A stretch of DNA of 63,289 nucleotides, filler included, from Intoshia linei (taxonomy: Eukaryota > Animalia > Orthonectida): the NCBI GenBank assembly GCA_001642005.1. It is 5 parts of 5 records of this genome, joined end to end, with 100 filler letters (N's around TTAATTAATTAA, not from the genome) between each part and the next. Parts side by side here need not be neighbours in the genome. Positions count along the whole stretch, not along the records: positions 41,861 to 60,810 come from LWCA01000756.1; 4 more parts are not named here. One strand, 5' to 3'. The translations under genes were made by a program, and so were the position numbers. Under the pieces are notes generated by a model. It was given only the letters and a program-made list of their open reading frames with translations. It had not been told where the DNA came from and ran no database searches. Of this stretch, positions 1-63,289 are shown one piece after another (the first letter of the stretch is position 1; the number at the start of each line of letters is the position of its first letter).

Positions 1-945
1 TAAATTTAATGAACTTTGCATTAATTGTTGTCTTCTTGTTGTTTAGTAACTTTATTGCTATAAATTTTTTAGTGCCATAAAAAATTGCATTTGTTGACTT
101 TTGTAATCAGCATTGGTGGTAAATATTATCCTCACAAACTGACATCATCATGATCAAAACCACAGATTACCTTTTTTTATTTATACACAATGTATGTTTT
201 ATTAAAATTTTGGGCTGATATATGTTTCAAACAAAAGAGAAAATTGAGTTTTTAACAATGAAGGACTCAAATTTTGAAACTGAAAAATAGATAAAACAAG
301 ATATGGGATAAACTATTAGAAATTAGGTTTTTTAAATTCTGCGACAGTTACTTTTTTTCATAAATGGTTACACACACAAACCAATACAGACATTTATTTT
401 CATATAAGTAAAGGATAAAAAAATAAATAAATATATTCATAAAATTTTCAAATTCTCACGACCTGTCTGATAAATTTCACGACCTCCCAGTTGAAAACCA
501 CTAGGCTATAATTTATATGATAATATTTAATGATATTAATTTATATGATAACTATTAAATATATTTTTTTAATTTTAAACACTTTTTAGCTGTTTCTTAA
601 CATGGAAATCGTAAAATTTTTCAAGAGCTTAGCGAAATATTTTGTACTACTTTTGTATACTATACTTTTAAATATTTAGTATACACGAAATGAAATTAGC
701 GTTAACTTTATATGAATGTATATATTAGCATTCATTTCACTTGTTTGTTTTGTACGTTTTATTTCCAATACCATACATCATTTGAACAAATCATATATTT
801 ATACTTGTCAATTATTAGAATTTGTTCATGTTCCTAGCTGTCGTTTTCTGTTGATTATTTATTTTTGCTTTTGTCGATGAGACCATTGGACCATTAAAAT
901 AATTTTAAGGTTTTTGATGTTTATATTTATCAATATAGGTTATTT

Positions 946-1413
946 TTGAAAAATGTTACGAGTGAAGAAAATTTATTCATATGCATTACAATGATGAGTT
1001 TTTACGAGTTGTTACCATTTTTAATTTATTATGTATCTCGCTTGGCGTACGTTATTGCTAACATTTCTGAATCGTCATTTAATTATCATGTGTATAAACC
1101 TATTGTAGTACTCTTTAGAGATTTAGAATATATGTTTCTAGATGCATTAATAATCGGTAAATGTGCAATTTCAATATACAGAAAAGATTTATTCGATTTG
1201 GTGGATTCTGTACGTATTTTGTCTGTATTACGTATGCGTATACATTTAAATGAAGCAATTGTACGAATACTTAAAGGAATTGTTTATTTAAAAAATTTTT
1301 TTATAAATGAATTTATTACAATTGCCCTTATTATTATTTTTTTAACCTACTTAGCTCCAACATTAATATCTTCAAATGGACATTCTTATGAAAGAAAAAA
1401 ATATATCAAATAA
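946..1413 (+). CDS. Hypothetical hydrophobic protein (possible exon of unknown membrane protein)
   Basis: 155-codon open frame in ~75% AT DNA; no recognisable motif. Confidence 0.2.
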   Translation: MKNVTSEENLFICITMMSFYELLPFLIYYVSRLAYVIANISESSFNYHVYKPIVVLFRDLEYMFLDALIIGKCAISIYRKDLFDLVDSVRILSVLRMRIHLNEAIVRILKGIVYLKNFFINEFITIALIIIFLTYLAPTLISSNGHSYERKKYIK

Positions 1414-1914
1414 TACAACACATCGTAACGATTGAAATAATATAATACACCTGTACGACACTTGTATAATTACAACTTTTAAATAAATGTTGTCTCATTT
1501 ATTACTAATTATAAATACTTTTGAACCGTGTTTCTTAAACTATAAGTTAATATCTATTCCTTAGAGTCTAAGGCTTAGACTCTAATGTTCCTATCGAATT
1601 CTAGCATGTTTACTTTTTATTTTATCCATGTTTAAAGTTCTTATAATTTTATAAAAATTTTCACTAAAAACAAAAATAAATTAGGTAGAATTGAATTTTA
1701 ACCCTTTAACGTAATTTACATGTATACAAACATAAAATGGAGCTATCTAAATTTTATTACAGTAAATTCGTGCAAGAGGCGGTACAAACATTGTATATAA
1801 ATTAATTATTTGTATATTAGGTCGTTTCATAAGTAATGTCGTTTTTATTGTAACTTTATTATAAATCACTATATGTTTACGAATATTTACTGTAAGCGTT
1901 ATTTTTTTATTTTT

Positions 1915-2085
1915 ACGAAATATGGACAAATGTGTATTCGATGAAAGAGTAATTTCCGATGACAAACATATTTTTTAATTAGTATTTAGAGAAACAAGTT
2001 GGATGATTATGATGATTATAATGAATCATTTTTAGAATAAATTATCACAGTAGATAAAAAATGGGTATTATGGGATAACACAAAA
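1915..2085 (+). mobile_element. Degenerate mariner transposase fragment
   Basis: ~2023-2085 reads ESFLE*IITVDKKWVLWD, resembling mariner FLxRIVTxDEKWxxYDN; upstream MDKCVFDE resembles KWVPHE. Confidence 0.5.
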
Positions 2086-2149
2086 TTGACTAATTTTTTT
2101 TTAAAATTGTAGGCTGAATATTTACTTTTTAATATTTAATATCTAAACC

Positions 2150-2760
2150 TTTGAAAAATATTGGTGTATAATATATTAAAAATTATTTTTCACCGGGAAT
2201 GCGTAGATTTCTGGGGTTGAACTTTTGTATTTATTATATAAATTTTATATCAACTGGAATAAGCTCAATCAGAATAATCATTTTTTTAATTTGCGAACTG
2301 TTAATTATTTCACATTTTTTTTAAATAAATTACTTTGGAAAAAAAATATATGAATACTAAAAGCTTTTTTAACCGTGAAGTCGTCACTTATTCGAATTGA
2401 AATTTTTTGTGTGTTAACAGGATACAACTTTATCACCTGTAAACTTTTCTAAATTCTAGGGCAATTTTCATAAAAAAAAGGGTAATTGGTGGTTTTGGCC
2501 CTGAAGATATAATTTTTTTAAATTTAAATTTATGATTTTAAAATCCATATCAGCGTATATATTTTTTAAATTTTCCAACTCGTTTGATTTTCAAAAAAAA
2601 GGACAATTGGGGTTTTTGATTCATAATATGTGAGTTTGGGAGGTTGAAATTTATTTTATTATATGTTCCGACTAAAACTGTAATTGAAATGTGGACTTTA
2701 TAAAATTATAAGACTGGTAGTTTGAAATAAAGTGGAACACACAAATATTGCGTAGCTTAT
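2150..2760 (-). mobile_element. Non-autonomous Helitron-like repeat copy
   Basis: Reverse complement of the repeat at 24980-25620 and 31417-32080. Confidence 0.6.
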
Positions 2761-3222
2761 TACAGTGATAAACTTTATGTCTCAATTCAGTTATTGTTTA
2801 GTTACACAATTTTTTTTATATATTTAATAAATTTTTGTTTTTAAGCAATATTAGTACGTTAAAAATATGGTCGCACTAATTACATTGTTCAACAAAATTT
2901 TGACAAAATGACCGAAACTTTTGTTATATGTAAGTGAACCGGTATACACCTATTTTTAAAAAAATTTATTAATTTAAAGATCGACTTTGGGTTTAATTAA
3001 CGGTCAAAGTTTTTTTTAAAGAGGTACACTACACCTTTAAGTTTATTTGCAATTAATATTGTATATTACAAATGGTAAAACCATGAAGGTATGTGTTTCT
3101 GTAGCCGAGATTAATTATTTTCAAAAATAGAAATAATGACGAAAAGATTTTAAAACGAGAACAGTAAAAAGAAATTTACCTTGTGATCAAAATTTAATTG
3201 AAATTTTTACAAAGTACATAAA

Positions 3223-4411
3223 CTACATAATTGAACCACTAAATAGTTTATAAAGATAACTATCGTTCAAGCATCCGTTTGTAAATTCTTCAAGAGTAAT
3301 CATACCATCCTCGTTGATATCGAATGTTTTAAAAATATGTTCACAAATTCTTTCTGAATTCATATTAGCGGGTAATTCCGCTGTTTTATCAATTTCCAAT
3401 ATTCCCTAATTTTAAAAAATATAATAAAAAATGTAACATTTACATCAATTATACTTTTGAATTCTTTTCTATCAATTAATCCATTATTATTTGTATCGAC
3501 TAATTGAAATATTATTTTTAATTTTTCTTTAGGTTGTCCATTTTTTGTTATACTTACAGCCTAGTTTAATTTTTTTAAATGTATAAGTATTAATTAATGA
3601 CCAGCGGTTCAGAACCTTTTTCAATAATGGTTACTAAACTAAATAATTATGAAAATTCAGACCCAAGGGAGGAACCGTCTTTTGAATCCGCTGTTAGTGG
3701 CATATACGTTTAAATAATATTACTTGCGTAAACTTATTAAAATCTATAACTTTTAATTTTTTGTCTTCTAATTTATTGAACACTATTCTGTAAAATGTTG
3801 CTTCTTTGTTTTCTGGGATTAACATGTCGTAAATGTTTAAAAATTCAATTCGTGATATTTTTCCTTTTTTGCAAAATTTCTAAATAAAATTTGATGATAA
3901 TAAGTAAATAAAATAAACAAAATTGACTTTTTGTTAATTTACAGTTAATAAAATTTTCAACCTTTGAAATCTACGTATTTCTGTCAAAAACTATCCAACA
4001 GTAGAAACAATTCACATTATTGTTGAAATTGATGAAATATCAGAGTTGAATATCATAGTATCGGGATAACTTAATTTGATCAGTAGGCTCAGTGTGACTC
4101 ACTACAGATATGTCCAAATGAACATGCCTATTGTTTATAAAACTATCTTTTATCTGAAATCGTTTAATTATTATTCATATTAAAGATGAGTCAACATGCA
4201 CAATTAAATGATTATCCACTCAATTAACAGACTTTTTAAATTTAAACATAAATACAATAAGTGTACTTGTATAAATATCTAATATGCAACTGAAAATTTA
4301 CACGTAAATTAAAAATCAAACCTTAAATCCAGAATGCCACTGTTCAATTTGAGCATTATTGAAAATCGAGTAAACATTATGAGAAGATGTGTTTGGATGA
4401 CGATTCCCCAT
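3223..4411 (-). CDS. Neuronal calcium sensor family EF-hand protein (neurocalcin/frequenin-like), 4 exons, ~181 aa
   Basis: Exons 4411-4322, 3879-3724, 3560-3444, 3405-3223 splice in frame at GT-AG: MGNRHP...EQWHSGFK/KFCKKGKISRIEF.../...DTNNNGLIDRKE.../...DINEDGMITLEEF; N-terminal MG typical of myristoylated NCS proteins. Confidence 0.88.
3602..3693. mobile_element. ~90 bp hAT-like MITE in NCS intron
   Basis: Termini cagcggttcaga ... tgaatccgctg are imperfect inverted repeats; flanks ttaatgac/ttagtggc resemble a decayed 8-bp TSD. Confidence 0.45.
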
Positions 4412-5481
4412 GATATCAATTGAAAATATGAATTGGACGTATCAATAATTTGGAATATTTATATTGTGATTTTAACAAAAATACGAAACTAAACAGTATA
4501 TGTAAAGATAATTGTCTGGAATTAAAGGCTAACACTATTATATGTAATTAATCAATAATAAAGAGATAATTAGCATTTAAATTTTTAATTTATTATAATA
4601 ATAATTATTAATAACGGTTTCATTCATTTGTTTGAACGCGAAAAAAATTTATAAATATACCATGTTCTGAATACCTGTGTAACTATTTTAATTTAGTTTC
4701 TTGTAACATTAAAATAGGTTTTATATTTCACTTTTTAATTTTGTAAGAGTCTAATTTAATTATATCGAGTGTTACAAGTGCACTACAAATCAAAGACTCG
4801 GAATGTCAATACGATATGATATTATACATTTTTGTATAAATTATAATAAAATATAATGTATATGTATAATTAATACAGTTTGTATTACCGCGTGTATCCA
4901 TTATATCGTCACTTTAAATTTTAAATGATCATATATCGGAAAATCTTGATACATTTTATTAAACATTGATTAATTCGTATATGATTTGATAAATTGCACC
5001 TTTCATATTGTTTATTTGTAAGACAAATTACAAAATCAATACTTATTAATTATATATAATAATAAATATGGTGCAGCCCAAACGCAGGAGTTACAACATG
5101 CATTAGTTATTATTTTTTAAATATTCATTATTATCAGTACATGTTTTCATATTATATATATCAAACAACTTACATTTTATAATATTTTTTGTATTGCAAT
5201 AATTATTGATGATTTCAGTGTATTTTGAGTGACATCTTATAAAATATATTATGATTTCCATTGTATAAGCATCAGATTTATGTTAACTTAAATTTTTCAC
5301 TATTAAATAATACACACATTAATTTTACACATTTAACTTTTCTACGAATTATTAACTGAATTTAACCATTTACAGTGTGTTTTTTTAGTTTATGTGACAT
5401 AAACCATAAACATGTGCAAAGTACAATGACATGAATCATACACACAAAAAAAATTTTAAATGTTTATTATTATAGTTTTGG

Positions 5482-5721
5482 TTAAATGGGTAAATCTTCA
5501 TTCTTGTTAATAGTGATTCTGCTGAATATTAATCCACAAGATTCACATATCGGAGCTAAGCAGCAATTTAAGAAGGTCCCCCATAATTTTTGACAGCAGC
5601 CGCAGTTTATAGCTATAGCTCTTAAACAAGGTGTATAGTACCATATATGAAGGAATGAGATACAGCCCAAATTACATCCCCAACATAAACCTAACCAACA
5701 ACCACAAAACACGGACAACAT
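5482..5721 (-). CDS. Caveolin, terminal exon (upstream exons not identified)
   Basis: LSVFCGCWLGLCWGCNLGCISFLHIWYYTPCLR...LAPICESCGLIFSRI matches the caveolin membrane/C-terminal region (SFLHIW...PC...DPLFEAVGKIFS); preceded by a tttag acceptor. Confidence 0.88.
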   Translation of the reverse strand: MLSVFCGCWLGLCWGCNLGCISFLHIWYYTPCLRAIAINCGCCQKLWGTFLNCCLAPICESCGLIFSRITINKNEDLPI

Positions 5722-5860
5722 CTAAATTTATATAATTATAATTTTAAAATAAATGCAAAATAATTGTAAATACTAACTTGTCTGTTCTGTACTAAGTACT
5801 TTGAACAAATAGTAACTATCCCTGTCCAGAGCGCACGTTTTCATGTTTTTTATATATATA

Positions 5861-6761
5861 CTAGGTTGACTGTTATGTACTACGTACAAACAGCATCTAT
5901 CTCTGCCGATGGCACATTTTTATTCTACCAAAAAAATAAATTCACGTTGAAAATCTAACTTAAAAATCCACTATTCACTATTATCCCTTTTAAAGGAGTG
6001 GTTCCCAAACTTGTTTCAGGTAGAACCGTCATATCGCATTACTTTTTACTTTAAAGTGAATTATTCCATCTTAATTTTTTTTGTTAACATTTGTGTAAAG
6101 AATTTTAAAAATAATTGTTATTCCATTTTTTTAATTTATTAGACAGAATGTAATTATTCTTACATTTGGACACATCTATTTCGTTTGGAATTATTTACTT
6201 ACTCTCATTTAGTATCTGAAATGTTATATTGAGAATAAGTAAATAGTACTGATATGACCGTTCCACCTAAAACAAGTTTGGGAACCACTCCTTTAAAAGG
6301 TTGATAATAGTGAATAGTAGGATTTTTAAGTTAGATTTTCAACATGAATTTATTTTTGATAGAATGAAAATGTGCCCTCGGCAGAGCTACTGTCTTTTCT
6401 CGATTATAAGAAGTCTTCTTATATTCGAGAGTAGAAGAAAAAAAGATTATAATCAAAAACAAGCAGACTTTTAAGCAAACCTTGAAAAATATAAAAAATA
6501 CACTGAAAGTTTTTTTTATAATTAGTATAAACTTATGAATTAGACATTCTATTGTATGAAGGAAGTTATTTTTCAAAAATAAATTGATATGTTGTCTATT
6601 TTTTGTTTAAAGTTTTTTCTTTCGAATACAAGCAGAAACTGCTTATATTCAAATTTTATTTAGTTAAAAATTTCACTGAAAATTTGTATTTCAGGGATTT
6701 GCTTATAATCGAGAAAAAACAGTAGGTGATGTTTGTACATTGTACATAACAGTTAACCTAG
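5861..6761. repeat. Inverted pair of Helitron-like 3' ends with a nested TA-flanked MITE (6390-6722)
   Basis: 5861-6035 is the reverse complement of 6250-6389 plus 6725-6761; both ends are CTAG; nested element has TIRs ctgtcttttctcgattataag / cttataatcgagaaaaaacag. Confidence 0.7.
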
Positions 6762-6882
6762 TTATGATACATAAATACAGATGTGCTAATATTAATAAAT
6801 GTAGTAAATTATTTCACAATAATTTATAAACTATATAATTTACACATTATATTTAATTTCTTACGTTTGTATCCGATATCAA

Positions 6883-7161
6883 GTGTATAATATAACACCG
6901 GAAAGAATTGTAAATTTTGTTGATAGAGTTGTAGATAAAAATAAGCACAATTTAGCAAAATATTTGGATGAGATAATTGAGTATGCTGATGAAGAATTAA
7001 ATAAAGTGAAACATGATCCATCTTATTTTCAGCGTGAAAATATCATCGAAACTACCCGTCTCATGCAAATTGCCAAAACGATGAATATGACACTTGAACT
7101 ATATTTGAGAAAATTATACAAAGCCAGAGAATCTGCAATCAAAGAGTGTAATGAGACGTAA
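6883..7161 (+). CDS. Hypothetical helical protein fragment
   Basis: 92-codon frame with protein-like charged composition; no ATG start; no family recognised. Confidence 0.35.
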   Translation: MYNITPERIVNFVDRVVDKNKHNLAKYLDEIIEYADEELNKVKHDPSYFQRENIIETTRLMQIAKTMNMTLELYLRKLYKARESAIKECNET

Positions 7162-8549
7162 TTTATTAAAATTTTAATATACTAAAAATATAACAGTAGG
7201 GACGTTCCCGAAAAGAATCGGTGTTCATTTTTTTAAACTTAAGTGGAATTAACTGCACATGTATATGATGAATGTAATATATGTCATTGAAATTTTAAAA
7301 ATTAGTTATTTATTAGTTGTATTTTTATAATTTTCCATATCCCTTACTAATAAATTATTAGTAACAATAAATTAAGCAACTCTGCTACTAATAAATCAAT
7401 GCCTCAAAATTAAGTTATCTACTAACCGTAAGTCTCACTGTGTAAATTAATTTATAAAATATAATTTATATTAGCTTTTAGATACCAAAAAAATCGTCAT
7501 AAGAAAAATGTGCATGGTATTGTATGGTGTAAATTATATTATATCTTATATATCTACCATACTATGGTACGATAATAGACGAGGAAAAAAACAATTACAT
7601 TTTTTTAAATGTTAAATGTTGATAAATATTTATGTTAATTTTAAATTTAGCACCCCGTTAGTCAGATCCATTATTTCCAGTACCTTATAAAATAAAGGAA
7701 TACTACTTTAAAATTCCATGTAAGAATAATATTTCATTGATATTATATACAACCCTATTAATATCGAAAATGAATAGTGTTGTCAAACCGGTTTACCGAA
7801 ATAAAATATTAGAAAAGCATGTTAATTATCGGTTGCCCAATTGAGTAAGAATAATTTTACTCTTTTGGATACTTAAGCAGTAATAACTTACATGTTGAAA
7901 AAATTAATACTAGATTAAGTTCTTCTGTTTTTTTGAATTTAAAAAATCATATTTACAACGTATAAACAGTAACTAATTATTTGACATTAATGCTAATGAA
8001 ATATATCAACTGAAGATAAACGGTTCTAGCATATTCAACAAAATAATATTCAGGCGATCTGAAAATTCAGAGTTAAAAAGATTAAAATGAGCCAATTATG
8101 GTAAAAAAGTGTTTAAAAGTTGAAAATTTTAAAAATAAATAATTTACATATATACTCAAAAGACCACAAAATTATGTGGGCTACTGGTTGCCGACCCCTG
8201 CTTATAACTTAAAATTTAAATTAATAACACCCATAAATCGTAATAAGATTGTAAATTCATAACTCTGCACACCTTAAATCAATGTGACATGAAATTAAAT
8301 AGTAAATTTAAATTATTATTATGATCAACATTTCAATATAATCATTTTTACTTGTACTTAACTCTTTGTTTGTGTGTTATCGTTTATTTCAATAACTAAG
8401 AGAATTAGAATTTTATAAACTCCATATTTTTATTACAGTTTTTTCCGTGAATAAAAATATGATAAATTTCCACTTCTCAAACTCACACCTTACGGGTCCA
8501 AAACCCCAATTGTCCTTTTTATTAAAAATCAAACAAGTTGGAGAATTTA

Positions 8550-9845
8550 AAGATTATAGGCGTTTAAATGCCGTGACAAAAAGGGATTCTTATCAAACAA
8601 TAAGTCCTGGCGATATGTTTAACAGTTTAAAAGAAGGGCGAATTTTTTCGACGTTGGATCTGAGTAAAGGATTTTGGCAGATACCATTAAAGGCGGAGCA
8701 TCGACATTTGACGGCGTTCGCGACAGATGCAAATGGATTGGGTAATAAATTGTTCCAATTTAAAGTGTTGCCATTTGGATTGACAAACAAACCAGCGGCG
8801 TGTCAAAGATTGAGTGACAAGGTACTGGCGGGAGAAGATCATGCAGTAGCGTATTTGGACGATATAATTGTAATTTCAAGAACTATGGCGGAACATGTAG
8901 GGCACTTGAGAAATGTATTGTCTAGATTACGAAAATTTGGTTTAACGGTGAACCCGGCGAAATGTTATGTTGATGCTAAGGAATTGACGTATTTATGTCA
9001 CGTAATTAATACAAATGGCGTAGGAACAGATCCGGAAAAATTAAAGAAAGTTGAGGAATGGCCAAAACTTACAACTGTTAAAGGCGTAAGAAGTTTTATT
9101 AGTTTCGGTAGTTACTATAGGCGATTTGTGCCCCATTTCTCAGATTTATGTGCTCCATTGAATGAGTTAACGAGGAAAGGGCGACGTTTGCATTGGACAG
9201 TTGAATGTGACAAGGCGATGGGTCAATTAAAGGAGAAAATGTGTAAGTATACATTTATTAATCATGTAGATTGAGATGTTCCATTTATTTTGGATACAGA
9301 TGCCTCAAATTCAGGCATGGGGGCTACATTTTTCAAGGCGAAGGGTGGATAAACACAGTAAATGTTGCAACGGGAGCTACTCCGTCGAAAATAATGTATG
9401 GTAGAGAATTTAATTTACCAATAGATATAGAATACAGTTAAAACAGCATAATGATAATATTGCGAATGAAAGGAGTTTATCATCGTATAGGCGGAAATAT
9501 ACGAATAAAATGAAGGAGAATTACGACAAAACTGTCCCAATGAAAACGAGTCGTTAGCGTAAGGAATTTGTACATAATTCACCTATTACAAACAAGCTTG
9601 ATCAAAGATTCAGGAAATAAGATGAAAATAAAGAAGACATAGGAAAACAGGAATTGGCGGAACAAGACATTGAGTTAGGCGAAAAACTTTATTGCTATTG
9701 TCGACGAACAGAATTTATTGAAGATGGTGGAGGTTTCATGATGAACTGCGAAAATTGTGACGATTGGTTTCACAGTAAATGTTGTAACATAACAAAACAT
9801 CAGGCGGATAATTTAAAAAAATTTATTTGTAAAAGATGCGATAAA
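8550..9845 (+). mobile_element. Ty3/Gypsy pol remnant: RT, start of RNase H, integrase tail, PHD finger
   Basis: DYRRLN, LDLSKGFWQI, FGLTN, YLDD; PFILDTDAS at ~9280-9305; ATGATPSKIMYGREFNLPID at ~9366-9426; C4HC3 PHD at ~9684-9843. The first ~35 aa of ORF 8447 derive from the Helitron-like repeat. Confidence 0.9.
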
Positions 9846-9945
9846 NNNNNNNNNNNNNNNNNNNNNNNNNNNNNNNNNNNNNNNNNNNNTTAATTAATTA
9901 ANNNNNNNNNNNNNNNNNNNNNNNNNNNNNNNNNNNNNNNNNNNN
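9846..9945. other. Artificial contig spacer
   Basis: 44 N + TTAATTAATTAA (stops in all six frames) + 44 N. Confidence 0.97.
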
Positions 9946-12900
9946 TCAAAACTTTAGAGGCGATGCCCCAGGGTTTTTTTTAACAGTTGAGAGGTAAGAC
10001 TGGGTGCAAATTGAATAGTTTCAAAATGTTTATATGGTGGAAGGGTGCACTTTTAATATAAAAATTTGTTCACACCCCTAATGATAGTAACAGGGAGATC
10101 AAGGTATAAATTAGGATAATATAAAGCTAACTCTGTTAGAAAAGAGTGTGATTTCTATAAACTACTGTATACATGAAAAATTGAACGGCAGAATTTTACA
10201 CCTTCCGTGACATAAACTCTGAATTAGACATCTGTAAATTCAGACGTATTATTTTATTTTCTTATATTGATATCAGTTTACATTATTTTAGATGAACTTG
10301 AAAGAATTGGTAATACTGACGAATCAATATTGGAAAAATGCGGGAAATTGCAAACCTTGGCTAGTGACTTGTCAAATTTGTACGATAAGTATTGTTTTAA
10401 AATATTCTTAAGTACTACACCTTTTTCTATTCAAACTATAAAAATTAAAAAAGGTGTATTTTAAAAATCTTTTTTGCTAATCTAATCTACTAAATTTAAA
10501 TTTCTATGTAAACTGTAAAGCTATTTTTTAATGTGTAGCTATTACAAATAATAACTAGCTCTGCCGATAGGGCGTTTCCATAATTTTTCATAATACATGC
10601 ACAGATTCAATTTATAACCTTACAAAATAAGTATAGAGAAACATCAGTAGACCTGGCCAAACTGGCCACTATTAAAAATGATTATTCTTTGAAGATTTTA
10701 GTTTTGCATTCACATAACAAACTACATCTTAGAAAATTTTTAAATATAATTTTAAATTTAGGAATATTTAAATTTCTCGAGATAATAATTCCCGAGAGCA
10801 AGCACTAGTCCCTATACATTGTTTAATCGATCGTTTATGGCCTAAAACTTGAGAATCAATTATTCTAACAGTTGTAAATCTCATTTATCGTCATAATTTT
10901 GACATACAGTGTGTTGCAAAAGTATAAACACAACTAAGATATATACTATAGCTAATAACTATGATTACCTGATTAGGGTAATTATGTTTAGTGAATATTT
11001 TTATCTAGTATGCATTTTGTAAATGTTTAATTAAAAAAAGTAGTTAGGGCGTTCGGCAATATACATGATTTAAATAAAAAAAATATTTTTTCAAAAGTAT
11101 AAATGATTATAATGTATATTATATATATGTATTAATGTATGGTTTAGCTCAAAATTTTTCACAAATAAAATGAATGAAATTGTTATTACACAATCTTATC
11201 TTTACCCCATTCATTTAATAATTGATTTGGACAAGCTTGTAGTTATAAACATAAAACAACCAATTAGAACTGGTATGTATTATCAGCATTATTTGATTCA
11301 GTGCTTTAAAACTTGATAAAGTATAATTATAATTAAATGTTTTAATTGTGTACATTAATATGTATAATTTATAAATAATTTTAACGTTTTTGAAAAATCT
11401 CACCTTGAAAGAGTCAAGCGTTTTATTTTATTTTGTATATTTAAAATAGTGAATCCCAAAGTAGATACCGCGGTGGCAGTAATTCCGTTAAGCATTTTAA
11501 AATCTACCCCAAACGATTTGGAGATTTGGAATTTACATTTTTCATTTTAATTTCACTAATTTAAAAAATATAAAAAAGATTTAACTTTTAAATCTTAAAA
11601 CATGTGTTTAAGATAATATATTCATTTAAGAGTTGATTATCAAATTTGAGAGTTTTGAACATGGAATATATTTTAAATTGTAAATTGAAAGATTCCTTTT
11701 ATTTTATCAATAAGAACAACATAGTTTCGTTACACTGAATCGATTAATTATGATTATTATTATTGAGTCTACGCACGAAAACTTCAACAGTGATCATGTT
11801 TTTAATTCATAATTTTATATATATATAATTTTTTTTCATTCCAAAGACGAGAAAAGTTTTTAAATGTTATTACGAACAGAGCCGAACCTAGCCTACTGAA
11901 ATACCCGAAATAAAAACAGGTCCTAAAAATCTTTCCATAGTGTGTACTGTCAATGTCATATATCCCTAGCCATCTCTCAATGGGTCTTGAGTCTAGGCTC
12001 TGGCCTTGGATATTCGAAAAAGGAAGTCTACAAAGTTTTACAAAATATTTTTTCGATCCCCTACCTGCCTAAAGAGGTTTCGTTTAATGGTAGATTCGAA
12101 TCTGATTGTAATATTAAGTTATCATTAAAGTTTGTGGAAAGACCACTTAAAAATGATAATTTTATGAAAAGTGGTCACTTTTGAGAGCGTAGGCTAATTG
12201 TGTATATATTTTATTGAAAAAAATTTATTTTAGAAAAATTATGCTTTACAAATACCTTAGTTAATAGACTTTTAAAAATTCAAATTTCCAATCCAAATTT
12301 AATTCAATCAATATGTAAATCTGATGAAAATTTTTATTGTGTAAAATTTAATTGTTACATTTCAATATTTTATATACAGTACGGACATTAAGCGGCCACG
12401 TTTTGGTAAAAGTGGTCCGTTTATAAAATACTGGTTCATATTGATTTTAGCCTTTTTATATAAAAAAAACTGAAAAAAATGTAAGAATTTTTAAATTTAT
12501 AAAAAAGTGGTCCGATTAATCTTTCACTATTGTAGTTGAATAAGCCAATAAGTTTAATTTAATTTGTTAATTACATTTGCATACCATTTTATATTCTTTC
12601 TAAAATTTCACGAAAATTTTAAATTTTTTTCATTTTTTTTAAATTATAAGACAAATTAAAAAAAACAAAATAATATAATTATTAATGATGCGACGATTCC
12701 GATTCTTTACGACTTTTTTAAAAAAAAATAAAAATTAATTGCATATGAATTATCGCTTAATACAATAAAATAATTAAATTTTTCGAATATTGGTTTACTT
12801 GTAAATAGTTATTTTCGCTTTCTTCTTCAATTGAAATTTTAATAATTTTTAGGGTTCTATCTGTTTTCCAAAACGAAATGGAATGTTTGGTACAACTGGT

Positions 12901-13976
12901 GAAAAGCTAATGTTTTCACATTATAATTTAAAATTATGTGGCTCTGATGTTAATTAATTAATTTAAGCATTTTTACTATGTTTCTTAGTCGTTTATTTAA
13001 TAGTTCTATAAATGGTTATAATGGTCTAAACGTTTATTCTTGGTTATTTTTTTAATTAAAACAAATAAAATTCACAAAAATAGTATGATTCAAAAGTATT
13101 TGGAATCACATCGAAATCGGAATCATTGAAAACTTAGGAATCGTCGCATCTCTAATAATTATAGAATATGGTATCCACTTTTTTTAATAGAAAGACCCAT
13201 TTTGCACGTAGATATTTTTTTTGATTTTAAGCATTTATCCAAAAAAAATTGAAATCTGTTTATATTTACCCCTCAAATGTAATTAATTCATACAAAAATG
13301 TAAAGATAAATATAAATCATTATTTGGGTTGTTGCTAAGGTTGCAATTCCTTTGACGAGATTACCATGTTTTGTGGACCATTTATTTTGGTCTTTACGAA
13401 ACTTATTTTGAGTTTATATGCATTAATTATGACGAATTCAAACATCATTAAAATGCTTAAATGCACCCATGGGTTTGCTCATAAAAAAACACATCAAAAG
13501 TGGACACCTTATTGTAAAATGTAAATTTAATGGTATAATATTAATAGTATCATTCATTAGAGAGAGTTTTTGATATATTTTATACCATGTTCAGTGCACA
13601 CTGTTTACAACCTTTTTGAGAATTTTAAAACTACAAATTTTAAAATTTTTGAAAAAATCCCATTATTGAAAATTAAACCAAATTAAGGTAATTTATTAAC
13701 CGGTTGTCCGGATTTAACTTTTTTATAAATATTTTAAATTTGGTCCAATTTTCGTTATTTTACGATTGTAAAATAAATAAAATTTTAAATTCAAATCTAC
13801 TTTTAATCATTATTGGTAATGCTTTTAACTCTGATTTTCTTTGTTTTCAGATTAATATTATTTGATCATTTTATCACAAAATTGAATTTTTATTGAAGAG
13901 AAAATTTTTTAACAACTGTATAATTATAATTTAAACCGAGTAATGTTATTATCTAATTTATTATTTTTAATTTTAG

Positions 13977-14942
13977 GTTGTTGGAAAATTAATTAATCAC
14001 ATTTTATGCCTGGAAAACATTTGTGATAAAATTATGAATTTGATGGAGTCTGATATACCTGTTACCGTTTTTAAAGACACCAAGTATTTTTTTATTTTTT
14101 TCTGTACTTGGCTTTGTATTGATATTATACAATATTGTTAATAATAATATAATGATAATATGGTAGAGTAGTGGTTCACATAGCTGAGCCTACCCAGCTC
14201 GAGGCTAACCGAAAATGAAAAATAAGACCTAAAATTTTTTTCACAAATTATGAATAGTGTCATATAGCCCGAACGACTAAGACTGTTGACTTGATATTTT
14301 AAATGTTGCACACAAAACAGTTATGATATAAGAATATAATTTTTTGAATGCTCAATTTGAAAAATGAGGCCCCATTTATAAAAATATCGTCAAGACACTC
14401 GAAGAGGAGCAAAGGTTCGGTAGGTTCGCAATTAATTTTCATCAACAAAAATGATCGACCCACCAATCAGCTTGATTTAAAATTAATTTAATTGGACCAG
14501 TTTAAAATTGGAATTTTCTTTACAAATATGGTTAAAAATTTAAAAATAACAATATTGTGCAAAGGCGTTTTAATCGTCTTAAAAATGAAGTGTTTTACTG
14601 TTTTTTATTTTTTAAATTTTAATTGAATCTATTTAGAATTTTAATAGTGTTGACTAATGCAGATGAAGATAATATCATTGAAATTAATCTAGATATGGAA
14701 TTTTTGTTATATTTAAATTTTCCAATTAAAAACAACCAGCAATATGTTACTTTAAAAAGCGCCTACCCTACGAAAAATATAAAAATGTAATTAAAACTAA
14801 AATTTAGTCTAAAATAATTATATAATCTTTTTAATTTAGAGTAGAATCATTTATTGTTAATACCCTCAATAGCTTGACCCTCGAAGAAATTGTTCAATTT
14901 AACTTCTTGAAATTTAGTAAAGACATTAGTTGTATTTTTTAA
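13977..14942 (+). CDS. Unknown protein, last three exons
   Basis: Exons ~13977-14083, 14637-14786, 14840-14942 splice in frame at GT-AG (VVGKLINHILCLE.../ILIVLTNADEDN.../VESFIVNTL...SCIF*). Confidence 0.55.
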
Positions 14943-14963
14943 TTAAATATAAAGATAATTGAA

Positions 14964-15662
14964 TTAGACTAATGAAGAGATAACTTTAATGGCTTGATTA
15001 GCGATCGTAGACAATAACATAATATCCATCATGTATACTTGTACCACTTGAGAAAACAGTAACATGAATCCTGAAGCTTGAATAGTAAAAAGCAGTGATG
15101 GGCAATAACAGTTGCTTAATATTCCTTGAAAGTACAATATTCTAATAAATATATAATTATTAATTAATATGGAAGTTTATTAAATTACCTGACACCAAAC
15201 AAAACTGCTTCAAACACCCACAAAAAATTGAGAAAGCATGCCGATCCATGTGTTGAAGCTAATAATAATGCTCCTAAATGAGGCATATTCCACATCAACA
15301 TGACCGTGTGGTATTTCCAAGCTTTTTCCTCCTTTTTTTGCCAGAACCCATAAAAACTAGCTATGAAAATATGATTAATATAATGATATTGTATTACCTA
15401 AAGCATGTGGTAATCCAACAAAAGGTATTGTCCTTATGATAAATCTTAATTTTGCTGTAAAATCGACTAGTTCACTTTCAGGAGTTGCACAATAAAATAA
15501 TTTCATCATAATTTTGGTAAAAACCAAAACTATGAAAAGATAAAACCACCCCGACGTCGTTGCAAAGTTGACTACACGTTGTAGTACGGGATATTCATTA
15601 CGCTGTTGCATTTTGGGCTATGTGAATGGTAAGTTAAAAATTATTATAATTACATTCGCCAT
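14964..15662 (-). CDS. MAPEG-superfamily-like multi-pass membrane protein
   Basis: Four short-intron exons give ...KAWKYHTVMLMWNMPHLGALLLAS...VLFGVRILYFQG..., resembling the MAPEG R-x-x-Y-x-x-G helix; frame stays open upstream to an acceptor near 15824. Confidence 0.5.
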
Positions 15663-15940
15663 ATATTCAAATCCTTTGTCAAGTTTTAATGCTTGTATTA
15701 AATCTTTTGTTTCAATTTTTTCGTCAGTTAATTTGTTGAATTTGCTTTTTGTTTTATTGTAGAAACAACTAAAATAACTACGTGCTTTTTTAAAGTTTTC
15801 TAATTTTGCCAGATTGCTGCGACTGAAATGAATATATATAGATCACTTGCACTGAAATAACGTCGTAGAAAAAAATTTTATTCAAATTGACAGTAGTTAC
15901 AAAATGGTCAGTGATGTATTGACCCAAAAATATACAAAAT

Positions 15941-16596
15941 TTATTCACAAATAGAAGTCATTTCTCGCATTAGCTTTATAGTCTTTACAATTTTTGCGCT
16001 GTCTAAACACGTATAATCAATTAATTAAAATTAAAAATTCAATACCAAAATCTGAATTCGTGGCCTCATTAAAATTATCCAGAATTTGAGTGCATTTTAT
16101 TTGATTATTGGATTGCGCCTGACCGATTACTTCAATTATTCCTTCCAGTTCCATTTCCTTCTATCAGTTTTTAGAATAATAGTTCACAACTTTATTTACC
16201 GGATTTTCCATTATTACTGTAACTAAAACATCGTCCAATGTTGTAAATTTAAAGCTCATATCACTGCTAGTCAACTAAAATGTACCAATTATCCATTTTT
16301 GTTAATTTTCATCTACGTTTCTCAATCTCGAATATTTTTCAATATTAATTTTATTTGTAGTAATTAAATATTAGACTACGTACATTTAGCGCATTAATTT
16401 ATAGATATTTTTTTAATTTATAATCTTTGAATGGAAAAGTGAAAATACATTTTTGAAAGTTTCATTTCACAATAATGATATTAATTGTCAGAGTTTGAAT
16501 AACTTAAAATAAAATAACCGTAGTTTTCTGCACAGTTCCAATAAGAGTAACATTTTTGTGTAAAAAATCGTTCAAGTCGGCACCGTTTATTCGCAT
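15941..16596 (-). CDS. RPA3: Replication protein A 14 kDa subunit, 4 exons
   Basis: MRINGADLNDFLHKNVTLIGTV/...FTTLDDVLVTVIMENP/...LEGIIEVIGQA...SDF/DSAKIVKTIKLM, the RPA3 OB-fold pattern. Confidence 0.85.
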
Positions 16597-17823
16597 TTTT
16601 AAATTTTGGACAATCAAGTTATTTTAGCGATAATAGTTATGACAAATAATTTTTGAAATAATTTTAAATAACACTTATCAAAATAAATAATGCGAGTGTT
16701 TTCGGTTTGAATGATAGATTCTAAAATTTATTGAGATTATTTTTATGTATATGCTTTTTATTATAATTTTTACGTTTACCACGTTCGTACACCAATGTTA
16801 CCATTATCCGTGCCTTTTTCAACTTAAACATTACAAATTGTCTGGAAACAGAATAGAATATGAGATGAACGCTTTTTTCAACGCTGAAATGAATCGAATC
16901 ATATTGTAAAGTAGTTCAGGGTCAAGATAGAATCTCAGGCCTTTTTATCATTTCTTTTGAAAAAGATGTATCAAATCTCATGCAAGCTATTTATATATAC
17001 GTTTTGTCGATTTATTTAAAAAATGCCCTTTTTATTTATTTTTAAAATCTTAAAATTATCTTTCATATGATATTAATTTTTTCTGGATGTACAACAAAAA
17101 GTGAATTTTAATATTATGTATTTTAAATTAAAGATAATCGACTGTATAATTAATAATTGCTCTTTTATAGATATTTCTTTATTTATCTCACTTGATATTA
17201 TGATTGGAATATATAGAAAATTTGAAAACCACTTCTATAAAGTATACTTGAAAGATCACTTGTATTTGAAATGAATTTAATATGTTTCATTCCTGTAATT
17301 AAATTTTTTGACCAATTAGAAATAGAATATTGTATTTAATCCATTTAGACCGGAATCATTTTTTTCGATGAATCATAACGAAATTTTTTTTGGTCGATAT
17401 ATATTGTCGCAAACCCTCATATTTTGATTTTATGTAAATCTGCCTTCCTGAAATTTAGATATGTTACATTAAGTTATTCTCCTTCTAATGAACTATACGA
17501 CATTATTTATCCAAGTAAGATTAAGAATAGATATAAAAATATGTAAAAAAGTCACATTTGTTAATTACATTTGTATATAATAATTAATAATTTATAAATG
17601 ACTATTTATTTCCTCAAAAATATGTGCAAAATTGATGTCACTAAAATAACTTTTTCATAATTTGCATAGCAATACTGACCCCTTCAGATTGGACATAGAA
17701 AACTAAAATACAAAGAAGCGAAAATATCATTAATAACATAAATGTACATTGTACATGAAATTTTATTATGAATACATTATTTAGATAAATTAGAAATGAT
17801 CCATAAATAATCTCCCATCATTC

Positions 17824-17975
17824 TTAGGGTTTTTTTCGTTTATATCTCGTATTTAATTGTTGATTAAATCTTTCACCATGTTCATCAGAGAATGCACCAC
17901 AGTTTAAAGGGAAAACACTTGAATGGCACATTATGAGGTGTACTATATAGCTTAAAAGAACACCCATTTGTTCAA
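17824..17975 (-). mobile_element. Degenerate DNA-transposase C-terminal fragment (Chapaev3/CMC-like)
   Basis: VFPLNCGAFSDEHGERFNQQL..RY matches the conserved FFPENxGAVSDEHGERFHQ motif; family name from recall. Confidence 0.55.
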
Positions 17976-18765
17976 ATATATTTAATATTATAATTATATA
18001 ATATTTAAATTTTTTCATTTGATATGTTATATTTTAGATCGATGTCGTTTATAAAAATAAAAAAATATAAGAATAAATCCTAACTTATATAATATGCTAC
18101 CCAATTTTTGTTTGTCTGTGTGTTCAGCTTTATTTAAATAACTACCCGTCTTAGAATTTTATAAAGTCCACATTTCAATTACAGTTTTTTCCATAAATAA
18201 AAAAAAAAATTTTTGATGAAGATAAAAAGAAAAACTAAAACTATTAAAAAAAGTATTCTAAATATTGAAATTAATCCTCAAATTTTTGTTGAAAATAGTT
18301 CCACAAACGCCAAAACCTATCAGTTTACAAACCACTTAATCGTCGAATCTCGGATGTTAGAAATTAGAAAAGAACGAACTTACATTCAATACACAACAAC
18401 AATAAAAAGTTTCTAATTAAAATGAAAAAATAATAACAGACGATTACTTAACCCTTTCACAATAAGAAAACGAAATAAACAACTATGAATAGCGCATGAT
18501 TTCAATAATAATGGATATAAGATTTGTATTTGTCAATTTAGTTTTTCTAGTTATATTGTGTCCAAATTTTTAGTATGTATAATTAATAAAGTTTAAGGTT
18601 GATTTGTTTTTGGAGCCAAGTAATTGTATCATTTTACATTTATTTTGACATATTTCCAACATTGTTTTACTTTCACTCTCAAAGTCTATTTTATCTAAAT
18701 TAATTTCATTCGATTGAATATACCATTCAATAATATTATATTTTACATTTTATTGAAAATTTATT

Positions 18766-21700
18766 ATGAAAATTTATATATTTTTTTTAATTTGGCAATT
18801 TGTGGGTATATTTTATTTTACATAAAAAATAAAAAAAATTGAAATTATTTAAATAGCCAGTCGGAATCGAGAAGAAGAACTTATTAAAGTATTATTGAAA
18901 GATCATAATAGTGAAATTCGACCACTGAAGGACCCTGACAGGAATGTTACTGTGAAGTTTGGCATGACTTTGATTGAAATCATTCAACTCGTAAAATTTA
19001 ATAATATTTTTAGTTTTGATGATAGGATTCAATTTTTTTTAACATTTAAGTATATTGATCATAATTCCCTGACCTGAAAATATTCATTTCTAGTAAACAA
19101 CTAAGCTCCTCTATAATTAAAATATTCGAGAATATATGTAAATATGACTACAATATAACTGTATATAAATTATGCTACTAGTAAGTAATTCTATCATAAT
19201 ATTAACATCTACTAAATCGGTAATTCAAATTATAATGTACGGATGATAAGAAATGAAGATGACCACTGATAGGCGTGATGAAATAGTTAGACATAAATCT
19301 AAAGTTTAATTCCGATCAATACGCTGGTAACACATACTAGATACATATTTATTTTTCATTTACATCTCAAAACAACAAGAAATGTAGTTTTGATAAAAAT
19401 TACTGTTTATTTAATAATAGAATGAAATACAACAACATATCAGTATGAATGCATGGTTCAGTATGGTATATTGTGGAATTTAAAATCTTGATAATATTAT
19501 AGTCTTGGAAAAATGATTATATGATTTGGAATAAAGATACATGGAATATTACCAATTTGAATATGCCAATAAGCAACTTTTGGATTCCAGACATTTACTT
19601 ATATAATAAGTAGGTTTTATATCAATTAAAATATTTTTATATACTTTTTCATTTACTATTTTTTTTTGAAAAACAAAACAAAAATCTTATTTACAATATA
19701 GAAATAAAATTATATATAATATCTTAGGGAGTTAATTATAACTAGAGTTGATAGGCAGATAAATATTTTTAGAAATGAACCGATTAATTTTCTATATTTC
19801 TAGAATATCACTAAAAATAAGTAAACATAAGATTTTCCTAATATATCAATAGTCAATTAAAAATGTGTTTATTTCTGTATTCTGAACTCACGAGGATAAA
19901 TAAAATAGATTGTATAGAATGTTAGTAATAATATAATTTAAAACATGAACAATGTTCATTGAACATTGTAGCATCCCTTGATTCATGTTATTTTTGAAAG
20001 TTCGTTAAATTGTTATTTATTTGAAATCACAATGAATAGTAAATCAATGGTCCTCAAACTGCGGCGCTGGATTTTTAAAATAAATATAAATACATTTTTC
20101 ATTTTTAAATTTTAGTGCAGAATCAAATCAACTTGGAACTAAAATATATCACAGATCAAATGCTGTCGTTCATTTTGATGGGACTATTATGTGGTAATTT
20201 TATTTTTGATATAAATAAGCTTTCAAATATTTACTAACAATCAGTGGCGACTCGTCATAGAGCGCTGTAGCCCCTTCAGAATTTTTACCAATTAAAAAAA
20301 AAATTATTTATAAAGTCCACATGAACCCGTTGATAAGGTTTTGTGTATATTACTTCGTCATGTATTATCCAAAAACTAATAATAACAAGAAATATAACCA
20401 TTTAATGGTTTTTATTTAAAAAAATTAAATTCCGTTAATAAGGACTTTGACTGTATTAAAATATCAACATTGGCGAAGTAACGACTCAATAAAGAGAACA
20501 TTATTACTTACAAATTTAATTATATTAATATTCAAATACAAAACACCCCGACGTCGTTGAAAAGTTGACCACACGTTGCAGTAGGGATATTCATTACGCT
20601 GTTGCATTTTGGGCTATATGAATGGTAAGTTAAAAATTATTATTATAATACATTTGCCATATATTCGAATCCTTTGTCAAGTTTCAATGTTTGTTAAATC
20701 TTGTTTTAATTTTTTCGTCAGTTAATTTGGTTAATTTGGTTAATTTGCTTTGTTTTATTGTAGAAATGAGTCATTTTCAAATGACTAAAATAACTATTAT
20801 AAAATAATGTACGTGCGTTTTTAAAGTTTTTTAATTTTTCCAGATTGAAATGAATATATATGTCGTATAGAATGTGGAAAACTGAAATGTACACATTCTA
20901 CAACTTGCCCATAGAATGTGTACATTTCATGGATAAGTCGTAAAATTTTAAGATTTTTTTTTAAACGAAACTTTTAAGGGGAGTTTTTAGGAAATTTTTT
21001 TGAGCCAAACTATCAAGGGGGGTTTTTAGGAAATTTTTTTTGAACCAATTTGCAAATCGCCTGTAACATATACATTCTACGACTTGTTCGTGGAATGTGT
21101 ACATTTCACAGTTGTACAGATTCTATGTAACATATATAGATCAATTGCACTCAAATAACGTCGTAGAAAAAAATTTCATTCAAATTTACAGTAGTTACAA
21201 AATGGTCAGTGATCTATTGACCCCAAAATATACAAAATTTATTTCTCGCATTATCATTATAATTTTTTCAATGTTTGAGTCGTCTAAACACGTATAATCA
21301 ATTAATTAAAATAAAAAATTCAATACAAAAATATGAAATCGTGGCCTCATCAAAATTATCCAAAATTTGAGTGCATTTTATTTGACTATTGGATTGGCCT
21401 GACCGATTACTTCAATTATTTCTTCCAGTTCCATTTCCTTCTATCAGTTTTTAGAGTAATAGTTTACAACTTTATTTACCGGATTTTCCATCATTACTGT
21501 ATCCAAAACATCGTCCAATGTTGTAATTTTAAAGCTCATATTACTGCTAGTCAAGTAAAATGTACCAATTATTCATTTTTGTTAATTTTCATCTACGTTT
21601 CTCAATCTCGAATATTTTTCAATGCGCCTTTCATCTGCGCCTTTTTAAACTTAAACGTTACAAAATGTCAAAATGAAACAGAATAGACACTTTGACCCTA

Positions 21701-24700
21701 ATTTATTACAGGCATAATGTATGTGAAAAGTTTTTTAGTTTAGGTTGAAGTAAATTAACGAATTAAACGTTGTATATCGTTCTCCAGAGATGAACAACGC
21801 TTTTTTCAACGTTAAAATAAATCGAATCATATTGTAGAGTCGTCCAGGGCAAGATCGAATATCAGGCCTTTTCTATCATTTCTTTTGAAAAAAGTATTGT
21901 ATCAAATCTCATTCAGGCTATTTATATATACGTTTTGTCGATTTATTCAAAAATTCTCTTTAGATTGTTGTAATGATATATTTCATTCTTAAAATCTCAA
22001 AATTATCTTTCATATGATATTAATTTTGTCGGGTGCACAACAAAAAGTTGGAAATTGTCCATTAGTGTAATTTCCGTTAATATATTAATTTTATATAATG
22101 TATTAATATATATTAATATTAATATTGAAATCTATCAAAAGTGAATGGCAATGATGATTTATTAAATATATAAAATTAAAGCAAAAAATGCAAAAAAATA
22201 TTTGTTGGATTAAAATCAATGGTACGACTATTTTTTGGACACACTAATTTAAGTTATGAGTGCGTTTCCATATATAGTAACCGTAGTCATTAATAACCAT
22301 AATAATGATGTAATAATAAATATAATACCTCATTATTAATAATTAATGAATTATTAATTAGTCATTATATACTGAATATAAAACTAAGCTCTCGATACGC
22401 CATTCATTTTGAAATAACAAGTGGCGGTATTCTAATAAATGCAGAAAATGATTGTAAAGTGAAATCATTTGGTAGTGATTCCACACACACTTTAATATAA
22501 CATAAAAAAATTGGAATTTTTTAAATGATAAATCTTTACGCCAGTATTTTCAGTTTATCAATTTGTATCTAGAAACATACAAAAACAGTTAGTGAGCCAT
22601 ATAAGATAACTTGATAACATTTTGAGTAGCGAATTGACTTTTAACATAGAGTAATATAATTATTTACGCTTCTCTATAAATCGAAACAGCTCAACAATAA
22701 ATAAATTTAAAATAAATTTTATTTAGGGTACCAACAAGCATCGTAAAAGCAACATGTAAGTATTGCATTCTGCCCATTCTTTGTCACGATAGTTTGATAC
22801 ATCATAATGTAACCAGAATGGAATTATGGTCAATCTAATAAACATTCAAATTTATGATAGAGAATGGGAAATTAAAAATATTATAATTATAGTATTTTTA
22901 TCATTTATAATAACAAGTCATAATTAGGTAAAATGAATTTGGAAAATTTGTAATTGGATCAATATGAATTAATTAATTTTATAATATCAATTTAGCCCAT
23001 TTGATACTCAGATGTGTGAACTAAAATTTGGTTCATGGACGTACAGTTCAAATCAATTAGATTTACAGATATCAGACTCATTAGCTATAATGCACAATTA
23101 CGTAGATAATCGATATTGGGATATTTCTGGTAATCTGTTATACAATGTATATTAGACATTTAATATATTATCTAATTAATCTCTCAAATTGTCATCATAT
23201 TTTATTTATTAAATTTAGTTATTATAACTATACAATTAAAAAAAACTAAAATAAGTTTTTTTAATAAAAAAAGGGAAACCCTAATTAGGATGTAATTTAT
23301 AAATGTCTAATAAATGTATACTTTATTGTGCCTTTAACTATATAATTTTTTTAAGATGTAAATTAATTTTATTTACATTTACATGTTAATTTTATGTTTT
23401 ATACTTTTTAAATTATAGAATATCGTGTGAATCGAAATGAAAAAAAATACGGTAATTAGTAAAATATATATGACGTCTCACAGTGTCAAACCGATCAGAA
23501 TTTTAGGTTCCAATGTAGTTAGATGTATAAACTATATATAGAGCGAAATATAATAATTTTAATATTTTTTTAATAGTTGATTCACAATTAATAAATAAAT
23601 AAAAAATTGTATTTAAAAAATTTTTCGATGCATGGTGTGGTCAATTTAATTCGTTCTCATAGTTATGTCGAAATGATAATTTCTTACAACAATTATTTTT
23701 ATTAACAATTTTATTGATATGCTTAATGTTTTATTTATCTAAATTTTCATCAAATACATACAATATTATAATACACAGTATATCTTTTTTTCACCATTTA
23801 AACCAAACAGAAAAATCCACCATACATTCATGAATTTTTATATCTAATAATATGCTAATTAACACATTGGAACTAACGTTAATGGAAATTATCATATAAA
23901 CAATATACTAATATATAAAAAATATAGCATGTTGTAAAGAAATTTATGTGGATGTGACATTTTCGTAAGTATTATTAATATTATTTACATAAGTTAATGT
24001 TAAAAATTATACATTTAATGATAGATTTGAATTGAAACGGAAATTTCAATATTACTATTTAAATATGATTCTGTTTTCATTATTAATATTCATGATGTTT
24101 GTGTTTGGATATACGATACCTTTGCAAACAACAGCGATAATCTCATTTAATATAATGTTTATTTTGTTAATATCCTTATTTTATTTGACAATTTCAATAT
24201 ATTCACCAAATTTGCTTATCTATACGACTATTATATGTATATTGTTATTGGTGGAAAGAATAATTTAATTTAGATAAAATTAATAACTTTTCGATAGTAT
24301 TATTCATTATGTATTTGTTATCGAGTTGTATGATGTTAAATGCTATAAACAATGGAAAATTACAAATTGCATTTCCTAATAGATATAGACATTTATTTTT
24401 CTGTGTATTGGCCAAGCGTCTGAAATATTTCAATGAATTGAATCACATTGAAATGGTACAATCCATTTTTAAATTTAACAACTGTTTAGCACCTTAATAT
24501 GTTTATGAAAAGCGGGAAAATGCATAATGAAAAACTCGAAAAATGTGAAGATGTAACCGGTAAATATTTTAGTTATTACTTTAATTAAATTAAAGATGAT
24601 TTGTTATGCAAAATTGATGATCAAATTACTTTTACTACGATTCGAAATGGCAGTACCAAGGTTAAAAAATTGTCAAATATTCAGATTAGTTGTAATATCT

Positions 24701-24930
24701 GCAGTAATAGCATCATGTCATCGAAAAATATTTTTGATTTTTACAATTTCTGTTACAACAAGAACACCAAGTATTTATTCACACTTAAAAAGGAAATTAA
24801 TCAACTCGAATGGCAATTATTTACTACTATATTTAACTGTATTTACGGAACAACTACTATTTCCATTGTGTGTCTCATTTACTTGATTATTTTTGCAAAA
24901 TATGTTATTTTCTTGTTTTATTATATTTAA
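18766..24930 (+). CDS. Cys-loop ligand-gated ion channel, nicotinic acetylcholine receptor alpha-type subunit, ~14 exons
   Basis: Signal peptide, IRP, FWIPDILLYNNA, Cys-loop CKMNLENFPFDTQMC, KFGSWTY, loop C YACCKEIY, four hydrophobic segments; all exons join at GT-AG in frame. Confidence 0.9.
20544..22045 (-). pseudogene. Segmental duplicate of ~15546-17100 (MAPEG-like 5' part, RPA3 exons 2-4) inside a receptor intron
   Basis: Collinear high similarity with introns retained; RPA3 exon 1 deleted; MITE inserted at ~20860-21135. Confidence 0.85.
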
Positions 24931-24979
24931 TCATTATTTAATCAAATACACATTATTTAAATCTTGCTTTTTAAGTAAA

Positions 24980-25620
24980 TCCTTACTTATATAATATGCT
25001 TTGCAATATTTGTTTGTCTGTGTGTTACCGTTTATTTCAATAACTACAAGTCTTAGAATTTTATAAAGTCCAGATTTCAATTACAATTTTTTCCGGGAGT
25101 GTTAGAAAAATGAATTTAAACCTCCCAAACTCACATCTTACTCGTCAAAAACCCCAATTATCCTTATTTTTGAAAATCAAACGAGTTGGAGAATCTAAAA
25201 AAATATATACTTTGATACAGATTTTAAAATCATAAATTTAAATTTAAAAAAATATATCTTCAGGACCAAAATCCCAAATTACCCTTTTTTTTAATGAAAA
25301 CAGCCCTAGAATTTAACAAAAAATTACCGGTGGTACAGTTGTATCTTGTTAACACACAAAAAATTTCAATCTGAATAAGTGACGCCTTTATGGTCAAAAA
25401 AGCGTTTTAGTATTCATATATTTTTTTCCGAAATATTTTATTAAAACAAATAATTTGACATAAATAAAGGTCAGAAATTTAAAAAACAAGAATATTCTGA
25501 TAGAGCATATTCCAGTTAATATAAATACAAAATTTCAACCCCAGAAATCTACGCATTCCTGGTGAAAAATAATTTTGAATATATTTTCAACCATTTCGAT
25601 TAAAAAAAATTGAAAATGTA
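24980..25620 (+). mobile_element. Non-autonomous Helitron-like repeat copy (5' part)
   Basis: Starts A|TCcttacttatataatatgct followed by a tgtttgtctgtgtg microsatellite; many copies in window. Confidence 0.65.
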
Positions 25621-25975
25621 AATATTGATCATACAATTTATAAAAAAATGTGCATTGAACGTCTACACATTTCCAATAAAAAAATATGGGCGAAAATCTA
25701 TATATAATTCATTCCTTCGGAATTTTTTTCATTGCTACGCAATTTTTAAATTTCACATTCTCATTTTTAAAACATTTTGTTTAAAATTTAGATTAAAACT
25801 ACAACAACGAATTACTAAAAGTAATACAACATTGTTATTATGATTAATATATATATTACAATCTTTTGCAATATTGGTAAAATTCACCTGAAATATGTTT
25901 ATAAAGTGCTGATTCCGTTAATTATTGATACATAATTGGTATTTTTAAGTTTTTATTAAATTGGTACTGAATATA

Positions 25976-27530
25976 CAGTATTGGCCATATAATTATAATA
26001 ATTCCTAAAAAGTTGTAAATATGGTTATATCTTTTGTTATTTTAATATTAGATTATAATATAGAAAGCTGAATTTTCATTCATTTAGAAAATGCATTGTT
26101 AAACATTAATCCAACAAATAATTAATTCTAATTCAAATGCGCATCTAAAATATTGCGTATTTAGATTAACATTATAGAGAGACAAAAATATGAACTTCTT
26201 TTTGTTATTCATGTAATCGGTGTTAATATCGTTTTAATATAAATTCTATCATTGTTATAGTTCTGTACGTTTATTTTTATTTTTGAAATTTCTTTATCTG
26301 CTATGGGAAAAAAACAGGACATTTCTTCTGAAAAAAAATCTATTATAATTGGTTTAATAGAAAATACTAATTGGAGTCAAAAAAAAATTTGTGATAGAAT
26401 TGGTGTATTGCAATCATATGTATCTTTGCTAAAAAAAGTAACTCTAAAACAGACGGATTGAATGTATCCAAAAGGAAAAACTGGACAAATAAAAAAACTG
26501 ATAGAATTATTATTAGAACCGCACTGGAAAACAGAAATTCCAGCTGCAATGAAATCGTATTTAAACTTAAAACCAAAAATATTAATTTATTAAGAAGAAC
26601 AGTGAACCGTAGACTTGTAGATGCAGGATACAAATCATACAAAAAAATTCTAAAACCCCTCCTTTCTACACGAATGAAAAAATCAAAGATGGAATGGGCA
26701 AAGTTAGATCAAAATTAAAAAGAGAACGATTGGAGTAAGGTTAGTGCTTTCAATATTAACAAAAATATAATTATATTTAAATTAATGAATTAATATTTTG
26801 GAGGAAATATATGATTTTTTAGGTTATATTCTTGTATGAATCTATGATAACTGTCATGTGTAATCCATCAACTCGAGTTGGGAGAAAATCCAGTGAATCC
26901 TCAAGATCAGATTGTGTAAAACAAACTGTGAAAATTTCCAGCGAAAGTGATGGTCTGGGGTGCTATATCCGTAAAAGGTATGAGCAAATTGCAGATAATT
27001 GAAGGAACAATGGACCAAAAAGTGTACAAGAATGTGATGGAATTATTCCTAAATGAAATTCCCCATTTGTTTGACAATACTGATTACACATTTCAACAAG
27101 ATTCTGCACCATGTCACAAAGCAAAGTCTATAATGACGTCCTTTGAAAATAAGGGTATTACTCTGTTCAAAATGGCCACGAAATTATCCTGATATGAACC
27201 CAATTGAAAATATTTGGTCAATTCTGAAGGATGAAGTTCATAAAGTAGAAATTAATACAAAAACACAATTGATTGATCGATTACACAAGGTTTGGAACCA
27301 TTCTCCAAGAATTAAAGAATTATCGAAAGAGTTGATTATTGGGATGCCTAGAAGAATAAATGTTCTCATTAGTGCTAATGGCGGTTCAACAAAATATTAA
27401 GTTGGTATATGTGTACCAAATATACGTTACATTACTATCTAAAATTTTGTTTAATTTCCTCCATTGGTTTTTTAATTATATATATTTTATATAAAAATAT
27501 CAAATTATTATAATTATATGGCCAATACTG
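25976..27530 (+). mobile_element. Full-length Tc1-family (DD34E) transposon with inactivated, intron-containing transposase (26303-27400)
   Basis: 28-bp TIRs cagtattggccatataattataataatt flanked by TA; MVWGAI, QQDSAPCH, PDMNPIENIW; stop at 26716, frameshifts, first catalytic D read as Y (VIFLYES). Confidence 0.93.
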
Positions 27531-28017
27531 TATATTATCACAATTAAAATGACAAAATAGGTTTTTATAATTTTATTTATTTATGACAATTTTTAGAATT
27601 AGACTGTTTTTACTTTATTGTTAATATTATACACACATTCTGTCTAATAAATTAAAAAAATAGATACATCATAAATATGATTATAATGTGATAATTTAAA
27701 TCATGGGTGGCCAACCTTTTTTTTATGCGATCGACTAATACATTGAATAGAAAAATGTTTCTGATAGGAACCTATTTCAAAAAAATCCACAAAAATTCAA
27801 AAGTTATTTCCACTAACATTCACATATTGTTTGTTTTTCTTGCAGGTGGTTTGTACATGATCATTAAATTTACATCATAATTTATAACCCTTGAAACTAA
27901 AATCTTTGTCAATGAAAATTTGATATGCTTCGCATATATTGTAATAATAGTTACGTGGTAACTATTAAAATAAAAACACTAAAGTTTTAATTGAAATAGA
28001 ATTTAAATTAGAATTGC

Positions 28018-28531
28018 ATGATAAACGATAAAACTTCAAATATACTTAGTGTTATGCCTCTGTAATTATACTTTTAGATTGATTAATAAAATTATAAACA
28101 TAAATATATGTTAAATTTATCAAAATATTTACTTTTTAAAAATATAGAAATTATCATTTATTAGTGTTATACTGATGATTTGAAAAAAAATTATGAATTT
28201 AATAATCAAATGCAATATATACTTTAATTTTATAGGGGAGCAGGGCAAGAAGTTGGACGATCTTGTATAATTGTTTCATTCAAAGGAAAAAAAATTATGG
28301 TAATTGTATGATTCGTCTTAAATAATTTTCTATTTCATGTAAATTCCGGGATCACCAAACGTTATACATTGTGGACCCTAATTATAATTGGAATAACTTA
28401 TTAAATTGTAGTGTTTATATATTCATTTTTTAGCTTGATTGTGGAATACACCCTGGACAATCAGGTGGTGCATCACTTCCTTATATTGACAGTATTGATG
28501 TGGAAGATATTGATATGGTTCTAATTAGCCA
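28018..28531 (+). CDS. CPSF3: CPSF73 endonuclease, first three exons (partial)
   Basis: [44 protein letters not shown]...[20 protein letters not shown]; exons 28018-28061, 28236-28299, 28434-28531. Confidence 0.9.
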
Positions 28532-29139
28532 GTAATTTCCATTTTTTATTAGTATGTATGTCATCCAGACAAAAAAATAATTATATAATGTAGAGTTACA
28601 TGTTTAGATGAAATACGGTTAAAATTTTTAACTTAAAAGTATTGTATTAGATCAAAGGTTCACAACGTGCGGACGTGGCTAATATATCATTTTACTTCAA
28701 ATTGAAAAGTTAAAATGAGATATTATTCAAGGTCTATCTAAAATATTTTATTAAAAAATTACATTCTTGACTTTGCCCCAGTTTCTCAAATGTTAGCGAA
28801 GAGCACACAAAATCAAGGCAGTCACTGATATCTTTTTTGTCATTATTAATATTTACATATTTCGTTTTATGTCTTCCATTCTAATGTATCAACAAATTGG
28901 TTTTTAATGGAACTTTTTTCTGTTGTCCAATTATTATTAATTATTTAACGAAAAATTAATGATTAATGTTTTTTCAAAAAATTATTAGTAAAAGGAGATT
29001 TTTCAAATTTTTTTAAAATCAGGTCTTTTCTTATGGAATGAGTCAGAAGAATTATTGATCTAAAAATTTGGTAAAATGGGATTTTTCATAGAAATATTGG
29101 TAAAAGCGATTTTTTTTTAGAATTAGATAGGGTAGTTTT

Positions 29140-30310
29140 TATTCTAAAACTTTGGTAAAAACTTTACAAACTGTTTCCGTAGTGATATCCTTGGTTGCCA
29201 CCATTTCTGACCATCCGGAATAGTGATCTACCATGTTAACAATTTATCTTTTTCCGTTGTTTGACTTAGGTAAAGGACCGATTATATCAACTTGCCAGAG
29301 TTCATTAGACTCATGCGTATTAACTGGTTTTAACGGTTTACTTTTTTTGTGATTTTGATGTTTGGAAAGATTACATTTATTACACGCCTTTACAAACATA
29401 GAAACTTGATCATACAATTTAGGGAAAAAATATTTAGTGCTTATTAATTTGCTTAATTTACTCACGCCTGGATGGACATATAAATTTGATTCATGATGAA
29501 ATTTAATTACTTTGTCAATTATAGTTTCTGGTACAAGTGGTACCTGACCATCTCGCCTTCTAAAGTGTATAATACCGTCTACCAACGTAAAATGTATACG
29601 GTATTTATAATATACATTATCTTTTTCAATATCCTTAGAATGTAAAATAAAATTAAAGAGAATTTTACAGGAATTGTCGTACTTCTGAGCTTTAAATATA
29701 TCGAAAATATCCTTGTTTTGTAATGGCCGTTTTAGTAAATATTTCTGTAATGTGGCATCGAGATAATAAATCTGCCGCTAAATTTTCACGGCCAGATCTG
29801 TATGCAATGACGAAATTAAATTCTTGTAAAACATGTATCCATCGGATTAATCTAGAATTTACATGATTCGAATTCATAATGTTGACTAATGGATTATGAT
29901 TTGTTAAGACAGTAAATGCTTTTCCAGACAAGTAATATTTAAATTTCATTACCGCCCAAAAGATTGCAAGAAATTCCTTTTGTAATACACTGTAATGCTT
30001 TTGAGTAGGAGTTAAAGATTTTTTGGCGTAATATATAACATTATCACCTTGTCGTAAAACAGCACCCAGTCCATGGTTGGATGCGTCTGTTTCTAAAACC
30101 AATTCTTGAGTAAAATCGGGTGCACAAACAGTAGGGGATGAAGTCAGTATGCTTTTCAATTTCATATAGGCTGACTCACATTTTTGACACCAATTGAACT
30201 TACATCCTTTTAATAAAAGCATACGAATTGGAGAAGTTATAGTTGAATAATTATGTATGAAGCGTTGTAAATAGTTACACATACCTAAAAATCGCCTTAC
30301 TTCATTTATT
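29140..30310 (-). mobile_element. Ty3/Gypsy pol remnant (RT end, RNase H, integrase)
   Basis: ETDAS, EFLAIFWA, NLAADLLSR, HH-CC zinc finger, WQVDIIGPLP, VDHYSGW. Confidence 0.9.
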
Positions 30311-30319
30311 TTTTTTATT

Positions 30320-30761
30320 TTAAAGTCGATTTACCACATATCATTGAATTTTTTAGTGTAGATCGGTTTTAATGGTTGAGTTCGTTTACGACGTCCCGAT
30401 TTTCCAAGGTTCACAAATTTTTATCCAATCATGAATTTGTTTTGACATTTCTGGCCAAAAATAATGATTTTTAATATTTTCTAGAGTTTTGTATATACCT
30501 GAGTGGTTGTAAATTTTCTCATTGTGGAAGAATTTTATTATTTCTGTAGTTTTGCTTTGGGGTACTATGGTTCGTAATGTATTAGGTTGTTTATAATATA
30601 TTATGTCATCTTTAATTATTAATTGTTTGATGTATGGCAATAATGTGTTTCCTAGAGTGATTGTATCTAATTTGTTTATTTTTTTATAAATTTCTTTGCA
30701 GTCTTTATCGTCGTTTTGTGCTTGTTTAAGATTAAATATATCATTAGATGAGTAGATATGG
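30320..30761 (-). mobile_element. Second Gypsy integrase zinc-finger fragment
   Basis: FHNEKIYNHSGIYKT...YFWPEM...CEP. Confidence 0.8.
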
Positions 30762-30861
30762 NNNNNNNNNNNNNNNNNNNNNNNNNNNNNNNNNNNNNNN
30801 NNNNNTTAATTAATTAANNNNNNNNNNNNNNNNNNNNNNNNNNNNNNNNNNNNNNNNNNNN
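30762..30861. other. Artificial contig spacer
   Basis: 44 N + TTAATTAATTAA + 44 N. Confidence 0.97.
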
Positions 30862-31416
30862 AGTAAATTGCAAATGATGCAGCTGAACGCGTTTTATTAA
30901 AATATACAAACATTTTTAATTTTTCTCCATACACAAAGCAGGAATTTCACTTTTTGTAAAAAAAATTAAGAAAAACATAAAAATAAACTTAAATTTAGTA
31001 ATTTTTTGTTAATTACTTAATTGATCAACGCTGAGTCATTGATGAGTATTTTTCAAAATTAGTCATCGGATTGTCATTTTTTCTTTCAAATGACATCTAA
31101 TCTACTTGGTATGTTTTTAAATTTCTTAAAAAAAATATTTGATGTGACACCCTACTCGACAGTTTATATACTTACATATGTATATTAGTGCTGTTCAAAA
31201 AAAAAATTAGCACATGGGCAGAGGGTATGCTTTGATATGTGAACAATAATATGCCGTTATTATAAAATTCTCAATTTTTAACAAACATTAGGCGGAATTC
31301 AATTAATAACTTTAAAATAATATATAATAGGTGATGTTTATTTTTAAACATTTAGTCGGTAACTAGCGTAATATTATAATTCATTTGGTTAAATATCCTA
31401 ATATGATAAATAGGAT

Positions 31417-32080
31417 TCTTTACTTATATAATATGCTACGCAATATTTGTTTGCGTGTTTGTGTTCCACTTTATTTCAATAAATACCAGTCTTAGAATTT
31501 TATAAAGTTCACATTTTAATTACAGTTTTTTTCGGGACGTACATTAAGATAAATTTCAACCTCCCAATTTCACATCTTACGGGTCAAAAACCCTATTTGT
31601 CCCTCTTTTTGAAAATCAAACGAGTTGGAGAATTTAAAAAAATATACACTCTGATATGGATGTTAACATCACAAATTATTATCATAAATTTAAATATAAA
31701 AAAAATATATCTTCAGGGGCAAAACCAGAAATTACCCTTTTTTTTAATGATAAATGCGCCAGAATTTAAAAAAATTTACAGGTAATACAGTTTTATCCTA
31801 TTAACACACACAAAAATTTGAATCTGAATACATGACGTCTTCACGTTCAAAAAAGCACTTTAGTATTCATATATTTTTTTTCCGTAATATTTTATTAAAA
31901 CAAAAAATATGAAATAATTAACAGTCCGAAAATTCCAAAAAAAACATTATTCTGATAGAGCTTATTCCAGTTGATATAAATACAAAATTTCAACTCTAAA
32001 AATCTATGCATTCCTGGTGAAAAATAATTTTTAATATATATTCAACCATTATTTTCAAATAAAAATTAAAAATGTAAATA
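31417..32080 (+). mobile_element. Non-autonomous Helitron-like repeat copy
   Basis: Collinear with 24980-25620. Confidence 0.65.
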
Positions 32081-32306
32081 TTAATTAGTAATTTGTAAGT
32101 AAATAAAAAATATTTTTCATATACATTCATATTGTGATCTCTTGATAGAAAACTGTATTATGAATAATAATTTATGATACATTTATGTACATGATTGACA
32201 AATTCTACATTTTTTCACCGTGACTATGATATTATGACCACAATTAGTTGGAGTTTAGCAATTAAAAATGCAATTCTAATTTGCTGACAAATTTTTTAAA
32301 ATATAC

Positions 32307-33765
<1,459 letters not shown>

Positions 33766-34010
33766 TTGAATAGGTAACCGCTAGTAATATTATCAACTAT
33801 AGTTTATTGTTTCAATAATGCTCTTATTACAAGAATCTTGTCAATTGATTATTTCCTATATTTATCATAATTAGTTTATAGATCAAATTATAATTTAACA
33901 TTTGTATTGGTCTGAAGGTCACAAATTGTGGGTTTTAAAAAATGTTTACTAGAAAATATAAATTACTAATACCGAATACTTTGAATTGCATTATTATTTA
34001 ATTTAAACAA

Positions 34011-34083
34011 GTCCTCGTAGCTCAGTGGTTAGAGCACTAGTCTAGTAAACTAGGGGTCGTGAGTTCGACTCTCATCGAGGACA
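34011..34083 (+). tRNA. tRNA-Thr(AGT)
   Basis: Acceptor stem gtcctcg/cgaggac, D arm agctcagtggttagagc, anticodon arm ctagt-ctAGTaa-actag, T loop gttcga, followed by a T7 Pol III terminator. Confidence 0.95.
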
Positions 34084-34262
34084 TTTTTTTATTTATTGCT
34101 TTAATTTTTGAAAATCTAATTTATCTCTCATTTAATTTCAATTAGAAAATTTAAATTTTTAATTTATATAGTTTTGTCAATCGATACAAATCATATCCCA
34201 AAATAAAGTTGAAAATTTTTTTATTTCTTTGACTATCGTTATATTGTAATTATAATACAAAA

Positions 34263-37200
34263 ATGGAATCTAAAATATCAATTATCACGCCAATAAAACC
34301 TTCTACATCAGAGTGCCCATATTGTCATTCTCATGAAAATATTACGGATGGTATTTTTTTAATAATTTGAGAATTTTGAATATTCTTACTTGTATAACAT
34401 TGTATCTCTGTGTCTACATTTTATACTACGAGGTAAAATTTTTCATTTTTAACTATCCGAAAATTCTACAAAATCATGCTATTATTTAGTAAATTTTAGT
34501 ACCTTCTTACTCACCAGTGTCCTTCCAATATTTAGCGCCCTACACGTTTGTCATTTTAATTAAATTCTCTGTATTAATTTATTATGGGACTACATTTATC
34601 TTTCATTTTTAGAAGGTCTCTGTCTCAATAGGTTTGAGGGAGTAGTTATTTGTGATATTTTTCATTTTTATTAGGATTGCTAGAGGTGGATAAATCACAT
34701 TGTGCATACCAAATAAGGCTTACACGAAAATAATTTTCAATTGACTGATTTCATTGCATTATTATTTAGGTTTTGCGACATATAAAATGCACCCAGATAC
34801 ATATGAACAATTGATAAATGCGGGTTGGAGAAGGTTTTTATTTATGTTTAAATTTGATATAAAGTATGTTTGCAAGTCCAATTGTAGTTTTCCGCTATTA
34901 TTTTAACCGTTAATAAACAATAACTAATTTAAGTAACTTTGAATTCCAATTCGATAACGAGAAAATTTTTTTCACAAAGAAATTCCTTGTTAACAGAATG
35001 AGATTTTTTTCAGGACCAATTATTCCGTTAACGAAGAATTAGCTTGTACTTTATACATGAACATAAAATTTTGTACAATAGATGTGGTATTTACATCTAC
35101 CATCCATACAATTATATTCAAAACTGTTGCAGACCTTTTCCTATCCGAATTGAAGTCGAACGTTTTAAATTATCTAAGCAAAATAGAAAAATGATTCGTA
35201 AATTCAATCAAGAATTACGGGTATTTTATTTTCTGTGTCTACTTTACGTTTTATAATAATTGGTTCAGTGTTATTTACAAGGAACTGTCAGTTAAACAAA
35301 CCAATTATAATTTTACTTTTATATTTTGTGTTAAATTTTAGATTAAACTGTACAATTCTAAGCAATTATTTGATTTCGATATCAATATTAAAGATTCTGA
35401 TTTTAGTGTAAAAATTAAATATATACGATAGTTTGAAGGTTCAGTCAATGTAAAGAAATATTTTTTAGACGTAGACGTAATTGTGTAGAAAGTAATAGCT
35501 TTGTTTTAAAAATATACCTTATATGAATAAATATTGACTTTTCCAATCATCAAGAATAATAACAAATTATACATACAAATATAAGGACATTACTATTATG
35601 ATCGACATGGTATTAATATTTTTTAACTAAATCTATGAAACTCTCCCCTTTTTTAAGTTCATTAACATTATCGTGTTAGGGTTGATTTTTCCTATGGTGT
35701 TCCTAGAAGTAAATTTTTCATATGCATAATGTGCCTATTATTGATATTGGCTGAAACTTTAAACTTTTAGCATACATACATGTCACATGTGTAATATACA
35801 TTTTGTAAACTGTATTGCAATGGTTTCAACCTTTTTATGTTCGCGACCCCTCATGAACATAAAAAATTTTATCAACTGGAATAAGCTGTATCAGAATAAT
35901 ATTTTTTTTAATTGTAGTTATATTTTACCATTAATTATTTCAAATAGTTTCAAAATAAAAAAAATGAATACTAAAGTGCGTTTTTGACATTGAAGGCATC
36001 ACTTTTTCAGATTTAAATTTTTTGTGTGTTAACAGGGTATGTAACTGTTATCTGTAATTTTTGTAAAAATTATAGGGCCGTTTTCATTTTTAAAAGAAAA
36101 TGTAATCTGTAGTTTTTTTCGTGGAAATGATCTTTTTTGAGGTTACCATTTATTCGATATTACTTGTGATTTTAAAAACTATCCTAGAATTTATGTTGTA
36201 TAAAATTTTAAGACTTTTTTCATTTTTACAGAAAAGAATAATTTGAGGTTTTAACCGTAAAGAAATAAGATTTTTAAATTGAAAATTATCATAATGTTGA
36301 TGATTTTTAAAACTTTTTATCAGGCTATATATATTGTTTATAATTCTAGGACGGGTTTGAATTTAAAAAAAATGACAATTGGGGTTTTTAACCTTGAAGG
36401 ACTCAATTTCTGAAAATGAAATTTGCGATAAAACAACATTCTAAAAATTGTAATAGAAATATGGAAATTTTAAAACTCGACTTCTCTTACTTTCTTAAAT
36501 AAATTGGAACAGACAGACATACATTTTTAACTAAATTACTTTATATGTAAATAAGGATATAATTTATTAATATATTATGATAAATTATATTAAATTGATA
36601 TAATACAATATATGTAAATTATATATATAAAATAGGTCGAAATTATTAAATGTAGTGATTTACTAAATAATGAAGAATTAATGCTAGAAATATACAATGT
36701 TTATCAAAAATATGAGAATGAAATCCATTCTCATTCAACAAAATATGCTTCATTTCAAAATTCGCTTGTTCAGAGTCCTTTGGCGGTAACTATTAATTAT
36801 ATAATCAGTGGTCCGCGAAAAAAATATAATAGGTCCATTATTTTTTTAGAAAAAATCAGATAAAACTTAAGGATACTTATCACCATTCCAATTTTTCATG
36901 TTAAAGAATACTATAAAAAATTTTGCTTCATGTCTCAACTAGGTGTAACAAATAACGGATAGTATCCGTTGAACTATGTCATAACCAGTTATGGTTTTAC
37001 ATAAATACACGGTATCAATATACATGTATATCGAAAATTATTTATCTATAACTTAATGTATGTTTTGAATAGAAACACGTCATAATCAAAAATCACGATC
37101 TAACGATCTGTATGCAATGAACTAATTTATGCACGTATTATGTTATTTATAGGAAATTAACAATGCAAATATCAAAAATTTTAAAGGATATGGTTCTTTT

Positions 37201-37337
37201 CATAGTATATATCGATATAAGAGCGAAATTATTGCTGATGAAGTTTTGGATGTTTTACCACAAACCATTTCATCAGTATATTTTGTCTATGATCCAAAAT
37301 ATAAACATTTGTCTATAGGTAGATTCTCAGCTTTAAG
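34263..37337 (+). CDS. ATE1: Arginyl-tRNA--protein transferase, six exons (3' exon not found)
   Basis: CPYC, YEQLINAGWRRCG, NCCRPFPIR, FKLSK, YQKYE..IH, GYGSFH, DVLPQTISSVYFVYDPKYKHLSIGRFSALR. Confidence 0.9.
35870..36557 (-). mobile_element. Non-autonomous Helitron-like repeat copy in ATE1 intron
   Basis: Reverse complement of the family, ending tatatgtaaataagga. Confidence 0.55.
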
Positions 37338-38815
37338 GTATGTCAATTTTTATTTTTTTATAAATTATAATAATTTGATTACATTCCTAAATTATTTCGT
37401 TAGGACCATTTTTATGTTCACCTTATCGTTGCTTATTATTATGGTTTCCTGCTTTACAGGAACTATTTTGTTTAATTCTATTACTAATTATTTAAATAAC
37501 TACCGTATTTTTCGGAGTATAAGGCGCACCCTGTATAAAAAACAATTTACAACACAAAATTGACATATGAGGCGCATTGGCGTATAAGGCGCGAGAAATT
37601 TTATTCAGAGATATCTATGAAAAATTAAGAATCAAATGGTACAATATATACAGTAGAAGCTCTATATACTAAAACACATAATTTTATTTCATAACGTTAC
37701 TATATAAAAAAAGTACTTTTTATTGAAATGTTCTTATTATTAAAATAAAATGTGATAACTGCACAGCTCATGTTATGAGAAATGATCTACTTTTTATTAA
37801 ATTTGCTTTTCTTCCTAAAAATACTACATCAGTGTTACAACCTATGGACATGGGAATTAGAAATTACATTACTAATTACATATCTATGGCAGCAGTTGAA
37901 ACTTTTTTATAATAAATTATTATTAATTAAATATAAATAATCACAATACTTGAAATGTTCTATTTATTGAAATAAAATNCATTGCTACGCAATTTTTAAA
38001 TTTCAAATTTTCATTTTCAAAACATTTTTATTAAAATATTCAAATTTAAATAAGAAACAACAACGAAACTAAAAAACTTGGTTAATATCATTTTTATATT
38101 ACAATCCTTTGCAATAATGGTAAAATTCGACTGAAATGTTTATAAAGTGAAGATTCAGTTAATTATTTTGAGAAAATGTTAATTTTGGCAATTTTAAATA
38201 TTTATAATTAAGGAGTCACAAAGTGTGAGTCATAGAATCAGACGAACTGGTACAATGAAAATAATTTATCTGATCCCCTAGTGGTCCCAATCCCCAATTT
38301 GATAACAGCTATTGTACATGGTTAATACAGTTAAAGTCCTTATGAACGGAATTTTTGTTAAAGGAAATTCCATTTTAACGGAAAAAATTCCATGTTAACG
38401 GAATTTGAAATTATTTATTTTTTTTAACGAATGTATGAACCAAAAATTCTATTAATAAAAATTTCATTTCTAAAGCTCTAGATTCTAGAATCTATTTTTA
38501 ATGACTATCAAAAATAATTCCTATCATTGCGGAAATATCATTTTTAACTTTATTTTATTTCAATAAATAATTTAAATTGATAAAATTTTTCATGAACCCC
38601 AAAAAATTGCTGTGGACCCGTTTGTGTATATTAATTCGTCAGGTATTATACAAAAACTCATAATAACAAGAAATATGTCCATTTAATGGTTTTAATTTCA
38701 AAACATTAAATTCCGTTAAAAAGGGTGTTACTATGGAAATATTCCATAATAACGGAATTTCTAAATTTTTAATTCCGTTAACAAGGACTTGGACTGTATT
38801 TAATAATTTTTTAAT

Positions 38816-40540
38816 ATATATACGAACCTTATTATTCTTTCTAGTATCCTTTATAAAATTTAAATGATTTTGATGGAATTGAGATAAAGTATTAGTGTTG
38901 TGTTGTAGTTGATTGTTAAATTCAATTTCATGTAAATTATTTAATAAAATAATTTTAGCTTGATTAACATATCGTATATTGTTGACCAATTGGTTTTTTA
39001 AAAATGAATCATATTGTAAACGGTAATCCGCAAATCCGTTGAAAAATTTTTTCTTGAGTGAATACAACTAATAATATAATAAAAGATAATTTGTTAATTT
39101 ATTGCAATTTCAATCAATCAAATCAACTTTGGTAAGTCGGGTAGAATAGAAACATTATAGAGTAAAGGGTTTAGATCGGCGCGTGAAGGAGCTAGGTAAT
39201 TTATTATCGTGAATCATGAGCCATAACCTACTATTTTTTATTTTTTGTTGCCAGTAATTCAAAAAGTTTTGTAACCATCAATTTTCAAATTTGGTTTGAA
39301 TTTAAATTTACTGCATTTGAATTTTCCTAAACAAATCCAGGTTATAATTTAGAATTTGTCTACAATTTTGTAGTCTCATCTTTTAGGCACTTCGTACAGC
39401 AGCAGCTACATTAAATGTAGCACTATCGAATTCTTGTTTTCAAATTAAACTGAACGACTACTTTTTCGTTGTTATTAAAGCATAAATTTAGTATCTAACA
39501 ATGTATTTGCTTCTAGGATATATTCTTAGTTAAAATTGAATTGTGGTTTAATTGCAGCTAGCAAAATTGTTTATTTTTATTTTTTTATCATAAATTTTAT
39601 GAGCCGAAATTATATTAAACATTGAAAATTAAACATTGAGACATTGAAAATTTTTAATTCAAAATGATGAAATAGTAAAATACAGCCTTCAAGTAGAAAT
39701 ATAAATAATACAGTAGAAGCTCTATATACTAAAATACTTTTCATTGAACTGTTCTTATTATTAAAATAACGCGTGCTGATTTTTGTATGAAATTTGTTAA
39801 CATTATTTGAATTTGTTTGAAATTTTTTTAAGTATCAATTTTAACAAGCAACTTGCAATTAAAAAACGCAAAATACTCTTATTTGTTGATAGCTGCACAG
39901 CTCATGTTATAAGAAATGATCTACTTTTTTGAAATTGGATTTTCTTCCTAAAAATACTACATCAATGTTACAACCTATGGACATGGAAATTAGGAATTAC
40001 ATTACTAATTACATATCTATGGCAGCAGTTGAAACTTTTTTATAATAAATTATTATTAATTAAATGTAAATTATCACAATACTTGAAATGTTCTATTTAT
40101 TGAAATAAAATATCATTTAGTATATAGAGCTTCTACTGTAATAATAATCAAAAAATAAAAAAACTGTCCAAAATTTGTGCTTTATAAAATTCTAGGAATC
40201 TCAGTTTTTTAAAGAACTTGTTATGGATAAATATACAATCACCATTCTATTAGACATATATTATCATAGATTCAATTCTGGATCTACCATTGTAATGACA
40301 TCTTCTGTTTGATCATAGTATAAAACAGAAAATGTAATAATCTAAATTTATGATTACTTCATTCATAAATTCAATTTCTGAAGAATAATAGTCTTTAATA
40401 CAATTTTTTTCCAATTCTGCCAACTTAATCAAATTTTTTTGTTCTGCAGATATTAAAAATGTATCTTTTGACAATATTTTATCTTTATTGAATTTTAATT
40501 TAAATGATTTCAATCGACTGCGCTGTTTCAAATATGACAT
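38816..40540 (-). CDS. Possible unknown multi-exon gene or pseudogene
   Basis: Protein-like frames at 40540-40355 and 39067-38825 ending in GT donors; could not be joined cleanly. Confidence 0.3.
39711..40138 (+). mobile_element. Internally deleted pogo/Tigger element (partial second copy ~37651-37978)
   Basis: TIRs cagtagaagctctatatactaaa, TA flanks; RKILLFVDSCTAH...FLPKNTTSMLQPMD DDE_1 motif. Confidence 0.85.
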
Positions 40541-41760
40541 TTCTTTTATTTCCTATATATTGTATAATTATTCAAAAATATTTAAAATTATAAAAAATTA
40601 CATTATTAAAATTTTGTTTATCCTTTTCATACATATTTTTCCATTTTATTTCAAATTCAATTATATTGTCTTCTATTAATTTTTTCTTTAGTTTTTTAAT
40701 TTTATTCATATGTATGCTTTTCTAAATTTATTTTATTCATCCATTAATCAGACATATGTGACTATTCGAATAACAAATTCGTATATTGAATTGTGTTCAA
40801 AAAAAAAGAAAGGTAATTGTCATCAAAATTTGTAAAGTTTTTTTAATTTATTCTTTAATGCATTGATTTCAAAAAAGCGTAAATTTTAAATATTTAAAAT
40901 CAAGTACAGTAGCGACAGATTAAGAGAGTCAATTTATTATTGTAGAAAAAGTGAATAATGTACCAGTCGTCAAAAGTGTTCTACTTTTTTGAAAATTTAA
41001 AAATTTTAATTTCGTTCATAATTTTTATCAATTTTGAGTGTCTGTGTAAGCGCTTCTGATTAACATGTATATTATACAATTATATTAATATATTGAATGC
41101 TTACTATTAAAAAATATTTTAAACGATTAAATGGTATAATATATCCATGGTTACACATAAAAAAGCCTAAAAACAACATTGCTCGGTTGCTAAAAGCGGA
41201 CCACATTTTGGAAATAACCACTGAATTAAAGGTTAAATGCTGATTAATTGCATCATTGATGTACAATACATATATATAACTAGATAAAAATAAATGCAAT
41301 AAATGATTACCAATTCCTTTAAATTTTTAAGATTGTTAATTTTATTATCTTCTATACTTTTTTCTAATCTTTTTTTCATATTATCATATTCTTTTTGTAA
41401 TTCCAATCTTTTATGAATTATATAACGTACAAGTTTTTTTTGAGTCTTGATTATAGTTAGTTAATCATGAAGAAGGAACGTAGATCAACAAAGTGTAACA
41501 TACTTCTGAACAGTGTCGTGTTCAAAAAATCTTATAAAAATATTTTGTTCCTTTTAATAATTACTACTAATAATGACTGATTGCCCACCATATAAAAAAT
41601 TAGGCTTACAAATTCACACATTTTTATTTACTTTTACGTAAGTAATAATAAACATTTTATATAACTTTAATACATTATATTATAATAATTATTACAGTAG
41701 AATCGTCTTATATTGATCACGGATATAGTGATCAGCCGCTTATAATGATCAAAATTAAGA

Positions 41761-41860
41761 NNNNNNNNNNNNNNNNNNNNNNNNNNNNNNNNNNNNNNNN
41801 NNNNTTAATTAATTAANNNNNNNNNNNNNNNNNNNNNNNNNNNNNNNNNNNNNNNNNNNN
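41761..41860. other. Artificial contig spacer
   Basis: 44 N + TTAATTAATTAA + 44 N. Confidence 0.97.
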
Positions 41861-43450
41861 CTGAGATGGCATACCACAACCCTACTTTAAATGGGAATTT
41901 CTCCACCATTTTATCATATTTTTCATCATAAAATTTCATGAACGCGGCAAAGTGAATGAATAATGTGCGAAAAATCATAATTAACACAATACTTCTCGCA
42001 CACTGCATTTGATAATTCAATGCACACAGCGTAATCGGCAAAAACTGAGCATAAATCCATAAGCGAATTTTTATAACATTCTTTATGAATATTGTTAACT
42101 AAATCTTTTCTACCTAACTTTATTAAAATTTTCACAGGATCCGGTACAAAATGATACTTGCCACCAACATTAAGCAAAAATTTGGAACAAAAGTACTTAT
42201 ACTTAAACTTGAAAATCTTTGTCTCCAAATTGAATTTTGACGAAAAGAAATTAATTTCGAATCCATTACTTAAGTCCATTTTAAAATCATTCAACATTGT
42301 TGAATTCGATATAATACCCATAAGAAATGTTATGTTGAGAATGAAAGTTGAAGCGTCACTAGATTTTCGCTGGAATGGTATCAAACACTTCAATTTAATA
42401 AGTGGTTCATAAATAATGGATAGGAAGTGCCCATTATACCATAAGTTAATATAGTATTGTAGAATACCATAGTACTTCAATATCATGCAATCATATTTAG
42501 GTGCAACAATTCCCTGAAATTTGTCATACTTCGATATATCAATTTCGATGTGACTTGTTTTATTCATTAAAATCGAGTCATCACCGCTAAACAAGTATTT
42601 AACGTCGGTTCCCATATTCCTTATTTCATTTGCGAAATCTTTTGGCGACATATCGCAGTACAATTTAACATGATCTTCCAATGATAAAATTATACGCTGT
42701 TTCAATTCTTTGAACATCGAACAAAAGATTGCATTGATATCCTTCGAATGATAAACAATCGTTTGCAATGTTGCATTGGTCGATAGTGCCGTCATTGTTA
42801 AATTTGGTTTCGGAACACGTTTAATAGACAAATAATATGTGTCTAGCTTTCTTGTGAAGTGGAAAATCCGGGACGATGCTATCAACGACGATAGATTTAT
42901 TTTATTAGGTACATGTATACAATTAGCGTTCAACGTTATTTTATCTGCACAAACCAACTTATGCTTTGCAAAATCGACAAATGATGATATATATGACTTT
43001 ATCATATTACTTGAATAACAATCCCAGTCGACAATTTTAGATAATTCAGGAACACTGAAATTGCGCTTCATAAGCGCTATTCATAATTCACGTGAAGTGT
43101 AAGGTATTTTTACATACATTGTGGTTTTTAATTTAAGTGTAAGCGTATCAAACTCTGATTTCTGATGTAAACCTTTTATATTACACATAATATATCTTCC
43201 AGAAAGTAAGTCTAGATCATAATTATGAATCATCCATGCGTCAAGGCATTGATCTATATAATTTATGTCTCAAAATACATTATCGATAAACGTCTGTAAA
43301 AGTGTAACAGTAGGTAACATCGGAGTATACATACTTTCAACAACATTATCAATTTCACATTAGGTAATTGATAGGTAGCATTAGTGTTCAACAATTCAAA
43401 GATCTGTGGTTCAACCACATCTACATATTTATCAGTACATAAAACCATAC
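41861..43450 (-). pseudogene. Endogenous viral element: alpha-like (Martellivirales; nege/kita/virga-like) RdRp with permuted C-A-B motifs
   Basis: KRNF, QTIVYHSKDINAIF, FSGDDS (42577-42585), EIDISKYDK (42523-42546), QRKSSDASTF, FNLETK, YFCSKF, VPDPVKILIKLGRKD; intronless; in-frame stops at 43081 and 43270. Confidence 0.92.
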
Positions 43451-43464
43451 TCACATTTGGTAAC

Positions 43465-44135
43465 ACATGATAATGATGAATTAAACATTCAAAAATATCA
43501 ATCAAATGATGCTCATTGTAAAGAAGTCATTGAACTTTTACTTAAAAACAAACCTGTTGATCCATCCAATAAATATTATCGCAACATAAGTAAGTTTACC
43601 ATTAAAAACAATCTGCTTTATTTTAGTAAACGGAAGGCACATAATATGCTTATTTTCACTCCAATACCATTAAGAGATAAATGAATTAAAAATTTGCATT
43701 ATCAGTCTCATTCAGGTATTAATCAAATAACTATGAAAATTATAAAGGATTTTTATTGTACTGGATTGAAAAAGGCTGTTATTGATTTTTTAGAAAATGT
43801 TTAAAATGTAATTTATTTAAAACTGGTAGGTGACGTTATAATTATCCATTAAATCAAGTAGTTTCATCTAAATTTAATGAATTGTGGCAAGTCGATTTTG
43901 CTGGTCCAATGCCAATTACCAAAAACGGAAATCGTTATTTATTGGTCATGGTCGATCATTTTACTGGTTGGCCTGAAATCTTTTCTATTGAAGAAATGAC
44001 TGCGGATTGTGTTGCGTATAACATATTAAATAATATTGTCGCAAGGTATGGTGTTCCAAATTAAATTCACATCGATGAAGGTACCCAATTTGATTAGATA
44101 TTGTAAAAAATCTATGCTCAGCTTTAGGGATCAAG
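43465..44135 (+). mobile_element. Ty3/Gypsy integrase remnant
   Basis: IQKYQSND, HSGINQ, WQVDFAGPMP, VMVDHFTGWPE, YGVPN*IHIDEGTQF. Confidence 0.88.
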
Positions 44136-44229
44136 ACTTTACAATAATTATTACAAACATCGTGATATTTTCAGCATAAGTAAAATCACTTATGATAAGT
44201 CATACTTGTCCACTCTTTCAGACACATTG

Positions 44230-45000
44230 TCATTTTTACTGATTGAGAATTTAAAGATTTTCTTCTACATGTAAGAATATCAGGTCATGGATGTAAAGCA
44301 CAGCTAAAAATTTTCTTGCCATATTTGATAAAATTGGATATTTATTTGTGTTATTCACACCACTTTAAAATCGATTCATTTTCCAAATATTTTGTATTTT
44401 CGGAAAGGTACAAGTTTAATTCATCATCAGAATCAATTCCTTCACATTTTTTTTCATTAATTTGTGCATAAAATCTAGCAAATCGACTCTTTTTTGATTC
44501 TGGTGGTGGTTTCACATCAACAAGTTCTCTAGTTTTTGCTTCAGAACTCATAAGAATTTTTGATTTGGAAAATTCTGATTCCATTATGTTTCGGTAGTGA
44601 AGATTTGTTATGAAATTAAAATTGATTTCAAAAAATTTCATTTCATAAATTTCAAGAAAAATGAGAACAATTAAAATGTAAATTAATAATTTTTCAAAAT
44701 TATAGAAAATATTAATGAATTACTTTCAACTCATCAATAATTCTTGTTTTGTAGCGATTGTATTCCTCAATTAAAGCATTTTCAAAGTACCTTTGGAAAA
44801 TAACTTTTCTTTGTCTTTAAACAAATTTTTAAATGTTGGATGTTCTACAATATTGTATGGTTGTGACGTACAAGCAATAAATTCAAGAACATTATCTTTG
44901 AATGAAAAAATTGATTTAGAGCCTGTAATCGAACTTTCCTCCATACTTGCATCATTTAAATTACAATATGCAATTCGTTGAAAGTAATCTGAATTTCAAA
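44230..45000 (-). mobile_element. Degenerate hAT transposase fragments
   Basis: QPYNIVEHPTFK (N-terminal part) and DELNLYL...ILKW...KYPILSNMARKFL (dimerisation domain). Confidence 0.75.
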
Positions 45001-45924
45001 TTTTTTAGAAACAACAAAAAATTCATTAAGATAAGGTGATTCGAACGTGTTTTTAATATTTTCAATGTACTCATAATCAATGATATTAAGCGGGACTAAA
45101 AATTCTGTAAGTCCTTCACAGACCTTATTTTATATTTCCTCAATAGACTTTATTGTTATTGTTATTTATTTAATTTATAAGTTTTATCTCAAATAGATTT
45201 TGAGAATACCCCAAAATGTAATTTAATACAAATCTAACGAGTTCTTAAGATATAAAAGCAAACTTTTAGTGTATGTTTTATATTTTTCAAGGTCTGCTTA
45301 AAAGTCTGCTTGTTTTTGATTATAAGCATTTTTCCTTCTACTCTCCAATATAAGAAGACTTCTTATAATCGAGAAAAGACAGTAATATTAAATTTAATCA
45401 AAAATAAATTTGTCACTTCTTGTGCTATGCGTGATACGGTATTTGATATGGAGCATTCTATAACACGAATATATCTGCCAATAATGGATTTAATGTTTTG
45501 AACTTATATTAGTTTTTCAAGCTTTCCTCCAATCGAGGAAAATCAGCATATCTCTTAGCCTTTATCTTTATATTAACGGAAAGCTTTTTCTGGCTTTTAG
45601 TCGTAATATTTGAAATGTTAAACATTAAAATCAATAATTACAATGCGTTAAATAACTTATAAGTTACAATATGTATTATGAAAATAAACTAAATTACAAA
45701 TTACGAAAAATATATTATATATTAGGAAACTATTTTGTCGAGGTGGGCCTGACTTTTTGGAAAATTATACTTTAAAAACAGCCATCATGAATATAATTAC
45801 ATTTCTCATCATGTATGACCCTGGATTTTTTGTTTTTGAAAAAGTTAACTTTAACACAATACAGTTGTGTTGTTATTGTGTATTGTTAACATTGTGTATA
45901 TTAATGTCATTAAAAGTTAATTTA

Positions 45925-46389
45925 AATGTGGTACTACATACGGATAATTATTTTAAATACATTTTCTGGATAACTTAATTTACGAGATGTTGCTTAAATG
46001 AAATTGTTAATGACTTGTTTAAAGTTTTTATTACATTATGTATATTTTTAATTAAAAATAAATTTCTTTTAACCCCGTTAAAACATAAATAAGACCAAAA
46101 CATTAGTTTTTCTAGATAAAAGATTGTCTTGTATTGGTCTTGGGAATGAAAGAATGTGCGTGTTGATAGAACATCCTCATTGATACATCGTAATTGTTGA
46201 TTATTATTATTATTATATTATTTTTGATTAGTTCTATTACTTGTTGGTTAAAATACAATGAATTAAAATATATAAAATGTAATGAAAACTGAAAACATTT
46301 AATTAACAATTTAATTTAAGCAACATTTTGTAAATTAAGTTATCCAGAAAATGTATTTAAAATAATTGTCCGTATGTGAATGCACATTA
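45925..46389. mobile_element. MITE with ~85-bp imperfect inverted repeats
   Basis: 45925-46010 is the reverse complement of ~46300-46389. Confidence 0.65.
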
Positions 46390-47699
46390 GCCCGTATCTA
46401 GTTTCACAGTAGTGTTTATTTAGTTGCACAATATCCCGTATTTCAGTGAACAACACTGTAAAACATATAAATGTATGATTCATGTGACATATTATATCTA
46501 TCTATTTAGCCATCTTATGACAAAAAAGAACTAAAATTATATCAAAAAATGAAATATCAAAGATGTACGGTTTGCTATAGTTTAACATTCAAAAATAAAA
46601 ATAAAATTGAATGTTCAGGTAAATTAAAAATGATTTTTTTGAAATTATTATAAATTTTATATTTACTATCTAGCAATCTTATGTAGAAGAATCTACTGCA
46701 AATTATGTTGGAATCGAATAGGATTGATATGTGTAAAATGTGACACAAATTTTTTAAAAAAAATTCACAAATTTATAAAATATGGAAAATTAGAATATAC
46801 AAATTTATAGAACTGATAATTGTAAATACATAAATGTATATATATAATAATGTTCATAAATAATTTTGATTGATTAAATTTAAAAGTATCAAGAATATTT
46901 ATTAGAAATGTCTATAAATATAAGGTTAACCAGTAAAACATTTGTCCTCATATTTCGTTGGAATACTGCACTAACCTCCATACGTTTAAGACAGTGTTTC
47001 CCAGCCTTTTTCACAATAGTTACCCAGTAGCAGGGTTACCAACATTAGGTTATTCTTAACCCGAAATATTGAGCAAAGTTCAAAATTTAGCTAAAGCGCA
47101 GCGAATCGTGTTATGCAATTTCGCCGAAGGAGAAAATTTTTTGGGGAACCCTTTTACTTTGGGTTCTCTTATTAAAAAAAAAATAACATTTTACACAATT
47201 TTTATTGCAAAATTCAAAGTGAATACTTTAAATTTTTCATAACAAATATTAAATAGCACATTTCAAAAAATACAAAAAATTTTATTTATCATGATTTAAT
47301 TACCGAAACTATCAGTATTTTAATAAAAAAATCTCAGCATTTTCAACAAAAATTGTCAGTATAAATATTACAAATGTACTTTTCAGTATTCAATTACATA
47401 TTTGTCAGTATATACTGTATAGTCAAGGATATACTGACAATAAATTATTGATACTGAAACCTTGTCAACTGGCACCTAAAATACTAAAATTTTAATATTT
47501 TTACCGAGAAACGATTTAAAATGCTAACGCTATATATACAAGCCATTTCAAAATGACTTCATGATGAATACTTTAGAGGAAAAAAATAAATGACACAACA
47601 CAAAAGACAAGATCAAAATCAATTATTTTCGAAAATTATATTTTTGTTAAGCTTTGGCCTTATTAATAAGGTTATTTTGAGCAGACTGTTTTAAGTAGT

Positions 47700-47870
47700 T
47701 CATAAAGTCTTTGCATTCCATGTTAAAGTTGATTCTTATACTTATTTCTGATTTCACTAAACTTATTATCATTTTATTTCGATCTTTCCTCAGCACTGAT
47801 TCCATAAATGAAAAAATTAGTTCCACAAAAGCATTGTTAACTGGTATTTACAAAACTTTAGAAATTATTT
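47700..47870 (-). mobile_element. hAT transposase C-terminal fragment
   Basis: PVNNAFVELIFSFM...DRNKM resembles PxSNAxVERxFS. Confidence 0.6.
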
Positions 47871-48123
47871 TTTGTTAACTATAATTGACAAATAAACATT
47901 AACAGTCTAAAGTGTGATATTTTGTTAATAAGTATTTCATAAGTACGTAATTATAAATGTGTGCCGTTTTTGTAGATTACCAGTGCCCCAGTCATAAAAA
48001 TGTTCCACCGCACTTATCTGTCAATCGGCATGTTTCATATTTATTATGAAATTTTTGAAAATATTAAACACCCTAATAAACACTATGAGTTAATTAAATT
48101 TAATAATATATTTGGTTATAATT

Positions 48124-51100
48124 TTAAATTTGACAACAATGACCACAACCGGAAGGACAAAAATCGAATTCTTTAAACCAACTCTTCATGTGTTGAATAT
48201 GTCCACCATGAGAACACCCTAAAGTTTTAATATCATATATTATTTGTTCAATTCTATTATAATATTAATTCATTACCTAGACACCATGTATAGAGTGTTT
48301 TGACAGGAATTTGGCTAAAATAAATGAATTATATCTAATATAGTAATGATCACAGGTGGAAATAATTAGAAAACTATTTCTTGCTTCATATCGTATTGAA
48401 GAACTCTCGTCTATATTAATGGAGGATCAACACATTTAAAATATCAAGAAAATTTATACGAACACAAATATAGCATAGATATTTAAATTTAATTGAATTT
48501 TTTTTATTGTCCTAATTTATTTTATAAATACATGTATAATATACATTATATATATTACATCAACATATAAATCTCAAATTAAAATAATTCTATGGTTATT
48601 ATAGTTCGATTTTGTTTTGGGGCAGTTTTTCTGTATTATGTTGATTTAACAGTATTTATAACGATAATTATAATAATTAAATATCAATGATAATTATCAT
48701 ATCTGTACAATTTAGTATAGAATTTATCATTAGCACACATTCAATCGATTAAAAAAACAATAAGTATTACCAAACAGAACATTCAATAATAGGTAAATAT
48801 TCAGTAAAATTTTCAATTTTTATCGGTATATTGAGTTTAATAAACAAAGATCTAGTATAAATTTCAATAATTTCATCCAGTTTACATAAATGAACAATTT
48901 TGATCATTATATTCCACAATTGATGTTTTCCGAGAAGTTCTACAAATGAATTAATAATTCTCAATGCATTTGACATTAAATCATAATAATATCGTTAAAA
49001 ATCAAATATAAATATTATTTCAATCAAAACATACCGATATAACCATCCATCCAAATTTTAACAATTTCTTTATCAATTTTGTCAACGAGCATTGGTAATA
49101 AAATGATATAGATTGAACAACACGTTTGTACATCTCCCTAATTTGATAATAATTTAAAACATTCACAATAATCTATAACTCAAGATTCTCAATTACGGAC
49201 AACACCAGAATTAACTAAGGTTTTAACCCTGACGCTAGTCCGTTTTTCCTAAAAAAAAATTGGTAGTAAATAACAAAAAATTTATAAAACAAAGAAAGAA
49301 AAGATCACTGATTGATCATTAAAATATGTAATTACAATATTAGCCAAATATTTAAGAAGATGAATAATTGACGGTACAACAAACATTTCACATTTTTGAT
49401 GTTGACGAGTATCTGAATTGTCGATATTTTTATCGCAAATTAATGTCAAAGATTTTTGTTGTACGTCAGATTGAAATGTATCTTCATATTCACATTTTTG
49501 TCTTGTTTCAAACGCTTCATTTTTAATTGAAATAATCTAATTTGAAATGTTAAAAAATACATAGTATAAAATAAAATATTTACCGAATCACTCTTTTTAA
49601 ATTGAAATTTCACTACATTGGAAGATTTAATTTCATTAAAAATTCCGTCTTTGTCGATAATTGGAGAAATTTTTGAAGTTGGCTGACTAAATTCTACTCT
49701 TTTTAGGTAATATATATGATTTAAGTAATATAAAAAATAATTGAATCGAAAACTCCATCAATACAGAATATTATAGTATTCAAAATAGAAATCAAAAATT
49801 AAACCTTGGTATTATCGATAGCATTTAAAAATATTGCCTGTATGTGAAAAACATAAAATGGCGCAAAATGTATAAAATAAAACAAAAGAAAATACTAAAT
49901 ATAACGTAATTATCTAAACTAGAATTACATAATTAAGTTAATCCTTTCAAACATATAACATATATAATAAAATTTAAAATAGTGACATTATTAGTATAAT
50001 TATAATACATTTAATTTAATTTACGATTATTAGTTAATCAATTTAATATTGATTTATAAAGTTACCACATAAAGTAAATTTATTATTAATATTTTTTTAC
50101 CGCCATTTTATTCGTATTCACAGGCAATATTTGCTTTCATTTTAATTTATCACATGTTTTTAATGAAAGAATTTATATATTTTTAAATTATTTTTCAATT
50201 TTTTATGGACATGTTGCAATCCCAATTCAAAAGAATGAAATAATGAAATGTCTTTGATAAGGTAAGAATATTTTCGTAAATTATAAAAGTATTTTACTCG
50301 ATATGACAAGATTACTCTTTATCTTTGAATAAGTATCTAAAATAAATAAAATCAACATAAACATACTAGAAAAATAAAACCACCATTCAAATTTTCCTTT
50401 AGATAATAAGTAGCATAACATTCAATAATTTTCCATACGTTTGATATCTAAAAGAAATTTACACTAAATTATACCTTTGTATTTTTATTTATTTTTGAAT
50501 ACACATTTTATGAAATTTAAATATTTAAAATTATAATAATTTGGTGAAATGAAAACATAAATAGCAAATTACATAATTTTCATCAAGTTTTTTGGCAACA
50601 TTATAATTAAAATTGCACAAAACATTTGGACTGTCCATTGTCAATTTATAATTTTTTGCCAAATTTATAAAATTGTTCTAAAAATGTAATAAAAAAAATG
50701 AATTATTGAATAAACTTTTAATCCAACGTGCTGTGTCAATTCACAATTGAGAGTCAAAAAATTTTTTTCCTTTTCGTCCAATATTTTAAGTGTATCAATG
50801 ACTGAAATTTGAAAAAAATAATTAAATTTCAATTTAAGTTAATTTTAATTAATTTATTAATTGGAAATTTTTTGAAACAATTAAAATGAAGTGAACCATT
50901 TTATAAAATAAAAAAATCTTGCTGACCATTGATATAGGTAAAAATAAGTACTTGAATTTGTTATAAAATTTTTATTAATATTTAATATATATATAATATA
51001 TAATAATGTATATATTAAACTAGGGATTCTTATCTTTTGTCTTAAGCGACCCCATTTATATCAAAAAAACTTTTGTGCTCACACTTTACATAACCAATGT

Positions 51101-54100
51101 ATTCATATATCATTATTGATCTATGGTTCTCACCCTTTTTCAAGAATCACTTCTAGAATTAAAAAATTTTTAACAAGTTAATTAACTGTTAATATGAGAA
51201 AGGGTGTCTACTTAAATCCAACCGTTTTTACTAAAATCCAATCATTTTTACTAAAAATCAAAATTTACCAACCCTAAAAAATAAAATGCAGTTAAGGATT
51301 GGTAAAACGGAGTTTTTCGTTTTAGGGTTTGTAAAAGTGGATTAACCTTTAAGGGTTGATAAAACTGGATTTTTCCCTTAAGGGTAGGTAAAAGTATAAT
51401 TTTCTCTAAAGAGTTGATTAAACTGATTTTTCACTTAAGGATTGATAAAACTGGAATTTACCCTAAAGGTTTGGTAAAACCGATTTTTTAATTTAGGGTT
51501 GACAAAACTGAATTTTTCCCTTAAGGGTTAATAAAATTGGATTTTTCCTTTTAAGGTTGGTAAAACCGTTTTTTAATTTAGGGATGGTAAGATTAAATTT
51601 TTCCCTTAGGGATTTGTTCATTATTTTATATTTGTTCAAATTCATTAAATATTGAAATTGTCACTTTGACTAACAAGTGTTATTTTCACAAGTTATGAGT
51701 CATAACTTATGACCCATGGGTCACCTGTTGTCAATCATGTTATAGTCATTTCATCCATATATTCTATAAATTAATAAATAAAGACATTAAAAAAATTAAA
51801 TAATAAAAGGGAATGATTTTATCAAGTAAATTACCAGAGTAATCACGAAAATTGTGACTGCACATTAAATTTCCCTTTACACCACAAGCTACCGAATTAA
51901 TTTTTCCATAATTAAGTTCTTGGACACCATCGCTAACTTTATAACAAGTTAAATCTCCAAATCTATCGCATATATAAAATCTGTTCAATTCAGGTATTCT
52001 ACTCCATTCCATATCTTAAAATATTAAACTCATCAACTATATAAATAAATGCGCAGTGAACGTATTAAGCCAATATAACCAGTAATATGTAAAAATAAAT
52101 AGCTAAACATGGCCTAACCAAAGATTTTAAAAGGTCCCCAAAAATAGGCAAAATTTTATATTTTTTCTATTTACGTTTAATCAGTCAGTACGCAATGTTA
52201 TGAATATTTATACGAATCCAAATTGGCATTTAGCGATACAGATTATAAACTTAAATGCCAAGGATAAAAATAATTATTTACCTGTCACAACGTCATATTG
52301 ATTATTGAATGTAGAATACGTAGAATGTGGTCGATCAGTATTCCATATTTTTACATTGTAATCCAATAACAATGAACAACTCGATATCTAAATGATCTGG
52401 TATCATAAATTTTATATAGGTCATTTTTCCCCGGACTTTTTAGATTTGTTCCGTTTCGCAAAAAAATTTAATAACCAGCTATACTACATCGAATAAGAGG
52501 TCAACAGTCTATACATTATCAATCATTAATTTTACATAGAACCAATTTATCGAATATTTATTACAATCCAATTACCCCATATACATTTTATTTAAATTTG
52601 TGGCTTCATTTGATAATAAACACCTTTTACTGGACAAATTTTAGTGAATTATAAATTTTTTTACATTTACTTGATTAAAATAATAAGGTCTCCATCTGAC
52701 AATAGATACACTTTCAGTTGTTTGAAGTGACGTATCCAAAGAAAACATACCATCTTGATATTTCCATATCTACAAATTTATAGAATTAAATGGATTATAC
52801 ACCAGGGCAGTGGTTCTTAACCGGGTGTGCATAATCAATTTTTGGGGGTGCACAGAGTTATTTTCAATTTTTTTTAATTACATTAATAAAATAATTAGTT
52901 AAAAATTAATTATCAATTAATTATTTTTCTAAATAAGTAAAATTTCATAATTGATATTTTTATTATCAACAAAAAGATTAGATATAAGACACAATTTCAT
53001 CTTGTTAATACTTATTAAGTCTCAGAAAATAGACGAATTAAGTAGTAGCGGAAAACTTTTACATAACAATTGACAATTGATTAACAGTTAATAATTAACG
53101 CTCATTGAATTTATTCACAATCATTTAATAATCAAATTAATTTTGTATTTTCAACTTTCTTAAGGTATAATAATTATGTATTTTGTACTAAAAGAAGACA
53201 GTGAAATAACTGATTTTACCTGTCGTAATGATGCAGATAAAACCGAAAAACCTCATTGACAGTGTTGAAGTTATATCTCGAAAAAGAAGACGTTTTGATA
53301 TAGATGGAACAGTTGATTTATCATTTCTTCTTAATGTAACAAAATTGTAGAGGCATAATATAATGTTGCTTACATGTTTTCTAAACAAAAAAGCATCATA
53401 CCATCGGAAACGTTGATCAAATCTTGTACTCTTAACATTGCAGAAGTTCTACTTGACGAAAAACAAAAAGGGGCACTTAAATCAATTCCTTTGTAAAAAA
53501 ATTAGAAATTTAGCAAAATTTATCGAACTTCAAGTTATGGATGAACTTCGAAAAATCCTAGTCAAATTTAGTTTACAATTGGACGAATCTACTGATGTGT
53601 TTGCAAGATATGTTGTAAATGTTAACATTAAAGAGGAATATCTGTTTTGTGAGTCATTAAATAAAACTACAAGAGAATTGATGTATTCGAAATAAATTAT
53701 ATATTTATACATTAAAATATATATAAAATTTTTTATGAACCCTATAATTTACTTTGGCCCCCAAATAGAAAAATTTTTACATAGTCTCTTGATTTTTGTA
53801 GTGGTCCTTTGGGAAATATATGATATGATAGCTTTAAATATGATATTTGGTAGTTTTTGGTGTAGTATGCTTAATATCTATCCATTTGTGACTGAAATTG
53901 CCCTTGAAGTAATTATTACTTTTGTTAAAACATAGTTTTGTGAGGCTGGATTGTCTATTCTAACAAATTAAAAAAAAAGAAAAAAAAATTAGATGTCCGT
54001 GCCAGTATGCGACTGAGCCTATAAAAAACAATGCGAAGATTTAGCTTACTTCTCATTTCAAAGCACCAATAACGATCCCATTAAAATTTATGTAAATAAA

Positions 54101-57100
54101 TATGTTCAATTGTTATGTAAATGTTTTCCGCTACTACTTAATTCGTCTATTTTCTGAGTCTTTAACATTACATTTGAATAGTCTATTTTTGATTAATGAA
54201 TTCGGTGGTATGACCAGGGCTACTACATTTTCCGATAATTTTCAATGGAAAATAGATAATATATCTACTGGATATTGCAGTAGTACTTACAAAGCTTTTA
54301 GTGGATATGATAGTTGACACGTTTTCATAAATGTTTGAAGTAAGTGCATACAGGAGAGGTCGTGGAAAAAGTCATATGTCCCGTGTCTACAATCATGAAG
54401 GCCTACTTTTGTAATTTATTAACAGGTATTGATGAAAAATTTCTTAAGTATATCATAATTTCGATAATCAATGCGATTTCCAATAGTTATTTTTCATTTG
54501 TAGATAATGAACGTTCGATTAATTAATGTATAAAGATCCATTTATAAAAAAAATTTTATAGGGGCTTATACTTTCCATCGAGCCCGGGTCTACTGTTGGC
54601 TCTCCACGACCATTATTATGACAAAATCAGCTTTAATTCTTAAATTGTATCCGTTTTAATTTAAGTAAGTAATTTAGAAAAAATAGTCCCCTATTTTACA
54701 AAAATTTCGTCAAGCTACCCCTCCCCAATAAGTTATCGGATACGGTAGGTTCGGTACTGTCTCGAAAAGCTAGTTAAAGATTAGTCGATAAAAAGTAGAT
54801 GAAGAAAAATATAAACGTATATTAAAAAACTAAACGTTGGACTCCCAACTTGGGAACACTTTTCCATTCGCTCTTATAGCCTCCATTGATCTATCATGCT
54901 ATGATCACTGATTATAGATTATTAAATGACTATTTTATTATCAATATTACCCTAATATATCGATCTCGTCCTCCTGTCGCCAATAGAATAGAATTATCTA
55001 CATGCCAATCGAGAGAAAATACAGGATCAAAATGAGCGCAAAATTTATGCAAACTATATTTTGAATTTCTTATATCCCACATCTAATGTTGATATAATTA
55101 TGTAACAATTAATATAGCTTTTTTAACAATTTCAGTTTTAAAACTTTAATTTTGAAATTGTAAATGTTAAACGATTTTTGTATTGAAAATCGCAAAACAG
55201 ACTAGAAACATTACTTTTTCGTTTGAAAAAATCACCGAAACTGATGAAAACTCCAAGCCCAATAATACCAAACATGTATGCAAATATAGTGTTTTGTAAT
55301 TGTAACCACCAGTGAACACAATTTTAAGGAATATTTTCGAAAAATAGATCCAAAGTACCTTGTAAGGAAAAATTGTGTCAAAATTGTAAAATTGTGTTGA
55401 ACTGCCAGATTATACTACTCATAGAAGCTATATAATTATAAACAAAAATATTATAATATATCCAATATTTCATGTTTCCTTTGGTATCCAAAAAAATATA
55501 TTTTTAAATAGGGGTCCGTAGTACGGACTCCGTACGCTATTTGAATCGAAAACTACTGCTCTAGAGCTTATTCTAGAGAAAATGCAAGCTTTAAGTTGAT
55601 CTCAATGAGAAATTCCCATCATGTCCGACGTTACCTAAAAAGGTTGAGAACCTCTTTACTCATATTGAAACAGATATTAAAATGAATCATGTTACATTTT
55701 TAAATTCCCAAATAAGCATTTAACAATTAAAGAATAATAAACAAACCTGCACATTTCCATTGTCTAAGGCAGCAAGGAAATGGTATCGGTTAGTTGGTAT
55801 AAAACTAATGTCTCGTACCATAACTTGTGGATTTGAACAAAATTCTTTATTATCCATCTCTCTTATGTCATAAAGTTTAATGGTTCCATCTTGCGATGAA
55901 CTTAATATCAATGATTCATTGAATGGACAGAATATGACTCGTGTTATAGTTCTATTTTGTTGATGAAAAATTCTATCTACATTAAGATGTAAACACGGAT
56001 TAATATATTTTATTTTTACAAACCTTGCTTCGTACCAACTGACGTATCAATTTTCCACAAAACAACAGAACCATTAACAGACCCTGAAGCCATCATACTA
56101 GCTATTTTATGCAATTATATAACAATAAATGTGTATAATATTCTGTATATTCTAGTGTTGTGTAAAAGTTAAATTAGCCTGGTTCCCAATAATAAAAACA
56201 TTTAAATTACAAAAATAGACCCAGAAAACTAATTAAAAAATGTATTAATATTTTAAAACTTGAAGGATTTTATGGTGCGTACCGTCGGTTAATGAAACCT
56301 TTACACGACGTTAATAATTAATAAAATAATTGTTAAAGTTTGTAGTTTCATTTAAAGTTAAACTTAAATTACAGTCAGACCTCTCAATACAACCATTATA
56401 TTTCAATTTTATAACAAACTTATAAGAAATTTTTTGGATCCACAAATATAGGAAAAATATGATTATACAATTTTAAATCTACTAATCTAAAATCATTAAT
56501 ATTTTTATTATAATTATATCTAATTTATAGTTTATAAAATCAGCTTTGGATTGGTTTCTATGCTTGTACTTCCTTTAAAGGGTTTACCATGTTTTGTGTA
56601 TAATTTTGTTTTTTTAATTTCAGCTTTAGCTAATTTATTTTTGATTTTAATGATGTTTGAATTCCTCATAATTAACCCCAAAAAATATAGATAAAGTTTA
56701 ATTTTAAAGCAGTTGTTCCAGATTCAAATTGTGTACGGGCTTCTGTTTCAAAATATTTATTTTTTTGTAACCAAAGGAAACATGAAATATAAAACATTTA
56801 TGAAAAAATTAAAAGTTTTTTCTCATAAGATTTGGTAACATCGTTTTTCAAAAAAATATTGGAAACAAAGGATTTTTCCTTATCAGTTGGTCAAATTGGA
56901 TTTTTTATATTATGGTTGGATTAAGTGGATTTTTTAAAAAAATATCGATAAAAGTCGATTTGTCCCTGGATGTTTGAAATGGTATTTTTTATTAACACTT
57001 ATGGCACTGTAAATTTTATTAATGGTTGAATAACAGTGGGTTGAAATAATAATGTAGAGGTCGTATAGACTTTAGGATAAAATCCTTAACATCTAGAAAT

Positions 57101-59105
57101 TCTGTAATAAATATTAAAAAATCTATATAAATAATGAAAAGTTGATAGAAATTTTATTTGAATCTCATGGACTCAGAAATATAGTTTTTGACCCCTAAGG
57201 GGTCTAGGAACCCCATTCAGGAACCACTGATATAAATATACATACATATTTTTTTGTACTTATTTCTAAGTAGATTGTACATTGTTAATAGATTTTTGTA
57301 ATTTAATTTGTAGGTTATAATATGGTATCTTAATATTTCAGTTTTAACTTGGGTCTGTAGTGGATGATATTATTGTATAAAGTATTTCATAAGATTAACC
57401 TAATTATTAACCTCACAAGGATAATAATAAAGAGATATATATAAAAAAGATTAAAGGAATTGACATAATTACATTTAATTTTCAAAAATTAGTTTTTTAA
57501 TTTTTATACTGACATTCCAAAATCATCAAACTTACAATTCAATATTTTTACTGACAAAAATACCATTATATACTGACAAGAAAGCAATTATAAACTGACA
57601 AATATGTAATTGAATACTAACAAAATACTTTTTATTATTGATATTTTAGTGTGTATACTGACAATTTTATGTTGAAAATACAGAAAATTTTTTATTAATT
57701 ACATTTATTTCTATACAGTCGATTCTGTTCTATATAAACATGAAGGGACCAGGTTTTGATCGTGTTCATACTATACTGTAATATAAAAATATATGAATGG
57801 TGATAAGAATATAATTAAAAGTTTCGAAATGTCCCACTCAATGTTAGTTCAAACATTGAGTGGGACATTTTATACAGTGTTCATATAGAACAGAATCGAC
57901 TGTATATAGTAATAAATATAATAAAAATTTAAACAGTTTCATTATGATTACAATTAGATTTGGACCAAATAACATCCGAGCAAACAAAATTCAAATTGTT
58001 CTTTAGTGGTTTTAAATTTGTTACAGCAGAAAATCCATCTTCGAGGATATTAAATATTTTAAAAACTAAAATTTAATATAATTAAACAATACACACTTAC
58101 TAGATGCTGTCATAATTACCAGAAAATAATAATAGTTCTCAAAAACAGTACCGATCCAAGAAGAGATCTTCAAAAGAAATCCAAGAATTTTAAAAAACGC
58201 AAATGATAATAATATTCTCATCAATTTTATTATGTGAAATTTGAATCTTCAGTAAAAATCACAAATTATCCATTATTGTTAAAAATAAAAAACACAGTAA
58301 TTGTAATATTTCTTTTTCCTTAATTTTTAATATGAAATAATCGGTTCGTGGTAAAACAAGTTTGCAAATTTCTGATTCAGAGGGCTGATAAAAGTGAATG
58401 GTAACATGTTTAGTGTAGGTAATAGTGAGATGTTTATACAGTAGATTCTCTCTATATTAAAGTGTCAATTTGCTTCAACATAGAGAAACATTCATGTACT
58501 ATGATCTTGTAACTTACAAAAGTGACAGCTTAATTTTATAAAGTCGAAATTTCAATTACAGTTTTTTTCCAGGGTGCTAGAAAAATAAATTAAAAAAAAT
58601 ATATCTTTAGGGCCAAAACCTCAAATTACTCTTTTTTTTTAATGAAAACAGCCTTAGAATTTAAAAAAATTTACAGGTTCTATACGCAAATGTTAACAAA
58701 CAATACAATTAAGATAAAATAATTCTCTTTAAACTAAAAAGTAATGTGATATGACGGTTCCACCTGAAACAAGTTTGGGAACCACTCCTTTAAAAATTAA
58801 TAATAGTCAATAGTAAGATTTTGAAGTTAGATTTTCAACGTGAATCTATTTTTTTGGTATAATAAAAATGTGCCCTCTGCAGAGCTAGGTGGTTTGTACG
58901 TAGTACATAACAGTCAACCTAGTATACATATTTTTGCATATACATTTTTATATTATAACTTAATTTAAATTGACAGTTTCTGTTTGTCACCCTGACATTT
59001 AATATATAAATATAATCCTATACTATATCTTCCTGCAACAACAATTTGTTTTTCATCTCCTCTTAAACTAAGTGAATTTAATGGGGTTTTGAGCTCTTGT
59101 TTCAT
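48124..59105 (-). CDS. WDR24: GATOR2 complex subunit WDR24, multi-exon
   Basis: QIVVAGR/FKIF..., CSDVIWS, SSSQDG, DNGNVQ/MWDIR, ATGGRD, VRWRP, WNTDRP, C-terminal RING LYTWCLGCSHGGHIQHMKSWF...CPSGCGHCC*; middle exons not all resolved. Confidence 0.9.
51200..51612. repeat. Degenerate ~29-30 bp minisatellite in foldback arrangement
   Basis: About ten units of ttaagggttgataaaactggatttttccc preceded by inverted units; related array at ~28985-29160. Confidence 0.65.
52809..54080 (+). mobile_element. Degenerate hAT (Buster/Charlie-like) element in WDR24 intron
   Basis: Terminus cagtggttcttaacc; FSLQLDESTDV, KEEYLFC, CEAGLS motifs. Confidence 0.75.
57716..57902. mobile_element. TA-flanked MITE with internal perfect hairpin
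   Basis: TIRs cagtcgattctgttctatat; 19-bp perfect inverted repeat at 57827-57870. Confidence 0.8.
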
Positions 59106-59292
59106 TTTTCTTCATCAATAACATGAAAGGAAATTTATGAACTAATTACAAAATGTTAAATACAAGTCATATTTCACTAACCATTTATACATTATCTATT
59201 TCGAAATTTGCTTTTTTAACTTTATTATGACTATTTCAAAATTTCAAAGACTAACAGTTAATTTTGCCATTTTCTGAAGTGCTTAGTAAAAT

Positions 59293-60045
59293 TCTTTACT
59301 TATATAAAAATAAACGTATGTGCATGTAACCATTTATTGAAAAAATTGACAGTCGCAAGATTTAAAAAATCCAATTTTTCCCAGAGCCTGTTTTTATCTA
59401 TTTTTCAGTTTCAGAATTTGAGTCTTTCATGGTCAAAAACCCAATTTTTCTTTTGTTTAAAAAAAATCAGCCCAAAAAATGAATAAAACATACATTCTGG
59501 GACGCGTTTTAAAATCATTAACATTGTCGTTAATCTCAGACTCATAAACGCATACCTTCATGGTCAAAACCACAATTACCTTTTGCTTTTAAAAATGAAA
59601 CGTCCTAAAATTTTTTAAACATAAGTTGTGGGATAGTTTTAAAAATGACAAATATTATCATAAATGGAAACCTCAAAAATTCTTATTTCGAAACTATTTT
59701 ATTAAAACAAAAAATTTGAAATCATTAATGGTTCTACAATTAAAAAAAAGATTATTCTGATGGAGCTTATTTCAATTGAAATAAATACAAAATTTCAACG
59801 GCAGAAATCTATGCATTCCCGGTAAAAATGATAGTGATAATATTATTCATGTTTTAATTATAATGATCCTACAATTTATAAATAAAAAATTGTCTTCACA
59901 GGTTTGGGAACCATTTCTTTAAAATATTGGTAATACTGAATAGTGCCATTTTTATATGAGATTTTATTTTTTTGGTAAAATTAAAATAGACCGCCCTCGG
60001 CAACGCTAGGTGCTTCTTGTACGAAGTACAAAACAGCCAAGCTAG
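59293..60045 (+). mobile_element. Apparently complete non-autonomous Helitron-like element
   Basis: 5' TCtttacttatataa, 3' short palindrome tgtacgaagtaca then CTAG|T; no TIR or TSD. Confidence 0.65.
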
Positions 60046-60329
60046 TTAATTATAAAAATGTACACTGCGTTCACGTTCATTAGAACATAACTAATATATG
60101 TCATAAATATTTTTCACCAAAGATTTGAGTACTTACAATTAAGTGAAATGAGAAGATCATCTTAGTAAATATTTTAACTTTATTTTTTGAAACTGAATGA
60201 ATCTTCACTTATATTTTGCAATTAATAAAAATCGAGTTATATAGTACTGTACACAGTTATAAAAACATTTATTAAAAGTGATTTTTTTATCGATTTTAAT
60301 TGATAAAAATATTTTTAATTACTACATAG

Positions 60330-60810
60330 ATACATGTATGTGACCACCTTGTTTCTCCAACAATTTGATCAATCTGCTATCCATTGAACCTGTAAGTTTC
60401 TTTATTTCAGCTTTTGTTACTTCACTAATGACAATTTTAATTTTGCGCCATAAATCATTCTTACATTGAAATTGATGACCACCAGAATATATACGTCTAA
60501 AATAAATAATTATTTATCAATTCATCTTGAAAAAATGACCAGAAATTCTCGATACAATTGAGATCAGGGGAATAAGGTGGCCAAATCATCAATTTATCAC
60601 CATGAATTCCTTTATTTTTCAAAACTTCTTTCGTCAATGCAGATAAGTGAGACGGAGCATTATCTTGTTGAACTACAAAATTTTGAGGCTTAAATTCCTC
60701 TTGGTTTTCGATCCATTTAAATAACCCTTCTTCCAATAATAATTTATACTGTAGGAAATTAATCTTTATACCATCTTTGATTCTTATAGGGCCAATTAAT
60801 GAACCATTAC
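60330..60810 (-). mobile_element. DD37E (TRT/ITmD37E-like) transposase 3' fragment
   Basis: QQDNAPSH to IENFW spacing is 37 residues; WPPYSPDLN; downstream GHQF...SMDSRL. Confidence 0.8.
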
Positions 60811-60910
60811 NNNNNNNNNNNNNNNNNNNNNNNNNNNNNNNNNNNNNNNNNNNNTTAATTAATTAANNNNNNNNNNNNNNNNNNNNNNNNNNNNNNNNNN
60901 NNNNNNNNNN
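60811..60910. other. Artificial contig spacer
   Basis: 44 N + TTAATTAATTAA + 44 N. Confidence 0.97.
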
Positions 60911-61939
60911 ATTAATTAATATTTTAATGACTTTCATTTTCAATTCAAATAAATTTAATGAATTGTGAATCAATTGTTGTCTTGTTGTTTAGTAACTTTA
61001 AGTGCTAGAAATTTTTTAGTGCCATAAAAAATTGCATTTGTCGACTCTACTTATAATATTCTGTATAGTGTCCAAATTTGGGATTCTCAATGTCATATTT
61101 ATCATTCTTCAAATTAAAATATCAAATTTTTTGTTTGTTAGTGAACATACCATTCGAGGCAATTGAGTGTAGTTTTTTTGTATTATTAGTTTCTTCGTTT
61201 TAATTAATTAAAATCAGGAAAAAAAACGAAAATACTTTATTATCTTGAAAAAATTATGATAAATCATGGAAACAATAGTTTTTAAAATTTTACATATTTA
61301 TTTTGTTAAAATTTAACAGTCATTTTGTTTCAATGTCAACAATATTACCGTCGCAAATTTTTTTACATATCCCAGAGATCTCTCACAAATTTCCTTTGTA
61401 ACATCCACATTGATAGGATATGATCGCAACATATATTTTCGATTAAAGCATTCCAATTTTTCACCTTCCAGTATTCCTCGTAATAATTTAATCGATTCAG
61501 TTTGTCTTCTACAAGTGAACCAAGCAGGCACCCTATAATCGAAAACAAATTTGCACGCATCAATTATAGCTGCAGATTTGTCTGAACTAAGTAGATAATA
61601 TTTTAACAAATGTAGTGTTGGTTACACGTTATAATTCATTAAAGTTTAACTCAAACAAATAAAATGCAACTTATTTATTACATTATCAAATTATTCTTAT
61701 TTTTTAAACAATTTATTATATGTTAATAGATGTATTATGAAATTTAACAATTATATAAATTAAAATTATGAAACATTTGTTGTTCTTTTTTCATTTATAA
61801 ATCATTTTATTTTAATTTTGATCCAAATTTTAAAATCTATAAAAAATCACATATTCTGTTAAAAAACCTCCGTCTTTCGAATCGATACGATTATTATTTT
61901 TAATTTACTTTTTCATAAAATGAATCTTTGCCTTTGTTA

Positions 61940-62240
61940 TCCATTAGATGATCGTTTTAATTAATAATCGTCACTCGACTTTCACGGCTACCATTGACAT
62001 ATTAATATTATACAAATTCTATAATATTGATTATTCCCTTGTTAGGTTGGCGATGGAAATTTTATGGAATCGAATTATTTTTAACCTAATGGATAATTTC
62101 ACTAATGGATGAACGTTTTAATTAATACTCGTCAATTAATTTTCATGGTTACCATTAAAATATTTATAGTATAAAATACTATATTATAGATTTCCCCTGC
62201 TCGGGTGACAAAGGAAAATTAATCGAATCGAATTAATTTT
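61940..62240 (+). repeat. Two diverged ~160-bp direct repeats
   Basis: gatga.cgttttaattaata.tcgtca...taccatt...gaatcgaatta occurs at ~61947 and ~62108. Confidence 0.55.
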
Positions 62241-63029
62241 TTTGCCAATCATCATTATTTACCACCTTTATCAAAATATCAAAAGTACTTTCTCAATTTC
62301 AAAAATTTTCTTTGTTTTTGAACCACCCTAATATATATAGAAATAATTTCAACATTTGAATATTTCATCATTGAAAAAATTTAATCGGTGTAGTAATAAA
62401 ATATCAACAAAAATAATTCATCATTTTTAAATTATAAACTTTATATAATTATTTTTTAATAATACCACTGAAGACATAATTAAATAAAAGTAATTTAACC
62501 CTTACGAGATATTTGCATGTATAGATGCCAAAAACTACTCATAAATTTAGATTGGTTTGTATAAAAACCAAATGTGAATACAAAATATTAGAATGGTTTG
62601 TAGACATGTTTTGTGTCTTACAACGAATATTCTGTTTGAAAGAAAAAAGACACATGTTTTCTCAATAGTTTCAAATAAATTGCATGAAATATATGTTAAA
62701 AAAGAATCGAAAATACTCTAAGAATTTTTTAATAATTACAGAATTGCTTCCAGGAGAGAATAAAAGAAACGTACTGATTTTTTGGAAAATTTACCACTTT
62801 AAGATCAAAAATCAAAATCCATATTTACGTGAAAGATTTAAACGTGATAGTATTATAAGAATGAATCTCAATTAAAAAGAGAAAAATGATCATATGCAAA
62901 AAGAACTTTTAATATTATGTTGTTTCACATAAAACACTCAGTATATAAAGTTATAAAAATTTTTGTCATAAATATATTGGCTGCATTTATTGAAATAAAC
63001 GATAACACACACAAATTGTCCTACAGAAA

Positions 63030-63169
63030 GGATTGATAATAGCGAATAGTAGGATTTTTAAGTTAAGTTAAGTTAGATTTTCAACGTGAATTTATTTTTT
63101 TGTATAATAAAAATGTGGCATCGGCAGAGCTAGGTTCTGTTTGTACGTAGTACATAACACTCAACCTAG
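63030..63169 (+). mobile_element. Helitron-like 3' end
   Basis: Matches 58800-58923; ends tgtacgtagtacataacactcaacCTAG|T. Confidence 0.6.
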
Positions 63170-63289
63170 TATATTATATATATATATAAATAAATGTATC
63201 CATCTGCCTTATTATTAAGTTATTAAACATTTAAGTACAGACCCGTCCATATGTTTTGAGCACTTAGTAAAATCGCCGCAATCTGTATA

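What the first reader, a model, noticed from the sequence alone, without database searches (positions are those of the whole stretch)
41861..43450. Endogenous RNA-virus polymerase with a circularly permuted active site (motif order C-A-B)
Seen: the 381-aa minus-strand ORF has alpha-like RdRp motifs, but FSGDDS lies about 12 residues before motif A (EIDISKYDK). No GDD follows motif B (QRKSSDASTF), which runs almost directly into motif D/E (FNLETK, YFCSKF). The frame extends upstream through two stops, and conserved residues look decayed (KYDKSQ to KYDKFQ, QRKSGD to QRKSSD). Known: canonical order is A-B-C; permutation is rare (birnaviruses, permutotetraviruses, grapevine virus Q, some nege-like viruses), and nege/kita-like viruses are known mostly from arthropods and plants. 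Inference: a fossil of an undescribed permuted Martellivirales lineage that infected the germline of an apparently non-arthropod (spiralian-like) animal. The contig also carries host WDR24, consistent with real integration.
Basis: partly seen in the sequence, partly recalled or inferred. Interest (0 to 1): 0.88.

Follow-up and report, generated by a model that had tools for sequence, protein, structure and literature searches.

The report
Aphid-type virus fossil in orthonectid worm
A broken piece of an RNA virus's copying-enzyme gene sits in DNA assembled for the tiny marine parasitic worm Intoshia linei; its shuffled active site is an already described trait of a virus group found in aphids and centipedes, so the new part is that this group likely infected such a worm, probably more than once.

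Summary
Confirmed: the minus-strand ORF is an RdRP_2 polymerase with motif order C-A-B. The order is not new. [quoted passage not shown] That is the proposed Centivirus group, whose C-A-B order is published (PMC8045340). A second I. linei copy differs mainly at variable columns (3 of 33 conserved vs 15 of 35 variable), which points to two separate integrations. Contigs of a second study carry the fragment, and one splices an antisense piece of it to a host exon (30 letters on the short side, a hint only). A viral-family RdRP in I. linei was already mentioned in print (PMC6396948), not characterised. Verdict: a known kind of endogenous viral element in an unexpected host.

The parts
41915..43454 (-). 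Endogenous viral element: 3' end of a nege-like (Centivirus-group) replicase ORF1, RdRp domain only; no helicase, methyltransferase or structural gene
   Evidence: tblastn of 11 viral replicases hits only 41935-43454 in the window at E<=1; left border from the loose end at 41914 in run X4
41926..43080 (-). 384-aa open frame (P0001); open only because two frameshifts compensate
   Evidence: pLDDT dips to 53-64 over aa 51-80
42577..42585 (-). Motif C (GDD, aa 166-168), 15 residues before the motif A Asp; predicted at the turn of a beta-hairpin that directly precedes the motif A strand
42514..42546 (-). Motif A (aa 179-189) with one substitution at a near-invariant position (aa 188)
42334..42372 (-). 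Motif B (aa 237-249) with one substitution at a near-invariant position (aa 241); no GDD follows
42845..42913 (-). Stretch between two compensating frameshifts, where the ORF is out of the viral frame
43081..43454 (-). Upstream part of the element with two stop codons and a frameshift near 43350
42917..43098 (+). Likely antisense cryptic exon inside the element, joined GT..AG to 46510 in one contig of run X4; an X3 contig stops at the same donor
   Evidence: tables 5 and 8; splice sites checked; stops in frame, so non-coding
43465..44140 (+). Decayed LTR-retrotransposon (gypsy-like) pol/integrase fragment abutting the element, opposite strand; multi-copy
   Evidence: Pfam rve E=6.3e-9 for 43834-44061; variant contigs and a depth rise; left border inferred from contigs stopping at 43494; 'gypsy-like' is my recalled reading
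41861..41914 (-). 54 nt of probable Tc1-like transposase sequence abutting the element's 3' end
   Evidence: X4 loose end at 41914; its frame leads into the DDE_3 frame at the other contig end
46510..46889 (+). Two spliced host exons with a cysteine-rich frame; acceptor shared by four alternative donors (43098, about 43715, 45602, 46472)
   Evidence: no Pfam assignment
48096..56669 (-). Host WDR24 gene (annotated Intoshia linei), intron-containing
   Evidence: spliced X2/X4 contigs, the X4 one ending at 48096

Best explanation
This is a broken fragment of a nege-like virus polymerase gene in the Intoshia linei assembly, whose C-A-B active-site order was likely inherited from the known Centivirus group and which likely entered the germline when a host retrotransposon's reverse transcriptase copied viral RNA. 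Shown: RdRp identity, motif order, decay, host annotation, flanking integrase and transposase fragments, a second copy. Inferred: (1) a centivirus-like virus replicated in the orthonectid germline; (2) an LTR element's reverse transcriptase switched template onto viral RNA, leaving the virus-pol junction near 43465; (3) the insert then decayed without selection for protein function; (4) the two copies come from two related viruses of a lineage resident in this host; (5) host read-through transcription picks up an antisense piece by cryptic splicing, most likely without function. In the live virus the permuted order would still build a normal palm, motif C being moved in sequence, not in space.
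For: RdRP_2 E=2.4e-60; best fold match alphavirus nsP4, TM 0.74. The top 10 of 150 listed representatives are all C-A-B, 9 with the same 15-residue C-to-A spacing; overall 23 of 183 classified homologues are C-A-B (3 of 187 proteins skipped). Named top hits: Wuhan house centipede virus 1, Hubei negev-like virus 1, Aphis glycines and A. gossypii nege-like viruses, Indomegoura nege-like virus 1. Tree with motif C masked, 39 of 184 rows: 8-row clade, 99/96. AU tests on that tree reject placement with Negev virus (p=0.027), as a deeper separate lineage (0.009) and with the second permuted group (0.040). The word [IV]PFQRKS occurs in exactly those 8 of 184 rows (chosen after the tree). Decay: 2 stops, 3 frameshifts, 9 of 78 invariant columns changed against 0-8 for 13 extant viruses left out in turn. 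Second copy P0121, annotated I. linei on another contig, C before A; 27 of 103 differences, 3 of 33 at conserved and 15 of 35 at variable columns, Fisher p=0.002; 9 residues shared by the two copies and none of 13 viruses. Contigs from two studies match with 0-1 differences.
Against: On a smaller, simpler tree (26 rows, LG+G4, quick) none of the alternative placements was rejected (p=0.19, 0.07, 0.15); the groups were named after seeing the tree; the element has a long branch and odd residue make-up, and its place inside the clade is unresolved. No single contig spans the element and WDR24; the spliced joint has 30 letters on its short side, one under the tool's bar, and was laid at 90% likeness. 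X1 may be the assembly's own source. No target-site duplication or other direct footprint of the integration was found, so the LTR fragment may have inserted later. The DNA of the second copy could not be read.
Confidence: 0.8

Rival explanations
1. An undescribed, independently permuted Martellivirales lineage specific to spiralians.
For: No relative above 47% over the ORF or 50% in a partial match; long branch; motif order changes at least 6 times on the 39-row tree, so independent permutation happens; the simpler AU tests did not reject a deeper placement.
Against: 99/96 clade with named centiviruses, identical C-to-A spacing, shared diagnostic word, AU p=0.009 against a deeper position.
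Confidence: 0.07
2. Assembly artefact or contamination: viral RNA, or DNA of another animal, joined to Intoshia sequence.
For: The element sits at a contig end between repeats; both contig ends lie in one transposase and abut in frame, so the contig may be a loop through a repeat; no contig spans element to WDR24; a parasite sample could hold DNA of its host (inference).
Against: Stops and frameshifts exclude a live virus; exact match in runs of two studies; an unspliced, DNA-like run (X1) holds it; an X1 contig runs 40 nt past the last virus-aligned base; a GT..AG joint links it to a host exon 3.4 kb away; a second copy is on another I. linei contig.
Confidence: 0.06
3. One integration, later duplicated, rather than repeated infection.
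For: The two copies are far closer to each other (74% over 103 columns) than to any of 13 viruses (39-54%) and cover the same gene region.
Against: Their differences avoid conserved columns (p=0.002 conserved vs variable; binomial p=0.014 against a uniform rate), as expected if they diverged as working viruses.
Confidence: 0.15
4. The element is kept because its antisense transcript feeds small-RNA defence against the virus, as arthropod elements feed piRNAs.
For: Antisense GT..AG joint in X4, an X3 contig stopping at the same donor; LTR and transposon-rich setting; arthropod precedent (PMC6580184 passages).
Against: The same acceptor also takes three other donors, one in the LTR fragment, which looks like loose splicing; no small-RNA data; the Piwi status of I. 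linei could not be read; at about 11% change at invariant columns the match to a live virus may be too poor.
Confidence: 0.12
5. A domesticated, active host RdRp.
For: An open frame of 384 codons with GDD intact; a gene is called on it (P0002, 359 aa).
Against: Off-frame stretch, upstream stops, substitutions in motifs A and B found in 0 of 183 homologues; the only splice evidence is on the opposite strand.
Confidence: 0.02

Closest known systems
Proposed genus Centivirus (Wuhan house centipede virus 1, Indomegoura nege-like virus 1, Aphis gossypii nege-like virus; PMC7154061, PMC8045340, PMC11172052)
   Same: RdRP_2 domain, C-A-B order, 15-residue C-to-A spacing, shared word before motif B, one clade at 99/96
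   Different: At most 47% identity; a dead integrated fragment; host is a marine orthonectid, whereas described members come from aphids, centipedes, spiders and insect pools
Sandewavirus and Bemisia tabaci nege-like viruses 1-3 (also C-A-B; PMC11596407, PMC11098327)
   Same: Permuted order
   Different: The Bemisia viruses form a separate branch; no row named as a Sandewavirus was identified here, the second permuted group (Hubei virga-like virus 7, Glossina negevirus) is my inferred stand-in and was rejected as sister at p=0.040
Nelorpivirus (Negev virus)
   Same: Nearby nege-like clade, about 37-42% identity
   Different: Canonical A-B-C order; rejected as sister at p=0.027, not rejected on the simpler tree
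[quoted passage not shown]
   Same: Partial viral gene beside retrotransposon fragments, decayed, hint of antisense transcription
   Different: Spiralian host; piRNA production untested
Viral-family RdRP genes noted in the I. linei proteome (PMC6396948)
   Same: Same species; read there as probable transfer from viruses
   Different: The text read gives no locus, virus group, motif order or decay; which protein was meant could not be told
Permutotetravirus and birnavirus polymerases
   Same: C-A-B order; Thosea asigna virus RdRp ranks 7th in the fold search
   Different: 10-12% identity; other virus groups; permutation is convergent (inference)

Membership tests
Martellivirales-type RdRp (Pfam RdRP_2) | Scores above the RdRP_2 cut-off | tested here: met
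   205 bits against cut-off 27
Centivirus (proposed) | [quoted passage not shown] | tested here: met
   99/96 clade; three alternatives rejected; not rejected on the simpler tree; BARV-1, HVLV-4 and WhIV-8 were not identified among the rows
Centivirus (proposed) | Permuted C-A-B motif order | tested here: met
   PMC8045340 passages
Centivirus (proposed) | Non-segmented genome with methyltransferase-helicase-RdRp ORF1, glycoprotein and SP24 genes | not testable with these tools
   Only the RdRp end is integrated here; the rest of the host genome is not held
Nelorpivirus | Canonical A-B-C order | tested here: not met
Endogenous viral element | Present as DNA and carrying inactivating changes | tested here: met
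   Unspliced run X1 holds 42176-43494 with 0 differences; stops and frameshifts
Endogenous viral element | Physically joined to host DNA | tested here: inconclusive
   Same contig as WDR24; a contig runs into the LTR fragment; GT..AG joint with 30 letters on the short side; no spanning record
Endogenous viral element | Orthologous insertion in related species (age) | not testable with these tools
   No eukaryotic genome search available
piRNA-producing viral elements | Antisense 25-30 nt small RNAs with 1U bias | not testable with these tools
   Only contigs were available

The most novel reading that the evidence does not exclude
Orthonectids carry their own heritable centivirus lineage, which has entered the germline repeatedly, and the antisense-spliced fossil supplies small RNAs against it: arthropod-style viral memory in one of the most reduced spiralian genomes. 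The first half alone (a resident lineage, repeated integration) I put at about 0.65.
Probability: 0.12. Interest if true: 0.72.

Novelty: new member of a known kind. Interest (0 to 1): 0.4.

Why it matters
The enzyme topology is ordinary for this virus group. The host is the point: a group described from land arthropods appears to have replicated in the germline of a marine orthonectid, probably more than once. That widens the group's host range and predicts a live relative in orthonectids. The surprise is tempered, since nege-like and other Martellivirales viruses are already reported from flatworm samples (PMC10269781, PMC9241645). It also explains, at least in part, a passing remark in print that I. 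linei has a viral-type RdRP gene: it is decayed viral DNA, not a working enzyme.

Tried and rejected
No whole genome is held, so copies were sought only through protein searches: one further I. linei copy. The protein atlas gave no answer for the WDR24 exon. Run search: 6 runs listed, no RNA holder listed; 4 of the 6 were laid, on 41861-48500 only. Scans of viral contigs (3 of 152 stretches confirmed) and metagenome contigs (41 of 387) gave no relative above 50% over a long match. No target-site duplication around the element. The cysteine-rich host exons got no Pfam family. AU tests on 26 rows rejected nothing. Paper searches: Intoshia+virus 12 papers, 10 listed; 'Intoshia linei'+'endogenous viral' 0; nege-like+annelid 1; none of the listings showed a description of this element, but subscription papers are not searched, including any genome paper for this species. 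No mention of Intoshia in PMC11097642 (main text) or PMC10101049 (main text and 1 supplement). The supplement of PMC12147562, which may give the Piwi count for the orthonectid, could not be read. Earlier scan notes: none by sequence or place; none relevant by words. Depth differences were not read as copy number.

Full report
1. Observation. The minus-strand frame 41926-43080 is open for 384 codons and scores 205 bits on Pfam RdRP_2. Its only GDD (aa 166-168) lies 15 residues before the motif A aspartate (aa 181); motif B starts at aa 237 and no GDD follows. A model built from 25 permuted sequences (mean pLDDT 83.8) puts GDD at the turn of a beta-hairpin directly before the motif A strand. Its best solved match is alphavirus nsP4 (TM 0.74), with the permuted Thosea asigna virus enzyme at rank 7. 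The permutation is real.

2. The frame is not intact. For about 20 codons (42845-42901) relatives match the neighbouring frame, not the ORF; the ORF stays open only because two frameshifts cancel. Model confidence dips there. Upstream are two stops and a third frameshift, and viral similarity ends at 43454. Residues 188 and 241, in motifs A and B, are shared by 0 of 183 homologues. Of 78 columns invariant in 13 permuted viruses, 9 are changed; the viruses themselves, left out in turn, deviate at 0-8. No other part of the replicase is in the window.

3. Relatives. Of 187 proteins examined, 184 could be classified: 159 A-B-C, 24 C-A-B including the query, 1 without GDD. The 10 best of 150 listed representatives are all C-A-B. 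Named ones are Wuhan house centipede virus 1, Hubei negev-like virus 1, Aphis glycines nege-like virus 1, Aphis gossypii nege-like virus, Indomegoura nege-like virus 1 and a Drosophila negevirus. Trees were built with motif C blocks and the off-frame stretch masked, so that motif order could not drive the result. A quick tree of 64 rows (all 24 permuted, 40 canonical) and a careful one of 39 rows both put the element in an 8-row clade with four named centipede/aphid viruses and three unnamed Logan sequences (96; 99/96). On the 39-row tree, AU tests reject a place with Negev virus (p=0.027), outside the nege-like cluster (0.009) and with the second permuted group (0.040). On a 26-row quick tree with a simpler model none was rejected (0.19, 0.15, 0.07). 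The groups were named after seeing the tree, and the branch is long.

4. What is in print. [quoted passage not shown] PMC8045340 (abstract and one passage) states that C-A-B is found in Centivirus and Sandewavirus, and A-B-C in Nelorpivirus, Aphiglyvirus, Kitaviridae and Virgaviridae. PMC11596407, PMC11098327 and PMC11172052 (passages) agree. The permutation is therefore inherited and known.

5. Host. The window is a string of contigs joined by spacers. The element's contig, 41861-60810, is 18,950 bp, the length recorded for both the ORF's protein and a protein named WD repeat-containing protein 24 of Intoshia linei, 99% identical to an exon here. Its exons run from 56669 to 48127. I. linei is an orthonectid, within Spiralia. 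PMC6396948 (section 13 and a supplement search) already says that I. linei has RdRP genes of a viral family, probably transferred from viruses; the text read names no locus or virus group. Nege-like and other Martellivirales viruses are reported from flatworm samples (PMC10269781, PMC9241645; passages), so a spiralian host is unusual for Centivirus but not for the order.

6. Is it integrated? Six runs from two studies were listed; four were laid on 41861-48500. X1 shows no GT..AG joint and holds 42176-43494 with no difference; it may be the assembly's source. X2, X3 and X4 skip a 55-nt GT..AG intron at 46616-46672, and X2 and X4 skip a WDR24 intron, so I infer that they are RNA-derived. X2 and X4, from the second study, match the element with 0-1 differences. 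One X4 contig joins 42917-43098 on the plus strand, antisense to the polymerase, to 46510 with GT..AG ends; an X3 contig stops at the same donor. The short side has 30 letters, one under the tool's bar for a bridge, so this is a hint. The same acceptor takes three other donors, and all four upstream pieces have stops in frame. No record spans element to WDR24, and the two contig ends abut inside one transposase, so local order needs long reads. Decay, DNA-type evidence, two studies and a second copy together make integration likely.

7. Second copy. P0121, annotated as an I. linei hypothetical protein on a 19,458-bp contig, has GDD just before the start of motif A. The copies differ at 27 of 103 columns: 3 of 33 conserved, 9 of 35 intermediate, 15 of 35 variable (Fisher p=0.002). 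They share 9 residues seen in none of 13 viruses. Neutral drift after duplication would spread changes evenly, so most of their divergence likely arose in working viruses. This suggests two integrations from a lineage resident in this host. It rests on 103 columns and no DNA for the second copy.

8. Mechanism. The element abuts an LTR-type integrase fragment on the opposite strand (rve E=6e-9) and a probable Tc1 fragment at its other end. In mosquitoes such elements are associated with LTR retrotransposons, and in ticks they yield mostly antisense piRNA-like reads (PMC6580184 passages). I infer capture by a retrotransposon reverse transcriptase in an infected germ cell, then neutral decay. No target-site duplication was found, so later insertion of the LTR fragment is not excluded. 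The antisense splicing is most simply read-through noise; a defensive role is possible (about 0.12) and untested, and the Piwi status of this animal could not be read.

9. Verdict. Observation confirmed with corrections; interpretation partly supported. It is a new member of a known kind: a Centivirus-group endogenous element, with known enzyme topology, in a host not described for that group in the searches run (subscription papers not covered). Interest 0.4. The labels 'gypsy-like' and 'DC-STAMP-type RING' are recalled and come from no call.

Noticed in passing
window 9846-9945, 30762-30861, 41761-41860, 60811-60910: Four identical 100-nt spacers (44 N, a 12-nt all-frame stop word, 44 N) join separate contigs; adjacency across them is not shown.
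   Followed up: partly
window 41861-41914 and 60300-60810: Both ends of the contig lie in a Tc1-like (DDE_3) transposase and continue each other in frame on the minus strand, so the contig looks like a loop through a repeat: two flanking copies collapsed, or a tandem unit.
   Followed up: partly
window 44354-44989: The last two exons of the annotated WDR24 protein (P0193) lie beyond the 3' end of the spliced WDR24 contig (48096) and beside a weak hAT dimerisation hit (E=0.004, under cut-off); they look like transposase debris wrongly added to the gene model.
   Followed up: partly
window 46510-46889 (+): Spliced host exons encode a cysteine-rich frame that recalls the C-terminal RING of DC-STAMP/SPE-42-type proteins (recalled, no Pfam hit); four alternative donors use one acceptor, all with stops in frame upstream.
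   Followed up: partly
window 42176-43494: In run X1 the element's contig has depth 18.6 against 7.7-9.4 for six nearby exact-match pieces; a near-identical second copy or split haplotypes could explain it, but depth here is not copy number.
   Followed up: no
P0121 (another I. linei contig, 19,458 bp): Second endogenous copy, annotated as a hypothetical protein; it keeps the viral frame where this copy has slipped.
   Followed up: partly
39-row tree: Motif order changes at least 6 times among nege-like RdRps, and canonical Negev virus sits among permuted lineages; many nodes are open, so reversal to A-B-C is possible but not shown.
   Followed up: no
window 8396-9274 (+), 29244-30330 (-): Other retroelement fragments: reverse transcriptase; RNase H and integrase zinc finger. 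No DNA similarity to the integrase fragment beside the element.
   Followed up: partly
P0217: A 167-aa canonical-order nege-like RdRp fragment from short Logan contigs; not related to this locus.
   Followed up: no
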